Part shown: positions 1 through 64,000 of the stretch, piece by piece
Position numbering within the stretch: the stretch's first letter is position 1
Layout of the letters: each line of letters begins with the position of its first letter
Assembly (NCBI GenBank): GCA_965218695.1
Contig: OZ244651.1
Location: forward strand, 2,240,001 to 2,304,000
Length of the DNA stretch: 64,000 bases
Source of the DNA: Nitrosopumilus sp.
Lineage (GTDB): Archaea; Thermoproteota; Nitrososphaeria; Nitrososphaerales; Nitrosopumilaceae
Reading direction: 5' to 3'
The notes under the pieces: model-generated
What the model was told of the DNA's origin: nothing
Databases searched by the model: none
What the model saw: only the letters and a program-made list of their open reading frames with translations
Position numbers and translations under genes: made by a program

Positions 1-121
1 CGCAACGTCGGTTGGTCCGTGACTGTTTTTCCTGGGATATATGATAATATATATTACTTTCTGGGTTTTAGAATTTTAAGACGATATTAAAAAATATATA
101 CTACCATATTACTAGAAGCCC

Positions 122-406
122 ATGCATATGAAATACGAGATGGGTCAAATGAGGCAAGAGATTGCCAATCTGCGTGCCGCATGCGGGAAGGGCGATGCAG
201 CCAGCACGTTCGGAGACCGATGCATGACGACCACCGGATCACCACACGGAGAATTCCGGATCATGGCAGGTACCCAACGTAATCCACTATTCATGACCCA
301 CACACACGACAGGCATATCACAGTATACCGATGCCAGGAGACAGGCACAGACTCGTGCAGCCTGTGGGGAGTCGTTGGCTTCAGGTGTGAGGAGATCGAT
401 GACTAG
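122..406 (+). CDS. hypothetical protein
   Basis: 94-aa ORF after an AT-rich, TATA-containing region; its stop overlaps the GTG of the next ORF; no recognisable motif. Confidence 0.35.
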   Translation: MHMKYEMGQMRQEIANLRAACGKGDAASTFGDRCMTTTGSPHGEFRIMAGTQRNPLFMTHTHDRHITVYRCQETGTDSCSLWGVVGFRCEEIDD

Positions 407-687
407 TGCCCTATTTTCTGGTGTCGATTAATGACGAGAAGGAGACAGAGTATGTCTGTCTGGAGGCAGAGACCCCGCTCAAGGCAGTCAGGGCAGTCGA
501 GATAGACGACAAAAAGTATGCAGGAAAGACCCATGTGGAAGTAAGATGCTGGCTTATGAACCACATAATGGAAAATTCCTCTGCCATCCATAGGATGATA
601 AAACAACCCGAAAAATATTACAAAAGCCTCGCCGTCGCACACATGATATTCCCAGGCGTATGGACATCTGCAGAGGATGATGACTGA
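406..687 (+). CDS. hypothetical protein
   Basis: 93-aa ORF with normal globular composition, coupled to the upstream ORF (TAGTG overlap). Confidence 0.55.
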   Translation: MPYFLVSINDEKETEYVCLEAETPLKAVRAVEIDDKKYAGKTHVEVRCWLMNHIMENSSAIHRMIKQPEKYYKSLAVAHMIFPGVWTSAEDDD

Positions 688-868
688 TACTGCCTCCTGG
701 GACGCCGTTTCCGGCTTGGACAGGGCGCGCAGCCTGCCAGGTCCATGGCACAGACAAGCAGACAGACGCCGATGCGGCAAAATCCGCACACGCCAAGCAC
801 GACAATTTAACCAAATTCCCACACGCCCGAATAGGGCATTGACTGCAAAGGAATCGAGGACAGAGAAG

Positions 869-1381
869 CTATGCGCCGGGATTCGGCGTTGCAGCTAGCG
901 TGCCGAGGATTTTGTCAATCTCGTAAAGTGCTATCTTGTCCCGCCCGATCAGGTCAAATTTCTGCAGGATTGCTTCAAACTTTGTCTCCTCGTGGGTCTG
1001 TTCAGCCACAAACCATTCAAGAAATGTACGCGTGGAATAATCCCCTTCCCTTTGTGCAATGGCAACCATGTTGTGAATCGCCTTGGTGACTGCCCGCTCG
1101 TTTTCCAGGGAAATTTTCATGACGGATTCTAGGGATTCAAAGGAGCTGGCCGGTGCGTCAATGGAGAGGGGCGCGGCACAGGCCCCCATCTCATTCAGGT
1201 AGCGAATTATTTTAATCATGTGGGCTCGTTCCTCGTCGGACTGGGCATAAAAGTATGCAGCAGCGCCCCCATATCCGGTAGTCTCAGACCATGATGCCAT
1301 TGCAAGATAGACGTTCGATGCAGCAGACTCGAGTCGGACCTGATTGTCCAGTGCCTGTTTCAATTCGTCAGATATTCTCAT
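869..1381 (-). CDS. ftnA: non-haem ferritin
   Basis: MRISDELKQALDNQVRLE..YLAMASW..YFYAQSDEERAHM..FLEWFVAEQTHEE ferroxidase pattern; start moved to ATG at 1381. Confidence 0.93.
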   Translation of the reverse strand: MRISDELKQALDNQVRLESAASNVYLAMASWSETTGYGGAAAYFYAQSDEERAHMIKIIRYLNEMGACAAPLSIDAPASSFESLESVMKISLENERAVTKAIHNMVAIAQREGDYSTRTFLEWFVAEQTHEETKFEAILQKFDLIGRDKIALYEIDKILGTLAATPNPGA

Positions 1382-1595
1382 GATGAATGGCGTGAAGCAC
1401 TCAATTAAAAACCATTCCCAGAACAACGGGTGTGTCCTAGAGGCATAGTAGTGGCCAAAGCAATCCGATCACCCTCTGCCAATAATTCCGAAAACTACCG
1501 AGCCTCATGAAATAATTTGTCCATCCGTGCTGTGACTGGCAGGCCTGAATGTCTCCGGGCATACATTCAGATCACAGGCATGCTCATATCCGCTC

Positions 1596-2720
1596 ATGAT
1601 GACTGTTGTCAAGAAAAAGCAAGGCGCTGCCGACCCCGGCAGTCGCACAAGGACAGTTCCCGCAGCCGGACCGGCATCAGGGCAAAAGAGGCTCAAGACG
1701 GGATCCATGTTCATGCCGAACGTGAGCGAAAAGAGGCTGGTGCGGATGTGTGCAAAAGAAAAGAACAAACTGGCCAAGCTCAGGCTGCTTGCGTGCATCA
1801 TGAGAAAGCAGAGCCATAGCATCAGGGAGATCTGCAGGAAGCTTGTCATGCCGTATTCCACCGTGCGCGACTGGCTGGTGCGGATGCAGGAGCGGGGATT
1901 GAGGGCCAGGTTCAACAGGGTGCGGCATGGCAGGAAAAGCAGGCTGCCCAAATCATTCCTCAGGACGGTTCGGTCGTGGCTCAAGAACAGGCCAAAAAAG
2001 TACGGGTTCGAGTCAGGCTCCTGGCAGCTCAACTTGGTGTTGGAGATGATCCGGCGGAGGTTTGGAACGGACTGCTGCTGCAAGGAACGCACGCTGCGAA
2101 GGATGCTCAAAAGGATCGGGTTCTCCTACCGAAAGGCAAGGCCGGTTCCGCCCAAGTCAGCCTCCAAAAGCGAACAAGAAGAGTTCAAGGCGGCAGCCGG
2201 CAGGAGGGCAAAGGAACTGGTCACTGAGGGGTACGACGTGTTCGTCGAAGACGAGGCCGCAGACGGCATGTCGCAGGAACCGGGCTACGGGTGGAGGCCC
2301 AAGGGAGGACGCGACGAGATCCAGACCGGGTTCTCAAAAAAGGGTGTAAGCCTGCTTGGCATCATGGGCACGGATACCCTCTACGTCCGCATGGCAGATT
2401 CTGCAAACTCCGAGACGTTCAAGGGGTTCCTCGGGGACGTGCGCAAGAAGCACCCGAAATTCTACATGGTCCTGGACAACGCGTCGTACCACAAGTCGCA
2501 CACGGTCCGGGAATACGTGGCCGGCACAGGCGGGGACGTGGAGATGGAATTTCTCCCGCCCCGCACGCCGCAGCTTAACCAAATTGAAAACGTCTGGAGG
2601 GACCTCAAGAAGCGCCTTGCCGGCAGGTACTTCAAATCCACAGAGGAACTAAAGGCGGCGATAACGGCAATCCTTGAAAAAGAGATGGGCAATCGACTCG
2701 TTGGTTATCTGGTAAATTAG
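1596..2720 (+). CDS. IS630-family transposase (single intact frame)
   Basis: N-terminal HTH/winged helix, GFSYRKARP, DDE motifs FVEDEA / VLDNASYH / PQLNQIENVW; element ends not resolved. Confidence 0.92.
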   Translation: MMTVVKKKQGAADPGSRTRTVPAAGPASGQKRLKTGSMFMPNVSEKRLVRMCAKEKNKLAKLRLLACIMRKQSHSIREICRKLVMPYSTVRDWLVRMQERGLRARFNRVRHGRKSRLPKSFLRTVRSWLKNRPKKYGFESGSWQLNLVLEMIRRRFGTDCCCKERTLRRMLKRIGFSYRKARPVPPKSASKSEQEEFKAAAGRRAKELVTEGYDVFVEDEAADGMSQEPGYGWRPKGGRDEIQTGFSKKGVSLLGIMGTDTLYVRMADSANSETFKGFLGDVRKKHPKFYMVLDNASYHKSHTVREYVAGTGGDVEMEFLPPRTPQLNQIENVWRDLKKRLAGRYFKSTEELKAAITAILEKEMGNRLVGYLVN

Positions 2721-2943
2721 CCACATTAGCGTGAAAATTCATTCTTGCGTGTGAAATAATACGGATCCTTGTTTGCATGTGGCCTGATTTCTGTGCAGGC
2801 CGTGGCTTCAACCACGTCAGGTTTGACAAGATGCATGATTATGTGGTTAATTTAGACAAAGGTGAGCGGATTGTTCTGGCCTATACTAGGCATATACCCC
2901 CGGATGACAAAAGATATGGATCGGCGGATCACGGCATCGCCTA

Positions 2944-3906
2944 ATGACTACAAAGAAACGCGACCAACGACAGTACGATTTGGTTCAGCAGTACCTGTCG
3001 GGCCTCATGCTGAATACCGTGCTGGGAATAATCAAGAATCTTGGGGATCCGTACGCCGTCAGGCCCGGCCTGGGCGGCATGACGGCATACCCGCCTGGCG
3101 CCATGGCAGCTGTCTGCATCATGCTTGAGGCACAGCGCACGACCTACCGTAAGATGGTCGGCATCCTCCGAAACAATAGCGCCATGGCAGCCAAGATGGG
3201 CCTAGAGAAAATTCCCTCCAAGAGCACGATAGCACGCGCCTACGGCCTGATCCCGGAATGGTACCTGGCAGAGGCACACCGGATTGCCATCAGGGAGGTG
3301 GAGGCAGGCTCCCTGGCAGCAGACGGTACCGGATACTCGTACCTGCGGTTTGTCAGGTGGTTTGACGTCAGGACCGACAGTTTTCGTACCAGAAAGGGAT
3401 GGGTCAAACTGCACGCAATCGTGGACATACGCACCAGGGTGATAATCGACTGCATGGCAACTGACAGCGCAGTGGCAGACATAAACGGGCTGTACGCGAT
3501 GCTCGGCAGGTTAGGCCGGGGCACCGGCGACTTTTGCCTGGATTCTGCATACCTGGCAAGGCTAATGTGCAACATGATATCTGCGATGGGAATGGTACCC
3601 CGCATCAAGCCAAAATCCAACACCATACGCAACGCCAGGGGAAGCCAGTCGTGGCGCGAGATGGTAAGCCTGTACATGGATGAACGGGACAGGTTTGACT
3701 CGGAATACCACCAGCGCAGCATCATCGAGGCAGTCTTTGCCGCCCTCAAGAAGATGTACGGGGACAGCACCAGGTGCCGAAAACACGAGAACCGGACAAG
3801 GGAGACTGCGATCCGTGTCATGTGCTACAACATCGAGCTCGTGGCCAGATTGCAGGCAAAAGACGGCAGGCTCACACAGGATCAAATCGCGACACTTGCA
3901 GCGTAA
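2944..3906 (+). CDS. IS5-family (DDE_Tnp_1-like) transposase
   Basis: IPSKSTI, AADGTG, WVKLH, CLDSAY, YHQRSIIEAVFAALK motifs; ends not resolved. Confidence 0.88.
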   Translation: MTTKKRDQRQYDLVQQYLSGLMLNTVLGIIKNLGDPYAVRPGLGGMTAYPPGAMAAVCIMLEAQRTTYRKMVGILRNNSAMAAKMGLEKIPSKSTIARAYGLIPEWYLAEAHRIAIREVEAGSLAADGTGYSYLRFVRWFDVRTDSFRTRKGWVKLHAIVDIRTRVIIDCMATDSAVADINGLYAMLGRLGRGTGDFCLDSAYLARLMCNMISAMGMVPRIKPKSNTIRNARGSQSWREMVSLYMDERDRFDSEYHQRSIIEAVFAALKKMYGDSTRCRKHENRTRETAIRVMCYNIELVARLQAKDGRLTQDQIATLAA

Positions 3907-4350
3907 CCGGCGCGTCTTGACACGCGCCTCCTAGCGGAGCCTCCGCACAGTGTCTTGGATTTGGGGGATTTTATGGGTTGTGGAGGATCGATGGTGCGGC
4001 ACTGTTGGCGTCGACGGGTTCTGGCACCAATCGTGTCTTTGGCATTCTGGTACATGGGATGGCATTTTTTATTACTAGGACACACCCCAGAACAACCGGA
4101 CACGTGTTTCGGCCCAGCACAAGGATTCATTGTGCAAAAATTTGAACCGGTTAGAATCAACGGTAGTGTGAAAGAAGTCATGCATGGTGGCCATTGAAGG
4201 CCGGTATTTCACTATTGGAAATAGCCCAAAACGGATCATCACGCTTGTGCTTTATCTCGTCTTCTTGTCACTCATGCCTCATCCCTTGACACATTCCAAA
4301 AGCGTGCAATGCCGAGCGTTGCCATTCTAGCGGAGATTATCCCACACACA

Positions 4351-5373
4351 TTATGCAATTTTTTTAGAGTTCACAAAGACGCCCTTGCGGGATGTGACCC
4401 TGCCTATCTCATGGCTTGAGATCCCGTGTTCCTTGAAGATCGACATGATGCCTGCGGCCTGATCTCCGGGCGCAATCACGCAAAACCCCACGCCCATGTT
4501 AAACGTCCTGTACATCTCCTCTGGCTCCACCCCCTGCTCCTCTATGAGCCTCATGATGGGAGGCATCTCCGGCAGGGAGTCTATCTCATAGCCTGTGTCC
4601 TTGAGGCGCAGCAGCTTGGTAAACGAGCCACCCGTTATGTGTGCCAGTCCGTCCACTTGGCACTTTTGAACGATCTCAAGAACGGACTTGGTGTATATTG
4701 CAGTGGGCTCCAAAAGCGCATCCCCTATGGTTCCAACCCCCTTGATGCTGTCTGTTATGGAGTACTTTGGAAAGAGTGCCTTTCTTGCAAGCGAGTAGCC
4801 GTTTGAATGAATTCCCGTGCTGCCTGCCCCTATGATCACATCGCCTGGCGCTATCCTGTCTCCCAGTATCATCTGGTCCTTCTCAACCAGCCCCACCACC
4901 ATTCCGGCCAGATCGAATGCAAAACCGTCACCATTAATCACATCAGGCATTATCGCAGTCTCCCCGCCGACAATCGGCACTGCTGATCTCTCTGCCCCCT
5001 TGACCAGCCCCTCCATAATCTCCCGGATAATGCGTTGGTCGTTTCTGTTTGCTGCGATATAGTCCACAAAGGATATCGGCGTCGCGCCGATGCATATCAC
5101 GTCGTTGACATTCATTGCGATGCAGTCAATGCCTATTGTATCATACCTGTCCATCATGCCTGCGATCATCACCTTGGTTCCAACGCCGTCAGTATGCGTG
5201 GCCAAAAGGGTGCCGCCTGCAATCTCCACAACCCCGGCATAGTGTCCAAAGCCGTGGGCGATCCTTACCTTACTTTGAAGATTGTGCGTTGATGCAATCA
5301 TCCGGCCAATCTCGGTCTGACTCTGCTTGATCTGGGAGATGTCCACGCCTGCATTCTTGTATGTCAGCGGCAT
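4351..5373 (-). CDS. purM: phosphoribosylformylglycinamidine cyclo-ligase (AIR synthetase)
   Basis: LTYKNAGVDI, TDGVGTK, GGETAIMP, GIHSNGYSL, AHITGG, TFNMGVG. Confidence 0.97.
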   Translation of the reverse strand: MPLTYKNAGVDISQIKQSQTEIGRMIASTHNLQSKVRIAHGFGHYAGVVEIAGGTLLATHTDGVGTKVMIAGMMDRYDTIGIDCIAMNVNDVICIGATPISFVDYIAANRNDQRIIREIMEGLVKGAERSAVPIVGGETAIMPDVINGDGFAFDLAGMVVGLVEKDQMILGDRIAPGDVIIGAGSTGIHSNGYSLARKALFPKYSITDSIKGVGTIGDALLEPTAIYTKSVLEIVQKCQVDGLAHITGGSFTKLLRLKDTGYEIDSLPEMPPIMRLIEEQGVEPEEMYRTFNMGVGFCVIAPGDQAAGIMSIFKEHGISSHEIGRVTSRKGVFVNSKKIA

Positions 5374-5712
5374 GATGAGGTGCCTGTCTTCTTTGAATAA
5401 AAGAATTTGCGTGGACTCAGTTAACGCAGAAGTAGCAACAATTTAGTGCATGATTGGATAGAATGCCTATTCCAATACCCATGTTGAAAGCCTCAAACAT
5501 GCCAATGTCTTGTCCTGCCTGCATGATCTAGATGCATGGCGTGGGCATGGCGGTACCGGGTGTCGGTGGCCGTGCCCATGGGCAAAAGACAAACATTCAG
5601 TGGCACGCTGGATACGTTTGAAGGCAAAACGCAGTACTGCGTCCGGTTCTTCGGAATGGCTACGCACCGTCCGTCCGTCCGTCCATTCCTGCAAGAGACG
5701 GCCCTGCGGAAT

Positions 5713-6975
5713 CTACTTCAGGGGTGGCAGGGTGCCTTGGATGCGGCGGCCGGCCGCGCATCCGGCAGCGTGGCAGATGCAGCACGGATCCGGCGGCTTG
5801 TGCCTGGCAAGATCCCGGGGAATGGTCATCAGCAAAAGGATTGCCTTCATGTCAATCTGCCTCATTGTCAAATACACCCCGCTGCCGCCTGACATGCCCG
5901 GATTGCGTGTCAGCTCGGCATTTGCCAGAACCCACACGTTGTACAGGATCATCGAGTAGAGAAAACAGAACAGCCGTGCGGTACTGGAGGTACTGCGCGT
6001 CCTTACCCTTTGGCTCTCCACCATCCTGTATCCCGTTTCTATGACCCACCTCTTGGAGTACAGGTCTGGCTTGATTCCGGGCACGCTTGTGGCAAACGCG
6101 ATGTATTCCTCCTCGGGCTTTTTGCCGCCTGATTTCCTGCTTTTTCTTTTGCGTTTTGTTATTATCATGGTGTATTCCTCGTAGTCGTTCTTGGTCTTTG
6201 CTATGCGGAACCTGGACACTGCCATGCGCTCCCCGCGATCAAACTGCGCGATGGCCCGGATCACGTTGGTCGTGTTGACGCATGGCATGAGAAAGTCCAC
6301 GCCCGTCTCATGCAGTGTCCGGATGACGTCGGTGGAAAAGAATTCGCGGTCAAGCATGGCAACCCCGATTCTGACCCTGTTGTCCCTGCACGTTTTGATG
6401 ATCCGCCGTACAAAATCAGAGGCGTCTTCAAGGGCGGGCATGTGAATCACGCCAAGCGCAAGGTTCATCCTCCTGTTGACGCACTGCGCCGTGACGTAGC
6501 GCTCAAAACTGCCCGTCTTGCCCTTGCTCTTTGAGCGCACTACGTCTTCGTTGTGGTTGGAGTCCCAGCGGGGTATCAGGTGCATGTCTATGGCCACGTC
6601 CATCTTCCTGCCTGCAAGCATGCCCAGCTCCTGCAACCTGTCCAGCTGGACGCCTATCTTTTCGTTAAACGCCTTGATCAGCTGATCCCTCTTGATCCTG
6701 GATATCGTGTCCCGGATCCACTCGCCGCTGACGGCCCGGCGGTGGGATTTTTTCAGCCCCGACAGGAAGGTCGTGGCATTGCGCATGGCAGACGCGTATC
6801 CAAAGGCCGAGACGCCAAGCAGCGCAGCTGCCACCATGACCCTGTGAAAATCGGCCGGCCCGTACGTGGTGTTGTGCCTTTTGGGGGGCGGAATTCCGGG
6901 ATCAAACGTCTCCGATACCCCGTCCATGACCGGCCCGCCCATCATGGCCGGATTGTTTTTCAGGGAACGCCGCAT
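5713..6975 (-). CDS. ISH3-family transposase, 5' end interrupted by IS5
   Basis: VAIDMH, MLDREFFS, IAFATS, YSKRWVIETGYR; frame continues as ..MPGPQNRMR beyond the nested IS (about 8217-8241). Confidence 0.85.
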   Translation of the reverse strand: MRRSLKNNPAMMGGPVMDGVSETFDPGIPPPKRHNTTYGPADFHRVMVAAALLGVSAFGYASAMRNATTFLSGLKKSHRRAVSGEWIRDTISRIKRDQLIKAFNEKIGVQLDRLQELGMLAGRKMDVAIDMHLIPRWDSNHNEDVVRSKSKGKTGSFERYVTAQCVNRRMNLALGVIHMPALEDASDFVRRIIKTCRDNRVRIGVAMLDREFFSTDVIRTLHETGVDFLMPCVNTTNVIRAIAQFDRGERMAVSRFRIAKTKNDYEEYTMIITKRKRKSRKSGGKKPEEEYIAFATSVPGIKPDLYSKRWVIETGYRMVESQRVRTRSTSSTARLFCFLYSMILYNVWVLANAELTRNPGMSGGSGVYLTMRQIDMKAILLLMTIPRDLARHKPPDPCCICHAAGCAAGRRIQGTLPPLK

Positions 6976-6978
6976 GCG

Positions 6979-8215
6979 GGGCGTTGTCCACCTTTTGATA
7001 ATCCTGCTCTATTTCACACTATTTTTGGTTCATTTTGGCATCCCAAACCTGGACTCTGAAGGGGTTTCTGGTGTCGGCAGGCTTGCGGTTGGTCGTTTTT
7101 GAGCCGTTTTCATCTAGTGGTGCATGGCATCCGCTGGAACCGGAAACCGGCATTCTGCCCCTACCGGGACCCCTATGCTATCAGGTTGTAGCAGATGCTT
7201 CGCAGGATTATCTGGAGTCTCTGCATGGGAAACGTCTTTGCGGCCACGACGGAACCGAACCTCTCCTTCATGGATGAGAACACGGACTCGACAAGACTGC
7301 GCTGGTGGTACACCTTCTCGAACCCTTCCCGATCCCGCCTGAACCAGCGGAGCATCTCTGCCCTGGGATTGAAGCCCTTTGCGGTGTGGTTCTTGCGGGG
7401 CCAGATCACCGGTTTTCTGCCGCTGTCGTAGATCATCTTGCAGTTTGCGTGCGCGTCATACGCCGAATCCAGCATGACGTGCCCGTCGCCGTCTGGCGTG
7501 CGGGCAAACATCTTCCGGAATATCGGCGAGTCGTGGGCAAGTCCGGGCGTCACCATGCATGCGGCGATCCTTCCGTGCGGGGCTACCAGTATGTGCAGCT
7601 TGACGAACTGACGCCTGGGTATGATGCCCTTCTTGGCATCCTCCCAGTCGGCGTAGATGTTGATGGAAAATCCGCTTGCGTCCCCAAGGAGCGGACCGTG
7701 AGCGTCACTCCCTGCCTGTCCCAGGATCACTTCCATCAGAATCTTCTGCTTTTCTGCCAGCCTCTTGGCTGCCGCATGCAGGCACGATTTGGACGGAACG
7801 GCTTTTAAGCCGCAGACGTGCAGTGAACCTGGGTTTGCCTCGAGGTACGAGACGTGTTCCCGGTACGAGTTGCCGCGAAACTCCTTGTCCATGAGGCAGA
7901 TCAAGTAGGAGATCATGCGCCGGTCCTTGTCGGACTTGGGCTTGCAGATCTCGTACAGGATGGTGGTAAGGGCAAGGATTCCGATTGACACTCGTTTCCC
8001 CTCCCCACTCCTTCGCATCTCGTATTTTTTGCTGTAGCCTTTCGGGCGCACCCATTTCTTCTTGTCTTCCTTGTCTCTGTTCTTTGCTTTCCTCTTTTTT
8101 CTATTGGAATTCATTAATTGTGGGCAGGATCGGTGATCCAAAACTTTTCGGATGTCTGACGCTAATGATCTTTAAGCGTAACGCTGCTTTTTTGAGGAAG
8201 ATGTGGACAACGCCC
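6979..8215 (-). mobile_element. IS5-family insertion sequence nested in ISH3
   Basis: TIRs GGGCGTTGTCCAC / GTGGACAACGCCC; palindromic direct repeat CCGCATGCGG at 6970-6979 and 8215-8224 (TSD could be 6, 8 or 10 bp). Confidence 0.9.
7173..8141 (-). CDS. IS5-family transposase
   Basis: VPSKSCLH, LGDASGF, FVKLH, MLDSAYD, YHQRSLVESVFSSMKERFG. Confidence 0.9.
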   Translation of the reverse strand: MDHRSCPQLMNSNRKKRKAKNRDKEDKKKWVRPKGYSKKYEMRRSGEGKRVSIGILALTTILYEICKPKSDKDRRMISYLICLMDKEFRGNSYREHVSYLEANPGSLHVCGLKAVPSKSCLHAAAKRLAEKQKILMEVILGQAGSDAHGPLLGDASGFSINIYADWEDAKKGIIPRRQFVKLHILVAPHGRIAACMVTPGLAHDSPIFRKMFARTPDGDGHVMLDSAYDAHANCKMIYDSGRKPVIWPRKNHTAKGFNPRAEMLRWFRRDREGFEKVYHQRSLVESVFSSMKERFGSVVAAKTFPMQRLQIILRSICYNLIA

Positions 8216-8555
8216 CGCATGCGGTTCTGCGGGCCGGGCATGGCAGTCACTTCGGGTTTCGCCGCCTGCCTGATGCAGCGCCGTTTCCGGCAGCAGCCGT
8301 GCAAACCTTAAATCCCAATTCCGTGAATCCGATATGGTGTGTGAGCCCGTTCATGGTGGTTCATTGACGGGTACTCTCACTCCATTCTTTTAAGCTGCAA
8401 TGACATGTAATTTGCACCTGCCGGCAGCTATTTTTGGCAACGCCTGCAGATTCAGTGCGGATGCGCACGAGATGGCGCGGGCGTGTCCTGCATGTCAGGC
8501 AGGATCTTTTACTTCTGTGTTAACTGGGACTGGCTCTCCTGAGTCTGGATGGTTT

Positions 8556-8643
8556 TAGTTGACTGTGATGGAAGAGTGGCAAATGCCGTTAGAACTGGAG
8601 TTACTGTTCTGGATTTTAGGCATATTGCCCATCACAGTCACTA
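8556..8643. mobile_element. putative 88-bp MITE / long imperfect hairpin
   Basis: TAGTTGACTGTGATGG ... CCATCACAGTCACTA inverted ends, TA at both termini, further internal complementarity (AATGCC/GGCATATT). Confidence 0.55.
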
Positions 8644-8694
8644 GTACCAAGATGCTAATCTAATATATTTAATGCGGGGGAATACACGCATGGT

Positions 8695-9111
8695 ATGGCC
8701 ACAATTGACGTCGAAGTGGAGATCAACGCCACGCCCGATGCAGTATGGGAGATAGTCTCGGATGTGGACTCTGAGCCAAGATTTTGGAAGGGAACAAAGG
8801 AGATCAGAAACATATCCAAGGAGGGAGACAAGATTCACAGGGAGATTACGATCGCATTCAGGGATCAAAAATGCCTGCAGGACGTTCAGATGTACCCCAA
8901 GGAGAGGATCGAGGCAAGATTTGTCAAGGGCATCATCGACGGGGACAAGACGATACTGCTGGTGCCAAGAGGCGACAACACCATACTCCGCACCACATGG
9001 AACATAAGGCTGACAGGCATGATGGGGATATTTACAGGCATGATTAAAAGCCACATCAAGAGCGGAACCGAGCAGGCCATGCACAGCATCAAGGCTGAAA
9101 TCGAGAGATGA
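8695..9111 (+). CDS. SRPBCC/START-like (polyketide cyclase) family protein
   Basis: IDVEVEINATPDAVWEIVSD..PRFW motif, 138 aa, C-terminal helix. Confidence 0.85.
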   Translation: MATIDVEVEINATPDAVWEIVSDVDSEPRFWKGTKEIRNISKEGDKIHREITIAFRDQKCLQDVQMYPKERIEARFVKGIIDGDKTILLVPRGDNTILRTTWNIRLTGMMGIFTGMIKSHIKSGTEQAMHSIKAEIER

Positions 9112-9114
9112 TTC

Positions 9115-10329
9115 ATGGATCCGGTAGCTGACATCCTCAACTATCTGCTGGCCGCGATTCTTGTTGGGGTATGCGGGGCATGGGTGTTTCTCATCAAATC
9201 AATGACGAACTCATTCAGGCTGACCCCGTACCTTGACAGGTTTACAGACACCTCAAAGTCACGCCCCCGGGTATCTGTAATAATTCCTGCAAGAAACGAG
9301 GAGGGATTTGTCGGAAGATGCCTGGAGTCCCTTGCCATCCAGGATTATGAGGATTACGAGATAATTGTAATCGACGACTCGTCTGAGGATGGCACATGGG
9401 ACATAATCTCAGAGTTTGCCCAGAGATACCCCAATGTGGTCCCGGTCTCTGCAAGGCCCAAGCCAGAGGGGTGGATGGGAAAGAACTGGGCATGCATGGA
9501 AGGATACAGGAAGGCCACAGGGGATCTTTTGCTGTTTACGGACGCAGATACAAGACACTCCAAAAAGGTGATATCGATGGCAGCAGCCCACCTAATCTCG
9601 TCTGACCTGGATGCCCTGTCGGTAATTCCAAGGATGCTGACGCTGGATGTCTGGACTAGGATCACGCTTCCGATGATCTCGACGTTTCTGCATACCCGGT
9701 TTTCTGCATTGAACGTGAACAATCCGGCAAAGAAGACAGGCTACTTTTTTGGAAGCTTTTTCATACTTTGGAGGAAGACCTACGAGGGCATAGGGACGCA
9801 CGAGGGGGTAAGGCAGGAGATAATCGAGGACGGCGCCCTTGGCAGGAAGGCAAAGGAGATGGGACACAAAATAAGGATGGTGAGGGGGGAGCACCTGATA
9901 GAGGCAATCTGGGCCAGGGACAGGGGCACGCTGTGGAACGCCCTGAAGAGACTGATGGTTCCCCTGTATCTCCAGGACGGACGGATGGCAGTGGGGATAT
10001 TTGTCGCAGTCACATTTTTGCTGTTTGTGCCGTTTCCAGTATTCGCCGCGTCAGTAGCGTCCATGCAGGATGCCACGTCAGCAGGCGTGCTGTGTGCGGC
10101 GGCAGGAGCCGCATCCCTGCTGATCCACATCGGGGCGCTGATTGAGACAAGGGTCGGACTCGGACTGAGATCCGTCTATGCGCTGGCTGCGCCTCTGGGG
10201 GGACTGGTAGTCACGCTGGGTTTCCTAAGCGGCCTGCTTCAGGCAAACAGTTCGTCTTCCGTGACATGGAGGGGAAGAAGCTACTCCAAGACGGATCACA
10301 GCCAGGCACAGTCAGGAGTACGCATCTAA
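9115..10329 (+). CDS. membrane glycosyltransferase family 2
   Basis: VSVIIPARNEE, IDDSSED, GWMGKNWAC, LFTDADT, IIEDGALG, C-terminal TM helices and WRGR. Confidence 0.92.
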   Translation: MDPVADILNYLLAAILVGVCGAWVFLIKSMTNSFRLTPYLDRFTDTSKSRPRVSVIIPARNEEGFVGRCLESLAIQDYEDYEIIVIDDSSEDGTWDIISEFAQRYPNVVPVSARPKPEGWMGKNWACMEGYRKATGDLLLFTDADTRHSKKVISMAAAHLISSDLDALSVIPRMLTLDVWTRITLPMISTFLHTRFSALNVNNPAKKTGYFFGSFFILWRKTYEGIGTHEGVRQEIIEDGALGRKAKEMGHKIRMVRGEHLIEAIWARDRGTLWNALKRLMVPLYLQDGRMAVGIFVAVTFLLFVPFPVFAASVASMQDATSAGVLCAAAGAASLLIHIGALIETRVGLGLRSVYALAAPLGGLVVTLGFLSGLLQANSSSSVTWRGRSYSKTDHSQAQSGVRI

Positions 10330-10484
10330 AAATTAAGGCAGGAGTCCTGCCCGCACCCACATGCGCAGGTAAACGTGTGTCCGTGCATGGCATATCGGAT
10401 TCGGCGTGTTGTTTTGACCAGAGAGCCTGCCAGAAGAATCCAACAACATAAGCCTTTTAGATAGAAAACCGATCCAAAGACCAC

Positions 10485-11750
10485 ATGGGCGTCTCAAGCC
10501 AGCTGACCGTCGTCATAGTTGGTGCAATAATAGCAGCTGCAATCGTGGCAGTACCATTCATTACACCTGTAAAACAGGACACCGGGATTATCTCCGATCC
10601 CGGATTGGTAGTCGTTCCGGCAGAACCCGCAGAGGCGACAGGCCAGCAGACGCTGGAGGCAGTGTCTGCCCTGTCAGAGAAGGTGTCTGCCCTGTCAGAG
10701 AAGGTGTCTGCCCTGTCGGGGCAGGGTGGATCTACGGAAGGCATTCCCTTAGGGACTGCATCGAATGCTCCAACGGAGGCCTCCCTAATGGAGATATTTG
10801 AGAGAGCAGAGCCTGGAGTGGTCAGGGTCAACGTAGAGAGGGTGATCATGGATAATGAAGGGCAGACGGTGGGATCAGGATTCGTCTTTGACACGGAGGG
10901 GCACGTCATCACCAATGCACACGTAGTCCAGGACGCACAAAAGGTGGTAGTCACATTTCTTGACGGAAGATCATACAAGGCAGAGATCATAGGGGCAGAC
11001 GAGTCTGCTGACGTTGCAGTAATCAGGGTGGATGCAGACGCATTGCTTTTGCATCCGCTGATGCTTGGCAACTCATCCAATCTCCGCGTGGGGGAGTCAG
11101 TGGCGGCCATAGGAAATCCGTTTGGCCTGTCAGGATCAATGACGGCAGGGATAATCAGCCAGCTAGGAAGGCTCCTTCCGTCAAACACGGGATACTCCAT
11201 ACCGGACGTAATCCAGACAGACACTGCAATCAATCCTGGGAACTCCGGCGGTCCGCTTTTGAACATGATGGGGGAGACTGTGGGGATCAACACTGCAATC
11301 CAGTCGGCCACAGGGGAATTTACAGGTGTGGGATTTGCAATTCCTTCACAGACCATCAAAAAGATAATACCCATACTGATCGAGACCGGGGAGTACAGGC
11401 ACCCGTGGGTTGGAATCTCAGGAACCGACATCTATCCGGATTTGGCCGACGTTTTAGGACTGGAAGAGTCCATAGGATTCCTGATCGTGACTGTCGTGGA
11501 GGACAGCCCTGCATTCAATGGGGGGCTCAGGGGTTCAGACGAGACCATCCAGGCTGACGGGACAGACTATCAGGTAGGCGGGGATGTCATATTATCGGTG
11601 GACGGAACAGACGTCAGAAAGATCGATGACATCCTGATACACCTTCAGAGGGTAAAGACGGTAGGAGACGAGATGGTTTTGGGAATTCTAAGGGACGGCC
11701 AGACCATTGATGTTACAATCGTGCTGCAGGCAAGGCCTGGCCCGAACTAG
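10485..11750 (+). CDS. HtrA/DegP-like trypsin serine protease with PDZ domain
   Basis: N-terminal anchor, GSGF, ITNAHVV, DVAVI, IQTDTAINPGNSGGPL, PDZ (SPA..GG, GDVILSVDG). Confidence 0.95.
   Translation: MGVSSQLTVVIVGAIIAAAIVAVPFITPVKQDTGIISDPGLVVVPAEPAEATGQQTLEAVSALSEKVSALSEKVSALSGQGGSTEGIPLGTASNAPTEASLMEIFERAEPGVVRVNVERVIMDNEGQTVGSGFVFDTEGHVITNAHVVQDAQKVVVTFLDGRSYKAEIIGADESADVAVIRVDADALLLHPLMLGNSSNLRVGESVAAIGNPFGLSGSMTAGIISQLGRLLPSNTGYSIPDVIQTDTAINPGNSGGPLLNMMGETVGINTAIQSATGEFTGVGFAIPSQTIKKIIPILIETGEYRHPWVGISGTDIYPDLADVLGLEESIGFLIVTVVEDSPAFNGGLRGSDETIQADGTDYQVGGDVILSVDGTDVRKIDDILIHLQRVKTVGDEMVLGILRDGQTIDVTIVLQARPGPN
10662..10718 (+). repeat. 21-bp in-frame tandem repeat (about 2.7 copies) in htrA
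   Basis: GTGTCTGCCCTGTCAGAGAAG repeated, encoding VSALSEK heptads. Confidence 0.85.
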
Positions 11751-11844
11751 ATACGTTTCATGATGGCCCACATGCATCGCCGGCACTGGCAGAGGGGTCT
11801 GAATCGACACAAGCATAAATACAGCCAACCCGGAATCCATTCTA

Positions 11845-13014
11845 TTGAACAAGCTTGTATTAAACTCGGAGAGTTTAAACGGCATATTGGATAACAGGGC
11901 AGTCACGCGTCAGGAACTAGTCGAAATTTATCAAGATGCCACAAGGAATCCTGGCGAGCTGTTCTCAACGGCACAGACCCTGCGAAGGAGGTTCAAGGGG
12001 GACGCAGTCACGTTCTCAAAAAAGGCGTTCCTCAACATAGTCAACCTGTGCAGGGACACATGCACGTACTGCACATACAAGGCAGAACCCGGGGAGGAGA
12101 AGGCATCGATGATGTCATGGCAGCAGACTACAGACATGCTGCATCTTGCAAAAAGATACAGGTGCGTAGAGGCGCTTTTTGTTACCGGCGAGAGCCCGGA
12201 ACACAGATACGCCGAGGCGCGGGAGTGGCTGGCAGACAACGGGTTTGGAACCACGGCAGAGTACCTGATTCACGCGTCAGAGGCCGCACTGGAGATCGGC
12301 TTGTTCCCACACACAAACGCAGGAAACCTGAGCATGGAGGACATGAGGGAGTTGAAAAAGACGAACGTCTCCATGGGCCTGATGCTTGAGAACGTAAGCG
12401 AGAGGCTGACTGAGAGGGGAATGCCCCATCACATGGCGGCAAGCAAGAGGCCGGAGGCCAGAATGCAGACGCTCGTGGATGCGGGAAGGCTTCAAATCCC
12501 CATGACTACGGGAATACTGATTGGCATAGGAGAGACTGCAGAGGAGACCATCGATTCCCTTCTTGCAATAAGGGACATTCATCACAGGCATGGAAACATA
12601 CAGGAGATAATTCTGCAGAACTTTCAGCCAAAACCAGATACCGGGATGCACGGCTGTCCGCCTGCCGGCCACGACCACTTTAAGATAATTGTGGCCCTTG
12701 CAAGAGTCATCATGCCTGAGATGAACATCCAGATTCCGCCCAACCTCTCCCCCGAATCATACCAAGAGTTCCTCACAGTCGGGATAAACGACTGGGGCGG
12801 GATATCCCCAATTACGCCGGATCATGTCAATCCGGAGTTTGCATGGCCCGAGATCGGCACGGTGGAGAAGAGATCGGCAGACGCAGGATTCAGGCTCGGC
12901 TGCAGGTTTCCGGTGTATCCGGAGTTCCTTGGAATGATCGGCGGCAGGCTCAGGGAGAAGATCTCAGCAATCGAAGACGGGAAGGGACTTGTAAGGGAGG
13001 AGTACTGGAGATGA
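11845..13014 (+). CDS. cofG: FO synthase subunit CofG (F420 biosynthesis)
   Basis: radical SAM CRDTCTYC, PHTNAG, SMGLMLE, IQIPPNL, INDWGGISP. Confidence 0.95.
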   Translation: MNKLVLNSESLNGILDNRAVTRQELVEIYQDATRNPGELFSTAQTLRRRFKGDAVTFSKKAFLNIVNLCRDTCTYCTYKAEPGEEKASMMSWQQTTDMLHLAKRYRCVEALFVTGESPEHRYAEAREWLADNGFGTTAEYLIHASEAALEIGLFPHTNAGNLSMEDMRELKKTNVSMGLMLENVSERLTERGMPHHMAASKRPEARMQTLVDAGRLQIPMTTGILIGIGETAEETIDSLLAIRDIHHRHGNIQEIILQNFQPKPDTGMHGCPPAGHDHFKIIVALARVIMPEMNIQIPPNLSPESYQEFLTVGINDWGGISPITPDHVNPEFAWPEIGTVEKRSADAGFRLGCRFPVYPEFLGMIGGRLREKISAIEDGKGLVREEYWR

Positions 13015-14273
13015 CGGTTACAGAGGCACTTCTCAGGAATGCAGACCCGGTCATCGCAGGCATTTTGGACAGGGCACTTTCTGACAGGGAGGTATCTGCC
13101 AGAGACGGACTGGCGCTGTACGGCGCTACGGGCACGGACTTTCATCTTGTAGGGATGGCAGCCGACGAGATCAGGAGGAAGAGGATCGGGGATGTTGTGA
13201 CGTACGTGGTAAACAGGAACATCAACTTTACAAACGTCTGCATAAAGCAGTGCGGCTTTTGCGCATTCAGCAGGGACTTTAGGGAGGAGGAGGGCTACCT
13301 TCTTCCAGTCGAGGAGATCGTCCGGAGGGCAAAGGAGGCCCACAGCCTGGGGGCAACCGAGGTCTGCATCCAGGCAGGACTGCCGCCGGACATGCCAGGC
13401 GACATGTACGAGAACATCTGCAGGGAGATCAAGAGGGAGATTCCGGATATCCACATACACGGATTCTCACCAGAGGAGATCCTTTACGGCGCACAGAGAC
13501 TGCAGGTACCGGTGAGGGAGTTTCTCAAAAGGATGAAGGATGCGGGGATCGGCACCCTGCCCGGGACATCAGCTGAGATCCTCAACCAGGAGCTGAGGGA
13601 CAAGATATCCCCGGGAAGGATAAGCGTGAGGGACTGGGAGCACGTGATCAAGGAGGCGCACAGAATCGGGATAAACACCACGTCCACGATGATGTTCGGG
13701 CACCTGGAGACCCTCAAGGACAGGATAGAGCACATCGTGAGGCTGAGGGATATCCAAAAGGAGACGGGAGGGTTCACGGAGTTTGTGCCGCTGGACTTTG
13801 TCCATAACGAGGCGCCCATGTACACCCGCCACATCCACGAGGGAATCAAGCCGGGCGGCAGCGGCAACGACGTGCTCCTCACACACGCCATTGCGAGAAT
13901 CATGCTCAACAACTCCATCAACAACATACAGATGTCATGGGTAAAGGAGGGGCAGAAACTCTCCCAGCTGCTGCTCATGTGGGGCGCAAACGACTTTGGC
14001 GGAACGCTGATCAACGAGAGCATATCCACGTCTGCAGGCGCAGACCACGGGCAGCTGCTAAGGCCCATGGAGATCAGAAGGATGGCAAGGGAGATAGGAA
14101 GGGTTCCGGCCGAGAGGGACACCGTGTATAACATCCTGAAAAGGTTTGACGGGGAGGACGAGGGCATGGAGGAGAAGGGACTGGATGCAGTCACAGACAC
14201 GTCCCGCTTTGGATCATACGCGGAGCTGATAAAGATCAACAGGTTCAACTACAAGAATCCAAGAAAGAGTTGA
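13011..14273 (+). CDS. cofH: FO synthase subunit CofH
   Basis: VTYVVNRNINFTNVCIKQCGFCAF, PGTSAEIL, GANDFGGTLINE; ATGA overlap with cofG gives start 13011. Confidence 0.95.
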   Translation: MTVTEALLRNADPVIAGILDRALSDREVSARDGLALYGATGTDFHLVGMAADEIRRKRIGDVVTYVVNRNINFTNVCIKQCGFCAFSRDFREEEGYLLPVEEIVRRAKEAHSLGATEVCIQAGLPPDMPGDMYENICREIKREIPDIHIHGFSPEEILYGAQRLQVPVREFLKRMKDAGIGTLPGTSAEILNQELRDKISPGRISVRDWEHVIKEAHRIGINTTSTMMFGHLETLKDRIEHIVRLRDIQKETGGFTEFVPLDFVHNEAPMYTRHIHEGIKPGGSGNDVLLTHAIARIMLNNSINNIQMSWVKEGQKLSQLLLMWGANDFGGTLINESISTSAGADHGQLLRPMEIRRMAREIGRVPAERDTVYNILKRFDGEDEGMEEKGLDAVTDTSRFGSYAELIKINRFNYKNPRKS

Positions 14274-15625
14274 CCTCCCTAGAGGATGCGCTGACCCATT
14301 CGAGGAACGCAGGAATCGACGAGTGCGAGATAGTCCGCGCGACAAGAAGGGTCACCACAGTACGAATAACCGATTCGGCAATAGCAGAAGTCAAGCAGGG
14401 CCTGGATGACAGGTACGGAATCAGGCTGATTCACCAGAAGAGGATTGCCTCTATTCAGACGGCCAGCAGCGATGATCTGCGGGGATCCGTTGACGATGCG
14501 CTGAATTCGTCAAAGAGCCTCAGGCCCAGGGAGTTCTGGGGCGGGCTGCCGCACGCAGCACGTCCCGTGCAGCTCGAGGGTACGTTTGATGAGAGACTCA
14601 GGGACGTCTCGGGGGCAACGGCTGCAGACATTGCACAGGACATGATAAACTCGGCTGCAGACGACAGGGTTGACACCGTTACAGGATCGCTTAACATAGT
14701 CTCGGAGCGTTTTGAGATAGAAAATTCCAACGGACTGCACCACGCAGACGATGCAACGTACATTGCAGGAATCATCAATGCAGACTCTGAACACGGAGTC
14801 GTGCCGGTATCCGGCATCGGCCACTCCAGTGCAAGAACCCTGTCGGGCTTTTCGGCAGGACGTGCAGGACAGGACGCAAGGGAGATGTGCATCGGGTCAA
14901 TAAACCCGCAGAAGATAGAGCCTGCAAGATACTCGGTAATACTTGAGCCGTATTCGGTGGGAGAGCTGCTCTCGTTTGTCGTCGCGCCAAACTTCAACCT
15001 CAAGACGTTTGCAGAAAAGAGGAGCTGCTTTGCAGGCAGGATTGGGGAGAGGATTGCAGCAGAGGAACTGAGCATGGCCGACGACCCACACATGCCAGAG
15101 GGGATAGGGACAAGATCCATAGACGACGAGGGCGTGGGCACCCAAAAGAGGCTGCTCATAGACAGGGGCGTCATGAGGGGCACCTTTTCAAACATGCTTG
15201 ACGGCTACAGGGAGGGGACAGAGTCGTCTGGAAACGCCACAAGGCATGGCATCCCGATGGGCCGAAGCTGTGATCCAGTTCCGGACTCTGCTGCACACAA
15301 CCTGACAATAGAACCCGGCAGAATGTCCCAAGACGAGATGATAAGGGATACCAGAAGAGGGCTGCTGGTCGGGAGGCTCTGGTATACGTATCCGGTAAAT
15401 CCCATCAGGGGCGACTTTTCATGTACGGCAAGAAGCGGGATAAGGATAATCAAGGACGGCACAGTTGTTCCAGGAGTGCCAGTCAGGATAATACACAACC
15501 TACATGCCATGCTTGGCAGCATCTCGGGGATTGGAAGCGACCAGAGAAGCGTCATTCAATGGGCATCGCGCCCGGCAGCCGCACCGTCAGTCAGGATAGA
15601 CGGCGTCCCGGTAGAGGCCATATGA
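14270..15625 (+). CDS. TldE/PmbA family protein
   Basis: DDPH..G.GTRSIDDEGV, SSGNA, VNPIRGDFS; lacks the HExxxH of TldD. Confidence 0.88.
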   Translation: MTSLEDALTHSRNAGIDECEIVRATRRVTTVRITDSAIAEVKQGLDDRYGIRLIHQKRIASIQTASSDDLRGSVDDALNSSKSLRPREFWGGLPHAARPVQLEGTFDERLRDVSGATAADIAQDMINSAADDRVDTVTGSLNIVSERFEIENSNGLHHADDATYIAGIINADSEHGVVPVSGIGHSSARTLSGFSAGRAGQDAREMCIGSINPQKIEPARYSVILEPYSVGELLSFVVAPNFNLKTFAEKRSCFAGRIGERIAAEELSMADDPHMPEGIGTRSIDDEGVGTQKRLLIDRGVMRGTFSNMLDGYREGTESSGNATRHGIPMGRSCDPVPDSAAHNLTIEPGRMSQDEMIRDTRRGLLVGRLWYTYPVNPIRGDFSCTARSGIRIIKDGTVVPGVPVRIIHNLHAMLGSISGIGSDQRSVIQWASRPAAAPSVRIDGVPVEAI

Positions 15626-15933
15626 GGAGTCACCACCCCTCTTTGAAGAATGCCAGGGCCAAGTATGCAGCAGCAGCAGGCAGCAGCATAACCGCCCCCA
15701 GCCTGTCTTATTCCCGTACCGTGTGACTTGACATGCATTGAAACAATCACTCTCTCCCCCCAAAAGAGAGTCCCATCGGCAGAATGCATGCCCAGGCAGA
15801 TCCCGGATCCTGACACGTGGCCGGCTCCGGTTCTGTGAAGTTGTAGGTACATAGGCATGAATATGGATCTTCTCCAGATTGATGCTCGGGAGGGCACTGT
15901 TCAGAATTGTGGATCAATGTTAAATCATGCCAA

Positions 15934-16065
15934 GCCAGATCATCTATGGTAACCCGTCCCCGGACCTATCCTTGCCTTGCGTCCGGCTTGCCACTTTGTG
16001 TATGCCTTTTGCCCTCTTAAGCATTATCTGCGGACAGAATCCTGCCAGATCCGCAGAAGATACGG
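15934..16065. repeat. solo arm of the long-TIR MITE at 26383-26655
   Basis: shares ATCTATG.TAACCC.TCCCCGG, TTGCGTCC.GCTTG, CTTAAGC, CAGAATCCTGCCAGATCCGC with 26390-26503. Confidence 0.75.
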
Positions 16066-16217
16066 CTGTTTGCCCCGCGACGTGACATGCATAATCCCTT
16101 CCGGGGGGTCTGGGGGGCGTCCCCCCAGCATTCATGTAAAAACATCCCGTCATTCCCATAATTTGTGCACAGCATCCGCTATATCCGGCAGGTCTGCTGA
16201 CGTCACCGGTTCTGCGT

Positions 16218-17291
16218 CTACACCCTCATCAGCTTCTTCATCTTGGTGCGGTACAGCGTCTTGTTCCTGTCCACGTACAGGGTGCCGTCCGACAGCATAT
16301 GCCATATGATCGTCAGCATCTTGTTTGCGACGTGCGTCATGGCAATGTACGGCTTGTGCCTCTTGATCAGGCGGGCATAGTACCCCTTCATCCTCACGTC
16401 GTGGTGCGCTGCGACCATCGCGCACTGGATCATCACCCAGTTGACCTTCCGGTTCGAATCCTTCTTCATCCTGCCGTGGTACAACGTGTCGCCGGACTGG
16501 TGGAGCGTGGGACACATCCCGGCCCAAGACACGAGCTTCTTTGGGCTGTCAAACCTTTCGATGCCGTCGATCTCCGCTGACACGAGTGCAACCGAGAACA
16601 CGCTCATCCCCGTCATGCTCAGTATTTTGGAGCTGTAGCTGCCGCTGACGTAGCGCCTGATCTCGCCTTCGGTCTTTTTTATCTCGCCGTTGTAGTGCCT
16701 TATCCTGGATATGCAGCGGTCAAGGACGAACCTGTCGTGGACGCTTCCCATGTCCGCCCCCACGAGGTATTCCAGTACCTTCTCGCTCCAGACGTCTTGT
16801 CCACCGTCCTTGGGGCTGATGTCGTACTTGTCAGTCAGCGTGTGCCCGAAGTTGATCTCGCTTGTCCTGTCCTGCACCAGACGGATCTGGTATCTGATGA
16901 CCTGCTTTATCCCACGGGATTCCGTGGATCCTATGTGGCATGCGGGAACCAAATCGGCCCTGAGCAGGTGGGCAAGCGTCCTTGCGTCGACGGTGTCGTT
17001 CTTTATGCTGGCCCACGCGATTGCCTTGATCTTGAACGGGTTGGCAAGGTCGATGGGGATTCCCGCCTGCTCAAACGCGTCTGCCGTCTTTATCCAGTGG
17101 TTTCCGGTAGACTCGCAGACCGCCCTGCACTGCCCGTATTCGGTCCTGGCACTTGCCGCAAACTCGGAGGCGCCTGCCACGGTGTTGGCGTACGAGGATT
17201 CCTCGAGAATGTTTCCCTTTGAATCCATTATGCACGTGACGCACTTCCTCTTTCCAATGTCTATTCCGATACTCTTTTCTATTTTTCTCAC
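16218..17291 (-). CDS. IS110-family DEDD recombinase/transposase
   Basis: IGIDIGK, VCESTG, IKNDTVDARTLA, FDSPKKLVSWAGMCPTLHQSG (serine motif). Confidence 0.95.
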   Translation of the reverse strand: MRKIEKSIGIDIGKRKCVTCIMDSKGNILEESSYANTVAGASEFAASARTEYGQCRAVCESTGNHWIKTADAFEQAGIPIDLANPFKIKAIAWASIKNDTVDARTLAHLLRADLVPACHIGSTESRGIKQVIRYQIRLVQDRTSEINFGHTLTDKYDISPKDGGQDVWSEKVLEYLVGADMGSVHDRFVLDRCISRIRHYNGEIKKTEGEIRRYVSGSYSSKILSMTGMSVFSVALVSAEIDGIERFDSPKKLVSWAGMCPTLHQSGDTLYHGRMKKDSNRKVNWVMIQCAMVAAHHDVRMKGYYARLIKRHKPYIAMTHVANKMLTIIWHMLSDGTLYVDRNKTLYRTKMKKLMRV

Positions 17292-17299
17292 CTCCCTTT

Positions 17300-17448
17300 T
17301 GCTTGTGGCAGGCCGGAAGCTGCAAACATCTATCAGGGCTCGGAACCCAGTAACACAGCAGCTCGGATGGCCCCATTCACTAAACAGGCCTTGATGGCCA
17401 TGATCTGATAGGGGTCGGCCCGCTACGTATGGTGGGCGTGTGGGGTTA
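17300..17448 (-). ncRNA. candidate IS110 bridge RNA
   Basis: two tandem stem/internal-loop/hairpin modules (17369-17420 and 17318-17363) directly upstream of the recombinase; transcribed strand not established. Confidence 0.6.
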
Positions 17449-17485
17449 TCATGCGTTCACCAAAAATGAACAGTACCTACTGGAA

Positions 17486-19249
17486 GTAATTGTTTCGCTT
17501 TTTGAAGTAACCGGATGGCCTAGCGGACATCCATGGTACCGGGAATGAATCTAATAATTTCGTACTCGGGATGACAAAGTTAGACCATCGCGATCCAAGT
17601 ACGAGTGGGTGCCAGTCCCTTCGATCTTTGGAAATGAAGGAACCAGCACGCCGAACATGCTTGGAGGCGGAGGAATTTAAGGCAATGCACGAACACTCCT
17701 TGCCGCAAATCCCGCTGGATGCCGGGGCGTGCATGGAACCAGGGTGCAGGTGCTGCCTGCACTGGGCAAAAATGTTCGGCGACGTGCTAGGCCCAACCCG
17801 CAAGATCCTGGAGGCAGCCTGCGAAATTGCAGGCGAGTCGGGCGCAGACTGGAAGGAGGCCGGGCGCCTGCAGGCGCTCGTCTCGTCCCTCACAGAGGAC
17901 AACAAGAGGTACGCCAAGACAAACAGGGATCTCAACGCCAAGGCAAACGGGATCAGCGTCCCCGCGCCCAAGAAGAAGGCCGGTCAGGGAAAGAAGGCCG
18001 CCGGCAGGCCCAAGGGGCAGAAACCCACCGTCAACTGCAGGCCAAAGCGCGTGGACCGCGTCGAGGAGATCGACTGCAAGGAGTGCCCCGACTGCGGCGG
18101 CGGGCTCTCTGGGAGGGTGACTGCCGAGTACGATCGCATCGTGACTGTCATGCGCGTCCTGTTGGAGAACGTCAGGTACGTCATCAAGCGGCGCTGGTGC
18201 CGCGTGTGCAAAAGACAGGTCTCCGGGAGGGTTCCCGGCGCGGCAAAACACGCGCGCCGTTCATCAAACTTTGACGCGGTCATGACGTCCCTGAACATGA
18301 ATGGCATGTCGCATGCCAGGACCGCAGAATTTGGCGGCGACGCGTTGGGGCACGTAACCTCGCGCTCGTCTGCCTACCGCGGCAAGATCAGGCAGGCCGG
18401 GCGCATGGCGCCGGAACGCGATTCGGTAAGGGAGCGCGTGCTGGAGGCGCCACACCTGAACGTAGACGAGTTTCACTGGCCGCTGGGCGGCAAGCGCGGC
18501 TACGGGATAGTGGCTCTGGCAAAAAATCACTGCCTCGTGGAGGTGGCCGACTCGCGGGACATCAAGACGCTCCGCCAGACGCTCCCGGGCTACCGGGGAA
18601 CCATAACGCAGGACTCGTATCCCGGGTGGCTCCACGTGGGATCGTGCCGCCAGATGTGCGTGTGGCACCAGGAACGCCTGGTGCAAAAGGACGTCCTGAC
18701 CAACCCCGGGGGTGACGTTCCGGCGTTTCTGGACAGGCTGTCGGCAATCCACATGAAGATTTACCGCGCCTCCAGGATCAAGGACCGGCACCCAAGGATC
18801 GTCGCTGCCCGCTGCATAGACGCGGAGCTGCGCGAGCTGATGAACGAACCGTTTGCAGGCGACGGGGACGGCACCATCGCCCGGCACAAGAAGAGGTACC
18901 CGCGGGAGGGATATTTCATGACCACCTGCCTGCACGTGGACGGCATCGAGCCTGACAACAACGCAGTCGAGAGGGCCAACCGGAGGTTCGTGGCCGTAAG
19001 GAGCGACGGGGGCGGGAACCGCTCCAGGAAGGGCATGGATGCCAACTCGATCCTGTTCACGCTGCTGGCAACTGACAGGATCAACAAGGACAGCTTCTTT
19101 GATCACCTGGTCCGCTCGTCTTCCGGGGACGGATGAGGCGCCGTCCGACGGCACGTGCAGTGCGTCACGGGGAAAAAGAGTCCACGGTAAGGGGAAGGCT
19201 GCACCCGCTCCGCTGCCAAGCAGCCCACTTCAAAAAGCGAAACTATTAC
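17486..19249 (+). mobile_element. IS66-family (single-ORF, ISBst12-like) insertion sequence
   Basis: 23-bp TIRs GTAATTGTTTCGCTTTTTGAAGT / ACTTCAAAAAGCGAAACTATTAC; 8-bp TSD TACTGGAA (17478-17485, 19250-19257). Confidence 0.93.
17571..19136 (+). CDS. IS66-family transposase
   Basis: coiled coil, GRPKG, CPDCG..C..C zinc ribbon, NVDEF, TQDSY, QMCVWH, PDNNAVERANR; true start may be downstream. Confidence 0.9.
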   Translation: MTKLDHRDPSTSGCQSLRSLEMKEPARRTCLEAEEFKAMHEHSLPQIPLDAGACMEPGCRCCLHWAKMFGDVLGPTRKILEAACEIAGESGADWKEAGRLQALVSSLTEDNKRYAKTNRDLNAKANGISVPAPKKKAGQGKKAAGRPKGQKPTVNCRPKRVDRVEEIDCKECPDCGGGLSGRVTAEYDRIVTVMRVLLENVRYVIKRRWCRVCKRQVSGRVPGAAKHARRSSNFDAVMTSLNMNGMSHARTAEFGGDALGHVTSRSSAYRGKIRQAGRMAPERDSVRERVLEAPHLNVDEFHWPLGGKRGYGIVALAKNHCLVEVADSRDIKTLRQTLPGYRGTITQDSYPGWLHVGSCRQMCVWHQERLVQKDVLTNPGGDVPAFLDRLSAIHMKIYRASRIKDRHPRIVAARCIDAELRELMNEPFAGDGDGTIARHKKRYPREGYFMTTCLHVDGIEPDNNAVERANRRFVAVRSDGGGNRSRKGMDANSILFTLLATDRINKDSFFDHLVRSSSGDG

Positions 19250-19305
19250 TACTGGAACAAGAAAAGGGTGCGTTAGGACTTTTCCTGCTTGTCGACCCGT
19301 GTTTT

Positions 19306-19623
19306 CTATATGGAATTCCATGACATTATGATGGGAGGACCGAAACAGGCCGGACCTATGGAAACCGCCTGCCCGCCCGTGAGGCCAATGCCGATGACTA
19401 CCATGGGCATCACGTACCACCACTTGAACCTCTTTGCCTTCCATACGCCGACTGTCGCCATCGTGGCGAATATCGCCGTCGCGGCCGGCCCTAGGCACCA
19501 CACTACCCCTGGAAAGTTCAGCCACATAACAATCATGGCCAGTTGGTACGCGGCCCCGATTATGCCCGCGCCGGCAAACCACGCGTATGCATTTCTGGTA
19601 AAAAAAAGGAGGGTGGGATGCAT
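19306..19623 (-). CDS. small hypothetical membrane protein (about 3 TM)
   Basis: 105 aa, strongly hydrophobic with a WKAKRFKW loop; cargo of the composite element. Confidence 0.6.
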   Translation of the reverse strand: MHPTLLFFTRNAYAWFAGAGIIGAAYQLAMIVMWLNFPGVVWCLGPAATAIFATMATVGVWKAKRFKWWYVMPMVVIGIGLTGGQAVSIGPACFGPPIIMSWNSI

Positions 19624-19643
19624 CAGTCTACTGTGTAAAAGAA

Positions 19644-19690
19644 GGCACTGGTAAATTTAGGTGATTAGATCACCCTAATTTACCAGAGTC
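19644..19690. mobile_element. minimal 47-bp MITE made only of two IS6-like ends
   Basis: GGCACTGGTAAATTTAGGTGAT-TAG-ATCACCCTAATTTACCAGAGTC; ends resemble those at 28440/28668 and 60282/60399. Confidence 0.65.
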
Positions 19691-19704
19691 ACTGACCCCC
19701 CCCC

Positions 19705-19902
19705 CTAGGCTTTCAAGAGATCGCGGATCAGATTGGCAGAATCTGCCTTCTTTTGTTGTTTCAGGTGGGCCTTGTTGCTACTGTGTATCACCCAAGCTAT
19801 CAGACAACTGGCTACGAGTCCTATGGCAGATCCGATTATTGTACCCAATTCTATCAATTCTAACAATGAAAGCCCGAATATTGGACTTATGTCCGTTATC
19901 AA
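19705..19902 (-). pseudogene. probably truncated single-TM protein
   Basis: TM helix then amphipathic helix, ending abruptly at a G-homopolymer next to the MITE. Confidence 0.4.
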
Positions 19903-20057
19903 TGAGAAGTATCCATGCTTGGCACTTATGTGAAGTATTTTTTCGTCACCGAACTCAATTCAGAGAAGACTCATTTCCAGCTCCCGTAAACCCGACAGAA
20001 CCAATCTGGAGAAGATCTATATTCATGCCTATGTACCGATAACTTCACAGAACCCCG

Positions 20058-20149
20058 GTACATACTCAGGTTCCCCTCAAACTCAGGCGTGAATATACGT
20101 AAAACAGTACATGTTTACGCCTAGACAATACCGGGACCTGAGTATGTAC
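20058..20149. mobile_element. 92-bp MITE with GTA ends (IS66-like)
   Basis: TIRs GTACATACTCAGGT / ACCTGAGTATGTAC; 8-bp TSD GAACCCCG (20050-20057, 20150-20157). Confidence 0.88.
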
Positions 20150-20199
20150 GAACCCCGGCTCCGCAGGTTTATAATGCAGTGTACCGTACTATACGGTAC

Positions 20200-20544
20200 A
20201 TGCAATCAAGACTCACGTGTATGACCCCGGAAGTGGCGGATCAGTTTGGAGACTTTATCATAAAGAGGGCCGAGCAGACACAGGACGTGGTAAGGGCAAG
20301 AACGAGGGATTTTAGCATGCTGTCCCTGCTGAAACTGCTGTATCAGCTCAGGGGCAGTCCCATGTCGTTTGTAGAGCTGTATACAAGGTCGGAGATCAGA
20401 ATGAAGAGATCATTCCTGAATTACCTGCACCTGTGTGTGGACTATAACTTTGTCAAGAGGGAGGCAGTCGGATGCCGGGTAAGATACTCCATCACGTGCA
20501 GGGGGAGGACCATGCTGGATCTCTTCACGCAGAAAGATAATTAG
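20200..20544 (+). CDS. winged-helix DNA-binding protein
   Basis: SFLNYLHLCVDYNFV..YSITCRGRTMLDLF wing pattern; TTTATAAT box at 20168-20175. Confidence 0.75.
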   Translation: MQSRLTCMTPEVADQFGDFIIKRAEQTQDVVRARTRDFSMLSLLKLLYQLRGSPMSFVELYTRSEIRMKRSFLNYLHLCVDYNFVKREAVGCRVRYSITCRGRTMLDLFTQKDN

Positions 20545-20566
20545 GCAGATCAGGCAGTACAAGATC

Positions 20567-21292
20567 ATGCAGAATGAATTTCCCGAGGCGGAGGTCTTTG
20601 AGACAAGAGACGTGGAGATGAACAGTCCGGTAATATTTGCAGGATTCGTAGGGGCCGGCCTCGTAGGCCCGGTAGCAATAGACCACATAATCAAGGAGCT
20701 GGAGATGGACGAGGTGGGAGTGATAAGATCAAAGTATCTCCCCCCGTCCACTGTCTTTATGAGGGGAAGGCTTCGCCATCCGTTCAGATTCTACGCAAAC
20801 AAGAACGGAACAATCTGTGCAATAATCTGCGAGGTGACCCTGAGGATGGACGGACTGTACTCGATGATATCGACCATTCTGGACTGGGCTGCATTGAAAG
20901 GCTCAAGGGAGATTGTGATTTTGGACGGGGTTGCAAGTGAGGCGCATGACAACAAGGCGTACTGCGCAGCAGAGGATGACTTGATCAGGACAATGGCAGA
21001 CAAGGACATCAACATGATACCGCAGGGGTTCATTACGGGTATGCCGGGAGGCATACTCAACGAATGCCTAGTAAGAGAGATCCAGGGCATAGCCCTGCTG
21101 GCAAAGGCAAACGACATGGAGCCTGATTCGGCGGCGGCGGCAACGCTCGTTGAGGCGCTTGGTAGGTTCTACGAGATTGACATAGATGCCACCGGACTGC
21201 GTGAGGAGAGCGAGAGGATTCAGTCAGAGTTCACCGAGCTCTCTGACAAGTATGTAAAGCATAGAAGAGAGATAACCGGGATGTACATGTGA
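20567..21292 (+). CDS. proteasome assembly chaperone (PAC2) family protein
   Basis: GFVGAGLVGPVA, HPFRFY, ITGMPGGIL, PDSAAAA, C-terminal HbYX-like MYM. Confidence 0.9.
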   Translation: MQNEFPEAEVFETRDVEMNSPVIFAGFVGAGLVGPVAIDHIIKELEMDEVGVIRSKYLPPSTVFMRGRLRHPFRFYANKNGTICAIICEVTLRMDGLYSMISTILDWAALKGSREIVILDGVASEAHDNKAYCAAEDDLIRTMADKDINMIPQGFITGMPGGILNECLVREIQGIALLAKANDMEPDSAAAATLVEALGRFYEIDIDATGLREESERIQSEFTELSDKYVKHRREITGMYM

Positions 21293-21361
21293 GGGTATGG
21301 CTTCACAGACGGGAGACGCCGGTTCGAAATTCATTTTAAGCCGGGGATACACGCGTATGTC

Positions 21362-21691
21362 ATGCCAGATGTCACGTATGATGATTTTGCCAAACTCGAC
21401 ATCCGGGTAGCAAGAATCGTTGCAGCCCAGCCCATACCTGGAAAATCAAGGATTCTCAAGGGACGGATTGATCTGGGAGACGGGGATCAGCGTGATGTGA
21501 TTATAGGGGGCGCACAGTATTTTCAGCCCGACGAGATTGTAGGGATGACGGCAGTGGCGGTTGTAAATCTGGAACCAAAGAGGCTGGCCGGAGTCGAGTC
21601 AAGCGCAATGCTGCTAGCCGCAGACGTAAACGACAAGCCGTTCTGGCTTACCGTATCCGGGGATGCTCCTCCTGGAAGCCCCGTAAAGTAA
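21362..21691 (+). CDS. tRNA-binding OB-fold protein (Trbp111/CsaA-like)
   Basis: DDFAKLDIRVARI, VVNLEPKRLAGVESSAMLL. Confidence 0.92.
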   Translation: MPDVTYDDFAKLDIRVARIVAAQPIPGKSRILKGRIDLGDGDQRDVIIGGAQYFQPDEIVGMTAVAVVNLEPKRLAGVESSAMLLAADVNDKPFWLTVSGDAPPGSPVK

Positions 21692-21807
21692 GTCGGTCGG
21701 TCGGCCGGCCGGCTGCCAACGGCAGATCATGCACGCCCCCGACGAATACGGCACAGGCAGTACCCAGGCATGGGCGGTGATCTTAAATGAAAAAGTTGGA
21801 TCTATGA

Positions 21808-22368
21808 CTAGTCATAAATCATTAGATTCTTCTCTTCTAGCATCGAATGAAGGTTGTTCACTGACCGGTAAACGTCGGGCTCTTTTTTGGCACCCGTACA
21901 GACAAGCTTTCCTGAGGAAAATAGCAAAATGACTGTCTTGGGGTCTAGCATTCTATGAATGAGTCCTGGAAACTGTTCTGGCTCGTACATGCTTCGCGGC
22001 AGCGTCCTTGCGGCCTGTTCAAGATGAATCCTTCCACCTAGGTTGATCGATGCTACGATGTTCTGAATCTCTACTACTGCGTCCTTCTTTACCTTGATTC
22101 CGCCCTTGCGGAGCTTTTGAACCACCGTCTTGACTGCCTTTCTTGCCATCTCCTCTGATTTGGAGCCTGTACATACCATCTTTCCCGAGGTGAAGATCAG
22201 TGTCGCAGTCTTGGGTACCTTGAGTCTGAAGACCAGTCCGGGAAACTGATCCGGATGGTACTCTACGTCCGGAAACGTCCTTGTGATCTCGTTGAGATCC
22301 ATCTTTTGATCCACAGATGCCGAGGCTACAACATTTTCCACACTTACAATAGGTTTCGTTTGTGGCAT
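21808..22368 (-). CDS. tbp: TATA-box-binding protein
   Basis: two repeats ENVVAS..YHPDQFPGLV..IFTSGKMVCTG / QNIVAS..YEPEQFPGLI..LFSSGKLVCTG. Confidence 0.99.
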   Translation of the reverse strand: MPQTKPIVSVENVVASASVDQKMDLNEITRTFPDVEYHPDQFPGLVFRLKVPKTATLIFTSGKMVCTGSKSEEMARKAVKTVVQKLRKGGIKVKKDAVVEIQNIVASINLGGRIHLEQAARTLPRSMYEPEQFPGLIHRMLDPKTVILLFSSGKLVCTGAKKEPDVYRSVNNLHSMLEEKNLMIYD

Positions 22369-22460
22369 ATTCCGCTTTTTGGTATTTGAACTATAATAAA
22401 AAAGTGCTTTTCTCGTCCGGTATTAGACATGCTTTTTAAGGAAAGTGTGCTCGCAGGGCG

Positions 22461-23816
22461 ATGACCCGGGAAAAGAGGCCCAAGAGGCACGACAAGATGC
22501 TGGAATTGGAGTCCGTGGTGCGCTGGCGGGGGCAGCTCAACGAGAGCGGCATCAGCAGCGGCATAAAAATCAACACCTACACGCGCGCCGTCTACCTGTC
22601 CAAGCTGTACCATTTCAACGAGTGGCTGGTCAAGCGCGAGTTCACCGTGCGCGTGCCGGTCGTAAAAAGCAAAAGGACGGTCCGCGAAAGCAGGCGGATG
22701 CCGTTTGCCAACGTGGAGGTGCTGCTCCACTTCGGCGAGGACGACAACGCCAAGAAGGTAAAGAGGATCGTTCAGGACTACCTGGCGGTGCTGCGCGACA
22801 GGGGGCTGTCCAACTCCACCATGGCCGGAGCGTGCTCGGCCATCAAGTCGTACTTTGACACGAACGACGTGGTAGTCAACGTCAAGCCACATTCGCTCAA
22901 GAGAAACGGATCAGTGGCTGTCGACGAGACCAAGCTGACGCTGCCGGAATTCTACAAGATGATGACCGTCGGCAAGATGAACCACCTGACGCGCGCCGTC
23001 CTCATGGTAAAGTTCCAGGCGGGGCTGGACAGGAGCACGCTCGCCGACAGGTTCAACTTCCACGCGTACGCGCAGATCGCGAAGTTCTGCGGGACCAAGA
23101 ACCACCGCGAATGGAGCCTCGACAAGTGCCCGATCCCGATCAGGCTCGTGCGGGTAAAGACCGGCGTCCAGTTCACCACCTTCATAGACCGCGACGCGCT
23201 GGCGGCGCTCAAGGACTACCTGGCGTGGAGGGAGGAAAATCACCCGTCGCACGATCCCGACGGCCCGATCTTCATCACCACGAAGGGCGAGCCGGTGTCC
23301 GTCGAGTGGGTGTCGCACACGTTCGCGAAGGGGGCCAAGTACTCCATGACGCAAAAGCGCCTGGGCCCACGCAAGGTCAAGCTGACGTCGCACTCCGTGC
23401 GCCACCTGCTCAAGACGACCCTCATCACCTGCGGGTGCGACCGATACGTGGCAGACTACGCCATCGGGCACGCGCCCGACACCTATGAAAGGCCGGATCT
23501 GTGTCCGGACAAGCTGAGGCGCGAGTACGCCAAGGCGTCGCACGCGATCAACATAATCTCCAAGGCCGCATCGAAGATAAACGACATGAGACCCGCAAAC
23601 GCCATGGAAAAGGATCTGGAGGCAAGCAAGGCCAAGGTAGAGGAGTTGGAAAAGAAGGTCAACGAACTGAAGGCCGAGATTGCCAAGAAGAACGCCAGAA
23701 GCGCAGACGCCGTATCCAAGCTCGACATGGTGGTAAGGGCGATCATCGACGCGTCAGGCGATCCCGACGGGGACTTCCGCCAGAACCTCAAGGACAGGCT
23801 CGGCGGACTGCCTTAG
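22461..23816 (+). CDS. tyrosine recombinase/integrase with C-terminal coiled coil
   Basis: SAIKSYF core-binding helix, QAGLD (box I, R replaced by D), RVKT, HSVR, IGH..Y. Confidence 0.85.
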   Translation: MTREKRPKRHDKMLELESVVRWRGQLNESGISSGIKINTYTRAVYLSKLYHFNEWLVKREFTVRVPVVKSKRTVRESRRMPFANVEVLLHFGEDDNAKKVKRIVQDYLAVLRDRGLSNSTMAGACSAIKSYFDTNDVVVNVKPHSLKRNGSVAVDETKLTLPEFYKMMTVGKMNHLTRAVLMVKFQAGLDRSTLADRFNFHAYAQIAKFCGTKNHREWSLDKCPIPIRLVRVKTGVQFTTFIDRDALAALKDYLAWREENHPSHDPDGPIFITTKGEPVSVEWVSHTFAKGAKYSMTQKRLGPRKVKLTSHSVRHLLKTTLITCGCDRYVADYAIGHAPDTYERPDLCPDKLRREYAKASHAINIISKAASKINDMRPANAMEKDLEASKAKVEELEKKVNELKAEIAKKNARSADAVSKLDMVVRAIIDASGDPDGDFRQNLKDRLGGLP

Positions 23817-23985
23817 CGTGCCTTGACTCCAACGCGACTCTCAATCTGCAAGAGACGGGATAATTGCGGGTTGTTCCGTGCGGACGCGATGCTTGCCCTC
23901 AGTAACCAACAGATTAGGCAACGCATGAAACAGAAACGGCAGGCACAGTCAAAAATACTGGTTCAAATGCGGCAACCATAAAGTC

Positions 23986-24315
23986 CTACTCGTCATCCTT
24001 TTCAATACCCCTTTTCCTGTCGTAACGGCGGATGATTACTGGCAAGATTGCGCCTGCCATGAAAAGCGGACTGGCAGTGACTAAGAACGTGAGAAAGAAT
24101 ACGTGCCTTTCCGTTTTTATCTCGCACGGCCACGTGATTCCGTCCACCGAACATGGCGGAATCTGCATTTGCCATTGGGGGCAAGGTTGCATGATTCCGT
24201 TCACCTCATACCAGCAATTGTCAGAATTGTGCCTGACGGCAGGCTCCAGAGGGAGTGCCAGCGCAAGATATGCGATCACGGCCACCGGGAGCAAGAAGAA
24301 AAACCCCCATGACAA
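23986..24315 (-). CDS. small 2-TM protein with Cys-rich loop (paralog of 45151-45519)
   Basis: NCWYEVNGIMQPCP..PPC.VDGITWPC conserved in both copies. Confidence 0.7.
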   Translation of the reverse strand: MSWGFFFLLPVAVIAYLALALPLEPAVRHNSDNCWYEVNGIMQPCPQWQMQIPPCSVDGITWPCEIKTERHVFFLTFLVTASPLFMAGAILPVIIRRYDRKRGIEKDDE

Positions 24316-24336
24316 GAATAATCTTGTGCCCGGTTT

Positions 24337-24603
24337 TCATTTTTTGATCCTCCACAATGCCAAGACGCCCATGCAGGCAAACGACACACCCAGCATGAGG
24401 AACCCAGCCGGTTCTTCTGGCACGACGTCAAAAAGATTTGTGGACGCCGACGTTCCAAAGAAGTTGAGCCCACTAATGTGTGATGACTCGTTGTTGCAAT
24501 CTGGCAGCATTTCGCATGTGAGCCAAACAACGTGTGGCACCTGAGGCCAAACTGCAAAGAAGGCCAGAGTCGTGATTGCCGGGGCTTTGTACCGATTTCT
24601 CAT
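24337..24603 (-). CDS. small hypothetical membrane protein
   Basis: 88 aa, hydrophobic N and C termini, co-oriented 21 bp upstream of the previous gene. Confidence 0.55.
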   Translation of the reverse strand: MRNRYKAPAITTLAFFAVWPQVPHVVWLTCEMLPDCNNESSHISGLNFFGTSASTNLFDVVPEEPAGFLMLGVSFACMGVLALWRIKK

Positions 24604-24625
24604 CTTCTGAATTTCGGCTTCGTTT

Positions 24626-26224
24626 GTAACTGTGTAGTTTTTTGATCAAATGCTGAATTCCATGTCTCCAAGAAACTATGTATTTTTTTGACATAGGACC
24701 AGACCCTCGCGCAGGACCGTGCCAAGATCATCTCCCCTTGCCTTGCATGTCTGCTTGATGCTCATCAGCGTGGCAATGGCGTCTGCGCCCTTCTTTGACC
24801 TGCTCCCGTTGCTGTTCTTGCGCAGGATGACGCACGGCCTGATGGCCCGCTCTGCCCGGTTGTTGTGGTATTCGACATCGTCTGTCTCCAGAAACGCAAA
24901 CAGGTGATCCCTTTCCCGCACCAGCCTCTTGCGCATCCTGTTGCAGTGCTTGCAGTCGCGGTTCTTCTCGAGCCTGCCTATCATGGACGCGATGCGACGA
25001 TCCAGCCTCTTCTTTGCGGCAAGCGCGTCTGCCCCTCCCGGAACGGCGCCGTCGACGTGCGAGTCCCGCAGTATCGCGCGCAGCGTCCTTGCGTGCCGAC
25101 GGTAGTCCTGGCCGGGATTCTTGTATCTCAGGGTGGCCTTGACGTCCCGGACGTAATGCAGGTGGCACTTTTGGTGCATGGCTCCTATGACGTTCCACGC
25201 TCCCCACGAGTCAGACGTCACGCATCCCGGGTAGTCCTTGCCGAGCATCTTTTTTGGAACCTTCGAGTTCCTGCGGCGGTGCACCTCGTAGATTACGGCG
25301 TACCTTGTTACCACCGCCCACAGCCAGTAGTTCGTGCCGTCGACGCGCCAGACGGACTCGTCCCCGTTTATCGCAGGCGAGTTTCTTACCTCCTCCTTGA
25401 TCTTCTCGTACAGCGGCCCGAGCTCCCGGGCCATCCTGCACACCATACGGTTTATCGCAGATTCCGTGATTCTTGCCGAGTACATCATCATGACAATATT
25501 GCATATTCTGAGGTCTGACATGCCGTGCAGCCTGAGGATGACCATCATTATCATAAAGTTGATCCCGTACCTGGAGTTTGGCAGTGCCAGCGGAGTCCTG
25601 CCGGACACGGTCTTCTTGCAGTTCCTGCAACGTCTTCTCTTTACTGTCACCTTGATGTGCTTTAGTTCCGTCTTGGCAGCCTCCCTTACCACCTTTGTGT
25701 ACGTGGATACGCACTCGGAGAGGTCGGAGCTGCCGCAGTTGTCGCACGTGTGGGGATCTGCCGTCTCCTCTGCGTCTATTCTTTCAGGACGCGCAAGGCC
25801 CGTGCGCCTGTGGACGCTTGGCTTGCCCTTGGCCTTTGTGCGGCGTCTGGCACTGCCCGTCTTTTTGTCAGGTTTTGCGCCGATGCTCCTTGCAACGGCA
25901 GCCGATATGGTGCCCCTTGCTTCCTGCAACTCTGCCGTGAGGTCCTGGATCTGCCTGAGGGCGGCAGCGTAAAGATCAGTGAGTTTGGCTATCTGCTGGT
26001 CCTTTTTGGCCAGCTGCCCTGCCATCATCTCCACTTTTTCCTCCAGTTCTGCAATCCTTGACTCGGAATTATCATCAGACATAATGCAAACCGTGGGAAC
26101 TGATGATCTAAAAATTGGAATGGAGAGAAAAACTCGATCAAGTGATTAAAAATAGTTTCAAAAAAACTACACAGACGTTTGTAGGCATGGAATTCAACAT
26201 TTGATCAAAAAACTACACAGTTAC
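24626..26224 (-). mobile_element. IS66-family (single-ORF) insertion sequence
   Basis: about 42-bp TIRs GTAACTGTGTAGTTTTTTGATCAAATG.TGAATTCCATG; 8-bp TSD CTTCGTTT (24618-24625, 26225-26232). Confidence 0.95.
24676..26082 (-). CDS. IS66-family transposase
   Basis: coiled coil, CDNC..CRNC, NGDESVWR, VTSDSW, QKCHLH, YHNNRAERAIRP. Confidence 0.93.
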   Translation of the reverse strand: MSDDNSESRIAELEEKVEMMAGQLAKKDQQIAKLTDLYAAALRQIQDLTAELQEARGTISAAVARSIGAKPDKKTGSARRRTKAKGKPSVHRRTGLARPERIDAEETADPHTCDNCGSSDLSECVSTYTKVVREAAKTELKHIKVTVKRRRCRNCKKTVSGRTPLALPNSRYGINFMIMMVILRLHGMSDLRICNIVMMMYSARITESAINRMVCRMARELGPLYEKIKEEVRNSPAINGDESVWRVDGTNYWLWAVVTRYAVIYEVHRRRNSKVPKKMLGKDYPGCVTSDSWGAWNVIGAMHQKCHLHYVRDVKATLRYKNPGQDYRRHARTLRAILRDSHVDGAVPGGADALAAKKRLDRRIASMIGRLEKNRDCKHCNRMRKRLVRERDHLFAFLETDDVEYHNNRAERAIRPCVILRKNSNGSRSKKGADAIATLMSIKQTCKARGDDLGTVLREGLVLCQKNT

Positions 26225-26253
26225 CTTCGTTTAATTATAATGGTTCCGAGTGT

Positions 26254-26300
26254 CGGTTCTGTAACGTTATCGTGTGCTGTGTATGGATCTTCTCCGGGTT
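26254..26300 (+). repeat. third, degenerate copy of the GGTTCTGT...GATCTTCTCC terminal repeat
   Basis: GGTTCTGTAACGTTATCG...TATGGATCTTCTCCGGGTTG resembles the 15829/20054 TIRs; partner end not found. Confidence 0.65.
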
Positions 26301-26382
26301 GGATCGCGGTTGAGGCTACACATTCACGGGGGCTCTTCAAACAAGACGGTCTGACGCATATCGATTGGATGAATTTTGTCTA

Positions 26383-26655
26383 AGATCCACATCTATGTTA
26401 ACCCCTCCCCGGGCTTGTCCAAGTTTTGCGTCCAGCTTGTCATATTGAGTATGTTTTTTTCCTTCTTAAGCGTTACCTGCATGCAGAATCCTGCCAGATC
26501 CGCGGGACAACAAGATCCAAACCTTGCCGTTTTCTGCAAATTTGACTGAATTCTTCTTGCAGGTAACGCTTAAGAAGACAAAGGGCATACCCAAAGTGAC
26601 AAGCTGGACGCAAAACACGGATGAGTCCGGGGAGGGGTTACATATATGTGGATCT
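26383..26655. mobile_element. MITE with about 100-bp imperfect inverted arms
   Basis: AGATCCACATCTATGTTAACCCCTCCCCGG..TTGCGTCCAGCTTGTCA..CTTCTTAAGCGTTACCTGCA mirrored by TGCAGGTAACGCTTAAGAAG..TGACAAGCTGGACGCAA..CCGGGGAGGGGTTACATATATGTGGATCT; no clear TSD. Confidence 0.8.
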
Positions 26656-26776
26656 GGAATGCCCTGTGGAGCATTTCTGGTGATCCTACTGATTGGTTTG
26701 CTGAAATCTTCGCCTTAGTCTGGCTTTCTTTGTAATTCTCTGTCGTGATTAAAGAAAAAGATTAGTTGTCTACGTC

Positions 26777-27370
26777 TTATCCGCCTCTTCCCAGATGTTC
26801 TGTTATCTTTTCTAGGTCCAGAGCCTCGTCATCCCATTGTTCATGGTATTTACCATTTTCACGTAGAACAAATGTAGATTGAATTCCTTGTGAATCATAG
26901 TATGTTCCATGTACTAAATCATCTACGGGATTATCCAGATAAACCAAGACTTGAGCATCTCTCTCGAATGTTGGAACCGGTTCAAATTTGGTTGTGACTT
27001 GATTGTGCGTTCCACCTACAGTCCTTACTGTGATAAGAGCACCTTCTAGCCCATCATCGCCCAAAAGAACATCGGTTACACGAAGATCAGTCAGTGTAAA
27101 GACCTTGGGGAAGACCAATTCACCTACACTAAAGTAGGTAAGATATGTCCTTGAATCATCTACGATGCCTTTAACGGCGATATCGGCTTTTTCTGCCATT
27201 TTTTCTGCTGTGCCTTCGACCATAAACCCATGTGTTTTACTTTCATGAGGTATGTATCCCATCACTGCGACAGTAAAAACCAACATGACCGTTAGAGAAA
27301 CTCCAATGGCTGGAATGGACACCAATTTTTTACGGCTCATTTTCAGTATTTTCCTTGAATTTCTGATCAC
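26777..27370 (-). CDS. hypothetical membrane-anchored/exported beta-rich protein
   Basis: N-terminal TM; ADIAVKGIV..VTDVLLG..ITVRTVGG..F......VLVYL pattern; lower GC. Confidence 0.75.
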   Translation of the reverse strand: MIRNSRKILKMSRKKLVSIPAIGVSLTVMLVFTVAVMGYIPHESKTHGFMVEGTAEKMAEKADIAVKGIVDDSRTYLTYFSVGELVFPKVFTLTDLRVTDVLLGDDGLEGALITVRTVGGTHNQVTTKFEPVPTFERDAQVLVYLDNPVDDLVHGTYYDSQGIQSTFVLRENGKYHEQWDDEALDLEKITEHLGRGG

Positions 27371-27640
27371 CTAAATTTGCCAGTGCCATGTAACATTATC
27401 AGGTGCCAAGCATGGAATATGAATTTTCTCTGAAATGGTGTGGTGGATGGAGAAAGGCATTTTATGGGAACTGGTAATGCGGTCCACCCCGTTGGAAGTA
27501 TGAGCAGCTCTCTGTCTTCAACTTGGCAATTCTTCGTGCACGCCTCTGCATAATATTCCATCGATGAGTATGCTCTTGGTGTGGTAGAAGACTGATGTTG
27601 GATCCGTCGGAATGTGTTTCCCGTCAGGTGGATCTTCTGG

Positions 27641-28390
27641 CTACTGCTCCCATGCTCTTGCCTGTGCCTCTTCGAGGTACCTGTCGCAGTCATCACCGTC
27701 TTCTATCAGGATACAATCGCCGTACTCGCCGACGACTAGCCAGTAGTATAGGTCTGCTTCGCGCATCTCATACGGGGGACGTCCAAGCAGTGTTTGGGTC
27801 TCCACAATCTCCAGTATCTCCGGTGCCAGCACACTCATGCTGCCAAACATGTCCTCCAGGCTTTCACTGACCGCGCCTACTGGGTATTCTGCCTCCAGGT
27901 ATGCGTGAAGTTTTTGCAGCGGCTCCAGATCAGGCTGCTGGTACGTTCCGGCCAGCTTGCTTTCATGTATTACGAGTGCTGCCACCTTTTCCGGATTTAC
28001 TACCGCGTCTGTCAGTACAACAAAGTTGGTTGTACGTATACCCAAGTTGATGGATTCCTCCATGTGTGGGTTGCCTTTGCTTGCCTCCAGCCTTTCGTTC
28101 CAGCGGGTATAATTCCACCTGATCTCTTCTATTCCGTCAAAGTGTTCAACTAACGCAGGGGACATTTCGTACGGTATGCGGTAGCCGTCAAAGATCTTCC
28201 CGTTTGAGATGGATTCATGCCTCAACTCGGCTATTGACCGCTCTTCCTGTGTTTCCTCGCTCGGGGCATCTGCCAGCCCGTCATCATTTCCTACAAAGGA
28301 CAGTCCGGCCTGCACTACCAGAAGCAATGCCACAACTGCAAGCATTCCAGCTAGGATTAATTTTTTGCCAGTCATTGCCTTTTTGTTCAT
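27641..28390 (-). CDS. hypothetical exported protein (possibly C-terminally frameshifted)
   Basis: signal/anchor peptide, acidic helical body; a second frame (27367-27696) bridges to the next gene. Confidence 0.65.
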   Translation of the reverse strand: MNKKAMTGKKLILAGMLAVVALLLVVQAGLSFVGNDDGLADAPSEETQEERSIAELRHESISNGKIFDGYRIPYEMSPALVEHFDGIEEIRWNYTRWNERLEASKGNPHMEESINLGIRTTNFVVLTDAVVNPEKVAALVIHESKLAGTYQQPDLEPLQKLHAYLEAEYPVGAVSESLEDMFGSMSVLAPEILEIVETQTLLGRPPYEMREADLYYWLVVGEYGDCILIEDGDDCDRYLEEAQARAWEQ

Positions 28391-28439
28391 TGTTGATGTG
28401 GGAAAGTTTGGTTTAATAGGCTTTGATTAAAGATCTGTG

Positions 28440-28668
28440 GGCTCTGGTAAGTTTTGGTGATCTGTCGTTCACTGTTCAAAAGTGTGTTTTGGGATATTCT
28501 CAGGATTCGGTTCCGCCGCATTTCATCAGGGCGTTCGAAAGTGTCATGCCCCCAATAATGTGGTTCAAAAGTGAACTGAGTCACATTCACACCTTGGTGG
28601 TAGATTTTCGTGATCTCAGTACGATCTTTTGAGTAACAAATGAGAGATCACTAGAATTTGCCAGAGCC
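28440..28668. mobile_element. 229-bp MITE with IS6-like ends
   Basis: 24-bp TIRs GGCTCTGGTAAGTTTTGGTGATCT / AGATCACTAGAATTTGCCAGAGCC (4 transitions); three internal GTTC(A/G)AAAGTG motifs; no clean TSD. Confidence 0.7.
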
Positions 28669-28723
28669 ATCGGCACCATACGCACATACAGGTCGGGGGC
28701 TTATATCGATAAGTATACAACCT

Positions 28724-29794
28724 TTACAGTTGTAAAGTCGTGCGTACCGCGTTGTTCCACGCCATCTTGTGGACGTACTTGATCCTGTAGTCGTCTTCCA
28801 CGAGTCCGGCGTACAGTTTAACGAATCCGTCCATGTCGTCCAAAAGCGACAAGGCCCATTTGATGCCGTCCAAGACGCTAGATACAATCACTTGGCAGCC
28901 GTGTTCCATCCCGATCCGTTCCGCTTCCAGCACTGCCGCTCCCATGTCGCCGACCGGCGTAGCGGCCAGCAGTCTGTATTTGTTGGCAGATGGGGCTTTG
29001 GAACCGCCTCTTACGCGCCGCACGATCACTGGGGTGATCGACTTTCCAGGCCGGATCTCGACTAACTCGTAGACGAATCCGGTATCTGGATCGAACTCCT
29101 TCACGTGCCCGAACGCGCTAGCTCCCGTACCGCGCACAACCGTCTCGGTTACCGACGCGCCGCCCCACGCGCCGTTTCCAGCAGCTTCCCTGTAGGCAGC
29201 ATGAACTGCCAGCGTAGGAAGTCTTATCCTTGCCTGGTCGCCGCACTTGAAGTGCTTTTCAAGTATCCTTTCCACATCATTTGCAGTCAGGCCTACGGGC
29301 CTGTCGAGTTTTGCCTTCCCTATCTCGCGCAAGTCAACCAAGACCTTGAGCGCGTAAACCAGAAGGTCTCTCGGATTGGCCTTGCCGTCCTCCACGTGGC
29401 CCAGCATGGACAAGAACGCCTCCCTGACTCCCCCGCCACCGATGTCGCCGGGATATTCAAATCCATACGGCGCCTTCCAGTCAAACGAATGATCAGACCA
29501 CCCCGATCTCCGATCCGCAGAGAAGCCGTTGGACTCCAGAAACGGCGTGACAGTCCCGGCATCCAGATTGCGCCCGGAATAGCCGCCCGGAATGTCTGAG
29601 CGGTGCAGCCGCACGTCCTGTCCGGGATCGGTGCATTTCTTGAGCAACGACGTGATCATGACCGTGACTGCCGCCCCGTTGCCTGACGACGCCACCGTTT
29701 CCACCATTTCCTTGGCCAGCTTGTACGGTGCGTGCCCGCCACCGGAGGCAGCTATATTCAGGCATTCTCGGAGAATATGACGTGCATTCATCAT
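28724..29794 (-). CDS. restriction-endonuclease-like protein (SacI-like), apparently altered active site
   Basis: TSLLKK..P.QDVRLH....GGYSGR.LD...TPFL..SGW..PY..YPG pattern; CTTATAT box about 25 nt before ATG 29794. Confidence 0.6.
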   Translation of the reverse strand: MMNARHILRECLNIAASGGGHAPYKLAKEMVETVASSGNGAAVTVMITSLLKKCTDPGQDVRLHRSDIPGGYSGRNLDAGTVTPFLESNGFSADRRSGWSDHSFDWKAPYGFEYPGDIGGGGVREAFLSMLGHVEDGKANPRDLLVYALKVLVDLREIGKAKLDRPVGLTANDVERILEKHFKCGDQARIRLPTLAVHAAYREAAGNGAWGGASVTETVVRGTGASAFGHVKEFDPDTGFVYELVEIRPGKSITPVIVRRVRGGSKAPSANKYRLLAATPVGDMGAAVLEAERIGMEHGCQVIVSSVLDGIKWALSLLDDMDGFVKLYAGLVEDDYRIKYVHKMAWNNAVRTTLQL

Positions 29795-29809
29795 TTTTGC
29801 AGGGAAGAA

Positions 29810-29995
29810 ATGGCATATAAGCGCGGCACTCAGCGTCAGGAGGTAGCGGCTGGCGGCAATCCTCCGGGAACTGACGTTCTCTGCGGACTGGACATAAATC
29901 TTGTATTGCTCAAGAATGTCTGCGGTAAAGGAGCCATCATATGTTTTCTTGGTCTTGCGAACCAGATCCTCGTCCTGTCGGTCAGTCACGCACAT
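29810..29995 (-). pseudogene. N-terminal fragment of a small membrane protein (EQYK.YV..A..VS.RR family)
   Basis: ILEQYKIYVQSAENVSSRRIAASRYLLTLSAAL then breaks off, fused in frame to the next gene. Confidence 0.5.
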
Positions 29996-30181
29996 AGTGG
30001 GCGGATGGTCGGGTGGCTTGCCTGCATCGTGTAGTCGCTCTTGCACCAACCACATCTGCGCCCGTCTTTCCAGATGTTTACTTCAAACCATTCCATTGCT
30101 GTCTCGTCATCGGGAAACTTTTCAAACAGTTCTGTCAGGGTTATCCCCTTGCCGATGCGGTCTTGGGGCGGTCTGGGCACG
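29996..30181 (-). pseudogene. IS1595-family transposase N-terminal remnant
   Basis: LTELFEKFPDDETAMEWFE..W..G..CGWC zinc-ribbon N terminus; DDE domain missing. Confidence 0.75.
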
Positions 30182-30192
30182 TACCCGTTCTG

Positions 30193-30285
30193 GTAACTGC
30201 TTAGGTTCACGCCTAGGCTCGTCTTGCAATTGGTCAAGTTTACGCCTGCTAATCCTGAAATTCACGTACGAACCTAAGCAGTTAC
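30193..30285. mobile_element. 93-bp MITE with GTA ends
   Basis: TIRs GTAACTGCTTAGGTTC / GAACCTAAGCAGTTAC; direct repeat CCCGTTCTG (30184-30192, 30286-30294). Confidence 0.88.
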
Positions 30286-30335
30286 CCCGTTCTGCGACGA
30301 ATGATTTAATTTAGAACCGCGACAGGTAGCATCTA

Positions 30336-31457
30336 GTGAATTTTACAGACATCGGTCTTGACCAAATCTTCTCAACAGGCGACGACACCAACCCCCTGCT
30401 GATGCTGGTCTGGATCCTGCCGATAATCCTCTTTGTGTTCTACGGACAACGGATCCAGCTGTATGTGACCTCGGGGGAGATCAACAAGGCCATCAAGAAG
30501 CTTGACGGGTTCAGGACAGAGGCCAGAACCGAACTAATCAACTATGTGAATCAGAACCTAGAGCCAAAAGACGATCCGGTAAGGAAGATTAACCGCTTTC
30601 TGGACTATTTCACGATCATGCCAGTAGACATGGATCCTGCAGGCATAGTGGAAAAGGTCAGGCACACAGTCAGATCCAGGGAGGACTACACCAGGGAGCA
30701 TGCACGGTCACTCTCGCCTGGAGTCGGTGATCTGGAACTGAGCAAGGTTCAGACCCTAATCGAGATTGCATCCTCGCTGCAGATGATTCACAAGATCATC
30801 AACCACATGTTCCTGACTGCAAAGAGACAAAACAACTATCCGCTGATCCTGCCCCTGCAGATGATTCTCCCATTCATAATGGAGCATGCAGTGGCGATGA
30901 AGGAGGCAATCCCCGCATTCAAGTCAGGACAGCCCATAGGCGACGGGATAGGGCCCATGGTGGTTGGAAGAATGATGTTGGAGAGCAAAAAGGAGGCAGC
31001 GGCGTTTCAGACGGTTCTGGCAAGGACCGAGTTTGAGGGCAGGACGGTGCTTCTCCTGAAGGCAAAGGGGCCTGACTCCACTGTGGGACGGCCTGCAGAC
31101 GCGCTGGAGGGCATCATCTCCAAGGACAGGATGGACATGATAATAATGGTCGATGCGGCACTAAAGATGGAAGGTGAGGAGTCTGCGTCCGTGGCGCACG
31201 GGTTTGGCGCGGCAATAGGAGGAATCGGGACGGAGAGGTTTCAGATCGAGGCGGTTGCAACCGACAACGGCATCCCGGTACTCTCGATTGTGGTAAAGCA
31301 GTCGGTCCGGGAGGCCATAACCCTCATGACCAGGAACATATCCAATCAGGCAGACAACGTGCGATCCCAGGTGTATGAGATGATTCTTGAAAATACCCGG
31401 CCGGGCCAGTCAGTACTGGTGATTGGCGTGGGCAACACGGCAGGAGTTCTGCAATGA
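30336..31457 (+). CDS. DUF1512 family protein
   Basis: DMDPAGIV, PIGDGIGP, VDAALKMEGE, GAAIGGIG, IGVGNT. Confidence 0.88.
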   Translation: MNFTDIGLDQIFSTGDDTNPLLMLVWILPIILFVFYGQRIQLYVTSGEINKAIKKLDGFRTEARTELINYVNQNLEPKDDPVRKINRFLDYFTIMPVDMDPAGIVEKVRHTVRSREDYTREHARSLSPGVGDLELSKVQTLIEIASSLQMIHKIINHMFLTAKRQNNYPLILPLQMILPFIMEHAVAMKEAIPAFKSGQPIGDGIGPMVVGRMMLESKKEAAAFQTVLARTEFEGRTVLLLKAKGPDSTVGRPADALEGIISKDRMDMIIMVDAALKMEGEESASVAHGFGAAIGGIGTERFQIEAVATDNGIPVLSIVVKQSVREAITLMTRNISNQADNVRSQVYEMILENTRPGQSVLVIGVGNTAGVLQ

Positions 31458-31636
31458 TTCACATGGAGAGGAAACTCACCAGAGAGTACACCGTTGAAAA
31501 GTGCACAAAGTGCGGCTCCTTGGAACAGAGAAAGTTTTCTGCAGGTGACATTCTGTTCAACGTATCTGGCAAATGCGCCTCATGCGACGGCGCGATGCGC
31601 ATCGAGAAGATCTTTGGCGAGACGCTATTCTACTAG
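31454..31636 (+). CDS. small zinc-ribbon protein
   Basis: CTKC..RKF..GD..CASC; ATGA-coupled to DUF1512. Confidence 0.8.
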   Translation: MIHMERKLTREYTVEKCTKCGSLEQRKFSAGDILFNVSGKCASCDGAMRIEKIFGETLFY

Positions 31637-31646
31637 ACTGTCATTA

Positions 31647-32558
31647 TTATGCCTCGGTGGTGATGGTCACGCCGTTCTCGTTTGGAATAAACGTGTGTTC
31701 TGCCTGGGCCACCCTCTGCTCGTGTATCTCTACAAGGACTGGATATGCCTTGACTGCCTTCTTTTTAACCAGAAACTCCAGCAGTCTTCTTGCCTCGGCC
31801 CCCTCAAACTCTTCTGTCAGCCACCTAAGCGCAAAGGGCAGCATGTTAAAGCTCTCCCAGATAAAGTCAAGCATCCTATCTGCCTCCTTGTCCTTTGTCC
31901 TTTTACGGGAGTTCAAGGCAAAGATGTTCTTTGTCTTTCCGTTCCTGACGAATCCTCCCCCGTTCTTGGTTGTGACAAACGGCTCGCACGCATAGGCTGC
32001 GCCGCTTGAAAGTGAAAATCCTCCAATCGACCACGTGTTTGGGATGGTCTTTCCTGCGTGTATGGTGTACTGGTCCAGCGAATGGCCGCTGAGGTTTATG
32101 ATGGGTTTGGCCCCCATCTGCTTTATCGTCGACTCGATGGTCCGTCCGATATCCCTTGCCTTTACGTCTGCCTTTATCATCGCCATCGCGTTCTTCAGTG
32201 CCTTCTCGGATGCCTCAACAAGGCCGTCATATCGGGTATCATAGCACACAGTCACTGCCGTGTCTGCAATGTATCCGTTTATCTGCGCCCCAAGGTCAAT
32301 CTTAACCAGATCGGTGTCCTTGATGGTGATTGGATCGTTTGGTTCTGCCGTATAGTGTGCTGCAACCTCGTTGATGCTGGTGTTTACCGGAAACGCACAC
32401 TTTGCGCCCCTGCTTCTAATCTGGCCTTCCACCTCCTCACATATCTCATAAACTGTCATTCCAGTCCAGTCTTTTGCCCTGACCATCTCCCTTACCTGGG
32501 ATGCAATCTTTCCGGCCTTGAGATAGTCGTCTGTCTGCATATCATGGATTCCCTGCAT
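31647..32558 (-). CDS. map: type II methionine aminopeptidase
   Basis: AFPVNTSINEVAAHY, KIDLG..GYIADTA, NLSGH, CEPF, AQAEHT. Confidence 0.97.
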   Translation of the reverse strand: MQGIHDMQTDDYLKAGKIASQVREMVRAKDWTGMTVYEICEEVEGQIRSRGAKCAFPVNTSINEVAAHYTAEPNDPITIKDTDLVKIDLGAQINGYIADTAVTVCYDTRYDGLVEASEKALKNAMAMIKADVKARDIGRTIESTIKQMGAKPIINLSGHSLDQYTIHAGKTIPNTWSIGGFSLSSGAAYACEPFVTTKNGGGFVRNGKTKNIFALNSRKRTKDKEADRMLDFIWESFNMLPFALRWLTEEFEGAEARRLLEFLVKKKAVKAYPVLVEIHEQRVAQAEHTFIPNENGVTITTEA

Positions 32559-32612
32559 GCCATTAAAATGATTATCTGTGAGGCTTAAATTGGGTTGTTT
32601 TTAGGATTCGTT

Positions 32613-32686
32613 GGGATCGTGGTCTAGCTTGGTATGATTCTGCGTTTGGGACGCAGAGGTCGCGCGTTCAAATCTCGCCGATCCCA
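32613..32686 (+). tRNA. tRNA-Pro (TGG), intronless
   Basis: acceptor GGGATCG/CGATCCC, anticodon arm CTGCG-TTTGGGA-CGCAG, TTCAAAT T-loop; CTTAAA box about 25 nt upstream. Confidence 0.95.
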
Positions 32687-32829
32687 TATGTTATAACCGA
32701 GCCAAGACGTGGTGTGGGTGCCGGGCAATGAAGAAGAGTTAGAGTGATGATGATGATTATACAGTGAAATAACCCAATTGGCACTGAGCTCCGGCATGTT
32801 TTTATGAATTCCAGCATCCATTACTCCTG

Positions 32830-33075
32830 TTGAATTTTGAAAGACGAGACATAATCCTGATTGTGGGGCTTTTGCTGTTCATGATTGGGTTGATGCCGTT
32901 CATGCCTCCAATTTATGCGGTCCTCATAGTGATTGCCATGTATTTTGGAATCAAGGTGTACGTGGGACAGCGGAAACGGTCGATACTGCGCGACACAGGA
33001 GAGGGAATATGCATGGAGTGCGGCTCCAAGGTATCCGGCAAGAAGTGTCCTGTCTGCGACGCAGAGGAACAATGA
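32830..33075 (+). CDS. small membrane protein with C-terminal zinc ribbon
   Basis: two TM segments then CMEC......CPVC. Confidence 0.75.
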   Translation: MNFERRDIILIVGLLLFMIGLMPFMPPIYAVLIVIAMYFGIKVYVGQRKRSILRDTGEGICMECGSKVSGKKCPVCDAEEQ

Positions 33076-33190
33076 GCTTGCAGGGAAGCCATGCCGGTCA
33101 GAATCCGAATCATTCCCCCATTATGGGGGAAAGATGTATAACTTTAACAACAAGCTCAATTTTTACTATTTCTATTTTAAAATGATATTG

Positions 33191-35338
33191 ATGGTACAAA
33201 AAACAATGATGGCTCGGAGTCTGTATGTGATACCCTTTCTGATCCTGTTTGGGGCCGTAGCGTATGCCCAGACCGGGGAGGCACCTGCAGACGATGCCTC
33301 ACAGTCGCCCTTGATGGTGGATACGGACATGTCCGAGTATATCCATGGCGACACAATCATAATGTCTGCCCATACGTCGGTGCCCATTCCAGACGAGTTC
33401 CTGTCGTACTACGTCAGTGATCCCAACGGTCAGGTGATCCACAGGGAAACGATAGGTGGTTCTGGCGGCAATTTTGACAACCGCATATTTCTCACCGGCA
33501 ATCTTGTATACGGGACCTATGTGATCACGGCCGACTACGGCGACCAGCACGCCTCTGCAACCTTTGAGGTGACAGGCCCCGTGGTTCCCGACGTCATCCA
33601 GGTGGCAGCCTCACTGACTGTTGACTCAGACGTGGACGTTTACGTGACAGGAGACACCATGCTATTTAGCGGGGTAGTCGAGGACATCGATTCCTACAGC
33701 GCCAGCACCCCGGTAAGGATCACCATATCCTACGACGCTGCTGCGTCTGCCGGCATCAGCAGGCAGACTGGCAGCACATCCGATTATATCGTTACGTCCT
33801 TCCCTGACGGCACGGGCAGTTTTTCAGCACAGGTCAAGGCAGTCTCAAACCTCTTTGGTACAGGAAACTATGTTGTCACTGCCACATATATTGACGGCAC
33901 TGCCACAGACGCGTTCCAGGTTGTAGAACCCCTGGATCTGGACAATGCTGCAATTACTACTGACAGAGACGTGTACGGGTATGGACAGGCAGTACACCTG
34001 AACGGCACGATTCCACCAAGCGCAGTCACCTCGCTTGACATCACGCTGACGCGCCCTGACGGGACAGTCGAGGAGCATCAGGCAGACATCAGCGACCAGA
34101 GATTCTCATGGTCATGGACCGTTCCAATCACCCAGCCCGCAGGCGGCTCTGACCCCCTGGGCATTCTTGGCTTTTACACCATAGGCATCTCCGCGGAGGA
34201 CACCGACAGGGAGATCATCTTCAAGGTATCAGAAGATCCCGAAAACGACTCACTCACAGAGATTCCAATCCTTGTCCGCACCGACAAACCCGTGTATCTG
34301 GTGGAGGAGACGTTCAGCGTAACCGGAAATGTGATCGTGGGCGACCAGGGAGACGCACTTGCGCCGGACAGGGTCACAATACAGGTAAATGACGGGGTGT
34401 TCTCGTTCAGGCACATCTATGAGGCACAGGTATATCCTGATCAGGGCGGCAAGTTCTCAAGCGTCTTTGACATACCGATAACGGTGTTTGAGGAAGGCAC
34501 GTACTTTGTAAGGGCAATTTATGGGGATTCGCGGGCAGAGACCTCGTTTGATGTAGTCAGCGAGATTGACCTTGATGCCGGGGAACACGTCTCGGTGTTT
34601 GCATCCCCGGACAAATCCAGGTACAATCCCGGAGATGCCATCGTAATCACTGGGGGCACGAACAAGCCTGCGGACATAACAGAGTTTGATGTGAGCATAA
34701 TTCAGATATCAGGGACCACGTGCGAGCCCGATGTCTGCCAGACGGCATCTGCAGCTCCGGGCGAATCCGGACTGTTCACACACACGTTCGTCATTCCGGA
34801 CACCGAATCGGCCATAGGAAAGTACGCAGTTGTCGTGGATGCCGGGGTTGACACAGTATCGACCCAGTTCCAGATAGTCGGGGAGACGCCTGACCCCAGG
34901 GTAATATTTGAAAAGGGCCACAGGATACCCGAAAGAATGATTACCGTCACCACAGGAGAGAGGACGGTAGACGGCACCGCATTTGAGCCCAGGGTTGTCT
35001 TTGGCTCGGTGGTCACTGCAACCGGAAGCAGCACGTCTGATGTAAACCTCAGGGTTCTAAGCGATGCGGGAACGTGCATCATAGGCACGGCAGACGACTG
35101 TCTTGTGTCCGAGTCCACCCGAAGGCCAGGGCAGATATATGACACTGTGGATGTCGACGGGATGATGCTCAACGTGCGGTACAGCGGTCCGGACGTGCAG
35201 GTGGAAAAGTTTACGATTCTGCCTGAATCCGACGATGCCTCCCTGCCGGATGCCGGCTGGAATGTCGAGGTGGTAAAGGCCGACGAACAGGTCTCGCGGT
35301 TCTACTACAAGGTCACGTACAGGACGGCGGCACAGTAA
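33191..35338 (+). CDS. large exported protein with repeated Ig-like domains
   Basis: signal peptide, repeated TD...Y..G(D/E)....G.V and G.Y.V.A.Y modules, acidic; start moved to 33191. Confidence 0.8.
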   Translation: MVQKTMMARSLYVIPFLILFGAVAYAQTGEAPADDASQSPLMVDTDMSEYIHGDTIIMSAHTSVPIPDEFLSYYVSDPNGQVIHRETIGGSGGNFDNRIFLTGNLVYGTYVITADYGDQHASATFEVTGPVVPDVIQVAASLTVDSDVDVYVTGDTMLFSGVVEDIDSYSASTPVRITISYDAAASAGISRQTGSTSDYIVTSFPDGTGSFSAQVKAVSNLFGTGNYVVTATYIDGTATDAFQVVEPLDLDNAAITTDRDVYGYGQAVHLNGTIPPSAVTSLDITLTRPDGTVEEHQADISDQRFSWSWTVPITQPAGGSDPLGILGFYTIGISAEDTDREIIFKVSEDPENDSLTEIPILVRTDKPVYLVEETFSVTGNVIVGDQGDALAPDRVTIQVNDGVFSFRHIYEAQVYPDQGGKFSSVFDIPITVFEEGTYFVRAIYGDSRAETSFDVVSEIDLDAGEHVSVFASPDKSRYNPGDAIVITGGTNKPADITEFDVSIIQISGTTCEPDVCQTASAAPGESGLFTHTFVIPDTESAIGKYAVVVDAGVDTVSTQFQIVGETPDPRVIFEKGHRIPERMITVTTGERTVDGTAFEPRVVFGSVVTATGSSTSDVNLRVLSDAGTCIIGTADDCLVSESTRRPGQIYDTVDVDGMMLNVRYSGPDVQVEKFTILPESDDASLPDAGWNVEVVKADEQVSRFYYKVTYRTAAQ

Positions 35339-35372
35339 GTTCCAAATACTGCCTGCCACGTACTCTGGTAAG

Positions 35373-35870
35373 ATGAATCTTCAGGTTCTGATGTTCCATC
35401 AGGACGACCCAAGAAAGTGCACGGCTGCAAAGATGGTAAGGTTTGGCCTTGCCAGAAGCATCCAAAGGATTGGCAGGAGGGGGCTCGTGCTGGACCCGTT
35501 CTCAGACCAGGTACTGCTTCCCCGGGACAGGTTCCTGGTCAACGCCATAATCGGGATCGACTGCTCCTGGAGCCTTGCAGAACGGGAGTTTTCAAGACGG
35601 TTTGGCCGCATCCGCAGAAGGCTTCCGCCACTGCTTGCAGGAAACCCTGTCAACTATTCCAAACTCGGCAAGCTGACAACTGTCGAGGCACTGTCTGCGG
35701 CCCTGACAATTATGGGATTTCAGGAGCAGGCCGCCGACCTGCTTGGCAAGTTCAAGTGGGGCCACACGTTTCTTGATCTCAACAGGCACCTCCTCGAGGA
35801 GTACTCTGGGCTTGAAGACCAGGCACAGATAGAGGAAATCCTGAAAGAGTACCGCCTCGTGCAGACATGA
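35373..35870 (+). CDS. tsr3: 16S rRNA aminocarboxypropyltransferase
   Basis: QDDPRKCT, IDCSW, RRLPPLLAGNPVNY, LTTVEAL, FKWGHTF. Confidence 0.93.
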   Translation: MNLQVLMFHQDDPRKCTAAKMVRFGLARSIQRIGRRGLVLDPFSDQVLLPRDRFLVNAIIGIDCSWSLAEREFSRRFGRIRRRLPPLLAGNPVNYSKLGKLTTVEALSAALTIMGFQEQAADLLGKFKWGHTFLDLNRHLLEEYSGLEDQAQIEEILKEYRLVQT

Positions 35871-35956
35871 TGGTTGCCTCCTTGCCAGACCGAGGGGGCA
35901 TGTGGCATCAAAATATTCATAAGCAATATCTATGAGGAAGGACGGAGTTATTCCAG

Positions 35957-36922
35957 ATGAGATATGTACTTGCCCTGGCTCTGATACCGCTCCTTGCATA
36001 CACTCCGAACGCGTTTTCAGAGGGTCTTGAGGTGTTTACATCAAGCTCGGTGTACTCTCCCGTGCACAACCTGCAGATCTACGGAACCGCGCTTCCAGAA
36101 GAGAACCTGATAATACGCCTCTTTGCCCCGGACGGCTCGATTGCAAAGTTTGACCAGATAACGACAGAGCACGACGGCAGATTCAACTACAACCTGCTGG
36201 AGTGGCCCGAGCCCACCGTCGGATTCCCCTACGGAACGTACACGGTGGAGGTGATCAGCACGGTGCAAAACGGCCTGTCAGAGAGCGTCGATGTAAAGTT
36301 TTCATCCACAGCAGAGCTGCGCGATGTGCCGGTGGAAAGGCACGTCACGGTGTCGGTGTTTGCGCCCGAGACTGCCGCAATCAACCAGCCAATCAGGGTG
36401 TTTGTACAGACTACCAGCGACGGCCTGTTGCTTGGGAACAGCCCGGAAGACCTGCTTGATGATACGCACGTCCATCTGCCGTCAGGCGTCTCAGTCAAAC
36501 TCTCAGACTCCTTTGAGACGCTGCACCGGGGACTGCACTTTGTGGATTACGTCCCGGTAGAGGAGGGCACGCATGTCTTTCATGTCGTGGCATTCACTCA
36601 GGGAACCACCTCGCACGGCTCTACTGCCACCAACGTACTCAGACAGGATCTTGGCGGAATATCCGATCAGATAGTCCGGCTCAACTCCGTACTTGACGAG
36701 ACCTCAGCCGAGCTTGACGTGCTAAAGTCCCAGATTGCAGACTTTGATGTGACCCTTGACCAGGCAAGCGACACCATAAACAACAGTACCGGGGCCATCA
36801 GGGACTCGGTGGACTTTATCAGCGAGGCCTCAACCCAGCTCAACTCGCTGCTCTTCCCAATCATTGCATCAATAGGAATCATAGTGGCGCTGCAGATAGC
36901 CATCATTGCCAGAAGAAGATAG
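35957..36922 (+). CDS. exported protein with coiled coil and C-terminal membrane anchor
   Basis: signal peptide, beta-rich domains, heptad region, TM plus RRR. Confidence 0.8.
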   Translation: MRYVLALALIPLLAYTPNAFSEGLEVFTSSSVYSPVHNLQIYGTALPEENLIIRLFAPDGSIAKFDQITTEHDGRFNYNLLEWPEPTVGFPYGTYTVEVISTVQNGLSESVDVKFSSTAELRDVPVERHVTVSVFAPETAAINQPIRVFVQTTSDGLLLGNSPEDLLDDTHVHLPSGVSVKLSDSFETLHRGLHFVDYVPVEEGTHVFHVVAFTQGTTSHGSTATNVLRQDLGGISDQIVRLNSVLDETSAELDVLKSQIADFDVTLDQASDTINNSTGAIRDSVDFISEASTQLNSLLFPIIASIGIIVALQIAIIARRR

Positions 36923-36949
36923 TTATACCAACACCTACAAAAGGATGAC

Positions 36950-39900
36950 GTGCACCGGTTCATTCTCATGCTGACAGCACTTGTGCTTTTTGTAGCTGCT
37001 GCAGCTGATGCAGCTGATGCGTATGCCATCTCGATAGACGAGGTGCCCGGCGCGCTCCAGCAGGACATCATACTTCCCGACAGCCGGATCATCCAGATGG
37101 AGTACGAGTTCAACCCCAATGCCGCAAAGAGATACATAGTGTTTGGCGGATGGCAGGCAGACGCGCCGCTGCTGCCGTACGGGACAGGTTATGATGCAGG
37201 GTTCCTTACAGTCTCGGTGCTGTCCGAGGAGGAGGCCCTGTTTCTGGCAAGACAGGGGTACCACGTGATCGAGGACTTTAAGCTGGACTTTCACGCCGGG
37301 GGCGTGCTACAGGACGGATCAAGGACGGTCCAGATAGCCGGCCTTGATAGGCCGGAGTACGATGCGGCAGGGGCCGGGGTGACAGTTGCAATAATTGATA
37401 CCGGAGTCGACTTTTCAAATCCGGACATACGGCACTCGCTTGCACGCGACGGCATAGGCCACCCGGTAATGCTCGACCCGGACGGACAGGGGATAGTGAT
37501 CACCAACTCCACGTTCTTTGGGAACATAGATGACAACGGAATAATCAGGAACTACGACAGGGCGCTTCCCGAAAACGTGACCTCGTCTGTGTATGTCAAT
37601 GACGATGGGGTGTTTTTGGATTTATCGCAGGGCGGCAGGGGCACGACGATCCAGGTGTACAACTCGTTTTATCCGGACATAGGGTCATCGCCGGTACTTG
37701 ACGGCACCATCATCAATGACATGAAGATCGGCGATGACAACAGGGACTACATAAGATCGATGAGCGGGATGTACCATCTTGGCGCCATGTACCAGGGGTA
37801 CCTGTCCGGATCGCTTGCAGGGATGCAGGTGGTGCCGGTGCTGGTGGTGGATTCGGTGGTGCCCGGGGTGTACGATACGGTAATTCCCGATCTGAGCACG
37901 TCATGGAGCGACTATACCCGGAACAGCCTGGAGGACGGCCAGATGCCAGAGTACGACTTTGACTTTACTGACGAAAAGCCAATAGTGCTTGGGAGCGGAA
38001 ACGAGTTTCTGGTGTATGACTCGGACGAGGACGGCATGGATGATTACAGTGCAGGCACCGTGGGGGCACGGGTCCTGGACATATACGATGTGATGGATAT
38101 GAACGTGACTGACTTTGATGATGTCCTGGGGGCCGTAAACGGGACACTGCTGCCTGCGCTGGATCCTGACGGGATGTTCTTTGGAGTGATGACTGACTTT
38201 GCAGGCCACGGGACGGCCAGCGCATCAGTCATAGCCTCAAGCGGCCAGATGTCCTACGACCTCTACAATGACACCCAAAAGTACTCGCTGCCCGGAGTGG
38301 CGCCGGATGCAAGCATACTGCCGGTCAAGGTGCTGTGGTTTGGGGACGTGGTGTATGGCTGGCTGTGGGCGGCAGGATTTGAAGAGAACGACGGTGCATG
38401 GAAGTTTTCAGGAGCGCCAAGGGCAGACATACTCTCAAACAGCTGGGGGATCTCGGCATTCCCGCGAATCGGGGTGTTTCCGGGGTATGATTCGTTGTCC
38501 CTGCTGCTAGGAATACTTGCAACCCCGCACTCGCTGGACGATGACTATCCGGGGGTGCTGATGGTCACAAGCGCAGGAAACGCGGGGCACGGATACGGCA
38601 CCATGGGTCCGTCTGCATCGTCGCCGCTGGCTGTAACTGTTGGCGCCACAAACAACAACGTCATAGTGGGGTACAGCACGCTCAAGGACCAGCCGCGGTT
38701 TGGAAACACCACCGAGCACCTGAACCACATAATAGACTTTTCAAGCAGGGGTCCTGGCGCCATAGGGTTTCCCAAGCCTGACACTGTGAGTGTCGGGGCA
38801 TACGGGTTCGTCCCAAAGACTGTAACCAGCATCGAGATAGAGTCGACTGCCGGGCCGTTTTCAACGTATGGCGGGACCAGCATGGCAGCGCCGATGGTTG
38901 CCGGAATTGCCGCAGTCGTGATGGGGGAGATGACTGCGCAGTCACATGACCACGACCCGCTCCTGATTAAGAGCATACTCATGTCGACTGCGACTGATCT
39001 GGGCAATGATCCGTTTGTACAGGGATCAGGCCTGGCAGACGCAGGAACGGCCCTTGACTACGTCCACGGGAACCGGGGCGTGTTTGTGGTGGACAATACT
39101 GCCTCGTATGACAATATTCGGAACGTGCTTGATCCTGCAATGACACAGTTCAATATGACAGCAGCGCACATTGAGGAGTTTGAGTTTCCGACGCGTCCTG
39201 CCCCCATGACCAGCTGGTTTGCAGGGCATCTCCTGCCAGGCGATCGGACGACTGCCTCATTTACCATACGGAACCCGGGAGACGAGGAGCTGTCAGTCAG
39301 GGTGATTCCCCAGGAACTGTCGCTGATCGAGAGCGGGTTCTACAAGGGGGACACGGCAGTGCGCAAGCTGGACCCCGTACTGGAGGCGACTGACGGGTAT
39401 GCTCCAAACTATATCCGGCTTGCCGACATACAAAACCAGACAAGCACTGCAGACTTTTTCGACAGGAGCGATCCGATTCCCGAAGAGACCTCGCTGATGG
39501 TGCTAAACGTGCACTTTCCGTTTGGCGAATTCATGAACAAGACGGCAGACGTCTATGCCGATGATCTGAGGATCTCGTCTTTGTACGTGTATGACTGGGT
39601 GGATGCAGACGCAGACTCCAAGGTGGCAAGCAGCGAACTGTCGCTTGTGAACAGGGGCGGCTCCTGGGGCACGGTACAGGAACTGAGGGTGTCGGATCCT
39701 GCAGAAAAGTTCGAGGGGACTCCACTGGTGGGGGTGTATCCTGTTCCTGAAAAGTACTCTTACTGGGTCGGCGCCATAAACCAGAACGCGACATCGATGG
39801 AGTATACCATCTCTGCAAGCTACTACGAAAGGGACGACTGGTCCATGGTGTGGCCCGGACAGGACACGGTGAATGTTCCGCCCGGGGGGTCTACAACAGT

Positions 39901-41062
39901 CGATGTGACGCTGGTGGTCCCCGATGATACGGAGACGGGGGTGTATCAGGGATTTGTGCGGTTTGAGGGGGACACGCACGTGGCAAACGCGCCGGTCTCA
40001 TTTGCAGTCAGGAACCCCGTGTCAGAAGACGACCCGTCGATGCTGATCATGGGAGTCGAAGGCGGCGATCCAATGTACGGGAACGGGTACACAAAGGGCG
40101 CATTTGACATGACAGGCCGCTACATGACAGGCGACTGGCGGCAGTACTATTTTGACGTGCAAGACGAGTCCATCAACTCTGCGGCAATCAAGATATCGTG
40201 GGCAAGTGAGGATACAAGCATTGCAGCGTTTGTAGCGGATCCGACAGGCCAGATAATACACACAAACGTCCCATCAGGAGTATTCGGGCACTTCCTCAAC
40301 TGGCCCTCAATTGACTGGCTGGGCACATCACCGTTCAGCGGCGGAGGCGGATTCTTCCCGGTGGACGACAACAACGAACATCTAACCGTTCTGCACGTGC
40401 CGATAAACCAGACCGGCACATACACGCTGCTGACACACTCGACCCTGTTTGGCGGGGATGCCATTACCGAACCCGTCACGCTTGCAGCCCTGTTTACAAG
40501 CATCTTTGAAAATGATATTCCGGAGGATGTGGCTGAGGATGTGGCTGAGGATGTGGCTGAGGATACGGTAGAAGACACCCCAACGGATATCCCGGACAAT
40601 GCAGGGAACACAAGCAGTTCTGAGGTTGACACGGATGAGGCTGTAGGTGATGAGACTGCAACCCGGCAGGATGACGACGGGGTGATAAGGGAGTCTGATG
40701 ATTCGGATACAATATCCAAGGACGTAACCGGGGAATCTGGAATGCCGGAACTGGAATCAGGCCTGCTGACAATAGAGCCAGAGGCAGTCACGGAGCCTAG
40801 TGCGGTGGAGAGGCCCGATGGGGCGGTGGAGCCGGACACGTCCGGCATTGGCGACAGGCCTGATGATAATGACGTGGCACCAGAGGACGGCGTAGTAGAA
40901 TCTGGAAGCGACGCAGGCTCTGAATCAGGATTTGATGGGAATTCATCTGAACCGTATCTGATTGGGATTGCCGTTGGTGCAGGGGTTACGATTGCAGTGG
41001 TGGTCGGCATTGTTCTGGTGCTTAAAGAAAGAAAGGCCAAGTGGCTGCCTGCAGCGAAATAA
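36950..41062 (+). CDS. membrane-anchored subtilisin-like S8 serine peptidase
   Basis: triad IIDTG / GHGTASAS / GTSMAAP, oxyanion SAGNAG, acidic stalk, C-terminal TM. Confidence 0.93.
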   Translation: MHRFILMLTALVLFVAAAADAADAYAISIDEVPGALQQDIILPDSRIIQMEYEFNPNAAKRYIVFGGWQADAPLLPYGTGYDAGFLTVSVLSEEEALFLARQGYHVIEDFKLDFHAGGVLQDGSRTVQIAGLDRPEYDAAGAGVTVAIIDTGVDFSNPDIRHSLARDGIGHPVMLDPDGQGIVITNSTFFGNIDDNGIIRNYDRALPENVTSSVYVNDDGVFLDLSQGGRGTTIQVYNSFYPDIGSSPVLDGTIINDMKIGDDNRDYIRSMSGMYHLGAMYQGYLSGSLAGMQVVPVLVVDSVVPGVYDTVIPDLSTSWSDYTRNSLEDGQMPEYDFDFTDEKPIVLGSGNEFLVYDSDEDGMDDYSAGTVGARVLDIYDVMDMNVTDFDDVLGAVNGTLLPALDPDGMFFGVMTDFAGHGTASASVIASSGQMSYDLYNDTQKYSLPGVAPDASILPVKVLWFGDVVYGWLWAAGFEENDGAWKFSGAPRADILSNSWGISAFPRIGVFPGYDSLSLLLGILATPHSLDDDYPGVLMVTSAGNAGHGYGTMGPSASSPLAVTVGATNNNVIVGYSTLKDQPRFGNTTEHLNHIIDFSSRGPGAIGFPKPDTVSVGAYGFVPKTVTSIEIESTAGPFSTYGGTSMAAPMVAGIAAVVMGEMTAQSHDHDPLLIKSILMSTATDLGNDPFVQGSGLADAGTALDYVHGNRGVFVVDNTASYDNIRNVLDPAMTQFNMTAAHIEEFEFPTRPAPMTSWFAGHLLPGDRTTASFTIRNPGDEELSVRVIPQELSLIESGFYKGDTAVRKLDPVLEATDGYAPNYIRLADIQNQTSTADFFDRSDPIPEETSLMVLNVHFPFGEFMNKTADVYADDLRISSLYVYDWVDADADSKVASSELSLVNRGGSWGTVQELRVSDPAEKFEGTPLVGVYPVPEKYSYWVGAINQNATSMEYTISASYYERDDWSMVWPGQDTVNVPPGGSTTVDVTLVVPDDTETGVYQGFVRFEGDTHVANAPVSFAVRNPVSEDDPSMLIMGVEGGDPMYGNGYTKGAFDMTGRYMTGDWRQYYFDVQDESINSAAIKISWASEDTSIAAFVADPTGQIIHTNVPSGVFGHFLNWPSIDWLGTSPFSGGGGFFPVDDNNEHLTVLHVPINQTGTYTLLTHSTLFGGDAITEPVTLAALFTSIFENDIPEDVAEDVAEDVAEDTVEDTPTDIPDNAGNTSSSEVDTDEAVGDETATRQDDDGVIRESDDSDTISKDVTGESGMPELESGLLTIEPEAVTEPSAVERPDGAVEPDTSGIGDRPDDNDVAPEDGVVESGSDAGSESGFDGNSSEPYLIGIAVGAGVTIAVVVGIVLVLKERKAKWLPAAK
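40523..40565 (+). repeat. 12-bp in-frame tandem repeat (about 3.5 copies)
   Basis: GAGGATGTGGCT repeats encoding EDVA in the peptidase stalk. Confidence 0.8.
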
Positions 41063-41255
41063 GCCCAGGATTATACACAGTCATGCATCCGCGCTGTAGG
41101 TGTCTCTGACAAAGATCTCCGCGAGCAGGTTGTTGTCAATGTGGATCCGCCCTTCCCGAGCAGTCCATGCAGGTCACGCTGACGTCTGCGCAAACACGAA
41201 CTTTGACGCATGTGCCTTGCGCGGCAAAGTTGCTGCTGTGAGAGAATGTGGGAAT

Positions 41256-43733
41256 TTATACCTTCACGGATTGCCGTCTCTTGTAGACGCCAAGATATAT
41301 GCCAATTCCGACTGTTATTGCAACCAGGAGGGCGATCCATATCCCGTACTCGGGTCCGGTCTCCACAACCTCAATTTCAGTGACGGTTTGGGTGGGCAGA
41401 CTGGTGCTGTCATCAACCACAAGAAAACTCGACTCGTAAAAGTCGGGTTTTAGGACCGACTCTGACACTGCAAATATCTTGATGTTGCCTGCGCCGATTC
41501 CAAGGCTTTGCGTATCCTCTGCAGCCACCGTGATCACGGTACGGTCTGCACTTATCTCCTGGGTCTGGGACATCACCTCCCCACTGCTGCTTGTCAGAAA
41601 GTAGATGATTGAATCTGCGCCATCGGTACCTATCTCGATCTCAAGGGCCTCTCCCTTTTGAACGATGTCTGCTACATCGGCATATTGGATGGTGGGGAAC
41701 TTGACCTCCTCAAACTTTGACCACTGGCCTGCCGGGAACGGGTATGACTCGTCATCAAATGCGCTGACACGGATTGTCCTTGCCTCCGGACTGTATGAAT
41801 TCAGGTAGAACGGGCCGTTGCTTATCACTGCATGATCATTTTCTGCAATCCATGCTGCAGACGCGCCGTACCGGTCCTGAAGGTATTCTGTATCCAAGCC
41901 ATCCAGTGCGGCAGGCACATGTCCCTCATCGTTGAACTCCAGCAGGGACTCCCTTACGAGGCCTGCATCGTTTGGAATCAGCAGTGAAAGCCAGCTGATG
42001 CCCTTGCTTGTGGCAGCTGATCTTGAAAATGACGCCTTTCCGTCAATCACCACGTCTTCCATGGCTGCTGTGATCTCCCACGGTACGGAGCTCCACAACG
42101 AGGCCCAGTCTGCAATCTCGTTTTCATCAAAGTGCCAATAGTCCACGTAGACCTCGATGGTGTCATCATCGACAGGATTTACGCCGATTATTGTCTGGGT
42201 GTACTGGGAGGCCCTTGGCGTAAATGACGAGTCAAACGTCTTGTCGTTTTCACCGGCCTCGCTTCCCCATTCCATCACAAAATAAAGCGAGTACATGATA
42301 TCGTTCATGTCCATCCATTCCCCGTTGTGCCATTTGCTGAACTTGAAGTCAAATGTAGCCTTGCTTGTGGCAGACGCGTTGTGTGGCACATTGGTCCACT
42401 CCTGCAGCAGCGGATCCCATGTTATTGCCCCGTCCGGAAGATCCAGCTTGCCGTCCGGCCCTGCAGTCTCAACCTGGTAGTCTGCCCTTACCGGAAACGT
42501 CTCCCCGGTGTACGGATGCTTGAATGTTGCAGGATCCGACAGGATGCCCCATATGTGATTGCTGTAGACGTCTGTCAGGCCGGCCACCGGATTCCACGAA
42601 CCCTGGTAGATGTGCTTGACTCCTATGGCGATGTCCCCGTCATCGCTTCTTGCATTAATCGGGGTGAACCTGGTTGGAATTCCTGCGCCAAAGTCGTTGA
42701 TTATGCCCGAGGTGCCCTCATTTACCACATACTGGTCAGTATTGCTTGCAAGAAAGACCCTCACAGACTCTGAAATGCCCTCGGTAACCCCGTCCTGAAT
42801 CAGGGAGGCCCTCTCTTCGGCGTCCGAATAGTTTCCGGTGTATATGTTCTGGGTCAGCAAATCCAGCTTTTCATTTTCATAGTTCCAGTACGTCGGATCG
42901 TTGAATCCTGGCATGTTTGAGAACCACGGGGCATACATCTGTCCGATTCCGACGGAGTCATACCTTACAAATGCAGAACTGCCCCATCCTTCCGTGTACA
43001 GGTGCCATTGCAGGCCGGCCGGATCCGAGCCATAGACCACGGCAAAGGCCTTGTTGAGATCACCAAAATCCCTGTTGACTGTGAATCCCATTCTTTCCAG
43101 CTCTGATGCCAGAATCTCGCCTATGGATTTTCTGATCGGATCATCGCTTCTGATAAATATCGTAACCTCGACTGGCACAGAGTCTGCCAACCACACGCCA
43201 TCTGTCTTGACTGCCCCACGCTCAATCATGGATTTTGAGATAATCTCTTCTGCAAGCGCCGGATTGTATACAAAGTTAAACCCCTCCACCTGCTCAATGA
43301 CTGTCAGGTACTCCGGGTGTGACGGATCATAGTATGACACGGTTGGCGCACCAAACCCCCCCATCAGCTCGTTTACAAACAGCTTCCTATCGACCAGATA
43401 GTTCAGTGCAAATCTGGCATCCCTGTCGGCAAATGGGTTGAGCTGTTCGGTTTCGGCCGGATTTACAAGCATGCTAAACGAACCGCCAGTAGAGTTAAAC
43501 ACGTGCAGCCCCCGCTGGGCATCCTTTCCCTCCAGCCTGTCTGAGGGAATGGCCCAGTAGTAGATGTCCAGGTTCCCGTTCCGGACCTCCTCCAGCGCTA
43601 TGTTCTCATCCAGATACTGGATAAACTTGATGGAATCCACGTACGTGCCCTGGTCTGCAAACGCCTCTCCAAACACGGCCACACTAAGAATAATCGGTAC
43701 TGCCACCAGCCACTTCATCATAGTGTCATCCAC
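41256..43733 (-). CDS. ABC transporter substrate-binding protein (family 5, peptide/nickel)
   Basis: signal peptide, NPFADRDARFALNYLVDR, KWHNG..DI.YS, NGPFYL, C-terminal TM. Confidence 0.88.
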   Translation of the reverse strand: MDDTMMKWLVAVPIILSVAVFGEAFADQGTYVDSIKFIQYLDENIALEEVRNGNLDIYYWAIPSDRLEGKDAQRGLHVFNSTGGSFSMLVNPAETEQLNPFADRDARFALNYLVDRKLFVNELMGGFGAPTVSYYDPSHPEYLTVIEQVEGFNFVYNPALAEEIISKSMIERGAVKTDGVWLADSVPVEVTIFIRSDDPIRKSIGEILASELERMGFTVNRDFGDLNKAFAVVYGSDPAGLQWHLYTEGWGSSAFVRYDSVGIGQMYAPWFSNMPGFNDPTYWNYENEKLDLLTQNIYTGNYSDAEERASLIQDGVTEGISESVRVFLASNTDQYVVNEGTSGIINDFGAGIPTRFTPINARSDDGDIAIGVKHIYQGSWNPVAGLTDVYSNHIWGILSDPATFKHPYTGETFPVRADYQVETAGPDGKLDLPDGAITWDPLLQEWTNVPHNASATSKATFDFKFSKWHNGEWMDMNDIMYSLYFVMEWGSEAGENDKTFDSSFTPRASQYTQTIIGVNPVDDDTIEVYVDYWHFDENEIADWASLWSSVPWEITAAMEDVVIDGKASFSRSAATSKGISWLSLLIPNDAGLVRESLLEFNDEGHVPAALDGLDTEYLQDRYGASAAWIAENDHAVISNGPFYLNSYSPEARTIRVSAFDDESYPFPAGQWSKFEEVKFPTIQYADVADIVQKGEALEIEIGTDGADSIIYFLTSSSGEVMSQTQEISADRTVITVAAEDTQSLGIGAGNIKIFAVSESVLKPDFYESSFLVVDDSTSLPTQTVTEIEVVETGPEYGIWIALLVAITVGIGIYLGVYKRRQSVKV

Positions 43734-43797
43734 ATGTAATCATATATTAATGCCGCTGAATCCCGCGGGTAGTTGGAACTTGCCAGCACCCAAAGCC

Positions 43798-44931
43798 TAC
43801 GTTGTACAAAAAGTAGTTCCTCCCCTAGCCAATGGAGCCGGCGTGTTTGGAAGCAAGATCAGCCTGGTGTTGAGTGGAAGCAGGGGTGTGTGGGCAAGAA
43901 CGATGTACTCCAATCGGTGGCGGCATATGGGAACCCGGAGAGTACGCATCATGAAAAAGCTGGACGAATCGAAGGTAAGGTGGATACTTTCGGAGAAGGA
44001 CAAGGGATCCACCAATTCATGCATCTCCAAGGCCATGGGTGTGTCGCCGCGGTGGATAAGGAGGCTGTATTCCAGGTACAGGGGACAGGAACGCAGCAGC
44101 GTGGCATATCCGATGCACACGGGCAGGCCCGCATGCGGCCTTCCCGGCCGGAAGGAACACTCCGCGGTACTGTGCGCCAAGGGCAATGACCATGTTGGGG
44201 CCGTACGCCTGCACGGGTGCATAAGGGACGTCACCGGAATAAATATTCCATACAACCGCATACACATGGTATTGCGTGACGAGGATCTGGCTGCCAGACA
44301 GCCCAACAAGAGCAAGCGCCGCAAGTGGATCCGCTTTGAGCGCACCTACTCCAACTCGATGTGGCACACCGACTACAAGCTGCTTGACGACGGCAGGTGG
44401 TTCCTGTGTTACGAGGACGACGCCTCGCGGTTCGTGACTGCGTACGGCACGTTTGAGCGCGCAACGGCAGAAAACGCCCTGTCGGTATTGGACGAGGCGA
44501 TAAGAAACCACGGCAAGCCTGCATCCATAATGACTGACCGCGGATCCCAGTTCTACGCCACCGCATCAGAGGCAAAGAAAAAGGGTGCATCCGAGTTCGA
44601 AAAGAGGCTGGCAGAGCTTGGCATCAAGCAGATTCTGGCAGGCGTGAGGCACCCGCAGACCAACGGCAAGCTGGAGAGGCTGCACGGGGAGATCCAGCGG
44701 AAGCTGCCCGAATTTGAGGCGATAATGATGCGCAAGAGCGACCCGGTGGACCTCTTCATGCAGTGGTACAATTACGACAGACCGCACATGTCACTTGGCC
44801 TAGACGGGGAGGAGACGCCAGCCCAGGCGTTTGTGCGCAAGATGCCACCCAAAGGAGAGATAGTAATAGACGAGCAGACAGGGGAGGAGTATCATGTGGA
44901 GTAAGGGAGGAACTACTTTTCGTATTCCACA
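43798..44931 (+). mobile_element. IS481-family insertion sequence
   Basis: imperfect TIRs sharing TAC.AAAAGTAGTTCCTCCC; 13-bp direct repeat AGCACCCAAAGCC (43785-43797, 44932-44944). Confidence 0.85.
43951..44904 (+). CDS. IS481-family transposase (rve integrase core)
   Basis: HTH, MWHTD, EDDASR, MTDRGSQF, HPQTNGKLERLH, YNYDRPH; start moved to 43951. Confidence 0.92.
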   Translation: MKKLDESKVRWILSEKDKGSTNSCISKAMGVSPRWIRRLYSRYRGQERSSVAYPMHTGRPACGLPGRKEHSAVLCAKGNDHVGAVRLHGCIRDVTGINIPYNRIHMVLRDEDLAARQPNKSKRRKWIRFERTYSNSMWHTDYKLLDDGRWFLCYEDDASRFVTAYGTFERATAENALSVLDEAIRNHGKPASIMTDRGSQFYATASEAKKKGASEFEKRLAELGIKQILAGVRHPQTNGKLERLHGEIQRKLPEFEAIMMRKSDPVDLFMQWYNYDRPHMSLGLDGEETPAQAFVRKMPPKGEIVIDEQTGEEYHVE

Positions 44932-45150
44932 AGCACCCAAAGCCACCCACACATGTTTGATGCGTCTGCACCGTCTCCAATTGAACTCGGACAGGCAATA
45001 ATCAAGATGCAGTTTCCAAGACATGGGGCTTTGAATTTGGACTACGATGTTTGTTGTTCCAAAGTCGCAACCGGCAGATCCGGCAACGCACGAAGCAGAA
45101 ACGGCAGGTACGCTCAAAGGAGATGGCGCAGGTACCGCAACCGCAAAGTT

Positions 45151-45519
45151 CTACCCTTTGTCTCTTTCAATACCCCTCTTCCTGTCGTAGCGACGGATAA
45201 TTATTGACAGGACGGCGCCTGTTATGAAAAGCGGGCTGGCAGTGACCAAGAATGTGAGAAAGAATACGAACCTTTCGGTTTTTATCTCGCATGGCCACGT
45301 GATTCCGTCCACCGGACATGGTGGAATCTGCGTTTCCCATGGGGGGCAAGGCTGCATGATCCCGTTTACCTCATACCAGCAGTTGTCAGAATTGTACGTG
45401 GCGGCAGGCTCCAGAGGGAGCACCAGCGCAAGAGATGCGATCGTAGCTGACGGGAGCAAAAAGAAGACCCCCAGGACAAGAATAATTTTGTGCCTAGTTT
45501 TCATTTTCTGATTCCCCAC
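45151..45519 (-). CDS. small 2-TM protein with Cys-rich loop (paralog of 23986-24315)
   Basis: frame and four Cys conserved between the two diverged copies. Confidence 0.7.
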   Translation of the reverse strand: MGNQKMKTRHKIILVLGVFFLLPSATIASLALVLPLEPAATYNSDNCWYEVNGIMQPCPPWETQIPPCPVDGITWPCEIKTERFVFFLTFLVTASPLFITGAVLSIIIRRYDRKRGIERDKG

Positions 45520-45523
45520 TAGC

Positions 45524-46015
45524 CTAGATTGAAATGATGCTCAATACGGAATCCTTGGTGATGTTGTTCTGCTGGACAAACCCGGCTGTGACTTCAAGGA
45601 CATAGAATGCATTACCGTCGGGGACGATGCTTGTGCATGTCGTAATCTCAAGGGCGGTCTTGCACGGGGGAACGTCCTCTGCTATATGGACCACCATGCC
45701 GTCCTGATCAAACCAGATCATGTCAAGGGCGAACTGCATGTTGAGCATCCAGATGGAATGGGGGCCCGGGTCATCAAAGACAAATATCATGCCCTGATCA
45801 GACGGGAGTGGGTCCTGGAACATCAGTCCCCGAACCCGCCTTGGGTCAGTGTCTGCAATCTGGACCTCAAGGGGGATGTCGTCTATCAGGATTGTTCCCC
45901 TGGGAAACTCGACGGATTCGAGCTTGCTTTCGCTTGGGATGGATATCAGCCCCACGATGCCAATGATTACAGCGGCAATCGAGATTGGCACCAGTGCCTG
46001 CGTCCTGGTGGTCAC
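45524..46015 (-). CDS. DUF192 family protein
   Basis: VQIADT..RVRGLMF, GMIFVF, WMLNMQFALDMIW, VLEVTAG. Confidence 0.92.
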   Translation of the reverse strand: MTTRTQALVPISIAAVIIGIVGLISIPSESKLESVEFPRGTILIDDIPLEVQIADTDPRRVRGLMFQDPLPSDQGMIFVFDDPGPHSIWMLNMQFALDMIWFDQDGMVVHIAEDVPPCKTALEITTCTSIVPDGNAFYVLEVTAGFVQQNNITKDSVLSIISI

Positions 46016-46116
46016 AAACTAGGTTGGGGTGCCTCCTTTTTAAAACTAGGCTGTCAGGGCGTATGTGCAGTCGGCATGCCGTCCTGCAGGGGTTTGGGAT
46101 GAGCATGCAGGACTGG

Positions 46117-46482
46117 TCAGAGTACCGATTCCTTGAAGCTGCGAATGGTGCCGATTGTGTTTTTTGTCTCATGTCCTATATCGGTAATGGTTGTACCGTT
46201 GTACTTTTTGTCAAAATACCTGCCTGTTGCAATCATGGCGCCGCCTACTGCGCAGCTGACAAACGTTGGCTCCGGAATCCAGATCATGGCCAGTCCGAGC
46301 TTTTGGAGTTTCTTGCCAGGTGCCGGGGCCTTTTGAAGTGCGCCAAGCGAGCCGGCCACGTGCCGGTCGCCCACCTGGGCAACATCAGAGTACATGCTTG
46401 CCATTCTGTGCACAGACGCAGAATGCCGTCTGAGTTTGTCCAGTCGTTCCTTTAGGAGATCTGTCATACAGTGTGCCATCAT
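46117..46482 (-). CDS. hypothetical protein
   Basis: 121 aa with LQKLGLAMIWIPEP hydrophobic hairpin. Confidence 0.6.
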   Translation of the reverse strand: MMAHCMTDLLKERLDKLRRHSASVHRMASMYSDVAQVGDRHVAGSLGALQKAPAPGKKLQKLGLAMIWIPEPTFVSCAVGGAMIATGRYFDKKYNGTTITDIGHETKNTIGTIRSFKESVL

Positions 46483-46767
46483 GGAATGAATAGTTAAGAT
46501 TCAATGATCAAATACGATCACTACGAGGTCAATAAAGGATAACAAAATTTCCAGAGCGTCACTGTACAGCCCGTCCGGGAAACACGTGCATGCTGGTCTG
46601 GAGGGAGTCGCCAGAGGAAGAGGCACCATGCAGGAGAAGGGCTCATCCATTGGACCAAGGCAGGTACGGCCAATTCTGCAAGCAGTCATGCCCGGTTTTG
46701 GGGAATGCCTGAATATGCACGACTGAAGGGGACATCCAATTATACTAGAATCAGCCAAAGGGATTAG

Positions 46768-47232
46768 ATGAGCGACAAGAGCGTAAGAAGGCTTGACTCA
46801 ATCAAGGCCGCCCACCGTCTGGAGAGGACCAAGTCAAGCGCCAGGATGGAGGACTATCTGGAGATAATCTCCGAGCTGATAGAGCTGAAGGGGTATGCGA
46901 CCATGCAGGATGTCTCAATGTACATGAACGTCAGCGCGCCAAGCGTGACCAAGATGCTCAAGCGGCTTGACGAGAACGGGTTTCTAGAGTATGAAAAGTA
47001 TCACGGCATCAACCTGACACGCAAGGGAGCGCAGGTGGCAGAGGGAATCAGGCAGAGGCACAGTACGCTGCTGGAGTTTTTTGAGATACTGGGAATAGAG
47101 TATGACATGGCAAGCCAGGATGCCGAGGGAATCGAGCACCACCTCAACCCAGAGACGACAAGGCAGCTGGGAAAGTTTGTTGCGTTTCTGAAATCAAACC
47201 CGGAGATCATCAAGGAGTTCAATAGTCTCTAA
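46768..47232 (+). CDS. DtxR/MntR-family metal-dependent repressor
   Basis: MEDYLE.I, VSAPSVTKMLKRL, LT..G, RH..L..F, DAEGIEHH. Confidence 0.95.
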   Translation: MSDKSVRRLDSIKAAHRLERTKSSARMEDYLEIISELIELKGYATMQDVSMYMNVSAPSVTKMLKRLDENGFLEYEKYHGINLTRKGAQVAEGIRQRHSTLLEFFEILGIEYDMASQDAEGIEHHLNPETTRQLGKFVAFLKSNPEIIKEFNSL

Positions 47233-49051
47233 GGCAGACCCGGATGTCGTCAGACGACTTCAGGCCGGTGATCTTGTGGGCAGTCTCAGAGCGGCGCGGT
47301 ATCTTTATCTGTCCCCGCCTGCCTATCCGCACAGGTCCCAGGGATTCATCGCCTGCATAGAGGTCTGCATGCATCGAGGCGTACCTCTTGCTGACAGTCA
47401 GGAATACTGCACCCCGCGACTCCGAGAAGGCGAACGGAAGGTCGCCGGACTCTGTAGCAGCAGCAGCATCATCATCATCCCCGGACTCCCTCTTGACGAT
47501 ATCAACATGGATGTTGAGGATCTTTTGAATCGACTCGATGTTGGAGCCGCCGCGGCCGATGATTGACCTGATGGACCGCTCATCCACTGACACCCTTGCC
47601 CTGTTCTCAGATACCAGTTCCACCTGCACGCCCGGATCATACATTCGAAAGGTGTCCTTGATCCTCTCTTCTGCAAGCTTTTGGAGGCCCGCCTTCTGGG
47701 ACTTGCCTGCAACCGGCACGATTACGTTCTCCTCGCCAAACGTATAGATCTCGTGCTCAAGCGTGTTGTCATCAAAGTCCCGTACCTCTATTACCGGCCT
47801 TGCCAGATCAGACTCGGTCATCCCCGAGGGGACCTTCACCTTCAGCTCCAGGTCGTAGACCTTTTTGATTCTGCCGTCCATCACAAAGATTACAGTATCC
47901 AAAACGTTGGGGATTATTCCAAGTTCGATCTTGCCTATGAAGCGCTGGATTGCGTCTAGGGGCGAGTTTGCATGGATCACCCCCACCAGTCCTACCCCGG
48001 ACATCCTCATGTCTGCAAACGTTCCAAAGTCCTCCCGCCGCCTTACCTCGTCAAATATGGTATAGTCCGGACGCACGAGCAGCAGGATGTCGGCTGCATT
48101 CTCAAAGCTTCCGTCGAGCTTGCCGTACTGGGTTACTCCCGAGTCAACCTGCAGATCCCTTGGGGACTCGAATGTCTTGACTATCTTGCCTTGCTGGTGG
48201 TAAAAGTTTCCGATGCTCGAGGCAAACGTGCTCTTCCCGGAACCGGGTGCGCCCGATATCACGATTCCCTCTGCCCTGTCAGTAAGGCGCACCATCAGCT
48301 TGTCAGATACCGAATAGTCCTCAAGGGTGAGTCTTGCTATCGGGTGCACTATTGTTATCTCGATCGATTCTGAAAACGGCGGACGCGTTATGGCTATGCG
48401 GTAGTCCAGGTACTGTACGACAGATGCCCCGGTCTTTGAGATCTCGACTGTGCCGTCGTCTGAGGCGTCAGCCAGGTCCAGTATCTGCGAGGAGATGAGG
48501 TTCAGGTACTCTGCAGACAGCGTCTCGTCGCCTATGACGGCCAGCAGGAACGCGCCAGGCCGTCCCCTCTTTGCCATGGGCTTCTGGTTCTCCTTGAGGT
48601 GCACGCTCATGGTCTCAGAGTCAAAGAACTTTAGGAATTCCAGGGTTGTGCTGTGGCCGGCATCCCTCAAAAGGACGGTCCGTATTCCCTGCGCCCGGGC
48701 CACCAGGTGCTGGACACGGTCTGACGTGTAGAGTACCGCCCCGCTGTCCCTGGCCATGTCTATGACAAGGGCGTCTATTCTTCCCCCGGCGGCAAGCACG
48801 ATGTCGTCGCCTGAGGGATGATCCCCCCTTGTCGCAACCTGCAGGCCGTAGCTGCCGGATATGTCTGCAAGCCTCTGCATCTTCTTGAGCCCCTCAAACC
48901 CCTGCTCCCTGTTCATGGACGCCTGGGACTGCAGCTCGTCGACGACTGCCTGCGGTATGATAATCTCGGAGTTGCGTATGGAGCCGGACTCGATCTGGGC
49001 GATGAGCTGGCCGTTGATTATGACGCTTGTGTCTGCCACTATCTTGGACAT
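47219..49051 (-). CDS. PINA-type PIN-domain ATPase with KH domain
   Basis: IVADTS PIN start, GAPGSGKST, FESPRDLQ, FDEVR, IIGRGG KH. Confidence 0.93.
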   Translation of the reverse strand: MSKIVADTSVIINGQLIAQIESGSIRNSEIIIPQAVVDELQSQASMNREQGFEGLKKMQRLADISGSYGLQVATRGDHPSGDDIVLAAGGRIDALVIDMARDSGAVLYTSDRVQHLVARAQGIRTVLLRDAGHSTTLEFLKFFDSETMSVHLKENQKPMAKRGRPGAFLLAVIGDETLSAEYLNLISSQILDLADASDDGTVEISKTGASVVQYLDYRIAITRPPFSESIEITIVHPIARLTLEDYSVSDKLMVRLTDRAEGIVISGAPGSGKSTFASSIGNFYHQQGKIVKTFESPRDLQVDSGVTQYGKLDGSFENAADILLLVRPDYTIFDEVRRREDFGTFADMRMSGVGLVGVIHANSPLDAIQRFIGKIELGIIPNVLDTVIFVMDGRIKKVYDLELKVKVPSGMTESDLARPVIEVRDFDDNTLEHEIYTFGEENVIVPVAGKSQKAGLQKLAEERIKDTFRMYDPGVQVELVSENRARVSVDERSIRSIIGRGGSNIESIQKILNIHVDIVKRESGDDDDAAAATESGDLPFAFSESRGAVFLTVSKRYASMHADLYAGDESLGPVRIGRRGQIKIPRRSETAHKITGLKSSDDIRVCLRDY

Positions 49052-49235
49052 TATGCTCATGAGCACGGCAGGCGCCCTAAATTACTTTTCTAAGGCCGTC
49101 TCGCGAGGGGCCGGGGAGTCATGCCCCCAGAAGGTGCGCCTGCCGGGCCACTCCCTGGAATGCTTGAAGAAAACAGACCTGTCAGACTAAAATAACTTAC
49201 ACTGTCAGAAAAAACCTCATTCCAGAATACATGCC

Positions 49236-49370
49236 ATGCAACCAGACAGAAACCACCGGTTCTACAAGGATTGCGCAGAATACTTTGAGTACCTGCGGAA
49301 GAAATGCGCCACCGACTACGGCTTTGAGGACGAGTATTACTTTACCATGCCTGCCATATCGGGCAGGTGA
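49236..49370 (+). CDS. small hypothetical protein (44 aa, not in the ORF track)
   Basis: MQPDRNHRFYKDCAEYFEYLRKKCATDYGFEDEYYFTMPAISGR read from the sequence, just upstream of tldD. Confidence 0.6.
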   Translation: MQPDRNHRFYKDCAEYFEYLRKKCATDYGFEDEYYFTMPAISGR

Positions 49371-49407
49371 GCAAAAGACTTACCAGTGCATGCATTCCAC
49401 GTAGGAT

Positions 49408-50817
49408 ATGAACCAGGACCTACAGGAGATGGCAGACAGGGCAGTAAGGTATGCTGCAGACTCTGGTGCCAGGTACTGCGACGCCAGGGCAGAAGAGTAC
49501 GAGATGGGTGCAGTGCGGATTGAAGACGGCCAGACCGACCATGCCAACATCACCAGGGACAGCGGCGTCGGGGTGAGGCTGACAGGATCCGGCTCTTGGG
49601 GGTTCTTCTCGGTTACGTGCCCGCAGTCATTCGAGCAGATTAGGCGCGGCATAGACGGCATCCTGGAAAGGTCATCAGGTTCCGGAATAGGCCTGTATCC
49701 GGGTACCGCCGCAAAGGCCGGGGTGGTGGACTATCCGGTCTTGAAGAGGCCGGACATGGAGGAGATGATACGGGTCGGGGTACAGTGCGGCAAGACGATG
49801 CTTGGCGTTCCGGGGGTCATAAAGTCGACTGTGGTCCCGCAGTACTCCAGGTGTTCAAAATACTTTGCAAGCAGCGAGGGTGCAGAGATTCTGCAGAACT
49901 TTACCGACGTGACGGTACACATGGCTGCCACCGCACACGATTCCGGACTGACGCAGTCAGTGGATGCGGTCGAGGGCGGAAGGGGAGGAATGGAGATGAT
50001 TACAGACCATGACAGGGCATACCAGACCGCACAGGACATTGCACAAAAGGCATCGCAGCTGACCGGCGCAAGGCCGGCAGCAGAGTCCAAGGCCACGACG
50101 GTGGTGATGAATCCGGACTTTGTAGCGCTGCTTGCCCATGAGATATTGGGCCACCCTTCAGAGGCCGACAGGGTGCTTGGAAGGGAGATGGCATGGGCCG
50201 GCGGCGCATGGTGGAAGGGCATGACGGGCCAGAGGATCGGCTCAGAGGAGCTCAACGTGTTTGATGATCCCACCATCAGCGGAAGCCTGGGATGGTACCG
50301 GTTTGACGACGAGGGGGTCAGGACAGAGAGGACTCCCCTCGTGCAGGACGGGGTCCTGACAGGCCACATGCAGAGCAGGGAGACGGGGAGCGTCTTTGGC
50401 ACAAGGCCGACGGGAAACATGAGGGCTGCAGACTACAGGCACATGCCGCTCATCCGCATGGCCTGCACCTGCATCGGGGGCGGCACCCAGAGCCCAGAGG
50501 AGATAATAAGAGGAGTCAAAAGCGGATACCTGATATCGAACATGAAGGTGCCGTCAATCGACATGAGGCGGCACAACTGGAGCATCTCGTGCCAGTATGC
50601 GCACAGGATAGAGGACGGCGTCATAACGGACCTGTGCAGGGACGTGATAGTGGTGGGGAATGCGCCGGAGTTCTTCAAGTCGATTGATGCGTGCGGGAGT
50701 GACTTTGCCGTAAGGCCGATCACCAACTGCGGCAAGGGCGATCCGATGCAGGCTATGGGGATGGGAAACGGCGGCCCCACGATCCGGGGAACGGCGACAG
50801 TCAGGAGTGCAGGCTAG
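49408..50817 (+). CDS. tldD: TldD family metalloprotease
   Basis: HEILGHPSEADR, FDDEGV, PLIRM, CGKGDPMQ. Confidence 0.9.
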   Translation: MNQDLQEMADRAVRYAADSGARYCDARAEEYEMGAVRIEDGQTDHANITRDSGVGVRLTGSGSWGFFSVTCPQSFEQIRRGIDGILERSSGSGIGLYPGTAAKAGVVDYPVLKRPDMEEMIRVGVQCGKTMLGVPGVIKSTVVPQYSRCSKYFASSEGAEILQNFTDVTVHMAATAHDSGLTQSVDAVEGGRGGMEMITDHDRAYQTAQDIAQKASQLTGARPAAESKATTVVMNPDFVALLAHEILGHPSEADRVLGREMAWAGGAWWKGMTGQRIGSEELNVFDDPTISGSLGWYRFDDEGVRTERTPLVQDGVLTGHMQSRETGSVFGTRPTGNMRAADYRHMPLIRMACTCIGGGTQSPEEIIRGVKSGYLISNMKVPSIDMRRHNWSISCQYAHRIEDGVITDLCRDVIVVGNAPEFFKSIDACGSDFAVRPITNCGKGDPMQAMGMGNGGPTIRGTATVRSAG

Positions 50818-51408
50818 ATGGACAGGCTGGAGATCCTAAGGCAGGAGGTGGTATCCTGTACAGGATGCAAGCTTCACAAGACCAGGATCCGCGCAGTCCC
50901 GGGCGTCGGGAATCCTGCATCAGATGTCATATTTATCGGGGAGGCCCCCGGGAGGACAGAGGACATGAGAGGCCAGCCGTTTGTCGGGGCCGCAGGCCAG
51001 AGGCTCTCCCAAGCACTGGAGGCTGCAGGAACGTCAAGGGACGCAGTATACATTACAAACGTTGTAAAGTGCAGGCCGCCGGACAACAGGGTTCCGGATG
51101 CCGCAGAGAGGGAGGCGTGCAGGAGGCACCTTGACGAGGAGATGCAGGCAATAAGGCCGAGGATAGTCTGCATCATGGGCAATACCGCGTTTGGCTCCAT
51201 ACTGGGCAGGACCGGCATAGGCAAGGTCAGAGGCAAGATGTGCAGAATGGGTGATCAGCTGTACTTTCTCACCGTGCATCCGGCAGCCACCCTGTACAAG
51301 CAGGAACTGGTCGGCGTGCTGAACGGGGACATTGCAAGGCTCTTTGAGATAGTCAAGGATATGAGGAGGGGCATAGATGTCAGGGCGGACATTGAATATC
51401 CTTCCTAG
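50818..51408 (+). CDS. udg: family 4 uracil-DNA glycosylase
   Basis: C..C.L, GEAPG..ED..G.PFVG, NVVKCRPP.NR, HPAA. Confidence 0.95.
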   Translation: MDRLEILRQEVVSCTGCKLHKTRIRAVPGVGNPASDVIFIGEAPGRTEDMRGQPFVGAAGQRLSQALEAAGTSRDAVYITNVVKCRPPDNRVPDAAEREACRRHLDEEMQAIRPRIVCIMGNTAFGSILGRTGIGKVRGKMCRMGDQLYFLTVHPAATLYKQELVGVLNGDIARLFEIVKDMRRGIDVRADIEYPS

Positions 51409-51946
51409 GGAGTTTTACATGCAGGGTACGGTCCTGGCCGCAAGAAGCCTTCTGGGAAAGAGGCTGGTCAGGAGGACAGGCGGCGGCGAGATCTCAGGAA
51501 TCATCACGGAGACTGAAGCCTACGGGCACGCAGATGATCCGGCAAGCCATGCATTCAGGGGCGCCACCGAGAGGAACAGGGTGATGTTCGGAGAGGTTGG
51601 CACGGCATATGTCTACTTTACGTATGGAATGCACTTTTGCTTTAACGTGGTGGCAAGGGACGGGGCGGCCAAGGCAGGCGCGGTCCTCATCCGCGCAATC
51701 AGGCCCGAGAGTGGCATGGAGATAATGCTTCAGAACAGAAGGGTCCGCGATGTAAGGATTCTTTCAGACGGGCCTGCAAAGCTGACGCAGGCGCTGTGCA
51801 TCACACGGGAACACTCCGGGATCGACCTGACAGCAGGCCCCCTCCTGTTCATTGCAGAGGGCATCAGGGCAGACAGGATTGCAGCCTCGCCGCGCGTGGG
51901 GATCAGAAAGGCGACAGACAGGCTCTGGAACTTTAAGATGGGCTAG
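51377..51946 (+). CDS. mpg: 3-methyladenine DNA glycosylase (AAG/MPG)
   Basis: ITETEAY..DPASH, YVYFTYGMH, AVLIRA, GPAKL, PRVGI. Confidence 0.95.
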   Translation: MSGRTLNILPREFYMQGTVLAARSLLGKRLVRRTGGGEISGIITETEAYGHADDPASHAFRGATERNRVMFGEVGTAYVYFTYGMHFCFNVVARDGAAKAGAVLIRAIRPESGMEIMLQNRRVRDVRILSDGPAKLTQALCITREHSGIDLTAGPLLFIAEGIRADRIAASPRVGIRKATDRLWNFKMG

Positions 51947-52581
51947 TTGCGATCATCGGCATCATCATCAAGAGTCCACGGGGCGACCCTCCCAAGGATT
52001 CTATGCCAGTCCAGCTTTAGGAGCAGTATTACGACTGCGCTCATCGAGGCACCAAATATTATGATGCCGATGTATACTGGTGTTGCGTCGTTGACGTTTG
52101 CCAGGAACGGCTCTGCAAGGGACAGGCCGAGGTGGTGGGATACAAACACGATGACATAACTCAGGACAATCTTTCCTGTAAGGGTAGCCACAAAGAAGCG
52201 TACAGGGTTGTACCGGGCAAGTCCCAGCGGGACGTATACCAGATCGTCAGGGATGGGCGTGGCTGCTGCAAAGAATGCAGCCCCCGCACCATACCTCTTG
52301 ACCAGCCTCTCAAACGGCCGCATCCGGTGCCTGGTATTTTCGTTGATTATTCGCCGTCCCCCGTAGCTTGCATAGAAGATTATCTGCTTTGCAGCAGTGG
52401 CAGTAACAGCAGAGAGTATCGCCAGGACGTGCAGGTCGTACTGGTCGCCCACCGACATGGTCGCAAGCAGCAGGAATCCGGGCAGCGGGACAAACGGGAC
52501 AAGCGAGCCGATAAAGTTTACAAGCCCGAGACTCAGATAGCCGACCTCGGGGGCAAACGGGAACAGATCGACAAGGTCCAC
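51943..52581 (-). CDS. DedA/VTT-domain membrane protein
   Basis: multi-TM, AATPIPDDLVYVPLG..FF..T..GK. Confidence 0.88.
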   Translation of the reverse strand: MDLVDLFPFAPEVGYLSLGLVNFIGSLVPFVPLPGFLLLATMSVGDQYDLHVLAILSAVTATAAKQIIFYASYGGRRIINENTRHRMRPFERLVKRYGAGAAFFAAATPIPDDLVYVPLGLARYNPVRFFVATLTGKIVLSYVIVFVSHHLGLSLAEPFLANVNDATPVYIGIIIFGASMSAVVILLLKLDWHRILGRVAPWTLDDDADDRN

Positions 52582-52861
52582 AATCAGATCTCTTTCATGT
52601 GTTAATTAAAAGACTCTATGTGCAGGTGTTCTGCAAAGGCTGCAGATGGCCGAATGCCTCTCCCGGCTGACGCTGCGTGCAGGTGTCATGAGCCTCCCTC
52701 CTCCCCCTAGAGAGCGTCTGCCGGACAGTCCCGGATGCGGCCATGGCCTGCTTTGGGGGCAGTACCGCGCCGTCATGCACGGTTCTGATCTGCATGCACT
52801 GCCAAAGGCGATCTGGCATATCATCCAGGACAGCATGGGCAAGGGAAGCACTTTTTACCAT

Positions 52862-53254
52862 ATGCCATTTTTGCAAGAAACCATGAGGATACTTGCAGTG
52901 GATGACGATCCGGACATCACACAGATGTTGGAAATGATCGTCAAGTCCCTTGGGCACGAGTTTGACTCGGCATACGGAGGCAGGGAGGGTTTTGAGAAGA
53001 TCCGCAATGGGGCGTATGACCTGGTATTCCTGGATCTCTCGATGCCGGACTTTATGGGATCGGACGTGGTAGAGACCTTGATCGAGCATGACCTGATGAA
53101 CCGACAAAAGATAGTACTGTTTACGGCCTTTTATCTCGGAACGGGGCATCTGGAGAGGGAACTACAAAAAAAGGGCATCCACTCAGTCATGACAAAGCCT
53201 GCCGACATAGACCAGATCATAGACAAGATAAACGAGGTAGGGAAAGGGGCATAG
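52862..53254 (+). CDS. single-domain response regulator (CheY-like receiver)
   Basis: RILAVDDD, DLVFLDLSMP, FTA, KP; start moved to 52862. Confidence 0.92.
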   Translation: MPFLQETMRILAVDDDPDITQMLEMIVKSLGHEFDSAYGGREGFEKIRNGAYDLVFLDLSMPDFMGSDVVETLIEHDLMNRQKIVLFTAFYLGTGHLERELQKKGIHSVMTKPADIDQIIDKINEVGKGA

Positions 53255-53265
53255 CCGCCGTTTGA

Positions 53266-53288
53266 GGTGGTGGTGGTGGTGGTGGTGG
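53266..53288 (+). repeat. (GGT)7GG microsatellite
   Basis: direct reading, 11 bp after the receiver stop codon. Confidence 0.9.
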
Positions 53289-53521
53289 CCGGACACGGGT
53301 CATGCATGGCCGCCTCGTGCGTTGCACCATACGAATTCGGTCTGGACACTAAAAGAACGGACGCATCTGTTCACAATACCGGTGGTCAGGCCAGGTTTTT
53401 GCGTGTCCCGGAGATCACCGGAACCGCGCCAAAGCGGTATGATCTTGAGGCATTTTCGGCAACATCTGCAGACCCGTCTCCTTGGATAAGGATTAAAATA
53501 TTATGCCCTGATGGGAATGGT

Positions 53522-53899
53522 ATGATAGGGCAGACCTTTGATGGCATCTGCAGCGAGATAGCTACATTCAGCCCGTACATCAGGTTTGTGGGCGTCATAG
53601 ACGGGGATGGCCATCTTTTGGCGTACAGGAGGAGGTCGAACATGGTGCCGCTGCTGAACCAGCAGAATACCACGCGCCAGTTTACGCACATTGCCGTAAA
53701 GACGGGCATGGAAAAGTCCTTTGACACGAGTCTTGGAGAGGTGGAGTTTGTCTGGGAGGAGAGAAGAAGGGTTCAGACTATCTCCTTTGGGGTAGGATCC
53801 TTGAGGGTGTGGCTGTCAATTGACAAGAAGGTAATCAGATCAGAGGTGCTCAGAATCATCGACTCCTGCCTGCCAATAGTAAGAAAGTTTTCAGAATAG
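53522..53899 (+). CDS. hypothetical protein (roadblock/profilin-like, thaumarchaeal family)
   Basis: IRFVGVID..G..LA..R....PLL..FD..LG pattern; start moved to 53522. Confidence 0.7.
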   Translation: MIGQTFDGICSEIATFSPYIRFVGVIDGDGHLLAYRRRSNMVPLLNQQNTTRQFTHIAVKTGMEKSFDTSLGEVEFVWEERRRVQTISFGVGSLRVWLSIDKKVIRSEVLRIIDSCLPIVRKFSE

Positions 53900-53956
53900 T
53901 CCTGCTGCAGGATCATCCCCCGTATATCATGCACCGGGCATCACGGATATGCGGAT

Positions 53957-54904
53957 TTATTCTGCAGCAGGGCTCTTCTCTTCAAGCCAGCAGCGCACGT
54001 ATCCGGTACCGGTCTTGAACTTTGGCGGAACCTCCTTGCATTTTTCAACTGCCAGGGGGCACCTGTCAATGAACCTGCACATGGTGGGGGCATCAAGCAG
54101 GCTCGGGGGTATTCCGGGGATTGATTTTGGCCTGTCGCCCCTCAGCCTCGGAATCGACTGCAGCAGCCCCTGCGTGTACGGGTGTCTTGGGTTATTGTAG
54201 ACCTCTTCTGAGGTGCCAAACTCTACAATGTGCCCGCCGTACATCACTGCAACCTTGTCTGCAATCTCGGAGAGGACTGCCAGGTCATGCGTGATGAGTA
54301 TGAACGAGACGCCCTGTTTCTTTAGGGATTTTAGCAGGTTGACTATCTGGGCCTGAATCAGGACGTCAAGGGCGGTGGTAGGCTCGTCGGCAATCACTAT
54401 GCTCGGCTTGAGCAGCAGGGCCATTGCAATGACTACGCGCTGCTTCATTCCGCCGCTAAGCTCGTGCGGGTACTTGCGGAGGACGGCCGGGTCAAGGCGG
54501 ACGGACTGGACTGCATCAGATATTGCGCCGTCAAAGTCGCCTTCGAACCTGTGCCGCTGCAGGATCTCTATGAACTGATCCCGGATCGTAAAGACCGGAT
54601 CCAAGGAGTTCATTGCGCCCTGGAACATCATGGAGATCTTCTTCCACCTGTACCCAGAATCAAACGCAGACTCCTCCATGTCCAGAAGCGAGCGTCCGTC
54701 GAGGGTTATCCTGCCCTGCACCGTTCCGCCCGAGATCATCCGGATTACCGACAGGCCCAGCGTGCTCTTTCCGCATGCGCTCTCGCCTGCGATTCCCATC
54801 GACTCCCCGTCGTGCAGATCAAAGTCTGCATCATCTACTGCATATACCGGGCCTCCGGACGTGGCATACGTTACGCAGAGTCCGCGGGCATCTAGCAGTG
54901 CCAT
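53957..54904 (-). CDS. oligopeptide/dipeptide ABC transporter ATP-binding protein
   Basis: GESACGKST, YPHELSGGMKQR, ADEPTTALD, HPYTQGLL. Confidence 0.95.
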   Translation of the reverse strand: MALLDARGLCVTYATSGGPVYAVDDADFDLHDGESMGIAGESACGKSTLGLSVIRMISGGTVQGRITLDGRSLLDMEESAFDSGYRWKKISMMFQGAMNSLDPVFTIRDQFIEILQRHRFEGDFDGAISDAVQSVRLDPAVLRKYPHELSGGMKQRVVIAMALLLKPSIVIADEPTTALDVLIQAQIVNLLKSLKKQGVSFILITHDLAVLSEIADKVAVMYGGHIVEFGTSEEVYNNPRHPYTQGLLQSIPRLRGDRPKSIPGIPPSLLDAPTMCRFIDRCPLAVEKCKEVPPKFKTGTGYVRCWLEEKSPAAE

Positions 54905-55049
54905 GTCCTCAGATCCAAGTTGTAGCATCTGCCTTCATTAAGGGATATAAACAACACCGTCAGAGACTGATTGGATTGGAACATTTAGCATGCATGGAGG
55001 AGTGGTCTGCAGCGTACCCGGTACCGGGACGCCTCGGGGGCGGCAGGCC

Positions 55050-56336
55050 ATGACGTTTGTCAAGACGCACGACATAGCAGATATCGGCGCAGGGATGATC
55101 GGGGAGCGCGTGGTCCTCGGGGGCTGGGTCGAGGATCTTAGGAAGATGGGCAAGATGTCATTCATCACGCTCCGGGACGTGTCGGGAATATCCCAGGTGA
55201 TCGTAAAGGGGGAGACAAACGAGGGCATGGGAGAGATCAACAGGCAGAGCACAGTCAGGGTGAGCGGAACGGTCCAGGAGACAAGGGCCAGGGACTATTC
55301 GTTTGAGATTAATGCAGATGCCGTGGAGGTGCTGGGAAGGGCCGTCCATCCGCTTCCGGTCGACCCGATTGGCAGGCTGGAGAGCAACATCGATACTAGG
55401 CTGAACCATCGCGCCCTGGACATGAGAAACCAAAAGACTGCATCAATATTCAAGATGAGGCACCACGTGCTGCAGTCCCTGCGCAGCACCCTGACACAAA
55501 AAAAATTCATAGAGATAACGACGCCCAAGATCATCGGCAGCGCAAGCGAAGGGGGCGCCAACCTGTTCTCGCTGGAATACTTTGGAAAGACGGCATACCT
55601 GGCACAAAGCCCGCAGCTGTACAAGGAGCAGATGACCATCGGGCTGGAGAGGGTCTTTGAGATATCAAACTTTTACCGTGCAGAAAACTCCCACACGGGC
55701 AGGCACCTGAGCGAGTTTACCAGCATAGACATAGAGGCAGCATTCATGGACTATGACGATGTCATGGACGTGCTGGAGGGCCTGGTGACTGCAGTGTACA
55801 AGTCTGCATCAGAGAACTGCAGGGCAGAGCAGGAGGCCATCGGGAATACCATCAGCGTCCCAAAATCTCCGTTTGAGAGGATCACGTACGGGCAGTGCGT
55901 CGAGGAGCTCCGCGTGGAGGATCAGAAGGTGGAGTTTGGAGACGACCTGCTGGATTCGCATCTGAGAATAATAGGAAAGAGGCATCCGGGATTCTTCTTT
56001 TTGACGGACTGGCCGATACGGCTCAAGCCGTTTTACATCATGGAGAAGGACGAGGATGCCACCGTCTCCCGCTCCTTTGACCTGCAGTACGGGTACCTGG
56101 AGCTGTCGTCCGGAGGCACGAGGCTTCACGATCCCGAGGTGCTAAAGGGCAGGCTGAAGGAGCAGGGGCTTGACCCGGCCCAGTTTACAGACCACCTCAA
56201 GGCCTTTGACTGGGGGATGCCGCCGCATTCCGGATGGGGGATGGGGCTGGACAGGCTGATGGCCACCATAATCGGGGTGGACAACGTCCGCGAGGTCGTG
56301 CTGTATCCGAGGGATCCGGACAGGCTCAGGCCGTAA
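55050..56336 (+). CDS. aspS: archaeal aspartyl-tRNA synthetase
   Basis: OB fold, SEGGANLF, YLAQSPQLYK, YRAENSHTGRHLSEF, PPHSGWGMGLDRL. Confidence 0.97.
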   Translation: MTFVKTHDIADIGAGMIGERVVLGGWVEDLRKMGKMSFITLRDVSGISQVIVKGETNEGMGEINRQSTVRVSGTVQETRARDYSFEINADAVEVLGRAVHPLPVDPIGRLESNIDTRLNHRALDMRNQKTASIFKMRHHVLQSLRSTLTQKKFIEITTPKIIGSASEGGANLFSLEYFGKTAYLAQSPQLYKEQMTIGLERVFEISNFYRAENSHTGRHLSEFTSIDIEAAFMDYDDVMDVLEGLVTAVYKSASENCRAEQEAIGNTISVPKSPFERITYGQCVEELRVEDQKVEFGDDLLDSHLRIIGKRHPGFFFLTDWPIRLKPFYIMEKDEDATVSRSFDLQYGYLELSSGGTRLHDPEVLKGRLKEQGLDPAQFTDHLKAFDWGMPPHSGWGMGLDRLMATIIGVDNVREVVLYPRDPDRLRP

Positions 56337-56526
56337 TGCAGTCGTGTATATTCGGCAAGGCATCGTCTGCAACAGTCATCGTTATCATCATCATCACATT
56401 CCGAATTACACAAAAAAATTCATGCAAAATTTAACCAGTCAGACTGAATCATGGATCACGCTATCCCTTGACGCAGTACGGGCAGGACAAAGCAGAAAAA
56501 CCCAAGACAGGAAATGGCTGCCGCGA

Positions 56527-58446
56527 CTAGGATTTCTTGATCTTTTTTTGCTTATTTCTGCATATTATTGCAGCAGTCCCAAACGCCGGAGAACCGACAT
56601 ACATTCCAAGATTCAGCAAGACTATGGAGACTCCATAGCCTAGCATCTCCCCTTCAGAGTCGATATCTGCATGATTCAGCAGGGACAGGGATGCCAGCAT
56701 CGGGGTCAGTGCTATCCTTACTGTCTCCCTGAATACCGGATGCTCTCTTTGCAGATCAGCTATTGCAGGAGAGAACGAATAATACACCTGGTTGAATGAT
56801 GCCATGAATGCAGCACCCGACCCTGTTGACAGAACCGCATTGTCCCTGAGCTCCCTCAACTGCTGTACCTGCGGTGCAAGCTCCGAGCCGTATGCTGCAG
56901 TCGCAATCAGACAGCCGCCGCCTCCTCCGTTGGATTCTCCAGTCGAATCATCCGGCGGCGGGACTTCCAGTAGGTCAGTCGGAGGCTGGATTTCCAGTAG
57001 ATCAGTCGGAGGCGTGGACGGGGCCTCAGCAAGGGCAGATATCTGATCCGGCCCTACCTCTACAAGTGCAGAGCCGATTCCCGAGTAGGTGGCATCATAA
57101 TCCAGTCCGGTTCCCACCACCAAAACGTCAATCCTGAGCAGGCCCTCTGATGGGACATGAATATTCTGTACATCGATTCCCTCAGAGGAGAGGATTGCAG
57201 GGTTGTCAGGATCGCGTGTAACAGACGAGGAGAGTTCCTGCCCGAATTCGTCAGATACAGAATATGCGTACCAGACATCCCGGATAAGTTGCCTGTCAGA
57301 ATCAAAGAACGCAAACTCGAACGGAATTGTCTGGCCTGCACCGTACGTGCTGTCCCATGAAAGCTGGACGGTATTAGGGGTCGGTTCGAAGTTTACTGTA
57401 TCCGCAAGATAAAACTCTGCAAAGTTCTTTGAGGCTCCGTCTGATGGAACCAGTTTAAAGTTCATGTTCTTGTTGGCATGGTGTTCCGGACCCAGGGCAT
57501 CATTGATCCTTAGCAGTTCGGTCTGGGATACTAGGAAATGAATGATGTTTGTGTCGTCCATTGTGTATGGATCGTTGAGCAGTGCCCTCTGGCCAATCTC
57601 AATCCCGTTGACATATCCCTTAAACTGCGTTCCGCTGACATATGGTGCAAAGCTTGACGGAATCTGAATCTCCTCGTGCACCACAGGAACCAGATCCACA
57701 TAGTCTGGACTCCAGTCAAACGGCATGTCAAACGTAATGGAGTTGTCAGAGGCATCAAATGCAAAGTTTTTCACATCGTCATAGTATGTCTTGACGACTA
57801 CGGGAACTTCCTGTGCGTGCGCCGTGCTGATTAAAAAGTCCTGTTCCTGCGCGATGCTGACAAACGTATCGTAGCTTAGTCTCTCTGCAACCAGTGCCTT
57901 CGGACTGGTTGCGCCATCGATGTCTATCTTGATGTTATACAGGCCGCCCCTGTCAAATACCGGTCCTGTGATAGTGGGCCTTGCGCAGGCATCTAGGTTG
58001 TCGTCGTCGCATTCTGGCCCGTACACATAAAGTGCTTCAGGGGCACTCGGATGCTCGGATCCGCCATAAACGGTACATCGCCAGAGATCCACAGCATCGC
58101 AATCAGCAGTCGGGCGAACCTCCACGTAGAGTATCCCGTCATCATCATAAAAGAAACTGCCTGCAAGCAGTTCGTTCTTCCAGATTTCTACCCTGTACGT
58201 CACCTTCTCCAACGTATTATCGGTCTCAAGATCAAAGAACCTAATCTTCAGGTTGACATCATCAATACTTCCAACTGTAAGATCAGCCGGGGTGATGTCA
58301 GTGCGTACCGTGACGTTCATGCCCTCAAAGCTGATGGGCTCGGCCTGATCACCTCCGATTCCGTGTCCAAAGGCAGTTGGAAGAGCAACAGAAATAGCAA
58401 GTACGCCGACTGCCATCGCAAGCAGCCCAGGCACATAATACAACAA
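56527..58446 (-). CDS. exported protein with CFI-box-CTERM domain
   Basis: signal peptide; [28 protein letters not shown]...YYSFSP; terminal TM. Confidence 0.88.
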
Positions 58447-58949
58447 AAGAATTATGCAAAAACCATATTTAAATCTGAACGCTGTAATTTATTTCCGGTA
58501 TTTTTCATGCCGGGGGTGGTATTCGGACGGTATCAGATATTCTAATCGCCGGCAAGTCATAACTTACAAAGCATGGTCTTTGTTTGCACGGTGGCAGCAG
58601 ACGCCCTGAGAATTCCGATGTCATCGCGCCACAATTTTGAATTATCGGATATATTGGTCAAATATTCTGATTTACTAAAATGTTGTATTGTGATTATTTA
58701 TGATTCCTTGTTCGCATGCAGCCGTCATTTCAAAACTAATCAGTGGCATAAACCGCAGACATGGCGACAATACAGCGTTCGTTTTGAATCAGATACGCCA
58801 TGCGTTGATAAATAATTGTGAGGTTTTACAATTAATTTGATAGTGCCAGGGTTATGATCAACATGCGGATACAGGAATTTGCGTCATAACCCGGCAGTAG
58901 GTTGACAGACGCAACTCAGACTTTTATGCCACCCGGATTATGCCAATTC

Positions 58950-59186
58950 ATGATTGAAAAGGAAAGCGCAAAGAAGGTTCTGGAGGTAATAGGCAACAAC
59001 CTCATAGGCGTGTCCCATGACGGAAAAAACTTTGCCAAGCTGCCTGATGCCTACTGGGGATATTTTGCAAGGGGCCATGACAGCAAGGGGGCGTTTGGCG
59101 TGATCGTCACGTATGCAGAGGACGGCAAGGATGTCGATGATCTCATCGGCATGTATGAGGAATGGGTCAAAAAGAACAAGTCCTGA
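58950..59186 (+). CDS. hypothetical protein
   Basis: 78-aa ORF with host-like codon usage. Confidence 0.7.
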   Translation: MIEKESAKKVLEVIGNNLIGVSHDGKNFAKLPDAYWGYFARGHDSKGAFGVIVTYAEDGKDVDDLIGMYEEWVKKNKS

Positions 59187-59453
59187 ATGTTATTTTGTTT
59201 CCCGTAACAGTGTTCGGTACCCCTGACACTCCTTGCATATCGGTTTTCCCTTGTATTTGGGATTGCCATCGCGGATCTTCAGCGTGCCGGGGTTCTTCTT
59301 GCAGATACAGCATACTACTACCATGGGTGACATGAAATGATGTAACTAATAAAACATACAGAGGCGCACTCTGAACTTAGCGTTGGTAATTCTCCGTGTT
59401 AACTACCGTTTGGTATGGTTCGAACCCGTCAGACAGCACGCGTCCGAACGTTC

Positions 59454-60146
59454 TCATGGAAGGGCAGACGGTCTGTATATCTCAACCATCCCCCCGGTTC
59501 TGTTTTCGACCCACTCATCGAATATGAGATGATCCCCGTCATTCGATACAAAGTAAACCTTCCTCTCATTCTATAACCACATCGCCTTGGCCAGCATCTT
59601 CGCGTCGTTTCTCTTTGCCTCTCTCCCCAGATACCTAAGTTTCCGTCGTGTCCATATGTCTTCTTTCTCGGCTTCCTTTCTCGCACATTTATCGTGCAGC
59701 ATCGTTCTTTTGAGTCTTAGCCACCTCCTTGCCGTCTTGCTGTCCGGCATCTCCACAATCCTGTCCATCATAGATAGCATTGCCTTCAAGTGTTTCTCGT
59801 AATCCATTCTCCTGACATCTATCTTTTCATATTCTTACGGCAGAACATCATTCACCATTCTGATAATCTCGGCTGATGATTTTAGCTGATAATCCTCTCC
59901 CAGCGTACCTGCGTTGCACTTGGCGAGGACGACGTTGGTGATCTCTGTGAGAACAGTGCCTGCTACCGTCAAGTTTTTTCCGTCCATGAAACCACGTACC
60001 TTTGTGACTTCGAATCCGGAGCACTGTCTGAGTCCCATCCCGTCCAATACCACGAAGAGAAGGGCACTGGTATCAAATATCACCGTGGCCTGACTTGAAT
60101 TACTGCCACCTGCATGTACGTCACCTTGATCTCGATTGTCCGTCAT
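59454..60146 (-). pseudogene. PIN-domain protein interrupted by two in-frame stops
   Basis: VIFDTS..VLTEI..NDAKMLAKA..FVSNDGDH all in one frame across TAA (59835-59837) and TAG (59571-59573). Confidence 0.75.
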
Positions 60147-60281
60147 CGTAACTATAATTTTCCAGTCCGAGCGGTCCCGAACATATCCCATATCTGACTG
60201 CTCAAACCCTTTATGAATTTCGATAGGTGTGCACTGGTAACTTATCTGGGTATGATTCTGCTTGGAAAGCATCGGGGTACA

Positions 60282-60399
60282 GGCTCTGTAAATATGGTGA
60301 TCTCGTTTTAGAACAGTTAATTCTGCAAGATCTGGATAAGATCAACAAATCTCACTTTTGAACGGCAAATTCCTCAGATCATCATATTTGAACAGAGTC
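60282..60399. mobile_element. 118-bp MITE with IS6-like ends
   Basis: GGCTCTGTAAATATGGTGATC ... GATCATCATATTTGAACAGAGTC; internal CACTTTTGAAC shared with the 28440 element; no TSD. Confidence 0.65.
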
Positions 60400-60598
60400 G
60401 CGACGCCGAAGATCAGCGCAGTAGAGTCGGTATGGAAGGATGCAAAGTACAGGCTTGTCACTTCCGAACACTACGAGACGTTGGAGAACCTGACTCATGC
60501 GGTGTCCGAGTATTTCAGGACGTGTTCAATCAGGCTTGACATCTACAAGTTCCTGTACCGCTACGTATGAAGCAAAATTTTCACTGATCGTTACTCTA
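60400..60598 (+). pseudogene. IS630-family transposase C-terminal remnant with probable right end
   Basis: TPKISAVESVWKDAK..L..AV.EY motif; 5' part missing at the MITE boundary. Confidence 0.7.
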
Positions 60599-60610
60599 GG
60601 ATGTGCCCTC

Positions 60611-63600
60611 TCAGTTGGCAGCGCTGACGGTGTAGGACTGGTCGGAGCCTGAGGGGATGAGGCTGGACAGCGAGTTGTTTGCAGAGTCCGTGATGTCGTT
60701 GTCTTGAGTTACGTCAAGATTGTACGTGCCTTCCTGGGAAGAGTCTACCGTGACATAATACTGGCTGCCGGAGCCTGTCACGGACGTGATGGGGTCGACG
60801 CCCTCGCCTAACGCAAGGGACCAGCTGTTCAGGGTGCCCTCATCAGCGTCATAGTTATCATGGATTCGCAGCTGCCAGTCGCCGTTGATCGAGACGCTTC
60901 CAAAGTCGGGAGCGTATGTCGCGACGATGTCGCGTGACGAGCCGCCGGTGCGGTTGTGGAGCGTCTCGGTCGTGCCGTCAGGCGCGACGAGATCCACCTT
61001 GAGATCGCCTATGTAGGCGTGTGTGATGTTTACAGACACTGACACCGATGCGGCAATGGCAGAGTCAGAGACGGCGATCGTGTCTGCCTTGCTAACGTTA
61101 AATGGTACAAAGAGGGACGGCGAACTGGAATACGTAAACGTCTGGGAGTCCGTACCAGGGCTGCCCGGGGACAGCTCAAAGTCATCAGTGCCCACGCCGG
61201 TCACGGTCTCGCTGAAGGCCACCTTGAACTGGAGCGTGTCACCGTCAGTATCCTCCGCGGCAGGATCGTACCTCGTGATGGAGGCGACAGTAGGTGCCAA
61301 GTCTGCGACGGTGACTGTTCTGGTTACTTGGGTGGCAGGATTGCCGGCGTCGTCTGTGCACGTAAAGGTCACCTCGTATGTCTGGGCAACGTTGGTGTTC
61401 ACGTCGTTGGACACGGCGATCCGAGACGAGATGTCGCCGTCGGTGTCGTCTTCACACGTTGCACCATCGTCAACGTACGTTGTGCCCACGCCCACGCTTA
61501 CTGCAGACTGGCCCACAAGTGTGATTACCGGCGGTGTGTCGTCGACTGGGGCCGTAACGGTGTAGGGTTGGTCGGAGCCTGAGGGGATGAGGCTGGACAG
61601 CGAGGTGTTTGCAGAGTCCGTGATGTCGTTGTCTTGAGTTACGTCAAGATTGTACGTGCCTTCCTGGGAAGAGTCTACCGTGACATAATACTGGCTGCCG
61701 GAGCCTGTCACGGACGTGATGGGGTCGACGCCCTCGCCTAACGCAAGGGACCAGCTGTTCAGGGTGCCCTCATCAGCGTCATAGTTATCATGGATTCGCA
61801 GCTGCCAGTCGCCGTTGATCGAGACGCTTCCAAAGTCGGGAGTGTATGTCGCGACGATGTCGCGTGACGAGCCGCCGGTGCGGTTGTGGAGCGTCTTGGT
61901 CGTGCCGTCAGGCGCGATGAGATCCACCTTGAGATCGCCTATGTAGGCGTGTGTGATGTTTACAGACACTGACACCGATGCGGCAATGGCAGAGTCAGAG
62001 ACGGCGATCGTGTCTGCCTTGCTAACGTTAAATGGTACAAAGAGGGACGGCGCGCTGGAATACGTGAACGTATTGGAGACAGCGGCGCTTGGGCCGTCAG
62101 GGGACAGCTCAAAGTCATCAGTGCCCACGCCGGTCACGGTCTCGCTGAAGGCCACCTTGAACTGGAGCGTTTCGCTGTCAGTAACCTGCGTTGCAGGATC
62201 GTACCTCGTGATGTGGGTAATGGTAGGCACTGTTTCAGAAGATGGATTGACCTTGATGCTGGCGGAAATAGATGGCTTTACGTCAAGTCCAATCGTGCGT
62301 ATATTTGCAGTGTCGGCAGTTATTGTTATGTCATATCTGGATTTAGTAGAATAGTCAGAGACGGAATTGAGGACAAGCCGTCCGTCCGTGATTGTAAAGT
62401 AGCTAGCGTCTGTACCTGTAATGTTGTAATTGTCAATACCTGTATCAAACCCTACCAGTGTTGATATGTCAGCGACTGATGTTTGGCCGTTATCAACTGA
62501 CGTATCTTCCAGAACAATAAACCACGATCCCAGATTCCCATCGAATTCGATGGCATTGTAGAACATTTCAAACATATTATGATAGTGGATTACAGAAGAG
62601 ACGTCCCAGTTGGACAGGTCGCCGTTGAAGGAGCTGGCGTAAGAGAACATGCCGTACATGTCTTTCGCGGAGGAGACGTCCCAGTTGGACAGGTCGCTGT
62701 TGAAAGAAGTAGCAAGTAGGAAAGTTTGAGTCATATATTGCACAGAAGAGACGTTCCAGTTGGACAGGTCGCCGTTGAAGGAGTTGGCGTTAACGAACAT
62801 GTAGGTCATGTCCGTTACTTTGGATACGTCCCAGTTGGACAGGTTGCCGTTGAAGGAGTCGGCGTCAACGAACATGTAGATCATGTCCGTTACTTTGGAT
62901 ACGTCCCAGTTGGACAGGTTGCCGTTGAAGGAGCTGGCGCTAGCGAACATGTAACGCAGGTTGGTCATTTGAGAGACGTCCCAGTTGGACAGGTCGCCGT
63001 TGAAGGAGGAATTCCTGAACATGTAGGTCACGCGCGGGTTGGAGGATAGATTAGGGGCATCATCTGCCTCATATTGCATGTTTACTGTACCGCTGAACAT
63101 GTATGACATATCAGACCATGCGGTGTCTCCCCACTGATCTAGGGATATGAGCAATTCAGGGGAATCTTCGGTCCATCTAGGATTATTATAGTGAAAATAG
63201 AAACGTTCCAAGTCGCCTGAGATTGCAACAGTAGTGGTTATTGGCGAAGAGGGCTGCTGGGTGTATAGATAATATGTAGACACCGGTCCGCTTTTGGTGA
63301 CGTTCTGGACGGCACTGCCATCCCCCCAGTCTATTGACACCTGGCCTCCGGATGCCACGTCAATGTGGAATCTTATAGACGCGTAACTGTGCTGGGGCTG
63401 ATCTGTAGGTGCTCCAGTAATATTCCACGTGGTGACAAAAGAAGAAGTGTCAGATACTTGAGCATACGCCTGTGGCAGTAGCATCGAATACACCTTCGCA
63501 TCTGCCAGGCCAGGCCAGTTATAGAACGGGGGATGTGGCAGCTGGTTCGTCTCTGCCTGCGAGGCCTCATCGTAAGGTCCTGCCAGCAGTCCAAACATCA

Positions 63601-63697
63601 GCACCGCACCCAGCAACACAGCATATGCGATAGGCCTTCTGTGTGACTTGGAGCTGTGGCCCTCCCCACAGTATGGAGACAAGCTAGTATCAGACAT
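60611..63697 (-). CDS. surface protein: DUF285/BspA-like repeats, cadherin-like domain, two proprotein-convertase P domains, HYR/DUF5011-like Ig domain
   Basis: signal/TM; FNGDLSNWDVS repeats; NITHAYIGDL.V.L.APDG..GDW.L.I.D....D.GTL.SW.L; DTPPVITLVG..Y.D.GATC.D..DGDIS. Confidence 0.9.
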   Translation of the reverse strand: MSDTSLSPYCGEGHSSKSHRRPIAYAVLLGAVLMFGLLAGPYDEASQAETNQLPHPPFYNWPGLADAKVYSMLLPQAYAQVSDTSSFVTTWNITGAPTDQPQHSYASIRFHIDVASGGQVSIDWGDGSAVQNVTKSGPVSTYYLYTQQPSSPITTTVAISGDLERFYFHYNNPRWTEDSPELLISLDQWGDTAWSDMSYMFSGTVNMQYEADDAPNLSSNPRVTYMFRNSSFNGDLSNWDVSQMTNLRYMFASASSFNGNLSNWDVSKVTDMIYMFVDADSFNGNLSNWDVSKVTDMTYMFVNANSFNGDLSNWNVSSVQYMTQTFLLATSFNSDLSNWDVSSAKDMYGMFSYASSFNGDLSNWDVSSVIHYHNMFEMFYNAIEFDGNLGSWFIVLEDTSVDNGQTSVADISTLVGFDTGIDNYNITGTDASYFTITDGRLVLNSVSDYSTKSRYDITITADTANIRTIGLDVKPSISASIKVNPSSETVPTITHITRYDPATQVTDSETLQFKVAFSETVTGVGTDDFELSPDGPSAAVSNTFTYSSAPSLFVPFNVSKADTIAVSDSAIAASVSVSVNITHAYIGDLKVDLIAPDGTTKTLHNRTGGSSRDIVATYTPDFGSVSINGDWQLRIHDNYDADEGTLNSWSLALGEGVDPITSVTGSGSQYYVTVDSSQEGTYNLDVTQDNDITDSANTSLSSLIPSGSDQPYTVTAPVDDTPPVITLVGQSAVSVGVGTTYVDDGATCEDDTDGDISSRIAVSNDVNTNVAQTYEVTFTCTDDAGNPATQVTRTVTVADLAPTVASITRYDPAAEDTDGDTLQFKVAFSETVTGVGTDDFELSPGSPGTDSQTFTYSSSPSLFVPFNVSKADTIAVSDSAIAASVSVSVNITHAYIGDLKVDLVAPDGTTETLHNRTGGSSRDIVATYAPDFGSVSINGDWQLRIHDNYDADEGTLNSWSLALGEGVDPITSVTGSGSQYYVTVDSSQEGTYNLDVTQDNDITDSANNSLSSLIPSGSDQSYTVSAAN
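60627..62213. repeat. about 655-bp near-identical intragenic direct repeat (60627-61280 vs 61557-62213)
   Basis: long identical stretches at offset 930-933. Confidence 0.95.
62598..63030 (-). repeat. 75-bp tandem repeats (6 copies), DUF285-type
   Basis: ACGT(C/T)CCAGTTGGACAGG at 62601, 62676, 62751, 62826, 62901, 62976. Confidence 0.95.
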
Positions 63698-64000
63698 TTA
63701 GCAAATTCTACAAAATTGCATATAACTGGATACAGATCAAAGATTTTACACCTCCTGTAGGGTGTGTAACCTTATGTGTCTCGATCAAAGCATTCAGAAG
63801 GTATCACTCATGAACCCGTCGCCGGAAAGATGCATCTGAGAGGATAAAACAAGATCCGAAGAAGGATAACAGTACGAAGAAGGATCCGCATTCACGATCG
63901 GATCCGGCATGAACCTTCACGGCACGACTATACCTGAAATGCACGGAGCTGACCCACACACACAGCGTCAGAGGGATTTTACGATCCGTTCTGTAAATTC

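Follow-up and report, generated by a model that had tools for sequence, protein, structure and literature searches.

What occupies the spacer between pmbA and the wHTH gene in this ammonia-oxidising archaeon, and how did it arrive there? We analysed a window of 64,000 nt on contig OZ244651.1 of Nitrosopumilus sp. (assembly GCA_965218695.1; genome 2,627,169 bases), in which this spacer is the insertion site of an element with the TATA box of the wHTH gene 5 bp downstream. The original prediction held that an 8-bp target duplication around the element was masked on the right by a later MITE. Indeed, the left copy, CCGGCTCC, can be read at 15821-15828, and the right copy is split, with its first three bases, CCG, at 20055-20057 and its last five, GCTCC, at 20158-20162. 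Between them lies a 92-bp MITE with 17-nt inverted ends (20058-20149, plus strand), flanked by a duplication of 8 bp that it made itself, GAACCCCG (20050-20057 and 20150-20157); the genome has eleven more copies of it, complete or nearly so, at 98-99%. Excising the MITE with one copy of GAACCCCG in silico joins ...CACAGAACC directly to CCGGCTCC, so that CCGGCTCC stands on each side of the element; the chance of such an 8/8 flank match is 1 in 65,536. The excision is justified because 9 of the 12 MITE copies examined have identical, in-register 8-bp flanks, rising to 10/12 if a one-base shift is allowed.

The prediction also called for an empty site in relatives. In a metagenome contig (run X1) from a relative that is ~94-95% identical, pmbA is joined to the wHTH gene (15679 to 20164) across 135 letters, compared with ~150 expected for an empty site. 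What this contig shows is the spacing of the joined flanks, which is consistent with an empty site and with insertion as one unit; a single CCGGCTCC would be expected at its junction. We conclude that the element entered the spacer as one unit via an 8-bp staggered cut that duplicated CCGGCTCC. This marks a 4.3-kb insertion immediately upstream of a regulator gene promoter in an ammonia-oxidising archaeon.

Much of that length arrived later, as expected if the element had become a landing pad for other ISs. An IS110-family element (15941-17463, minus strand), delimited by BLAST to ~10 other copies at 77-81% identity, holds an intact 357-aa recombinase (16218-17291, minus strand) that matches Pfam DEDD_Tnp_IS110 and Transposase_20 and scores 199 bits against an NCBIfam IS110 cut-off of 140. 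An IS66-family element of 1764 bp (17486-19249, plus strand) with 24-nt inverted ends is flanked by its target duplication TACTGGAA at 17478-17485 and 19250-19257. Its 521-aa transposase (17571-19136, plus strand) matches Pfam DDE_Tnp_IS66 (E 3.6e-14) and scores 131.5 bits for NCBIfam IS66, under the cut-off of 180; the same protein gave the sole ISL3 match in the NCBIfam scoring, a weak secondary one. Because this IS66 is 100% identical to four of its five other full-length copies (the fifth is at 99.94%), its insertion is recent. In run X1, a low-depth contig passes from 17476 straight to 19249, and the two sides share 9 letters there. These data show that the IS110 landed inside the element first, followed recently by the IS66, and that the MITE landed across the right tip. 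With the IS110 and IS66 taken out, the element is 931 bp (0.93 kb) long, shorter than the ~1.1 kb first estimated. The case shows how three later insertions can hide from annotation an element that has 53-bp ends and lacks a transposase.

The arms of the element, 15829-15886 and 19997-20054, match over 58 nt at 91%, and their best 53 nt, the repeats that the original prediction had described (15829-15881, plus strand, and 20002-20054, minus strand), are identical at 50/53 positions (94%). This pair is unique in the 2.63-Mb genome: searches of all 2,627,169 bases with BLAST and nhmmer detected no second copy. The left repeat begins with the tip GGTTCTGTGAAGTT, with GGATCTTCTCCAGATTG subterminal to it. 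We then scored the genome with a profile made exclusively from the ends of IS6-transposase elements of three other Nitrosopumilus genomes (G091, G055 and G057) and containing nothing from this one. The right repeat ranked first genome-wide (E 1.3e-8) and the left repeat second (E 1.4e-7). The third rank (E 0.0047) fell at 19955-20002 on the minus strand, a sequence that had been taken for a solo MITE arm and is actually a third IS6-type end. This inner end is oriented as the right repeat and adjoins the inner edge of that repeat with its tip, which matches both ends of one element in the congener G081. It shows that the history was more tangled than that of a simple cassette.

The transposons behind the profile carry a transposase together with passenger genes within 2.7-3.4 kb. 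That of G091 is 2747 bp long, has ends resembling the window's over at least 55 of the 70 bp compared, and shares an identical layout; those of G057 (3355 bp) and G055 (2674 bp) have 7/8 and 8/8 duplications, respectively. Transposases from related-end elements match Pfam DDE_Tnp_IS240 (PF13610) at 47.8 and 51.1 against a cut-off of 27. They are 373-374 aa long, with an N-terminal zinc-binding domain, and NCBIfam IS6 (NF033587) is their best match; it aligns over its whole length and scores 109-116 bits, the cut-off being 125. Together with the 8-bp duplication, this homology supports the view that the ends are IS6-type, as proposed, and ties them to a little-described, often cargo-bearing archaeal branch of that family. 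ISL3 elements also produce 8-bp duplications and have ends starting GG, and the original prediction had kept an ISL3 source, with GGYTCT tips, as an alternative. We regard this as highly improbable: all three transposases scored from related-end elements are best in IS6, none has an ISL3 match at E<=0.001, and two of the three are located between GGTTCTGT tips.

A further feature of these ends is the 15-mer GATCTTCTCCAGATT, which occurs 20 times in the genome compared with an expectation of 0.005. Each of the 20 copies has, within ~45 nt upstream of it, sequence that looks like the end of an element: 15 are near GGTTCTCC-type tips (one of them degenerate), three are in another shared sequence, and two are in this element.

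The presence of three ends raises the question of whether they ever belonged to one transposing unit. Two or more separate IS6-type insertions, providing the left end and the double right end, could instead have come together around genes already in place, through recombination or one-ended events. The third end adjoining the right repeat and a weak tip-like 14-mer (4 mismatches) that ends at 17477 fit such a chimera, and rearrangements between IS6-family copies are described in a review of the family (PMC7986276). However, a perfect 8-bp direct repeat borders the two outer tips exactly, a 1-in-65,536 match; the outer arms agree at 50/53 positions, whereas the inner end has diverged much further; and the X1 contig lacks the entire 4.5 kb in one step. 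We therefore consider a chimera quite unlikely.

What does the element carry? Two membrane ORFs had been predicted, and one is an intact, conserved gene (19306-19623, minus strand) for a 105-aa protein in which inspection shows three hydrophobic stretches. Homologues occur in metagenome proteins at 83% and 67% identity and in the chromosomes of three congeners at 52%, 40% and 34%, and this genome has a 34% paralogue. The protein matched no Pfam family, and no IS6-type ends were detected beside its chromosomal homologues in the 1.5 kb fetched per side. The other, a 65-aa ORF (19705-19902, minus strand), probably represents the beginning of a longer gene that has been truncated: no homologue of comparable length was found, and the ORF aligns along its length with the first part of a frame in the congener G002 that remains open past 130 residues, and also with a 29-residue fragment at C1:577.7 kb. 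The repeat described as a 47-bp mini-MITE does exist, as a palindrome of 39-41 bp (18+3+18) at 19648-19688, identified by an inverted-repeat search; this genome has it at two further places, and G002 at 12 or more.

No transposase accompanies this cargo. Across the 931 bp, tblastn at E<=10 returned only noise (best 0.32), confirming the predicted lack of a cognate transposase, and nothing inside matched the IS6-type models PF13610 or NF033587. The element is therefore at most a derivative of the IS6 family, not an IS. In composition it matches a mobile insertion cassette: IS-type inverted ends, a passenger gene unrelated to transposition, and no transposase.

Because congeners carry cargo together with a transposase, gene loss after insertion is a live alternative. 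The element could have arrived as an autonomous IS6-type transposon with cargo, comparable to the 2.7-3.4-kb homologous-end elements of G091, G057 and G055, and its transposase gene could then have been deleted on site. That in-place decay does occur is shown by a relic at C1:270327-270657, where a C-terminal transposase fragment lies next to a tip-less end much like the window's. The single-copy state of the element also fits this account. Against it, the 931 bp hold no transposase remnant at all, whereas the relic keeps a recognisable fragment, and elements that have these tips but lack a transposase do move in trans within the genus. In G081, perfect 8-bp duplications flank 12 of the 16 full-length elements that have these tips and encode only TnpB. 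There are also MITEs of 141-388 bp; in this end family, mobilisation in trans is a habit. We judge arrival with a transposase possible, although the less probable course.

Our preferred explanation, to which we give a probability of roughly 55%, is that an archaeal IS6-type transposon gave rise to the element, a non-autonomous form of 931 bp that was moved in trans. The element comprises the two 53-bp inverted ends, the intact small membrane-protein gene, the truncated gene start, the palindrome and the stray third end; the transposase would already have been absent on arrival. An IS6-type DDE transposase made elsewhere would have moved it, recognising the tip GGTTCTGT... and probably also the subterminal GATCTTCTCCAGATT.

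Could such an enzyme be found in this genome today? Intact IS6-type transposase genes are present, but none lies between ends of the window type, and only the 9-base tip or the 15-mer is held in common. The element that hosts an intact 374-aa gene (C1:1109876-1110985) has ends that match over the first 9 bases only. A six-copy IS shares GATCTTCTCCAGATT and has a different tip, with 9-bp duplications at five of its six copies. Because no transposon in this genome now has matching ends, the element is probably stranded. Searches for a second copy gave 0 in this genome, 0 in JGI metagenome contigs and 0 in the genome collection at the element's spacing, and because the element is single-copy in all collections searched, its own mobility is something we can only infer. 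The original proposal of a non-autonomous cassette moving cargo in trans is upheld in the missing transposase and the carriage of a gene unrelated to transposition; movement in trans remains a proposal.

The same tips bound TnpB-only elements, bare MITEs and, here, the host-type membrane-protein gene, and also, with a transposase, restriction-modification and TIR-domain defence genes. A broader suggestion, which we offer tentatively and think rather doubtful, is that the long-ended IS6-type shell is a general gene vehicle in Nitrosopumilus, that one resident transposase serves several end types via the shared 15-mer GATCTTCTCCAGATT, and that the window element has been caught in the capture of a host gene and its shuffling between ammonia-oxidising archaea. 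To our knowledge, few mobile vehicles are known in these organisms. Should the shell indeed move host genes, it would provide them with a route of gene exchange.

We see in the element a well-resolved case of a known class, not a new mechanism. MIC231 of Bacillus cereus, which stems from the IS4-family element IS231, and other mobile insertion cassettes likewise combine IS inverted ends, passenger genes unrelated to transposition, a target duplication and no transposase. Their mobilisation by a transposase in trans has been shown by experiment; for the window element it is our reading of the sequence. Unlike the bacterial, IS4-family MIC231, this element is archaeal, IS6-type and single-copy, with 53-bp ends. 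IS26-type pseudo-compound transposons also use IS6-family ends to mobilise a gene foreign to the IS, but depend on a pair of complete IS copies in direct orientation, whereas here there are two inverted 53-bp ends. An IS6 pseudo-compound transposon was rejected as a description of the locus, in which we found those inverted ends and no IS6 copy.

In Varani et al. (2021, PMC7986276), the IS6 family is characterised by 8-bp direct target repeats, inverted ends starting GG, and a DDE transposase with an HTH; members are typically 700-890 bp long with ends of ~14 bp, zinc-finger forms occur mainly in Clostridia, and the ISfinder entries include two MITEs, of 227 and 336 bp, and a single member that carries a passenger gene, ISDsp3. 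Compared with that norm, the window element agrees in its 8-bp duplication and GG-starting inverted ends. Its ends, however, are 53 bp long and two-part, its transposase-bearing relatives span 2.7-3.4 kb, the linked transposases have an N-terminal zinc-binding domain and score under the NCBIfam cut-off, and members of this clade commonly carry cargo. Altae-Tran et al. (2023, PMC10691335) describe TnpBs that are DDE-associated and have inverted ends. The TnpB-only elements of Nitrosopumilus are a further parallel, and the G081 element whose ends match the inner end of the window element is one of them: they share the tip GGTTCTGTGAAGTT, the 8-bp duplications and the lack of an internal transposase, but they carry TnpB and are multi-copy (16 full-length in G081), whereas the window element carries a host-type membrane-protein gene in a single copy.

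The element is bounded by terminal repeats of 53 nt (15829-15881 and 20002-20054), which align at 94% by BLAST and agree at 50 of 53 positions; a repeat search gave inverted arms of 58 nt at 91% (15829-15886 and 19997-20054). Longer arms were set aside: past 58 nt, shuffled sequences did as well in 62 of 500 cases, so the similarity there lacks significance. The 8-bp sequence CCGGCTCC lies directly left of the left tip, at 15821-15828. Outside the right tip the order is CCG, a 92-bp MITE with 17-nt inverted ends (20058-20149, delimited by repeat search) and GCTCC, with GAACCCCG on each side of the MITE. Identical 8-bp flanks surround 9 of the 12 copies of this MITE that we examined as printed, and a tenth with a one-base shift, so the MITE's duplication at the right tip is real. 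Taking out the MITE and one GAACCCCG leaves CACAGAACC joined to CCGGCTCC. The original prediction, of inverted repeats whose CCGGCTCC duplication is hidden by a MITE, was therefore right to the base. The repeats could instead belong to separate insertions that together form a chimera, but this is unlikely, because the duplication outside the tips is exact and the arms match each other so closely. A separate proposal was a small MITE running from the left end to a 14-mer that weakly resembles a tip (4 mismatches) and ends at 17477; it was dropped, as there is no matching duplication.

Overall, the element has IS6-type ends, a single 8-bp duplication outside both tips and no transposase. The tip presumably resembles the ends of IS257 and IS1216. 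Its 14 bases (at most 1 mismatch) occur in 30 of 81 genus genomes, including the genome that holds the window (G000), and a reversed control pattern was rare. Several congeners have elements between such tips. The one in G091 (2747 bp, locus L038 518-3264) has ends that resemble each other across at least 55 of the 70 bp printed and that share the layout of the window's, a tip and spacer followed by ATGGATCTTCT.CA.ATTG; it contains a MunI-like restriction enzyme, an MT-A70 methylase and a frameshifted IS6-type transposase. The G057 element (3355 bp, L037 553-3907) has a 373-aa transposase (PF13610, E 2.2e-12), an N6/N4 methylase and a duplication matching at 7 of 8 positions, and that of G055 (2674 bp, L041 573-3246) has a CAP12/Pycsar-type TIR-domain protein, the N-terminal part of an IS6-type transposase and a duplication of 8/8. 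In these three long-ended IS6-type elements, defence-type cargo sits beside the transposase. Paired tips also bound a 3458-bp element in G014 (duplication 8/8) and, in congeners, MITEs of 141-388 bp.

An end profile was built solely from the G091, G055 and G057 ends, without G000 sequence, and run over the 2.63 Mb of the genome. It ranked the window's right repeat first (E 1.3e-8) and the left repeat second (E 1.4e-7) genome-wide. The G057 and G000 transposases match the whole NCBIfam model 'IS6 family transposase', at 109 and 116 bits against a cut-off of 125, and they also match the IS1/IS1595-type zinc-binding N-domain; no transposase scored from elements with related ends matched ISL3 at E<=0.001. 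The profile ranks and the linked transposases thus bear out the original reading of the ends as IS6-type, and on these sequence grounds we assign them to a divergent zinc-finger IS6 branch with long ends. The alternative offered with that reading, that the ends are ISL3-type, is so improbable that we reject it. Third in the profile ranking was an inner end (20002-19955, E 0.0047). It has the tip of an element in G081 that the 8-bp repeat TTTCTTAT flanks on both sides. In the window this tip directly adjoins the right repeat on its inner side, a position that points to an older event. Elsewhere in the window, a solo IS6-type end at 26255-26305 has the same layout (a tip, then ATGGATCTTCTCC.G.TTG); no partner for it was found, and two inverted IS110-type end fragments lie about 135 bp beyond it (26390-26641).

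The inserts nested in the element were delimited by BLAST of 15501-20500 against the genome. An IS110-type element occupies 15941-17463. It has about 10 other copies, 77-81% identical, with 7 of the alignments beginning exactly at 15941, and its 357-aa protein scores 199 bits against the NCBIfam IS110 model (cut-off 140). An IS66-type element with 24-nt inverted ends, found also by repeat search, occupies 17486-19249; five other full-length copies exist in the genome (four at 100% and one at 99.94%), and its 8-bp duplication TACTGGAA is present at 17478-17485 and 19250-19257. Without these two inserts the element measures 112 + 22 + 797 = 931 bp. The idea that IS110 targets IS6-type arms was dropped, since no such ends flank five other IS110 copies within 130 bases to the left and 60 to the right. 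At 17474, a loose contig end in sequencing runs X6 and X7 does match an IS110 end and continue into sequence resembling the interior of an IS6-type end (...GTTATCGGGAGCT...ATGGATC).

Logan contigs supplied population evidence on the site and on the order of events. The search for the empty site expected in relatives succeeded in part. None was found in species-level relatives, where pmbA and the wHTH/PAC2 gene are differently placed in G018, G010 and G021; the gap between them is 1.9 kb in G018 (holding a 312-aa membrane protein), 1.3 kb in G010 and 4.2 kb in G021. A 1725-bp contig from run X1, about 94-95% identical, does join the flanks, covering 15323-15679 and then 20164-20700. It has 135 letters between them, compared with about 150 for a clean empty site, so that this relative, judged from flank spacing, lacks the whole insert. 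Stretches without cover in X1, such as the left junction (depth 0.09), are uninformative either way.

A contig from run X7, about 96% identical, spans the left junction and repeat (15000-16071) and then has a 1050-bp gap inside the IS110. The IS110 at this site in the X7 relative thus has an internal deletion (16071-17122), and its presence there implies that the IS110 inserted before the two strains diverged. The state of the locus prior to the arrival of IS66 is seen in a low-depth X1 contig, where 17476 connects directly to 19249, the two sides sharing 9 letters. From these contig forms, the element came first and the IS110, which the X7 strain also has, second; the IS66 and the MITE followed. 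In X3, X6 and X7, a much more abundant organism (contig depth 92, 356 and 21, respectively; the window's strain reaches 3-6 in X3 and X6) has an approximately 90% identical copy of 19250-19686 only, set between flanks that differ from the window's. At the right edge of the element, 5 bp separate the end of the duplication from a TTTATAA box (20168-20174), which is followed by a perfect 8+3+8 palindrome and the ATG of the wHTH gene at 20200. Upstream of the wHTH promoter, the 4.3-kb insert has thus taken the place of all earlier sequence.

The absence of a transposase raises the question of how the element moved. No IS6-type or TnpB similarity was found inside it, and tblastn at E<=10 on the 931-bp core gave only noise. 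We infer that a DDE transposase supplied in trans would have moved it. The best support for such movement comes from outside the window, from the 1288-bp elements of G081 (L035 582-1869; L067-L082), which have 25-bp IS6-type ends and tnpB as sole gene (NCBIfam guided_TnpB, 129 bits, cut-off 100). Sixteen full-length copies carry these tips and are 94-100% identical, and 12 of them have perfect 8-bp duplications, which implies that transposase-less elements with these ends do move. Against movement in trans, the element is single-copy: BLAST of the 53-bp repeat against the whole genome (2.63 Mb, nine contigs) and an nhmmer profile found no other copy, and there is no sister copy in the metagenome or genome contigs searched. 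Its end type had 0 hits in metagenome contigs, and a search of genome contigs at its fixed spacing likewise gave 0; relaxing the pattern yielded 7 loci, each of them in Nitrosopumilus. The element might instead have inserted as an autonomous unit and lost its transposase afterwards, a plausible, if less likely, history.

Four features elsewhere in the genome bear on the source of a transposase. An intact 374-aa transposase is encoded by a 2699-bp IS6-type element at C1:1109206-1111904 (C1, contig OZ244651.1, on which the window spans 2240001-2304000; 8-bp duplication CTGTGGCA), whose ends have just the first 9 bases in common with the window's. Contig 4 has an IS6-type gene with no detectable ends. 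A six-copy IS (C1:35526-37217 and five more, 100% identical, 9-bp duplications at 5 of 6) has ends of about 56 bp (GGTTCTCC...GGATCTTCTCCAGATT) and a protein of 381-404 aa whose best match is IS6 (84.6 bits); it shares with the window's element the subterminal 15-mer GATCTTCTCCAGATT. This 15-mer occurs 20 times in the genome, against 0.005 expected, and at all 20 copies an apparent element end lies upstream within about 45 nt. Fifteen lie near GGTTCTCC-type tips (one degenerate), three in another shared sequence and two in the window's repeats, and GATCTTCTCCAGATT is thus a putative transposase-binding site common to several end types. A relic at C1:270327-270657, in which a C-terminal IS6-type transposase fragment adjoins an end that lacks the tip and closely resembles the window's repeat, may be a decayed partner element. 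Because no resident transposon matches both the tip and the subterminal motif, the element is now probably stranded in this genome. At four tnpB genes of G000 (C1:765779-767011, 917932-919164, 2389795-2390994 and 825049-826249), a GGTTCTGT- or GGCTCTGT-type tip lies only downstream of the 3' end; at most 1 mismatch in 11, no matching tip was found on the other side. In G078 (L040 565-2508), a 647-aa TnpB-like ORF with an intein-like LAGLIDADG domain mid-protein lies within a 2045-bp element that has the window's tips and no duplication.

The cargo includes a 105-aa ORF (19306-19623, minus strand) with three hydrophobic stretches by inspection (a membrane prediction by eye). Its protein matched no Pfam family, and the Atlas, with a best score of 0.87, offered nothing usable. 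Homologues are known from metagenomes, at 83% (P0002) and 67% (P0003) identity; no host genome for these was present among 401 family genomes searched, and a related-locus search of JGI metagenome contigs gave no relative. Three of 150 other genus genomes have homologues at 52%, 40% and 34%, and G000 has a 34% paralogue. These genomic homologues occupy ordinary chromosomal settings, and within 1.5 kb on each side (at most 2 mismatches in 14) no IS6-type ends were found, bar one weak match in G081. The existence of homologues in such settings argues that the ORF is a real host-type gene. The copy in the abundant organism corresponds to this ORF module up to a palindrome, a dispersed repeat of 39-41 bp (19648-19688). 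No homologue of similar length was found for the 65-aa ORF; it aligns lengthwise with the start of a G002 frame open for more than 130 residues, and is therefore probably a truncated gene start.

Functionally, the element would belong to the class of mobile insertion cassettes. None of the titles and abstracts searched dealt with a thaumarchaeal IS6-type cassette that carries host genes. Altae-Tran et al. (2023, PMC10691335) describe TnpBs that lie between inverted ends together with DDE transposases, as well as solo TnpBs whose ends are the same, and the TnpB-only elements of G081 are of a kind known from that work. The family overview of Varani et al. (2021, PMC7986276) gives IS6 members a length of 700-890 bp and ends of about 14 bp, and its listing has two MITEs and one passenger-carrying member. 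Compared with the family as outlined there, the branch described here differs in its 53-bp ends, its 373-374-aa zinc-finger transposases and its frequent cargo.

Follow-up and report, generated by a model that had tools for sequence, protein, structure and literature searches.

Element boundaries and recombinase

The window, a 64,000-nucleotide stretch of a Nitrosopumilus sp. contig (OZ244651.1), contains on its minus strand, at 15943-17457, what is by its sequence very probably an insertion sequence of the IS110/IS1111 superfamily that combines a DEDD/Ser recombinase with a two-loop guide RNA of about 125 nt. The element body measures 1515 bp and is flanked on each side by a TG dinucleotide. 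Its recombinase gene (16218..17291, minus strand) runs for 357 codons with no internal stop and an uncertain start codon, a GTG within GGAGGTG. The product matches PF01548 and PF02371 (E 4.6e-22 and 1e-19; 78.9 and 71.1 bits against cut-offs of 29 and 21.3), aligns with the solved IS621 recombinase (8wt6; E 8.9e-10, 41.6 bits) with the catalytic residues D11, E60, D99, D102, and S266 in register, and contains a G-x-x-P-x4-SG motif, GMCPTLHQSG, at 258-267. With both Pfam domains, an open frame, and the IS621 catalytic residues in place, the initial annotation was right to have the RNA precede an IS110-family recombinase that is intact, in a genome of Nitrososphaeria type.

Two non-coding ends enclose the gene, all parts being given on the minus strand. 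The left end (LE, 17292..17457) is 166 nt long, begins AACGCATGATAACCCC, contains the guide RNA, and carries the left subterminal inverted repeat GATAACCCC (17450-17442). The right end (RE, 15943..16217) is 275 nt long, carries the right subterminal repeat GGGTTACC (15955-15948), and terminates GGGTTACCATAGA. Outside the body lie the left and right copies of the TG core (17458..17459 and 15941..15942, the latter placed by comparison of paralogue junctions), then the left target flank (LT, 17460..17466), TTTTTGG on the coding strand, and the right target flank (RT, 15936..15940), ATCTG. Read from its flanks, the target of the window copy is ...TTTTTGG-TG-ATCTGGC....

Where does such an element end? 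Seven paralogues in the same genome can be aligned for about 190 nt past a CATGA at 16136-16132, and only beyond ...GGGTTAC(C)ATAGA-TG do their flanks differ; within-genome copy comparison gives the same type of right end in eight other genomes. Unoccupied sites in the own genome read LT-TG-RT with a single TG, and occupied sites read LT-TG-(AAT ACATGATAACC ... CATAGA)-TG-RT, so that one TG in unoccupied paralogue sites corresponds to a TG at both occupied junctions. The flanks of paralogues C/H adjoin at four other places in the genome; for paralogues D/E the right flank recurs at one place, and those of F/G/I/J at five. The TG core was read from unoccupied sites of three paralogue subfamilies, and in these three, comparison of unoccupied with occupied sites indicates insertion without target duplication beyond TG and without terminal inverted repeats. 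Every left junction examined reads TGA. An AT core with target TGAAT, as the junctions alone would suggest, was considered and dropped, because the unoccupied sites assign AAT to the element and TG to the core.

The target motif of the F/G/I/J subfamily, CGTGTTGCATAATT, which differs from the target of the window copy, has 18 further unoccupied sites in the own genome at one mismatch or fewer, against 0 for a reversed control. Several of these occur as inverted pairs about 1.1 kb apart (for example C1:1128407/1129518, 1877360/1878471, and 1439787/1440897), as the ends of another element would.

The right end appears to be composite. Within it, GGGATGTTTTTACATGAAT (16130..16148, minus strand) is similar to right ends known from related families (GGATGTTTTAACATAG in the relatives G325/G038, GGATGTTTACATAG in L038) and looks like a relic of an earlier right end. 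The outer 190 nt (window 15943-16130) resemble the tail of a second element, and the last 115 nt begin GCTTAAGA..., like the final codons of related recombinase genes, and terminate in the working right end, an arrangement that suggests a chimeric origin. Elsewhere in the window (about 26390-26648) a head-to-head pair of fragments occurs, each about 115 nt long, homologous to the final portion of this family's right end, and ending ...CATAGA/CATATA-TG-TGGATCT; the pair may be a small non-autonomous derivative.

Other repeats surround the element. To its left, 27 nt from the left TG core, 119 nt (window 17486-17604) recur at 100% identity four times on the main contig, with three further copies at 99%, 97%, and 87%, and look like the end of another multi-copy element. 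To its right, a 53-nt stretch (window 15829-15881) recurs inverted at 20002-20054 with 94% identity. Paralogues in the own genome have been interrupted as well: two (L003 and L006) have their right end split at an identical position by about 1.2-1.3 kb of inserted DNA, one (L007) has an insertion in its left end, and one (L011/L010) has an insertion of about 1.7 kb inside the gene. The right ends of five loci (L044, L042, L067, L070, and L058) share a conserved palindrome, TAGCGATAGCT, about 85-90 nt before the right end, followed in four of the five genome groups by a TATA-like TTAAA/ATAAA, L058 having the palindrome without the TATA-like box. Palindrome and box together may form an outward promoter reading across the circle junction. 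In two Thermoplasmatales relatives (L027:2832-2900 and L028:3229-3300) the right flank, GGTTCAAATCCCTTCC, is like the T-arm of a tRNA gene.

A two-module RNA and its homologues

The bridge/seek RNA core (17304..17426, minus strand) consists of an outer stem and two internal loops, the first assigned to the target and the second to the donor, with a small hairpin closing each loop. Module 1 reads CCCC-TATCAGATCAT (17410-17400)-GGCC ATCAA GGCC-TGTTTAGTGAAT (17386-17375)-GGGG, and module 2 reads AGCTGC-TGTGTTACT (17357-17349)-GGGTT CCG AGCCC-TGATAGATGTTT (17335-17324)-GCAGCT. These are the two modules reported in the initial annotation, which read on the minus strand exactly as written there, and a covariance model, R1, matches the same interval with 125.2 bits, the copy itself being part of the seed.

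A single sequence says little about this fold: its minimum free energy of -56.9 kcal/mol is no better than chance (z = -0.55, with 49/200 shuffles equal or better), and Rfam 15 returned only two chance-level matches below the gathering score. Homologues are plentiful. In the own genome there are about seven paralogues of nearly full length, 78-79% identical, and, with fragments, 28 matches in total; scanning a single genome for each species yielded 15 loci, of which the best (74% identity) is in a Nitrosopumilus sp. MAG; and within the same order 55/401 genomes, the own genome included, have a match at E <= 1e-20. Upstream regions remain alignable in homologues down to about 35% protein identity. 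For 18 such sequences aligned together, the RNAalifold consensus has 22 pairs, of which 16 show compensatory changes, and R1 was built from this alignment. The model finds 67 RNAs in 82 loci, the window copy ranking among the best three of the 67.

Across these 67 model-aligned sequences, 95.4% of cells pair and 19/22 pairs change on both sides, counts that come from kindred sequences in an alignment fitted to R1 itself. None of 500 shuffles reaches any of five pairing measures, and sliding the partner by 1-3 columns lowers pairing to 31-50%. The structure that had been expected to be conserved among homologues is conserved by these measures, and we conclude that the two-module RNA structure is real as judged by comparative sequence, its support coming from homologues and not from the single sequence. 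Strand can be read from the same pair table: 86/1287 cells, summed over the 67 sequences, are G-U and would be A-C on the opposite strand, so the RNA would run in the direction of the recombinase gene. About 20-28 nt ahead of the first model position lies an A/T-rich box, TGATAAC here and TGTAAAAAC and TGAAAATC in relatives, which overlaps the left subterminal repeat. Its distance is fitting for an archaeal TATA box, and the RNA may be transcribed from there.

Loop strands against target and donor DNA

We set the four loop strands of each RNA, as given by the alignment to R1, against the DNA around the corresponding element, and as controls paired each guide with the flanks of other elements. 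In the window copy, the 5' side of loop 1 (17400..17410, minus strand) contains CAGAT-CA-T, the reverse complement of A-TG-ATCTG, that is, of the last right-end base, the core, and RT. On its 3' side (17375..17386) GTTTAG is the LT guide, TG is the core, and AAT corresponds to the element's first bases, in a handshake-like manner. The 5' side of loop 2 (17349..17357) has TGTGTT, complementary to the element's first six bases AACGCA with one G-U wobble, and its 3' side (17324..17335) has ATAGA-TG, the element's last five bases and the core, followed by a variable TTT tail.

The same pattern runs through the family. The 3' side of loop 1 gives the sense of LT and TG and then three bases equal to the element start; its 5' side gives the reverse complement of TG and RT, usually with one or two right-end bases before. 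The 3' side of loop 2 gives the sense of the last five right-end bases and TG, then 1-3 variable bases, and its 5' side opens with four to six bases that are the reverse complement of the element start. The register of the core is not uniform, the 5' side of loop 1 being one core base short in paralogues C/H and in L026, and several guide mismatches are G-U-compatible.

Five tests set cognate against non-cognate DNA, and in none did any of 10,000 permutations equal the cognate value. For LT, the longest shared word averages 7.94 in cognate and 4.82 in non-cognate pairings (32 distinct guides), and the junction-anchored match 4.48/7 against 1.83/7 (50 distinct combinations from 57 elements). 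For RT, the longest shared word is 7.0 against 5.9 (39 guides), and the match anchored at the right end, which was located in 49/60 elements with 47 kept at a subterminal-repeat match >= 5, is 4.55/7 against 2.22/7 (44 combinations). The first 4 nt of the 5' side of loop 2 agree exactly with the left end in 74/108 cases (27 combinations). At the other end, the right-end hexamers ATAGAT, ATAGGT, ACAGAT, ATGGAT, and ATGAGT each equal the 3' side of their own loop 2, the right end having been fixed by copy comparison, independently of the loop, in 8/9 genome groups. Because loop sequences covary in this way with insertion flanks and element ends, we regard the locus as a bridge/seek-RNA element, as the initial annotation had proposed in calling the RNA bridge-like with a target loop and a donor loop.

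Parts of the loops fall outside this scheme. For the last five bases of the 5' side of loop 2, toward its 3' end, our comparison found no pairing partner. Pairing of GGGTTAC on that side with the subterminal repeat was considered and rejected, as it fits only the family of the own genome, without covariation elsewhere. In the tail on the 3' side of loop 2, the second base gives a mixed result when set against that of RT, and we therefore limit the claim to "handshake-like".

Taken together, these matches suggest how the RNA could work. Loop 1 would read the target, its 5' side pairing with the coding-sense strand of TG and RT and its 3' side with the opposite strand of LT and TG. Loop 2 would read the element's joined ends: its 3' side would pair with the opposite strand of the last five right-end bases and TG, and the initial 4-6 bases on its 5' side with the coding-sense strand where the left end begins. 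Immediately 3' of both 3'-side guides, the bases would match the partner DNA arriving after strand exchange, as the handshake guides of IS621 do. The element would be excised as a circle with the junction ...CCATAGA-TG-AACGCATG..., the recombinase would bind the RNA, and the complex would join the circle to ...TTTTTGG-TG-ATCTG... sites without a double-strand break.

Copy state, RNA position, and relation to known groups

How active is the window copy itself? Its RT guide and core match 8/8 and its donor guides match its own ends (ATAGA-TG on the 3' side of loop 2; AACGCA on the 5' side, with one wobble); its LT guide matches 5/7, with two mismatches. The sequence variant is present as a single copy, all other copies in the genome being only 78-79% identical, so that copy number gives no sign of recent movement. 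A search of the own genome for an unoccupied site of this copy, at three mismatches or fewer, gave 0 hits, and in G265, the best relative among 61 genomes of the genus, homology ends about 125 nt before the junction. Contigs from four metagenome runs over 15500-17900 contain the occupied left junction, and they show neither a joint that skips the element nor a circle, the depth there being a sum over many related elements and hence uninformative on the window copy. Around loop 2 (window 17282-17443) the summed depth in the four runs ranges from 85 to >2000, against 3-10 over the gene body, from which we conclude that the samples hold many related elements.

These observations bear on what the locus could be instead of an element that can still move. 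The one alternative with appreciable weight, though we consider it unlikely, accepts the RNA family and the element as real and takes the window copy for a fixed fossil. The absence of a second copy of its variant, the two mismatches in its LT guide, its place within a patch of other repeats, and metagenome contigs that have the occupied left junction and no joint skipping the element all fit such a state. A decayed copy would be less expected to keep an open reading frame with its catalytic residues, an RNA score among the best three of 67, or an intact pair of ends with their subterminal repeats and TG cores, together with donor guides that fit. Very little probability attaches to the idea that the structured leader is a cis-regulatory 5' UTR of the recombinase mRNA, controlling translation or stability and guiding nothing. 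The RNA does stand directly before the ribosome-binding-like GGAGGTG; however, a UTR leaves unexplained why the loops vary in step with sequence beyond the element and with the ends of the element itself, and in five relatives the homologous RNA follows the gene, a position that makes this role impossible.

Least credible of all is the anatomy first drawn for the locus, that of an IS621-like element ending at CATGA (16136-16132) with CATGA as its core, a circle junction GATGTTTTTA-CATGA-TAACCCC, and an empty target GGTGAACG-CATGA-ATGCTGG. It had in its favor a CATGA near both places and a GATGTTT in loop 2 of the window copy. Yet the alignment of seven paralogues continues for about 190 nt past that point, their flanks diverging only after ...CATAGA-TG, which moves the end to 15943 and leaves the earlier site as the relic end; the core in unoccupied sites is TG; the paralogue ends and unoccupied sites contradict the junction; and the element's own junctions give ...TTTTTGG-TG-ATCTGGC... 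as the target. GATGTTT is peculiar to the window copy, its paralogues having GATGCAT, GATGGAT, or GATGTAT in loop 2, and because it is not conserved we take this match for chance. The guide strand order, moreover, is opposite to that of IS621. Of the other short matches proposed, TGATA and TCAT do lie within real guides and had been matched to the wrong places, and GTGAAT was partly right, being made up of the final LT base, the TG core, and three bases identical with the start of the element. The suspicion of "a longer core or a different guide register" was correct as to register, which follows the IS1111-type strand order, and mistaken as to the core, which is 2 nt, TG.

In the reading we prefer, a guide-RNA element with its right end at 15943, the RNA precedes the recombinase gene. 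It does so in 63 of the 69 R1 hits, these being thaumarchaeal copies, and follows the gene in 5. The downstream cases are at 28-32% protein identity and come from Planctomycetia, Atribacteria, Thermoplasmatales (two), and Methanophagales; two of them, inspected by eye, follow the same logic, with a right end AAGGAA-TG agreeing with the 3' side of loop 2 and a 9-nt RT match. Downstream hits with the same guide logic imply one RNA lineage on either side of the gene with unchanged polarity. It is possible, at a likelihood we put a little short of even, that the Nitrososphaeria clade represents a natural intermediate between the two described layouts, in which the RNA moved while guide polarity, core, and subterminal repeats stayed as they were.

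If so, RNA gene position and guide polarity would be separable, and homologous RNAs on both sides of the gene would bear on how the RNA moved between ends. The window subfamily would then be a natural donor-end switch, its loop 2 fitting the new outer right end and the older relic lying 190 nt inside. The anatomy set out here (TG core, four guide segments, and handshake-like extensions) is defined for a family spread through ammonia-oxidising archaea; in the own genome, many copies with differing guides beside unoccupied sites form a natural data set for rules of target choice. The family offers 30 or more natural guide/target pairs, and one genome alone has numerous unoccupied sites; on this basis it could provide ammonia-oxidising archaea, organisms for which we know of no genetic tools, with their first native programmable recombinase. 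RNA-guided IS110/IS1111 recombinases are already known and in development as genome-writing tools, and another example is by itself unsurprising. What this case adds is a union of marks that the two founding papers keep apart: an upstream RNA, IS1111 polarity, and long subterminal repeats.

In the literature searched, no thaumarchaeal bridge RNA is described; the supplementary tables and phylogeny of Durrant et al. and Siddiquee et al., which lie outside that scope, may list such layouts. Relatives on bacterial plasmids (594 records, all <60% identity and about 32% among those listed) are annotated only as "IS110 family transposase", and R1 has no match in the two bacterial plasmid relatives searched (L102 and L103).

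In the published descriptions, the first loop of the IS621 bridge RNA is for the target and the second for the donor, with all guides containing the CT core (Durrant et al. 2024, PMC11208160), and bases adjoining the guides for the top strand form a "handshake" by pairing with the non-cognate strand as it comes in (Hiraizumi et al. 2024, PMC11208158). As far as these accounts go, our element resembles IS621 and the IS110 group in having an RNA that precedes the recombinase, within the left end, with loop 1 for the target and loop 2 for the donor, opposite-strand guides that overlap on a 2-nt core, bases 3' of the guide that match non-cognate DNA, and conserved catalytic residues. It differs from IS621 in its guide strand order, reversed relative to gene orientation, in its TG core where IS621 has CT, in its long subterminal repeats and long right end, and in its short 5' guide in loop 2 (4-6 nt); protein similarity is weak, at the 41.6 bits given above.

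IS1111-family seekRNAs are described as having a guide strand order reversed relative to IS621 (Siddiquee et al. 2024, PMC11187229), and subterminal inverted repeats are given as a mark of IS1111 (PMC11208160; PMC11187229). Judged from published descriptions and not by protein alignment, the element shares with ISEc11, ISKpn4, and ISPa11 (PMC11187229) a guide complementary to the top strand that lies 5' of the bottom-strand guide, subterminal inverted repeats (8-9 bp here and 12-15 bp in relatives, the IS1111 range being 7-17 bp), a DEDD transposase with the G-x-x-P-x4-SG motif, and a long right non-coding end. It departs from them in its RNA, upstream of the gene here and downstream there, and in its archaeal host.

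The element thus has the marks of IS1111 except in RNA position, and those of the IS110 group only in RNA position. By description only, three elements come close to this combination, being likewise IS1111-like with an upstream or double long non-coding region: ISMtsp17, ISAcp5, and ISHvo10, whose name we take to be Haloferax-style. All three appear as IS1111-type exceptions, with an upstream non-coding region or two long ones, in a source whose account of them gives no analysis of their RNA or guides (PMC11187229). Measured against both groups, the sequence evidence gives us high confidence that the Nitrosopumilus element is a genuine bridge/seek-RNA system of the IS110/IS1111 world, an unusual layout of a known kind of system.
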